A stretch of 12,761 nucleotides of DNA from Candidatus Heimdallarchaeota archaeon (GTDB lineage: Archaea > Asgardarchaeota > Heimdallarchaeia > Heimdallarchaeales > Heimdallarchaeaceae), in NCBI GenBank assembly GCA_018238545.1, contig JABCTC010000067.1:1-12761 (forward strand), in the 5' to 3' direction. Both the position numbers and the translations under genes were made by a program. Under the pieces are notes generated by a model. It was given only the letters and a program-made list of their open reading frames with translations, made no database searches and was not told the origin of the DNA. Below, piece by piece: positions 1-12,761 of the stretch (within the stretch, counting starts at the first letter, position 1; the number at the start of each line of letters is the position of its first letter).

Positions 1-1370
1 AAAACAATTGAAGAGGGAGAATCAAAAAGAGCAAGTCCATAATAATTATTTTCACAAGTATTATTTGAGACATAAGCCCCATCAGAAGGACTTAGAATGA
101 TTCCTGCTCCTTGATTCTCTTTACAGCTATTGTTTCTAATTATTCCATAATTCGAATGGCCTAGAAATGTTAGTCCGTCAATTAAATTATCATTACAAAT
201 ATTATTCTCAACATCAGCGTATTCACAATACCAAAGACGAATTCCGAAATTGTTATTAAAACAGAAATTATTTTCAATAATTGGTGCATTTGAGTGTTCA
301 ATACTTATTCCATATGTATTGTGACTATATGAATTATTTTCAATTTTAGCATTATCACAGTGACTTAACATTATTCCACAACTAGTACTCCCAACTTGCT
401 GATTCCTAACTGTTATATTATTGCAATTGATTAGGAACAATTGTCCATAATCAGTAATTCCATCTATAATTGTATCATTAAGATTAGTGAGTACTCTTAA
501 TTCTTCATTATTGACTTCATTATCTAAAATTGAGCAAGATAGAATAGCAGAAGCATATGTACTTCTTGTAAATAAACCAGCATTGTAAAAAGAATTATTT
601 GTGATACTTGTAGAGCCAATATCATAAAATTCTATGTTTAGATCATTGTTATAGAAATGATTATACGAAATAGTAGACGAATGAGACCCTGCTTGCAGAT
701 AGATTCCAATACCATTATTACTACAATTATTATCATTTACTGTAGAAGAATTGGCAACTGCAAGATATATCCCAAAATCTCGATTATCTTCAACTAGATT
801 ATTATTTACTTCTGAGGAAGAACTTAAGAATATCCTTATTCCATCAATGTTCCCTTTGCACATATTATCTAAAACCACTGAATCTTCTGATTCATAGAGA
901 TAGATTCCATAAGCATTATTCAAACAGGTATTATTGTACAAAAAGGAAGACACACAATTGGTGAGATAAATGCCTGCTTCATTGTTGTCGACACAAATGT
1001 TACTCTCAATTATTGCATTTTCTGTTGCTATATCTGAAATCTTAATACCTGTGATTTGTGCATTCACATAACAATTCTTTATTGTGAAATATTTTGTAGT
1101 ACCTGTAATCAATATTCCAAAGTCACTTGTTGTTGTAATATTGAAATTGTCAATCAAATAGGGGTCTTCAAGTGTTCCTGCTCCACTAAATCCATAAGTT
1201 ATAAAATCATCATCTGAATCTATACTAATTGGTGCTTTTGGAGTTAGACTGAAAAAAACGTTGCTTATTGAAGTATTATCGAAATAAGTTTCCTGATTTA
1301 TAGATTGTGAACATAATATGAGAGTAATTATTACTATTATCATTGCCTTTGTAAGTACCGTTTTTCTCAT
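1..1370 (-). CDS. Secreted right-handed parallel beta-helix repeat (NosD/PbH1-like) protein, 3' end outside the window
   Basis: Not in the ORF track because it runs off the window. Manual translation from ATG at 1370 is open to the edge (~456 aa): MRKTVLTKAMIIVIITLILCSQS (signal peptide-like), then APISIDSDDDFITYGFSGAGTLEDPYLIDNFNI, then many GIYL/GIRL..xNNxCxNN beta-helix repeats. SD-like GAGGGG lies ~8 nt upstream of the ATG. Confidence 0.9.
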   Translation of the reverse strand, partial: MRKTVLTKAMIIVIITLILCSQSINQETYFDNTSISNVFFSLTPKAPISIDSDDDFITYGFSGAGTLEDPYLIDNFNITTTSDFGILITGTTKYFTIKNCYVNAQITGIKISDIATENAIIESNICVDNNEAGIYLTNCVSSFLYNNTCLNNAYGIYLYESEDSVVLDNMCKGNIDGIRIFLSSSSEVNNNLVEDNRDFGIYLAVANSSTVNDNNCSNNGIGIYLQAGSHSSTISYNHFYNNDLNIEFYDIGSTSITNNSFYNAGLFTRSTYASAILSCSILDNEVNNEELRVLTNLNDTIIDGITDYGQLFLINCNNITVRNQQVGSTSCGIMLSHCDNAKIENNSYSHNTYGISIEHSNAPIIENNFCFNNNFGIRLWYCEYADVENNICNDNLIDGLTFLGHSNYGIIRNNSCKENQGAGIILSPSDGAYVSNNTCENNYYGLALFDSPSSIV

Positions 1371-1663
1371 TTACTTTCCCCTCAGTTTAAATATAGTATG
1401 TCAATAAAGCGTACATAAAACATAATTCTTAAGTTTTATTCACAAATGATTAGAAGTTTGAATGTAAGATTATAGTGTAGAAGATCTAATACCTCTTACT
1501 CAACTAAATCTGGTTATATCTTATAGTTTCTTACAAATAATTAAATAATGCAATACTTCTTCATGTATATTACTTGTGATTGAAGACATCTAGATAACAT
1601 ATATCACAAAGATATATTGGGAATCATCTCCAAGGAAACAATTATTGAAAGAAGGGATAGATT

Positions 1664-3160
1664 GTGATTATTGAGAAATCAAATATTATAGAGCTAGAAC
1701 AAAAACTTATCAAAGAAATAAGAGTTGATCCAAACATTCAAGGAAATATTCTATTCTCTTTTCATGATGAAGAATTCTTATTTGTAGTTACTAGAAACAA
1801 GACTTTCACGTTTTTACTTGAGGATTGGAGTGAAGTCTCTTTTAGTTTTTCTGATGTTGGTTGGCAACCTTTAGGTTCAGATGAGAAATATATCTATTTA
1901 ATTCCTAGAAATTCTAAAACTAAGGCTCTCCTATTAGTATGGAACAAAGAAGAAGATGAAGAAGAAGTTGTTCTTGAAGGTTTCGCAAAAAACCTGCCAA
2001 AAAAAAGAATTGACGCTCCACACAGGGTTAAGTTCATTTACACTGATACAAAGTATCTTTATTGTGGATTAGATTCTGGTAATGTCTCTATTTTGAATAA
2101 AAACGATTGGAGTGTTAAACATAGTATCACAACAAATAAATTATTTGACTATTCTAATATAATTGGAGTAGTAGCTTTCAAGGATCATATCATTATTGGT
2201 GTTCAAGGGCAAGATAAGAAAGGTAGAAACAAACGACACATTCTAAATGTGTATGATATCCATAATTTTGATTTATTATCATCTGAAGACATCTATGAAA
2301 AAGTTCACAAATTTCATTGTTATAATAACAGGTTAATCATTCATTTCTCCACGGGAGCAGTAGCGCTTTTTTCTAATGAAACCTTATCAATCACACCGAA
2401 ATTTCCTAAGAAAATAGGCTTTAATTCAATAAATATTGATCAGAATTATCTGTATGCTGCAATTGAGGATATAATCAAAGTGATAAATTTAAAAGATCTA
2501 TCACACTTTGCCTCTTTCACTTCAAAACTCAATCGACAAACAAAATACATTTTCCCACTCGGAAAATATCTGATAATTATCTCCCCAAGAGGGAACATAC
2601 ATGTTTATGATCCTATCAACATCACAGTATCTAACAAATTTAGAAGTGATATCGTCAAATTTCACAACATTGTAGTAAGAACAGATTTCTTGCACCTAGA
2701 CCAGCTACGTACTTTGATTGGTTTTGAAGAAAATATTGATTTGCTAAATTGGTTGTATATTTTGCCGACTGACTTACCATTTAAGATAAGCGGAGAAACC
2801 ATACGATTTAATCGAGATCAAATGAAAAAAGATGGAGCTGAGGAAGATGTTGAATCTATGATCTCAGATTATGAGTCGTGGTATAATAAGGAAAATGAGC
2901 AAAAAATCACTAACATTGTGAGAAAAACAGAATATCTTAACACCCAAACCTTAGCAGAATTATTAGGTTTCGCTGATTCAGTGGAATTACTTAATTGGAT
3001 TTATACATTGCCTTCAAATATACCTATAGTTGTAAAAGGTGATGAGATTTACTTTAGTTTCGAATCTGATGAAAATATAGAAATTATGAATTCTATAGAT
3101 ATTTTGCTAGAACAATATTCCAAATTTGAACAAGAAAAAATATCAAAGAAAGAAAACTAA
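1664..3160 (+). CDS. Beta-propeller-like (WD40/YVTN-type) protein with a duplicated C-terminal winged-helix/PCI-like domain
   Basis: 498-aa ORF with GTG start and GAAGGGA upstream. Residues ~20-320 have repeated blade-like motifs (KYLYCGLDSGNVSILN, NYLYAAIEDIIKVIN, KYLIIISPRGNIHVYD). Residues 332-410 and 414-492 are two copies of one domain. The fold assignments are inference. Confidence 0.75.
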   Translation: MIIEKSNIIELEQKLIKEIRVDPNIQGNILFSFHDEEFLFVVTRNKTFTFLLEDWSEVSFSFSDVGWQPLGSDEKYIYLIPRNSKTKALLLVWNKEEDEEEVVLEGFAKNLPKKRIDAPHRVKFIYTDTKYLYCGLDSGNVSILNKNDWSVKHSITTNKLFDYSNIIGVVAFKDHIIIGVQGQDKKGRNKRHILNVYDIHNFDLLSSEDIYEKVHKFHCYNNRLIIHFSTGAVALFSNETLSITPKFPKKIGFNSINIDQNYLYAAIEDIIKVINLKDLSHFASFTSKLNRQTKYIFPLGKYLIIISPRGNIHVYDPINITVSNKFRSDIVKFHNIVVRTDFLHLDQLRTLIGFEENIDLLNWLYILPTDLPFKISGETIRFNRDQMKKDGAEEDVESMISDYESWYNKENEQKITNIVRKTEYLNTQTLAELLGFADSVELLNWIYTLPSNIPIVVKGDEIYFSFESDENIEIMNSIDILLEQYSKFEQEKISKKEN

Positions 3161-3382
3161 GAAGTTTTTTATTTCTGTAGAAAACCTGTACTTTTTCAAA
3201 GTAAAACTAATCTTTTTTTCCTGCTTTTAACTATTATTCATACTGCTTTAGTTGATGATTTCTGGAGGAAAATAAAAAGGCAAGATCATGTTTGAGAACA
3301 GAGATATCCTTGCAGAACTTTACGGCTTTAAAATAAGTAAACATTGGATTAGTTCAATAAACACTCGTCTGAATTAGTCTAC

Positions 3383-3505
3383 TTATGTGATGAACTCTTT
3401 TCCTTCATCCTTGCATAGAAGTTGAATGACGTGTCTTCCTGCACATATGACTGATTGTACTCCTCCAGTTGTCATTGACCATTAACCAGACATATGAATC
3501 CCATC
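3383..3505 (-). pseudogene. Relic of the C-terminus of a phytoene-desaturase (CrtI)-like NAD(P)/FAD oxidoreductase
   Basis: Minus-strand frame reads DGIHMSG*WSMTTGGVQSVICAGRHVIQLLCKDEGKEFIT*. This resembles the family C-terminal pattern xNFYMAGQWxxPGGG.....SGRxVIQLICK.xGKxF, with the Gln codon replaced by TAA. No upstream part of the gene is present. Confidence 0.6.
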
Positions 3506-3519
3506 CTAATACTTCTTAA

Positions 3520-4236
3520 ATGATTTCAAAATTTAAGCTTATGTCGAAAAGTTACGATAATATTGTTCAAGGGATTGATATACTTTTAACAAATCTATCT
3601 GTGGATAACTCTACTCAAAACAGACAGATTATTCTCTTAAATCATTTTCACAACATGTGGTTTGGAAAGCACGTTCCATCAATGGTTCAAGATAAACAGC
3701 TAAGATTAAGATCTAGTTTTACAGGTGAATCTGATGCCTTCACGGATTTTTACATGGATTTATACAAGAAGGAGATGATTAATTCTGATATCATGACAAT
3801 CAAGAAGTTTGTATCTCCTTTGATTGCTTTTGCACTAGCTTTTTCTTCTGTTATAGCTAATAGTACAACTAAAATATCTACTTTAATTCAAGAGGCGATT
3901 CTTAATGTTTTTCTGCGATTGACAAACTACAATGAAGGAGCAATAGTTCCTATAAGAGATTTAACTAACCAGATGACAGCAAGAAGTATATTCACATTTA
4001 TTCATCCTGAAGGGAGTAATAGAAAGGGTGACACTATTGAGATGGTTGAGTTTCGCTTTCTACAAGCATGGAATTATATAGTAGAGGGGTTAATTTATTG
4101 TTTATACAAAATGGAAGTAAAGCTCCCGGCAAGATATTATGTTCAATTTAGCTGTCTTGAGAAGGAAGATGAATTGTATGATGAACTGAGGAAACTACAT
4201 GAATCATTTCAAGAGAAAGAATCTAATAAAATATGA
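3520..4236 (+). CDS. Hypothetical protein, predominantly helical
   Basis: 238-aa ORF with normal composition and no recognisable motif. The true start may be the ATG at 3541. Confidence 0.75.
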   Translation: MISKFKLMSKSYDNIVQGIDILLTNLSVDNSTQNRQIILLNHFHNMWFGKHVPSMVQDKQLRLRSSFTGESDAFTDFYMDLYKKEMINSDIMTIKKFVSPLIAFALAFSSVIANSTTKISTLIQEAILNVFLRLTNYNEGAIVPIRDLTNQMTARSIFTFIHPEGSNRKGDTIEMVEFRFLQAWNYIVEGLIYCLYKMEVKLPARYYVQFSCLEKEDELYDELRKLHESFQEKESNKI

Positions 4237-4308
4237 TTGTGGTTAGAAAATCCAAGACTAAGAAGAAGAATTACTTACTTCTTCTATGACAAAGATAAAA
4301 TATTATAC

Positions 4309-4363
4309 TGACTAAATATCTAAACTGTTACCAAGGTGGGTTTAGTTAACAGTCACTTTCTTT
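4309..4363 (+). terminator. Possible hairpin plus U-rich terminator between convergent genes
   Basis: TGACT(4309-4313)/AGTCA(4351-4355) and CTAAAC(4320-4325)/GTTTAG(4340-4345) are complementary and followed by CTTTCTTT. Confidence 0.3.
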
Positions 4364-4434
4364 ACGAGGAATAATTATTCCCTTTTTGTTTAAGATGGCA
4401 ATATACTCTATATAATTTCATTAGAAAAAGACAA

Positions 4435-5550
4435 TTAATATACCTCATTTGACTTTTTTACTTTTCTTTTCCAAGGTAGAGTATATGTCCACGTTTTCCA
4501 ACCTACATTTCCAGTTCCCAAATAAACAATATTAGAGAAATAATCATCTATGTAGATTTTTCTATAATTCTTTGGTTTACTTATACCTAAAGAAGAACAA
4601 GCTTCATCCCACAAATATTCAAGGTCTCTACTCCAGTTTGAACCAACCTCTCTAACTATCTCATTTTGAATCAGTGCACCACAAGTGCATTCTGTCATAT
4701 CTCGGATAGTTTCTCTTCTGAAGTCAACGCCACAAAATGGACAGTTAACTGTATCTTTGGCATGTGCTTGTATTTCCTCTTGAAGAAGCTCTTTTAGTTC
4801 ATCATAGGTTCCTTGAAAGTGGAAAAGATATACACCAGGTCCTATCTGTATCTTTATTCCATAACCCAAATACTCCATGTATTCCCAATCAATCATATAG
4901 CATTCAATATCATACTTAGCTCCATATTCATTGAGTTCTTGTTCTAGTCTCATGGCCGTTTCCCAACTGTTCTTCATTTTACGAAGTTTTTTGGATAGAG
5001 TGGATAGGAAACTGCTGTGCCAGAAAGAGTCTATAGCTTGAAGTTGAGCAATGGTGGTATCGATACTAAATGTTTCAAGAGTACCTGTTAGAGGGTCTAA
5101 GTAACTGATTTCTTCTACTTGAGGAAGGTATGTAAGTTGTTGAATGAATTCATCTATAGAAGAATAATCTCTTTCTTCAAGAGGAAAATTCTCTATAATC
5201 TTGTCGATGAGATTGACTAATTCGGGAAACTTTCTTCTGAAAGCTCTAGCTAGCTCCTTAGGATTGTAGTTCCGGAAGTGTTTCTTGACACCTTTTAATT
5301 CCCAATCTTGACCTTTGAAACTTTCTAAAAGTTCTATTGGATCTTCAATATATCCCCACTTAGTCTGAACCTTGGATCTAATATTCTTGTTAGTTTTTAA
5401 ACCTGAGATGATATGCGATAAGAGGACATGTCTCCCCTTTATCTCCTTGGGATAGATCAAATCAGTTTTACTTAAAAGTTGACCAATAATCCTTTCAACA
5501 ACTTTTTGTCTCTTCTTACTAGATATAGGTAAAACGATTTTTTGCATCAA
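4435..5550 (-). CDS. Hypothetical protein with a C4 Zn-ribbon-like motif
   Basis: 371-aa ORF containing CPFCG-x13-CTCG (nt ~4678-4743). Likely start is the ATG at 5547. Confidence 0.8.
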   Translation of the reverse strand: MMQKIVLPISSKKRQKVVERIIGQLLSKTDLIYPKEIKGRHVLLSHIISGLKTNKNIRSKVQTKWGYIEDPIELLESFKGQDWELKGVKKHFRNYNPKELARAFRRKFPELVNLIDKIIENFPLEERDYSSIDEFIQQLTYLPQVEEISYLDPLTGTLETFSIDTTIAQLQAIDSFWHSSFLSTLSKKLRKMKNSWETAMRLEQELNEYGAKYDIECYMIDWEYMEYLGYGIKIQIGPGVYLFHFQGTYDELKELLQEEIQAHAKDTVNCPFCGVDFRRETIRDMTECTCGALIQNEIVREVGSNWSRDLEYLWDEACSSLGISKPKNYRKIYIDDYFSNIVYLGTGNVGWKTWTYTLPWKRKVKKSNEVY

Positions 5551-5570
5551 TATATAATGAGTAATTTGGC

Positions 5571-5577
5571 ATATAAA
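5571..5577 (-). promoter_or_regulatory. Archaeal TATA box for a probably leaderless transcript
   Basis: TTTATAT on the minus strand ends 24 nt upstream of the ATG at 5547, the spacing expected for leaderless archaeal mRNAs. No SD is visible. Confidence 0.4.
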
Positions 5578-5651
5578 GGTGACAATTCTTTTCTTTTGGT
5601 TCTTAAGTTATCATTTTAAGTCGACCATCTTCATCAAGTTAGGTTGTTAAA

Positions 5652-5833
5652 GTGGAAATTTCTAAAACTGAGAAAAATGGAAATAAGAAGCAAGGAAATA
5701 GAAAGGCTTTGACAGTACTTTTTCTTTCAGTTTTCATAGATTTAATAGGGTTTGGAATCATCATCCCGATTCATCTTACTGGAATGAAGTTTTAGGAGGA
5801 ACTAATTTTACTTACTGAGTTATTCTTAGCATT
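5652..5833 (+). pseudogene. Relic N-terminus of a TetA/DHA1-type MFS transporter
   Basis: GTG at 5652 gives MEISKTEKNGNKKQGNRKALTVLFLSVFIDLIGFGIIIPI, a classic TetA-like TM1 D-x-x-G-x-G-I-I-x-P motif. After an apparent 1-nt deletion near 5772 it continues SYWNEVLGGTNFTY*VILSI, with TGA (5816-5818) at the conserved Gly, then runs into the methyltransferase 3' end. Confidence 0.8.
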
Positions 5834-6368
5834 TCTGGAAAATTAATATCCTTTTTTTTTCCTCAAGGAGTTTAAACATACCTTTAGTAGTGACCAGATT
5901 GATGATATCAGCAGTTGATTTTCTACTTTTTTGAATAACTAACGTACCCTCAAATTTTAAGATCCTATGCATTTCCTTCAATGTATCATCTAAAATATTC
6001 ATCAAAGAGTGAATAACACCAAAGAAAAAGGTGTGATCAACACTTTCATCCTCTAAAGTGGTTTGAGTTACATCAACAACCATAGCCTTGATGTTCCTAA
6101 CTCCTGTTTTTTGAATCTTCTTATCTACTTTCTTGATAGCAAAGGGATTGATATCGATAGCATAGATGAACCCTTTTTCTCCAACTATTTTTGTTGCGGG
6201 GAGAGTAAAAAAGCCTGGACCACAACCTACTTCTAACACTGCATCACCCTCTTTAAGTCCAGCAGAGAGTAGCATTTTTTCTCCATTCATGAACAAACCA
6301 TACATTTTATCGTGAATAAAAGAAATGAACATAAACTCGATTCTATCATGTAAGGACATCATTATCAA
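5826..6368 (-). CDS. Class I SAM-dependent methyltransferase (UbiE-like)
   Basis: Motif I VLEVGCGPGFF, acidic post-beta2 AIDIN, LEDESVD, and EMHRILKFEGTLVI. The start is probably the ATG at 6362 or 6359. Confidence 0.92.
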   Translation of the reverse strand: MIMMSLHDRIEFMFISFIHDKMYGLFMNGEKMLLSAGLKEGDAVLEVGCGPGFFTLPATKIVGEKGFIYAIDINPFAIKKVDKKIQKTGVRNIKAMVVDVTQTTLEDESVDHTFFFGVIHSLMNILDDTLKEMHRILKFEGTLVIQKSRKSTADIINLVTTKGMFKLLEEKKRILIFQKC

Positions 6369-6408
6369 ATAGTTACCACACTAAAGCACTTTTAAACCTA
6401 ATTAAATA

Positions 6409-6504
6409 AAATCCTAGGGAGAAAGAACTTTATTTGTGAATTAGTCTAACAATAAAAATGCTGATTATATTGTGAGTTCATTAACATTATACTCTCTAAG
6501 TTAA
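6409..6504 (+). pseudogene. Possible relic of a HAD-family hydrolase C-terminus
   Basis: Frame reads KS*GERTLFVN*SNNKNADYIVSSLTL, resembling the HAD C-terminal AKxLGMxTIxVN...ADYIIxSLxEL pattern with two in-frame TAG stops. The match is short and tentative. Confidence 0.3.
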
Positions 6505-6618
6505 TACTTGAATTCAGTGAAAAATGGTAGTGATATGAATAAATAATAATCGTTTGAATTACTATTAAATAGGCAAGCAACAAATAACCAAATAGCATAA
6601 GAAAGAGATTGTTGTCTG

Positions 6619-7392
6619 ATGTTAAACGAAATCCAAGAATTAAACAAAGAAATAAGAAGTTGTAAAAATTGTTCACTCTGGGAAAGTAGAATAAATGCAG
6701 TTTGTGGTATGGGACACCATAATAGCAATTTAATGCTTATTGCTCAAGCACCTGGTGAAATGGAAGATAGGGATGGAACGATGTTCATTGGTCCTTCAGG
6801 GAAAGTATTAGAGGAATTACTACAACATGCTAAAATAAAAAGAGAAGAAATTTACATGACAAATCTCATTAAATGCATGTTACCAAAGAATAGAAAACCT
6901 AAACAAGAAGAGATCCAGATATGTAGCCATTATTTAGAGGAAGAAATAAGAATAATTAATCCAGGTATAATCGCTACTTTAGGGTATTATTCAACAAAAT
7001 ATATTTTTCAGAAATACTTAATCCCTTTTCCTTTATCTAGAGAAGAATTAAAAGAAGTTTTCGGGAAGTTGTTTCTAGCAGCAAATAAGAAAATACTACC
7101 TTTGGGACACCCAGCTTCGATACTTTACAATGATTCATTAAGAAAAAAAATGATCAAAAATTATAAAAAATTGAAGATAATAATGTATGATTGTAAATGG
7201 TATCCTACTTGCCCAATGAAAAGGTTCTATGAGGAAGGTTTACTAGAAAGGAAGTGGATACAGAATTATTGTAAAGGAGATTGGGAAAGCTGTATTCGTT
7301 ATCAAATGGAAGAAAAAGGAGAATATCATTCAGATTATCTGCTTCCAGATGGGAGGATAAATGAAAAACTAAGAAAGAAGGTTTTAAGATGA
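6619..7392 (+). CDS. udg: Uracil-DNA glycosylase, family 4-like ([4Fe-4S]), with an extra C-terminal 4-Cys domain
   Basis: Fe-S ligands C15, C18, C86, C102. Motif A is AQAPG-E-ED (canonical GEAPG), followed by FIGPSG, YMTNLIKC and motif B HPASILY. C-terminal extension from ~M189. Confidence 0.92.
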   Translation: MLNEIQELNKEIRSCKNCSLWESRINAVCGMGHHNSNLMLIAQAPGEMEDRDGTMFIGPSGKVLEELLQHAKIKREEIYMTNLIKCMLPKNRKPKQEEIQICSHYLEEEIRIINPGIIATLGYYSTKYIFQKYLIPFPLSREELKEVFGKLFLAANKKILPLGHPASILYNDSLRKKMIKNYKKLKIIMYDCKWYPTCPMKRFYEEGLLERKWIQNYCKGDWESCIRYQMEEKGEYHSDYLLPDGRINEKLRKKVLR

Positions 7393-7404
7393 AAACTCTC
7401 TTCA

Positions 7405-7420
7405 TTTTTCTTTCTTTCTT
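7405..7420 (+). terminator. Oligo-T terminator of udg
   Basis: TTTTTCTTTCTTTCTT shortly after the udg stop, in a short convergent gap. Confidence 0.45.
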
Positions 7421-7428
7421 CAGTAGGG

Positions 7429-8397
7429 TTATTTGAGTAACTTATTCATTATATCTAAAAAAGCTTCATTTTCTTCCGGAAGACCTATAGAAACCCTGTA
7501 GAATCCATTCAACCAATCATTAGATAAATCTCGAATTATTGTCTCACATTCCATTAATTGCAATCCGAGATCTGGAATGTTAGATCTAAATAACAAAAAA
7601 TTTGTATTGCTTGGAAAAACTTCATAACCTATATTCTTTAACTCTGCTTCAACTCTATTTCTCTCATTGATTATTTTCTTAATAGAACTTTCCATATATG
7701 ATGTGTCTTTTAACGATTCAATAGCTGCATACACCGCAGGTTGTGAAATAAATGGTTGAAAATCAGACATTTTTTCTAAGAAGATATTTCCACCAACGAG
7801 GTATCCAACTCTAAGACCAGCAAGTGAGAATGACTTATCCATACTTCTTATTATAGCTAGATTTGGGTATTCGTTAACTAAATCTAAAGCTGTTTTGCCA
7901 TAAAATTCATAATATGCCTCATCAACTAAAACCAATGTTTGTTTATTCTCTAATAATTCTTTAATTGCATTTTTCTCAAAAAGAATTGACCCTGTAGGAT
8001 TATTTGGATTATCAATTATTAAAATAGAAGGCTCATTTGTCTCTTTCAAAATTACATCAGAATTTAATTCAAATTTAGGAGGAGATAATTGTACTTTTAC
8101 CAGTTTTTTTGCGTGCTCCTTTGCATAATAAAGCGATGGAAAAAATGATGGATTTACCATAATTATTTTTCTATCATGAGAAAATATCTGAATTACTTCT
8201 CTTAGAAGAAATTCTGAACCTTGAGAAACCACTACTCTGTTTGAATGAGTGTTGCAATATAGGGCAATAAGTTCTCTTAATTTGTTGATGTTTTTTATAT
8301 TCGAATAGCGATTTATCTCCTTTAATCCTTTTTCCGCAGCTTTAATTACATTGTCTGGAGGAAGAAACGGATTTTCATTCATATTTAATTTAATCAA
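7429..8397 (-). CDS. hisC: Histidinol-phosphate aminotransferase-like (HisC/CobD family, PLP fold I)
   Basis: IKLNMNENPF, NPNNPTG, VDEAYYEF, PLP-Lys motif RSMDKSFSLAGLRVGY, PSNTNFLL, RVSIGLPEEN. The TTG start overlaps the upstream stop (TTGA). Confidence 0.85.
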   Translation of the reverse strand: MIKLNMNENPFLPPDNVIKAAEKGLKEINRYSNIKNINKLRELIALYCNTHSNRVVVSQGSEFLLREVIQIFSHDRKIIMVNPSFFPSLYYAKEHAKKLVKVQLSPPKFELNSDVILKETNEPSILIIDNPNNPTGSILFEKNAIKELLENKQTLVLVDEAYYEFYGKTALDLVNEYPNLAIIRSMDKSFSLAGLRVGYLVGGNIFLEKMSDFQPFISQPAVYAAIESLKDTSYMESSIKKIINERNRVEAELKNIGYEVFPSNTNFLLFRSNIPDLGLQLMECETIIRDLSNDWLNGFYRVSIGLPEENEAFLDIMNKLLK

Positions 8398-9488
8398 TAT
8401 TGCACCTCTATTATCATTTCTTCGTTATATCCTGTAATTACGTGCATATAGCCTACTAAACTCTTATCGACTTCAATATCCCCCGTATCAACTCTTAAGC
8501 ATTCCAAATGGCCAATTTTGTCCATCGTACCTACAACTATTATATTCTCCTTTCCAACAATTTTAAGAATTTTAGGTGTAATCTGTTTACTTCCCCTTCC
8601 AAATATAAATCCATTTCCACCTATTGGAGTAACAATGATCTTTGTTTTTTTGTAAGCATTAATTAACTTTAAAATTCCTTCTTCATTCAAATCTTTTCCA
8701 ATCAACTTTTTATTATAAACTCCATCTACACCTAATAACGTTTTTTTAACACCTATTCTATCTGCAATAGCTTCTAATGTTGTTCCAGGGCCTAAGATAT
8801 AGAGAATATCATCTTCCATTTTTTCAAAAATATGTTTGGCAATTTCAATTTTATATGTTTCAGCTGATTGGGTTACATTAGATGATTCCTTTCCTTTTTG
8901 CAGAAGAGATTTTACCTCAGGTACTTTTAAAAAACCATATAGTTCTGCAGATAATTTGTTGTTTCTGAAAGCTTCTTCATCGATATCTAAAACTTCCCTA
9001 TCAACGAATTTATTGCTAAGCGAGTCTATCATTTCTGCAGCAGCATGAGCAGATAATGCAAAAACTGAACTGAACATTTTAACTCCAGAAGGAATGGCTA
9101 CAACAGCTATTTTCCTGTCTATAGCACTGCATATGTCTCTTGCAGTTCCATCTCCACCAACAAAAATGAGGATATCTATGCCCTTTTTGAGCATCTCTTT
9201 AGCTATTCTTTTTGTATCCTCTGCGTTGGTCTCATTACCTATTTTGCCGACAACCTCATAATTAAAACCGTACCCTTCAAGAAAATCTTCACCCATTATT
9301 TTAGGAGCAACAAGAAAATAAAGATCTCTACGCTTAATAAATGAAAGAACAGTTTCTATTCTTTGTGGAGTAACGGGAATTGCACCTAATTCAATGGCTT
9401 TTTTGTACATCTCTCCATCAGTACCTTTTAATCCAACATTACCGCCCATTCCAGCAATTGGGTTTACTATTAATCCCGCTTTGATCAT
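8394..9488 (-). CDS. ATP-NAD kinase family protein (AcoX/COG3199-type, DAGK/NADK fold)
   Basis: GLIVNPIAGMGG-VGLKGTDG, FVGGDGTARD, IPSGVKMFSSVFA, GPGTT, TPIGGNGFIFGRG, LRVDTGD: the signature blocks of the predicted polyphosphate/ATP-NAD kinase family. Confidence 0.92.
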   Translation of the reverse strand: MIKAGLIVNPIAGMGGNVGLKGTDGEMYKKAIELGAIPVTPQRIETVLSFIKRRDLYFLVAPKIMGEDFLEGYGFNYEVVGKIGNETNAEDTKRIAKEMLKKGIDILIFVGGDGTARDICSAIDRKIAVVAIPSGVKMFSSVFALSAHAAAEMIDSLSNKFVDREVLDIDEEAFRNNKLSAELYGFLKVPEVKSLLQKGKESSNVTQSAETYKIEIAKHIFEKMEDDILYILGPGTTLEAIADRIGVKKTLLGVDGVYNKKLIGKDLNEEGILKLINAYKKTKIIVTPIGGNGFIFGRGSKQITPKILKIVGKENIIVVGTMDKIGHLECLRVDTGDIEVDKSLVGYMHVITGYNEEMIIEVQY

Positions 9489-9499
9489 TGTTAGTCATC

Positions 9500-9520
9500 T
9501 AATAGATATTTTCTCTATTA
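9500..9520. promoter_or_regulatory. 7-7-7 inverted repeat, candidate operator of the kinase-hisC operon
   Basis: TAATAGA(9500-9506)-7 nt-TCTATTA(9514-9520), 11 nt upstream of the kinase ATG. It lies downstream of a GAAAAG-CATATA BRE/TATA-like element (~9541-9552, minus strand). Confidence 0.35.
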
Positions 9521-9860
9521 ATAACATTTGATTACATTGCTATATGCTTTTCTTTCTTATTACACAAAGAAATAAGGTGCGGGTAATGGTTCTAAAAGGT
9601 TTTAATATGAAGGATTTTTTAAGAAATATTTACAAAAGTTATTATCCAATATAATAATTTAAAACTTGTACCTAAGGTTGTACAAAACTTCTTTATGCTT
9701 CTTCCAATCCCAAAAAACATTTGATTTCTTAACTGAAAACTCAAAATATCATATAAACCCGCAAAGTTGATTAATGTGTTTAACTTATTATTTATTTGAT
9801 ACACCAGATGTGAAAAAAATGAAAAAATTAATCACAAACAGGAACTATTCACTATTCGCT

Positions 9861-9868
9861 TTTATAAA
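9861..9868. promoter_or_regulatory. TATA box (palindromic TTTATAAA)
   Basis: Perfect archaeal TATA consensus. On + it would place a TSS near 9891-9895, at the start of the structured island. The box is palindromic and the purine-rich BRE-like flank is on the minus-strand side, so orientation is ambiguous. Confidence 0.4.
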
Positions 9869-9893
9869 ATAATTTTGTCATAAAGTCATATTA

Positions 9894-10045
9894 AAAGTAT
9901 TGGTGATCCGAAAGCCTTGCCTAAACGCACGGTGAACGGGGTAGGAGGATACGTGATGTATCCACTAAGAGTGAGTATAGAGTGTCTTCGCCCTATATCA
10001 TGAGCTCTAAGCACGACATGTACCTAGCTTTGTCTAAGAAGACAA
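9894..10045 (+). ncRNA. Candidate structured ncRNA or leader with a canonical kink-turn, family unknown
   Basis: 9901-10030 has 63/130 G+C (48%) versus 13/60 and 12/60 in flanking 60-mers. It contains hairpin GGAUAC/GUAUCC (9947-9963), a long K-turn hairpin (9965-10011), a 5' stem GCCUU/GGGGU (9914-9942) and a possible closing helix 9894-9905/10021-10031. Confidence 0.65.
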
Positions 10046-10188
10046 GAAGACAAATAAGCATCATTAATTAGGCTTTCCTTATAACAATTTGAAAAAATCT
10101 ATTTGAAATCAAAAAAAAAGAAAGAGTGAAAGACGTTAACTTAGCTTTCTAGACATTTTTGCCTATATTTCGCATACCTATAATTCTC

Positions 10189-10210
10189 TCTGTGATGATG
10201 TCTGTGATGA
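10189..10210 (+). repeat. 10-bp direct repeat TCTGTGATGA x2
   Basis: Copies at 10189-10198 and 10201-10210, at about the point where flavodoxin similarity begins. Confidence 0.6.
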
Positions 10211-10607
10211 CTCTGAGACTATTGAAGATTATAATCTACTAGTTATTGGAACTTGGTCAATGATGTTTAAACTCAGAAGTAAAAGTAAAAGATGGCTAAC
10301 AAAACTTAGTAAAAAGAAAATTAATGGTAAAAAAGTTGCACTCTTTTTCACAAGCGCAGGACCTGAAGAAGTAATCCCTGGTACACAAGAAACTAATCCT
10401 AAATTGATTAAAAAAATGGTATTTGAAACAATGGAGAATATAATCAATCGAGAAAAAAAGGTAAGTACTCTTGATGATCGTTTCTATTGTAAGGGGGCTT
10501 TTCGCATGATGTGTAAGATAATGAATAATGAAGGGCACCCAACAGATGAGGAACTAGAGCAAGCTAGAGCATTTGGAGAAATGTTAAAAGACAAATTTGA
10601 AACATGA
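10203..10607 (+). pseudogene. 5'-truncated flavodoxin-family gene (ORF track 10260-10607)
   Basis: The frame is open upstream of ATG 10260 and reads TIEDYNLLVIGTWS (flavodoxin beta3, DYDLLVIGSPT-like), then INGKKVALFFTSAG and GHPTDEELEQARAFGEML. Beta1 and the FMN-phosphate loop (YxSxxGNT) are absent, and an in-frame TAA lies at 10137-10139 with no ATG/GTG/TTG between it and 10260. Confidence 0.75.
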
Positions 10608-10636
10608 TTTTTATGCAGAAATAATTCATTTTATTT

Positions 10637-10663
10637 AAAAAAATAAAGAAAAAAAAGAAGAGG
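10637..10663 (-). terminator. Oligo-T terminator of the surface protein gene
   Basis: Minus strand reads CTCTTCTTTTTTTTCTTTATTTTTTT just after the stop at 10672. Confidence 0.55.
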
Positions 10664-10671
10664 GTTGTAGA

Positions 10672-12759
10672 TTATTTTCTTCTTCTGAAGAGCAAACCTA
10701 AAACTACTATGATTGGAACAAATAAGATGAGTGATAGGTAGCCAAATTCAGGAACATATATTGGATAATCTAAAGGATTATTTGGATCTGTTCCTTCAGC
10801 TACTTCTTCTCCGTCCGAATACCCGTCGTTGTCAGAATCCCAATCTAATGGATCTGTTCCTTCAGCTATTTCTTCGCTGTACGGAAGTCCATCTCCGTCA
10901 AGATCATAGGTATAAATATTTGTCATATAGTATAAATCATCCATGGTCCAGTGGCTTTGGTATCCCAATGTTCCATTTAATGTGATTCTACTTATCTCTG
11001 AATCTTCAGAGTAAATTTCCACAAATTTGTTTACAGAAGACGGTTCGACGCTCACGTTAAAGATAAGAACATCTTCAGAAGAATAAGCTAAAACATCTAT
11101 ATTATAATCATTAGGTGAACAGATATAGAAACTCGTGTACATGATTGGTATTGTAAAAGTCATATTAGGATTTGATTCATGACTGTAAGCAACGGTGCTT
11201 CCTGAATTAGGCGGATAGAGTGAACTACCTTCAGATTTCCAAGACTCAAATCCTGCTGAGAAAGTTATATGAGGATATACATCCAAGTAACTATCTGGAT
11301 AATCTTCGAAATCTAATAAAAATTCAAAAGTTTCCTTATACTCCTCAAAATACAAAGTATCAATCGACCAGTAATTCTCAAAATCAGTAGCGCCTGAAAT
11401 CGAAATTCGATGAATGAAACCTCCTACGGAATACAATTCTACAAGCTGATTTTTAACACTTGGTTCAACGTCAACAATCTGTATTAGAACATCATCTACA
11501 CTATAAGCTTCTACTTGTATATCATAATCCGCAACGGCACAGACATAAAAACTCACATAGGCTATCGGAATATCAAATGTGATATTGCTTACATGTTCAT
11601 TAGAATACATAACAATATCACCCGACTGTGGTGGGTAATTTGCGTTTGAAGATGAATCCCAAGTTATATAATCTGGAGAAAATGTTACACCAGCATAAAG
11701 ATCCTCTATAAATGTACCTGACGCCAGTTCATCAAATGTTAGTAATTGATTTTCGCCTGGTGTGTATTCAATATGACATAGATCATCCATAATCCAGTAA
11801 CTTTGAAAGTCAGTATCTCCAGTAAAAGTTATATTATGTATCAGGCCTAGAGTTGATTTTAATGTTACGTATTGATGTACAGTATTAGCATAGACATATG
11901 CCTTTTCTAACAAAATTCCACTCTCACTATATGCTAGAACCTGCATATTATAATCTGAACCTATGTTAATATACATTGAAACAGCTTCAACAGGGAAAGA
12001 GAATGTTATATTTGGCATCAGTTCATGAGTATAGACTACATTGCTTCCTGAATGTGGAGGATAGAGAGGGTGAGCAGATGAATCCCAAATTGTGAAACCT
12101 GGAGTGAAAGACAGACCTGCATAGTTGCCATCAACTACAGTGCTATCAGCTAAATCCTCAAAATCTATAAGATTCGGTGTTGGGGAAACAAATTCTATAT
12201 AGCTTAATGTATCCATTGTCCAATGCCAATTGAAATCTACTATCCCACTTGCAGAAATATTATAGATTCTTCCTAAAGGTGAGTTAAATTCAATATACTG
12301 GTTTATCGTATTAGCTGTAATTGATATCTCTTCTATTGCTATATTTTGATTAGTGTATGCAGTGAAAACAAGATTATAATCAGAAACAGCTGTTGAAACA
12401 AATAATCCTACTTTCTGAATAGGTATATCAAAAACAAACCAGTTGTTTACTTCATTACTTACAGCTACATTTTCACCTGATTCTGGTGGATAATATGTAC
12501 TACCAGTAGAGTTCCATATTGAAAATCCAGGCGAAAAATCTAATCCTGGATATGAAGATCCAATTGGATCAGAGTCACCAAGATCTTCAAAATCTATTAC
12601 AGCTTCCCATGGAGCTTGTTTAATCAGTGGTTCATCAGTAGTTAACGAGCTACCTTCTTGTTGCATTGTATCATTTAAGCTGTTTACAGCTGTTTGATTC
12701 AATGAGAAACATAAAATTAGTGTTATAGCCAGCGCTATACTTTGTTTTATTCTTTTCAT
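10672..12759 (-). CDS. Cell-surface protein: signal peptide, four ~142-aa beta-rich repeats, Ca-binding DxDxDG (TSP3-like) motifs and a PEF(G)-CTERM-type sorting signal
   Basis: Signal peptide [19 protein letters not shown]. Repeats start at V54, L197, L339 and L481 (IDFEDL...YxGxxFSPG...YPPxSGxxVxYS...WxMDxL). Then [30 protein letters not shown]-terminus VPEFG-TM-RRRK. Confidence 0.92.
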
Positions 12760-12761
12760 TT

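Follow-up and report, generated by a model that had tools for sequence, protein, structure and literature searches.

The window, i.e., the whole stretch of DNA analyzed here (12,761 nt of the Candidatus Heimdallarchaeota source assembly, G000), carries a short GC-rich island that is bordered by a divergent ATP-NAD kinase gene on one side and a flavodoxin-like open reading frame (ORF) on the other. The GC content amounts to 45% over positions 9894–10045 and to 52% over 9905–9970, with 23–25% in the flanks on either side, and 1.3% of the 152-nt segments of the genome reach the value of 9894–10045. The original prediction, made from the letters alone, had described an abrupt GC-rich island outside any long ORF. 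This was borne out by the GC profile, although the measured 45% replaces the 48% given there. Likewise, no resemblance to tRNA or known RNA families had been noticed, and no Rfam family (E ≤ 10) and no tRNA overlapped the island in the window. Rfam searches of four homologous loci (E ≤ 0.5) returned nothing on the element either, and a suspected likeness to the c-di-GMP-I and FMN riboswitches was dropped on the same grounds.

Including that of the window, the genome contains 24 copies of the island, 13 of which are 92–100% identical. Copies start at GATCC (9905 in the window) and stop at CATCAT (10064), while their flanks are unrelated and the neighboring genes differ at every copy; the right limit of 10045 proposed at first was thus too short. 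Compared with its 12 closest copies in the genome, the window scaffold is identical at 148 to 155 of 160 positions. At nearly all other copies, the segment comprises the final 33 codons of an ORF encoding a 419-aa TnpB, followed by the right end of a transposon. In the window, these codons and the stop (TGA, 10001–10003) occupy 9902–10003 on the plus strand, inside the scaffold, and 9902–10000 aligns with residues 387–419 of the C73 TnpB at 91% identity (tblastn). The original prediction had foreseen that the segment might align as a fragment of a protein-coding gene, and over these 33 C-terminal codons it does. The arrangement of island and upstream tnpB also recurs at 26 loci of genomes titled Candidatus Heimdallarchaeota. 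There is consequently little doubt about the nature of 9903–10064 (plus strand): it is the scaffold of an omega (re)RNA and belongs to a family of Heimdallarchaeota transposons with TnpB as their sole protein, of which the window appears to carry a deletion derivative that occurs once. An orphaned TnpB/IS-derived guide scaffold had been the last of three options listed in the original prediction, and it proved right.

The 419-aa ORF scores as guided_TnpB (E = 3e−42) and contains OrfB_IS605 and Cas12f1-like domains. The genome contains six complete tnpB ORFs at 90% identity or more, and TnpB matches at E ≤ 1e−50 were found in 42 of the 82 genomes of the class. The catalytic triad is intact by sequence, with D186 kept in 119, E335 in 120, and D376 in 119 of 120 homologues, while Gly288 stands where the canonical RuvC-II Glu would be expected and a CxxC finger is missing. 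The Gly at RuvC-II, an alternative Glu downstream, and a NADxN RuvC-III motif are shared with the RIIr-5 clade, to which the protein was assigned by motif only; this layout is predicted to be active (PMC10691335). A PDB search yielded nothing better than a weak match to a designed nuclease, and literature searches returned no paper on this Heimdallarchaeota TnpB family.

The fold of the scaffold was derived from an alignment of 51 homologues and comprises P1 (9907–9910/9937–9940), P2 (9914–9920/9927–9933), P3 (9947–9951/9959–9963), P4 (9968–9980/9993–10008), and a hairpin in the right end (10030–10035/10040–10045), which is poorly aligned and 58% paired. Over the whole alignment, 87.8% of the cells are paired and 17 of the 39 pairs changed on both sides; none of 500 shuffles reached this level and slid controls gave 32–51%. 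Since the homologues are related sequences, these shuffle controls overstate the covariation, and the 5′ half of the scaffold is largely under coding constraint as well. More weight is therefore given to three other observations, namely a change from A-U to G-C in P3 that seven sequences carry and that falls on two synonymous codon positions, the pseudoknot described below, and the fate of P2 in protein-less copies of relatives (L020, L022, L078, L090, L171, L172). There, P2 persists with a shorter loop that breaks the reading frame, and selection therefore acts on the RNA. Folded by itself, the sequence proved modestly more stable than shuffled versions (z of −1.3 for the plus strand, −2.0 for the minus strand, and −1.8 for 9903–10064), which is why the structure rests on covariation and not on energy. 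A covariance model of the alignment additionally gave weaker matches in another order, there too at the 3′ ends of tnpB genes. With regards to the original prediction, the plus strand assignment was right and P3 (GGAUAC/GUAUCC, 9947–9963) and a long P4 (9965–10011, here refined) are supported. Neither the P2 register nor the closing P1 proposed there holds: the former breaks one pair in 24 and another in 29 of the 51 homologues, and the latter relied on 9894–9904, a piece of left-end DNA that the other copies lack.

The P3 loop (GUGAUG, 9953–9958) forms a pseudoknot with the six terminal bases of the element (CAUCAU, 10059–10064). All six positions are paired in 51 of 51 homologues, the compensatory change being confined to one column (G-C to U-A in three sequences), and the G at 9955 is invariant although synonymous. 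A CGUG/CACG pseudoknot involving 10012–10015, as originally suggested, is paired in 47% of the cells and was discarded in favor of this one. Pairing of a hairpin loop with the last bases of the element belongs to the omega-RNA core of ISDra2 (PMC10097598), and a pseudoknot between a loop and the terminal motif also occurs in haloarchaeal omega RNAs (PMC12558985). The pseudoknot sets the start of the guide at 10065. P4 (9968–10008) carries the sequence pattern of a canonical kink-turn, in which a 3-nt bulge (9999–10001) is followed by tandem G·A/A·G pairs (9973–9974 with 10002–10003) between two helices. Both GA steps are preserved in 38 of the 51 homologues, and a kink-turn is probably formed. 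In a literature search, no title dealt with kink-turns of natural TnpB guides, a weak sign of novelty. Taken together, the structured and conserved scaffold covers the 3′ end of tnpB together with the right end (in the paralogues, with 33 codons left in the window) and stops sharply at a variable guide, and a cognate TnpB with a catalytic RuvC triad is encoded in the same genome.

Intact copies measure 1,417–1,441 bp and carry tnpB as their sole gene. Their ends are imperfect inverted repeats of approximately 30 bp (21–26 of 30 positions identical in copies other than that of the window), each containing a pair of TGTC-type motifs with a spacing of 9 bp, and the left ends show no consistent hairpin. 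The element follows (T)TAT and terminates in CATCAT, after which homology among all copies stops. The T before the left end (19 of 19) was built into the search pattern, and unbiased support for the target motif comes from the raw copy listings, where TAT directly precedes the left ends; the first base of the predicted TAM varies (15 T, 3 A, 1 C). In the relative G016, the empty site corresponding to the C73 copy has one AT, and a single AT also gives the best restoration of three interrupted ORFs. This would fit an AT core as well as a 2-bp duplication, and formally it also fits a Y1-type TTAT target with a terminal TCAT motif and no duplication.

The window copy is a 201-bp unit in which a 41-bp left end (9864–9904) is joined to the scaffold at GATC (9905–9908). 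The target motif TTAT (9862–9865, plus strand, as are all features of the unit) is the predicted TAM, and its last AT also closes the right end. The left end proper (9864–9893), a 30-bp imperfect inverted repeat with two TGTC/AGTC-type motifs, was recognized by an end-profile match, and the stretch up to 9908 (11 nt of left end plus GATC, 9894–9908) by left-end comparison. The opposite arm of 30 bp (10035–10064), located by homology among the copies, ends in CATCAT at the boundary of scaffold and guide, and 17 of 30 positions are identical between the two ends. Within this arm, the G at 10038 is specific to the window copy. Since full-length left ends carry ATC or NATC at the offset of the junction, and exactly GATC in L057, the simplest origin of the unit would be a microhomology-mediated deletion at GATC that removed approximately 1.23 kb, i.e., the promoter and tnpB codons 1–386. 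The TTTATAAA box (9861–9868) noted upstream of the island in the original prediction turned out to be a composite of host TTT, the border AT, and the start of the left end, the TATA-like box of the element itself being deleted.

On the left, the unit abuts the promoter region and the first ~15 codons (ATG at 9819) of a secreted-protein gene (9752–9865, plus strand), cut at TTTTAT. This flank matches G016 (L104) at 86% up to 9865, and the ORF there extends to ~515 aa, while the remainder of the interrupted gene was not found in the G000 assembly. On the right, the flavodoxin-like gene (10215–10607, plus strand) is 5′-truncated by ~25 codons, as its orthologues of 166–175 aa align only from query residue ~25. 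In G016, ~1.9 kb with a 408-aa gene precedes the flavodoxin-like gene, and this stretch is gone in the window, where 10140–10607 consists of the 3′ remnant of a minus-strand gene fused to the truncated gene. A weak C/D-box match of Rfam lies over the junction of these two genes (10181–10245) and is probably due to chance. The two flanks of the unit map to different contigs and neighborhoods of G016 and not to one empty site. Among the contigs of public sequencing runs, one run shows the left end at this locus (to 9887) and another the right junction, contigs of two runs leave the window at 9865, others break off at 10064, and none of those listed bridges the junction at 9888–9905. Given these flanks and contig borders, the two ends may stem from separate insertions that were fused by deletion in a decaying region.

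As promoter and nuclease are lost, the window copy is best regarded as a decaying relic, a reading we hold with fair but not full confidence. Its two ends and whole scaffold are kept without any ORF, and the deletion stops at the 5′ edge of the scaffold, as would be expected of a selected, mobile RNA-only mini-element (PATE/MITE-like) that is spread by the transposase of the family and supplies trans guides. True RNA-only families of this scaffold type do exist in relatives, and a related family of ~238 bp has at least six full copies in this genome. However, this junction of left end and scaffold occurs only once in the assembly, the internal promoter of established mini-elements is missing, the flanks with their separate counterparts in G016 do not form a clean insertion site, and the GATC microhomology accounts for the breakpoint without selection, so that we consider a mini-element unlikely.

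An assembly chimera, in which the left end of one insertion was joined to the right end of another, appears still somewhat less probable. Repeats often break this assembly, and the public contigs could be read in this way: one of run X1 supports the right end and right flank (10040–10800) while another leaves the window at 9865, and one of run X2 contains the left flank and the left end to 9887, with 10118–10279 uncovered. Yet the junction shares just four bases, presumably too few for a k-mer misjoin, and the remainder of the interrupted host gene is absent from the assembly, as a real deletion predicts; the identity of the RNA would be the same either way. The two other options of the original prediction, a novel host ncRNA and a cis-regulatory leader, are refuted, since the island is a dispersed repeat with unrelated flanks and aligns with TnpB codons. 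A riboswitch-like leader of the flavodoxin-like gene would find its argument in the position of the island, ~150 nt upstream of that ORF on the same strand. But the distribution of the repeat with its varying neighbors, the missing Rfam match, the lack of any match upstream of the flavodoxin orthologues, and the 5′ truncation of the window gene itself leave this reading next to no credibility.

For an intact element, the mode of action can be proposed from work on ISDra2, ISGst, and IS607, from which expression, loading, and cutting are inferred. A promoter in the left end would drive tnpB, the 3′ end of the transcript would fold into P1–P5 with the P3 loop paired to the six terminal bases of the element, and a guide of ~16–20 nt would come from the adjoining host DNA. 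TnpB would then cut (T)TAT plus flank, the sequence of the emptied site after excision, and repair from a sister copy would restore the element. For IS605, repair of the break from a copy still holding the element has been described (PMC10055086). The relic in the window retains all stems, and its RNA could load on TnpB from the six near-identical intact genes. If it were read through from the truncated host promoter, which we regard as possible but not probable, it might act in trans as a putative guide for TnpB made by intact copies, and the joint left by its own excision would be the sole target. The predicted guide, by omega-RNA rules, is the host flank at 10065–10084 (plus strand), and no further TAT plus guide site with up to three mismatches in 16 nt exists elsewhere in the assembly. 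Most likely, the window copy does nothing and at most guards its own position. The same locus was sought in other samples by exact-protein look-ups, by a pattern scan, and in metagenomes, which revealed no close strain.

The search for the enzyme that moves the family covered several classes of recombinases, and as all assemblies are incomplete, a transposase is here reported as not found rather than absent. No Y1 HUH transposase was found in G000 or in 23 same-genus genomes (72–92% complete), and the five Y1 loci in other genera lack matching ends. IS607 tnpA is absent from every copy examined. IS607 TnpA exceeded the cut-off in 10 of 30 genomes, not including several copy-rich ones, and its loci have other ends. 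Neither IS630 (DDE_3) nor IS110 transposases were found in the five genomes searched, and none of the DDE_Tnp_1 (IS4/IS5-type), Cas1, tyrosine recombinase/integrase, or resolvase loci carries the ends of the element. An IS110/IS1111 bridge RNA was rejected because the upstream gene is TnpB and no IS110 transposase was found in those five genomes; an IS630-like TA target duplication was rejected because any base can follow CATCAT and the search of five genomes for DDE_3 genes came out empty. Solitary serine recombinases of 252–269 aa (L044–L046, L141–L148) occur two to three times per genome in nearly all relatives, in a fixed host gene context. A lone 107-aa N-terminal fragment of Cas1 (G000 C36:20616–20831, L073) has no adjoining TnpB. 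Guessing from the anatomy of the ends, a serine recombinase acting in trans is our tentative first choice, at somewhat less than even confidence; an unrecognized DDE-type or other enzyme is possible, and Y1 doubtful.

In comparison with the omega RNAs/reRNAs of IS200/IS605 (ISDra2; haloarchaeal sotRNAs RF02656/RF02657), the scaffold likewise has ~160 nt and several stems, overlaps both the 3′ end of tnpB and the right end, and shares the pseudoknot of loop and last bases as well as a guide taken from the flank (PMC10097598, PMC12558985). In contrast to them, the family matches no Rfam model, has a probable kink-turn, and is accompanied by a TnpB that lacks a zinc finger and has the rearranged type of RuvC-II, with no Y1 in the 24 same-genus genomes searched. 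As in IS607, a dinucleotide is common to the two ends and occurs once in the empty site (PMC6188088; bioRxiv 10.1101/2023.11.20.567912), short repeated motifs are inverted between the ends, and the TAM includes the dinucleotide. However, it is AT and not GG, and the ends are terminal, equidistant inverted repeats (identity of 21–26 of 30), which IS607 elements lack, with no tnpA in any copy. The IS607 elements of this genome have other ends (CCGT…GCGT) with border GT, not GG, and encode a serine TnpA and a TnpB-like protein of ~648 aa (G000 C71:12849–15584, C82:18169–20899, C102:1–1703); alongside them, a ~402-bp MITE is present in many copies (e.g., G000 C21:11426–11827, C43:96158–96566). Symmetrical ends are also known from DDE-linked TnpBs (PMC10691335), but no IS630 or IS110 transposase was detected in five genomes, the IS4/IS5-type genes lack these ends, and the dinucleotide of IS630 is TA.

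Standalone omega RNAs and PATE-like derivatives are a known class, with both ends and scaffold but no nuclease, so that TnpB and transposase are needed in trans (PMC10691335; PMC10055086). The window RNA is such a standalone TnpB omega RNA, and the copy is probably debris; unlike PATE-like derivatives, it is single, promoter-less, and probably without a clean insertion, and its ends are inverted repeats, whereas those of PATEs are palindromes. Several further elements were observed. The RNA-only family of ~238 bp (G000 C38:20963–21200, C40:22600–22838, C42:15956–16195, C109:29741–29984, C114:37176–37419, C43:118055–118290) has TAT…TGTCAT ends and a TTTAAATA box of its own. It also has an additional 5′ hairpin and a related scaffold, and pairing is possible between the scaffold loop (GTGGCG/GTGACG) and the terminal TGTCAT. 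In the RNA-only mini-elements of relatives (L078 and L090, both ~430 bp; L171, L172, L020, L022), an extra structured segment between the left end and this scaffold replaces tnpB. Internally deleted copies with both ends, some minus most of the scaffold, are numerous (G000 C48:4562–5323, C48:96521–97263; L005, L021, L089, L156, L165, L173). Other solo TnpB-like families (G000 C124:29739–31114, C62:24326–25704, C78:13426–14795, C62:60084–61829), one ~40% identical and one of 492 aa, apparently end in …TCAT, a hint of a shared mover.

The family provides a complete, testable Asgard TnpB system comprising the protein, the scaffold boundaries, the pseudoknot, and a predicted (T)TAT TAM, and it is missing from Rfam. 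More interesting than the window copy are the missing transposase and the kink-turn, and a very active family without a transposase in sight could matter more than this single copy. As a speculation which we consider rather unlikely in its entirety, the family could represent a new type of TnpB element, in which a trans recombinase or transposase beyond Y1, IS607, IS630, and IS110 reads the ~30-bp inverted repeats and exchanges at AT, while the kink-turn recruits the L7Ae of the host as third subunit of the nuclease complex. The conserved kink-turn might link the guides of TnpB with archaeal guide RNPs through their L7Ae machinery.

What the first reader, a model, noticed from the sequence alone, without database searches (positions are those of the whole stretch)
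9965..10011. Canonical kink-turn (L7Ae-binding motif) inside the RNA island
Seen: C-helix GUAUAG(9975-9980)/CUAUAU(9993-9998); 3-nt bulge C-A-U (9999-10001, L3=U); tandem sheared G10002.A9974 and A10003.G9973; NC helix AGAGU(9968-9972)/GCUCU(10004-10008), extended by CU/AG. The apex is GUG-UCUU-CGC. Known: this is the standard K-turn geometry bound by archaeal L7Ae (Snu13/15.5K family), with the same UGA...CAUGA orientation as in archaeal H/ACA guides. However, the nearest ACA (10016) is too close for a canonical H/ACA pocket and there is no C/D pair. Inference: an L7Ae RNP of a non-standard type.
Basis: partly seen in the sequence, partly recalled or inferred. Interest (0 to 1): 0.75.

Follow-up and report, generated by a model that had tools for sequence, protein, structure and literature searches.

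The report
Kink-turn in Asgard transposon guide RNA
The RNA bend motif is real and conserved, but it belongs to the guide RNA of a jumping gene's RNA-guided DNA cutter (TnpB) in an Asgard archaeon, here left behind without its gene; similar motifs in other archaea are already known to bind the host protein L7Ae.

Summary
The K-turn is present at the stated coordinates (1 of 3000 shuffles as good). It is not a snoRNA-like RNP. Window 9905-10064 is the right end and omegaRNA scaffold of a tnpB-only element with 22 other matches in this Heimdallarchaeota genome. Here the gene is deleted: a 39-nt left end (9866-9904, after the target motif TTAT) is fused to the scaffold. A hairpin loop pairs with the element's last six bases, with covariation, and the flank from 10065 would be the guide.

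The K-turn is conserved: 76 of 106 homologous ends, against about 10% of shuffles. The bulged U is kept in 81 of 84, the C-helix shows compensatory changes, and the motif does not depend on the tnpB stop codon. It recurs in three other Asgard families and in 0 of 8 bacterial relatives sampled.

Precedent exists: Pyrococcus RNAs from tnpB 3' ends bind L7Ae through K-turns, and the bacterial RAGATH-18 reRNA has one. This scan also noted K-turns in Thorarchaeota and Thermococcus TnpB RNAs. L7Ae is encoded here; binding in vivo is inferred. Verdict: new member of a known kind. Open: is L7Ae a true subunit of the TnpB complex, and which transposase moves these inverted-repeat ends?

The parts
9819..9865 (+). 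First ~16 codons of a host gene cut by the insertion (450-aa homologue in G016); its promoter could read into the scaffold (inferred)
   Evidence: 86% DNA match to G016 stops exactly at 9865; 16-aa match
9862..9865 (+). Target/TAM-like motif TTAT just outside the left end
   Evidence: TTAT precedes 14 of 19 tallied family left ends; contigs of two other runs leave the window at 9865
9866..9904 (+). Truncated left end (39 nt) with two GTC units 8 bp apart; inverted copy of the right-end motif; tnpB promoter and gene deleted
   Evidence: Scores 28.4 with a profile built without it; all genome sites scoring 18.8 or more are element ends, background at most 15.9
9905..10064 (+). omegaRNA (reRNA) scaffold = last ~32 tnpB codons plus right end
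   Evidence: 5 mismatches in 160 nt to three other copies; homologues continue upstream into the RuvC-III NADxN motif; synonymous constraint starts ~6 nt upstream of 9905
9947..9963 (+). Hairpin whose loop (9953-9958, GUGAUG) forms a pseudoknot with the last six element bases
   Evidence: Stem 100% paired, pseudoknot 99% paired with both-sided changes; five covarying loop/end types
9965..10011 (+). K-turn hairpin: 2n G9973, 1n A9974, L1-L3 9999-10001, 1b G10002, 2b A10003; 3b.3n G.U; -1b.-1n U.G
10030..10064 (+). Right-end subterminal repeats (AGACAA at 10040 and 10048), small hairpin 10030-10045, terminus CATCAT 10059-10064
   Evidence: Shared sequence among copies ends at 10064; left-end profile also finds reversed right ends
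10065..10084 (+). Flank that would serve as the guide; length assumed from known TnpBs
   Evidence: Unique flank; no second TAM-adjacent match of 9 nt or more in the genome

Best explanation
The island is the omegaRNA scaffold at the right end of a tnpB-only (IS1341-type, IS607-related) element of Heimdallarchaeota, and the K-turn is a conserved structural part of it. In full copies, the transcript of the tnpB 3' end folds into a 5' domain, a hairpin whose loop pairs with the element's last six bases, and a kinked stem. It loads TnpB (rearranged RuvC), which uses the next ~20 flank bases as guide next to a TTAT-like motif (inferred from known TnpBs). The K-turn bends this stem and is probably capped by host L7Ae, which would stabilise the RNA but need not be essential (inferred, about 55%). 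This copy is a deletion derivative: left end joined to the scaffold at an ATC microhomology, gene and own promoter lost. It is either silent or a trans-acting guide read from the host promoter upstream. Shown: identity, ends, conservation, covariation. Inferred: folding in vivo, L7Ae binding, expression, nuclease activity.
For: 22 other matches in the genome, most directly preceded by tnpB (NCBIfam guided_TnpB E 3e-42). K-turn in 76/106 ends and 35/52 representatives against 9.8% of shuffles; L3=U in 81/84; the UGA is the stop in only 31/84, after the stop in 32 and inside the ORF in other frames in 21. The Val codon whose wobble base is 2n is GTG in 32/33 against 29% in the gene body. The -2 pair is U-A 16, C-G 13, switching several times on the TnpB tree. 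One clade carries the motif 7 nt further out. 2n variants are mostly A or U, both known natural variants (PMC4316175). 3b=C is commonest, which folds well in Mg2+ (PMC8191799). L7Ae gene present. Precedent for L7Ae binding: PMC3124441.
Against: About a quarter to a third of ends fail the detector and some clearly lost the motif; related TnpBs of two Asgard families, Methanohalobium and bacteria lack it, so it is not universally needed. The window's own 3b.3n (G.U) and -1b.-1n (U.G) are not the best-folding types. Kin are not independent, and alignment A2 left out 14 diverged representatives. No listed contig bridges the left-end/scaffold join. No cognate transposase was found.
Confidence: 0.82

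Rival explanations
1. The K-turn is purely architectural: it folds in Mg2+ or through TnpB contacts, as the bacterial RAGATH-18 reRNA apparently does, and L7Ae binds only in vitro or by chance.
For: 3b=C in 39/84 predicts ion-induced folding. The ISFba1 reRNA structure description mentions no L7Ae-type partner. The motif is lost in some lineages.
Against: L3 points into solvent in simple K-turns yet is U in 81/84, which suggests a protein pocket (own knowledge: L3=U in box C/D and U4). The motif occurs in archaeal relatives and in 0/8 bacterial ones (small sample).
Confidence: 0.35
2. L7Ae is a required third subunit of the Asgard TnpB RNP, or regulates tnpB mRNA processing or translation through a K-turn over the stop codon.
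For: Conservation across four Asgard families, a relocated motif and K-loop-like versions; host L7Ae has the loop-9 Glu-Ile-Val signature linked to K-loop binding (link from own knowledge).
Against: Repeated loss in close relatives with intact TnpB. The motif's position relative to the stop codon varies freely, which argues against translational control.
Confidence: 0.2
3. The motif is a by-product of coding sequence (Arg-Val-Ser codons plus a TGA stop) and of a generic hairpin.
For: In this subfamily UGA 10001-10003 is the stop codon, and the 5' GA lies in coding sequence.
Against: Kept after the stop and out of frame in 53 of 84; wobble G fixed; compensatory pairs.
Confidence: 0.04
4. The short left-end/right-end copy is an assembly join, or a recombinant of two separate insertions, not a single deleted element.
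For: The left end is unlike those of the right end's subfamily and has no match within 3 mismatches in 29 other genomes. The right flank does not continue the interrupted gene. No listed contig spans the join.
Against: The join has only a 3-4 nt ATC microhomology, at the spacing where family left ends carry AATC, too short for an assembler overlap. Left flank plus left end occur together in an independent study (run X2). Other deleted copies exist in the genome. A recombinant origin would not change what the K-turn is.
Confidence: 0.3

Closest known systems
Pyrococcus abyssi sRkB, sRkC, sRk52 (Phok et al. 2011, PMC3124441); Sulfolobus L7Ae-bound transposase RNAs cited there
   Same: Archaeal sense RNAs from the 3' end of OrfB/TnpB of IS605/IS607 elements, some in gene-less copies, with K-turns or K-loops shown to bind L7Ae (gel shift; footprint and GA mutants for sRkB/C).
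   Different: Different phylum; no sequence match was tested. Those papers predate the omegaRNA concept, so L7Ae was not tested inside a TnpB RNP. Here there is one K-turn rather than two.
RAGATH-18 reRNA of IS607 TnpB (ISFba1; PMC11061315, PMC8191799)
   Same: A K-turn inside a TnpB guide scaffold; crystal structure, and binds A. fulgidus L7Ae in vitro.
   Different: Bacterial; canonical 3b.3n A.G; E-loop; Rfam finds no match here.
TnpB-omegaRNA (OMEGA) systems, RuvC-II-rearranged class (TnpB2/RIIr; TvTnpB active, PMC10530073), and standalone omegaRNAs (PMC10691335)
   Same: Scaffold overlaps the tnpB 3' end and ends at the element boundary; terminal pseudoknot; Gly at RuvC-II with an alternative Glu; gene-less copy.
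   Different: K-turn stem; TTAT target motif; ends are inverted repeats; activity untested.
IS607-family elements (PMC6188088)
   Same: Imperfect inverted repeat between the ends, short direct repeats, no clear target duplication; TnpB 31-35% identical to TnpBs lying behind IS607 transposases in three bacteria.
   Different: Both junctions read AT, not GG; the inverted repeat reaches the termini; no tnpA in any copy.
[quoted passage not shown]
   Same: L7Ae-type K-turn with L2 purine and L3 U; orientation as in H/ACA hairpins and D'/C' motifs.
   Different: No C/D pair, 4b.4n inverted, ACA not conserved, multicopy mobile context.

Membership tests
Standard K-turn | 3-nt bulge followed by tandem G.A/A.G between C and NC helices | tested here: met
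Standard K-turn | Motif conserved and helices covary in homologues, independent of coding | tested here: met
Standard K-turn | Kinked fold in ions and L7Ae binding | not testable with these tools
   needs FRET or EMSA; host L7Ae present
TnpB omegaRNA | Overlaps the tnpB 3' end on the sense strand and ends at the right boundary, followed by a variable flank | tested here: met
TnpB omegaRNA | Pseudoknot between a 5' hairpin loop and the terminal bases | tested here: met
TnpB omegaRNA | Cognate TnpB with catalytic residues in the genome | tested here: met
   RuvC-I D, RuvC-II G with alternative E, RuvC-III D read in the sequence
TnpB omegaRNA | Expressed, bound by TnpB, guides cleavage | not testable with these tools
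   experiment needed
IS200/IS605 (Y1) | Y1 TnpA available and same-strand subterminal hairpins without inverted ends | tested here: not met
   No Y1 found in the 24 genomes of the genus searched (72-92% complete); ends are inverted repeats
IS607 (serine) | Imperfect inverted repeat and short direct repeats at the ends | tested here: met
IS607 (serine) | GG core at both junctions | tested here: not met
   junctions read AT; PMC6188088 says most, not all, members end in GG
IS607 (serine) | Cognate serine transposase sharing the end motif | tested here: inconclusive
   Serine recombinases exist in 22/24 genomes but none of 35 loci carries the end motif
Standalone omegaRNA | Both ends kept, effector gene absent, scaffold near complete | tested here: met
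   the join itself is not bridged by a listed contig
Standalone omegaRNA | Mobilised as a unit (several gene-less copies) or acting in trans | tested here: inconclusive
   single copy of this join
H/ACA guide RNA | Conserved ACA at the canonical distance from a pocket | tested here: not met
   ACA within 16 nt in only 12/35 representatives; no Rfam hit
Box C/D guide RNA | Paired C (RUGAUGA) and D (CUGA) boxes | tested here: not met
   3b mostly C and 4n mostly G

The most novel reading that the evidence does not exclude
Asgard TnpB nucleases have co-opted the host snoRNP core protein L7Ae as a needed third subunit, through a K-turn/K-loop selected in several lineages, and they travel in inverted-repeat elements with an AT core moved by a transposase not yet identified.
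Probability: 0.2. Interest if true: 0.75.

Novelty: new member of a known kind. Interest (0 to 1): 0.42.

Why it matters
It turns an apparently unknown RNA into a defined TnpB guide with predicted ends, target motif and fold, so the system can be tested directly. If L7Ae is a real partner, archaeal TnpBs may look weak or dead in E. coli or human-cell screens only because L7Ae is missing, and co-expression would be a simple fix. It would also link an RNA-guided DNA nuclease to snoRNP assembly in the archaea closest to eukaryotes. If not, it is one more architectural K-turn in a TnpB scaffold.

Tried and rejected
Rfam: no relevant family in the window or in five homologous loci. tRNA/tmRNA: none. 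Sigma-70 promoter scan is not suited to archaea. H/ACA, C/D and SECIS-like readings rejected (orientation, no conserved ACA, mobile context). Stop-codon artefact rejected. Search for the mobilising enzyme failed: no Y1 found in the genus genomes searched; serine recombinase, Y1 and Cas1-like loci lack the end motif; a look-alike end at contig C86 was single-copy chance. No viral homologues with the patterns used. Sequencing runs: no RNA holder listed, which says nothing about expression; parts without contig cover were not taken as absence. No second genomic target for the guide. The fixed-anchor count mis-anchored some rows, so frequencies are quoted. In one search the printed 'window score' had an off-by-one error; the genome scan value (28.4) is the valid one. 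Coordinates printed are 1 too low. Literature searches found no paper on K-turns or L7Ae in Asgard TnpB RNAs; the library lacks most subscription papers.

Full report
Observation. The sequence at 9965-10011 is as described: C-helix 9975-9980/9993-9998, bulge C-A-U, tandem G10002.A9974 and A10003.G9973, NC helix 9968-9972/10004-10008. It folds as a two-helix hairpin (z -2.37). A K-turn detector finds this one site in the island, none on the minus strand, and 1 of 3000 shuffles as good. Loose K-turn patterns arise in 36% of shuffles, so conservation had to decide.

What the island is. A DNA search shows a multicopy repeat, with matches in 25 of 29 other genomes of the family. There are 22 other matches in this genome. 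Relatives are titled Ca. Heimdallarchaeota. In the other copies the upstream DNA encodes the C-terminus of a 415-425 aa TnpB (NCBIfam guided_TnpB), in ~1.44-kb elements with no other gene. The protein has Gly at RuvC-II and an alternative Glu, the rearranged layout that is active in TvTnpB (PMC10530073). Shared sequence ends at CATCAT 10059-10064. The hairpin loop 9953-9958 is complementary to those six bases, and the two change together across the family. This is the terminal pseudoknot expected of a TnpB omegaRNA (own knowledge of ISDra2; analogous pseudoknots). Synonymous sites become fixed about 6 nt upstream of 9905, so the window keeps nearly the whole scaffold.

This copy. Upstream of 9905 there is no tnpB, but 9866-9904 is a family left end. 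It scores 28.4 with a profile built without it, where the background tops out at 15.9. It follows TTAT, the usual motif. A homologue of the left flank in G016 matches up to exactly 9865 and continues as a 450-aa gene, and contigs of two other runs leave the window at the same base. So the element inserted after TTAT in a host gene, and the gene, promoter and most of the left end were later lost at an ATC microhomology (inference). Caveats: no listed contig spans the join, the left end is unlike those of the right end's subfamily, and the right flank does not continue the interrupted gene. A recombinant of two insertions is possible, an assembly join less so.

Is the K-turn selected? In this subfamily UGA 10001-10003 is also the stop codon, so I tested independence. 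A strict K-turn is present in 76 of 106 distinct ends and 35 of 52 representatives, against 9.8% of shuffles. With 2n relaxed (84 ends), L3 is U in 81 while L1 varies freely. The UGA is the stop in 31, lies after the stop in 32, and is inside the ORF in other frames in 21. The 2n G is a Val wobble base and is G in 32 of 33, against 29% in the gene body. The -2 pair alternates U-A/C-G (16/13) with several switches on the TnpB tree. The apex ranges from a 3-nt loop to long stems, and one clade has the motif 7 nt further out. On a 32-row alignment, chosen without the most diverged ends, 94.5% of cells pair and 42 show both-sided change against 13 in shuffles (kin inflate this). More distant TnpBs (38-46% identity) carry it too: 10/17, 3/3 and 11/24 (K-loop-like) in three other Asgard families, 0/6 and 0/4 in two more, 0/2 in other archaea and 0/8 in bacteria.

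How it likely works. Full copies make an RNA from the tnpB 3' end that loads TnpB and uses the flank as guide beside TTAT, to cut empty sites and favour retention of the element (inferred from known systems). The K-turn bends the second stem. The commonest 3b=C predicts folding in Mg2+ alone (PMC8191799). The near-invariant, solvent-facing L3 U (PMC4316175) points to a protein pocket, and the host encodes a typical L7Ae. I put L7Ae binding in vivo at about 55% and strict requirement at about 20%, since close relatives have lost the motif. The window copy may be silent or may be read from the interrupted gene's promoter; its guide has no second target in the assembly.

Element type. Left and right ends are imperfect inverted repeats of about 30 bp built from 8-bp units, co-varying within elements. 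No Y1 transposase was found in 24 genomes of the genus, and bacterial relatives of this TnpB sit behind IS607 transposases. It looks like IS607 (PMC6188088) but both junctions read AT rather than GG, and no serine-recombinase locus shares the ends. Membership is therefore not claimed.

Comparison with what is known. Pyrococcus sRkB, sRkC and sRk52 derive from OrfB 3' ends and bind L7Ae through K-turns or a K-loop, and the same is cited for Sulfolobus (PMC3124441). The IS607 RAGATH-18 reRNA has a crystallised K-turn that binds L7Ae in vitro. Standalone omegaRNAs are known. Earlier notes of this scan report K-turns in Thorarchaeota and Thermococcus TnpB RNAs (unchecked, not counted as support). 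I found no paper on Asgard TnpB K-turns, or on L7Ae inside a TnpB RNP.

Verdict. Real, conserved K-turn in a TnpB omegaRNA scaffold; new member of a known kind; interest 0.42. The value lies in a cheap test of whether L7Ae is a host cofactor of archaeal TnpB.

Noticed in passing
window 10140-10607: Flavodoxin-like ORF lacks its first ~40 codons; similarity to intact relatives starts near 10213, so it is probably a 5'-truncated pseudogene. The same sequence is in run X1.
   Followed up: partly
window 9819-9865: Stub of a gene with a signal-peptide-like start whose 450-aa homologue is intact in G016; the rest was not found in this assembly.
   Followed up: partly
L041:290-330 and 1700-1725; whole family: tnpB-only elements with ~30-bp inverted ends and AT at both junctions have spread recently (copies over 95% alike), yet no matching transposase was found.
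   Followed up: partly
G000 contigs C124, C78, C62, C8: A second tnpB family ends in ACTCAT with a true subterminal hairpin, the same loop-to-end pseudoknot and a possible K-loop.
   Followed up: no
L035, L036 (G000 C82, C71): IS607-type serine transposases followed by unusually long (648 aa) TnpB-like ORFs, several copies.
   Followed up: no
L037-L039 and L231-L245: Stand-alone 250-270 aa serine recombinases, about two per genome, in nearly all genomes of the genus.
   Followed up: partly
L162:1489-1809: 106-aa Cas1-like N-terminal fragment without CRISPR context in the locus.
   Followed up: no
L127, L130, L132, L136, L138, L140: Clade in which the K-turn is rebuilt 7 nt further out on a lengthened NC helix.
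   Followed up: partly
window 6619-7392: Uracil-DNA glycosylase family protein with a Cys-rich C-terminal extension.
   Followed up: no
window 10672-12759 (-): 695-aa protein with four internal repeats, TSP3-like Asp-rich repeats and a PEF-type C-terminal anchor.
   Followed up: no
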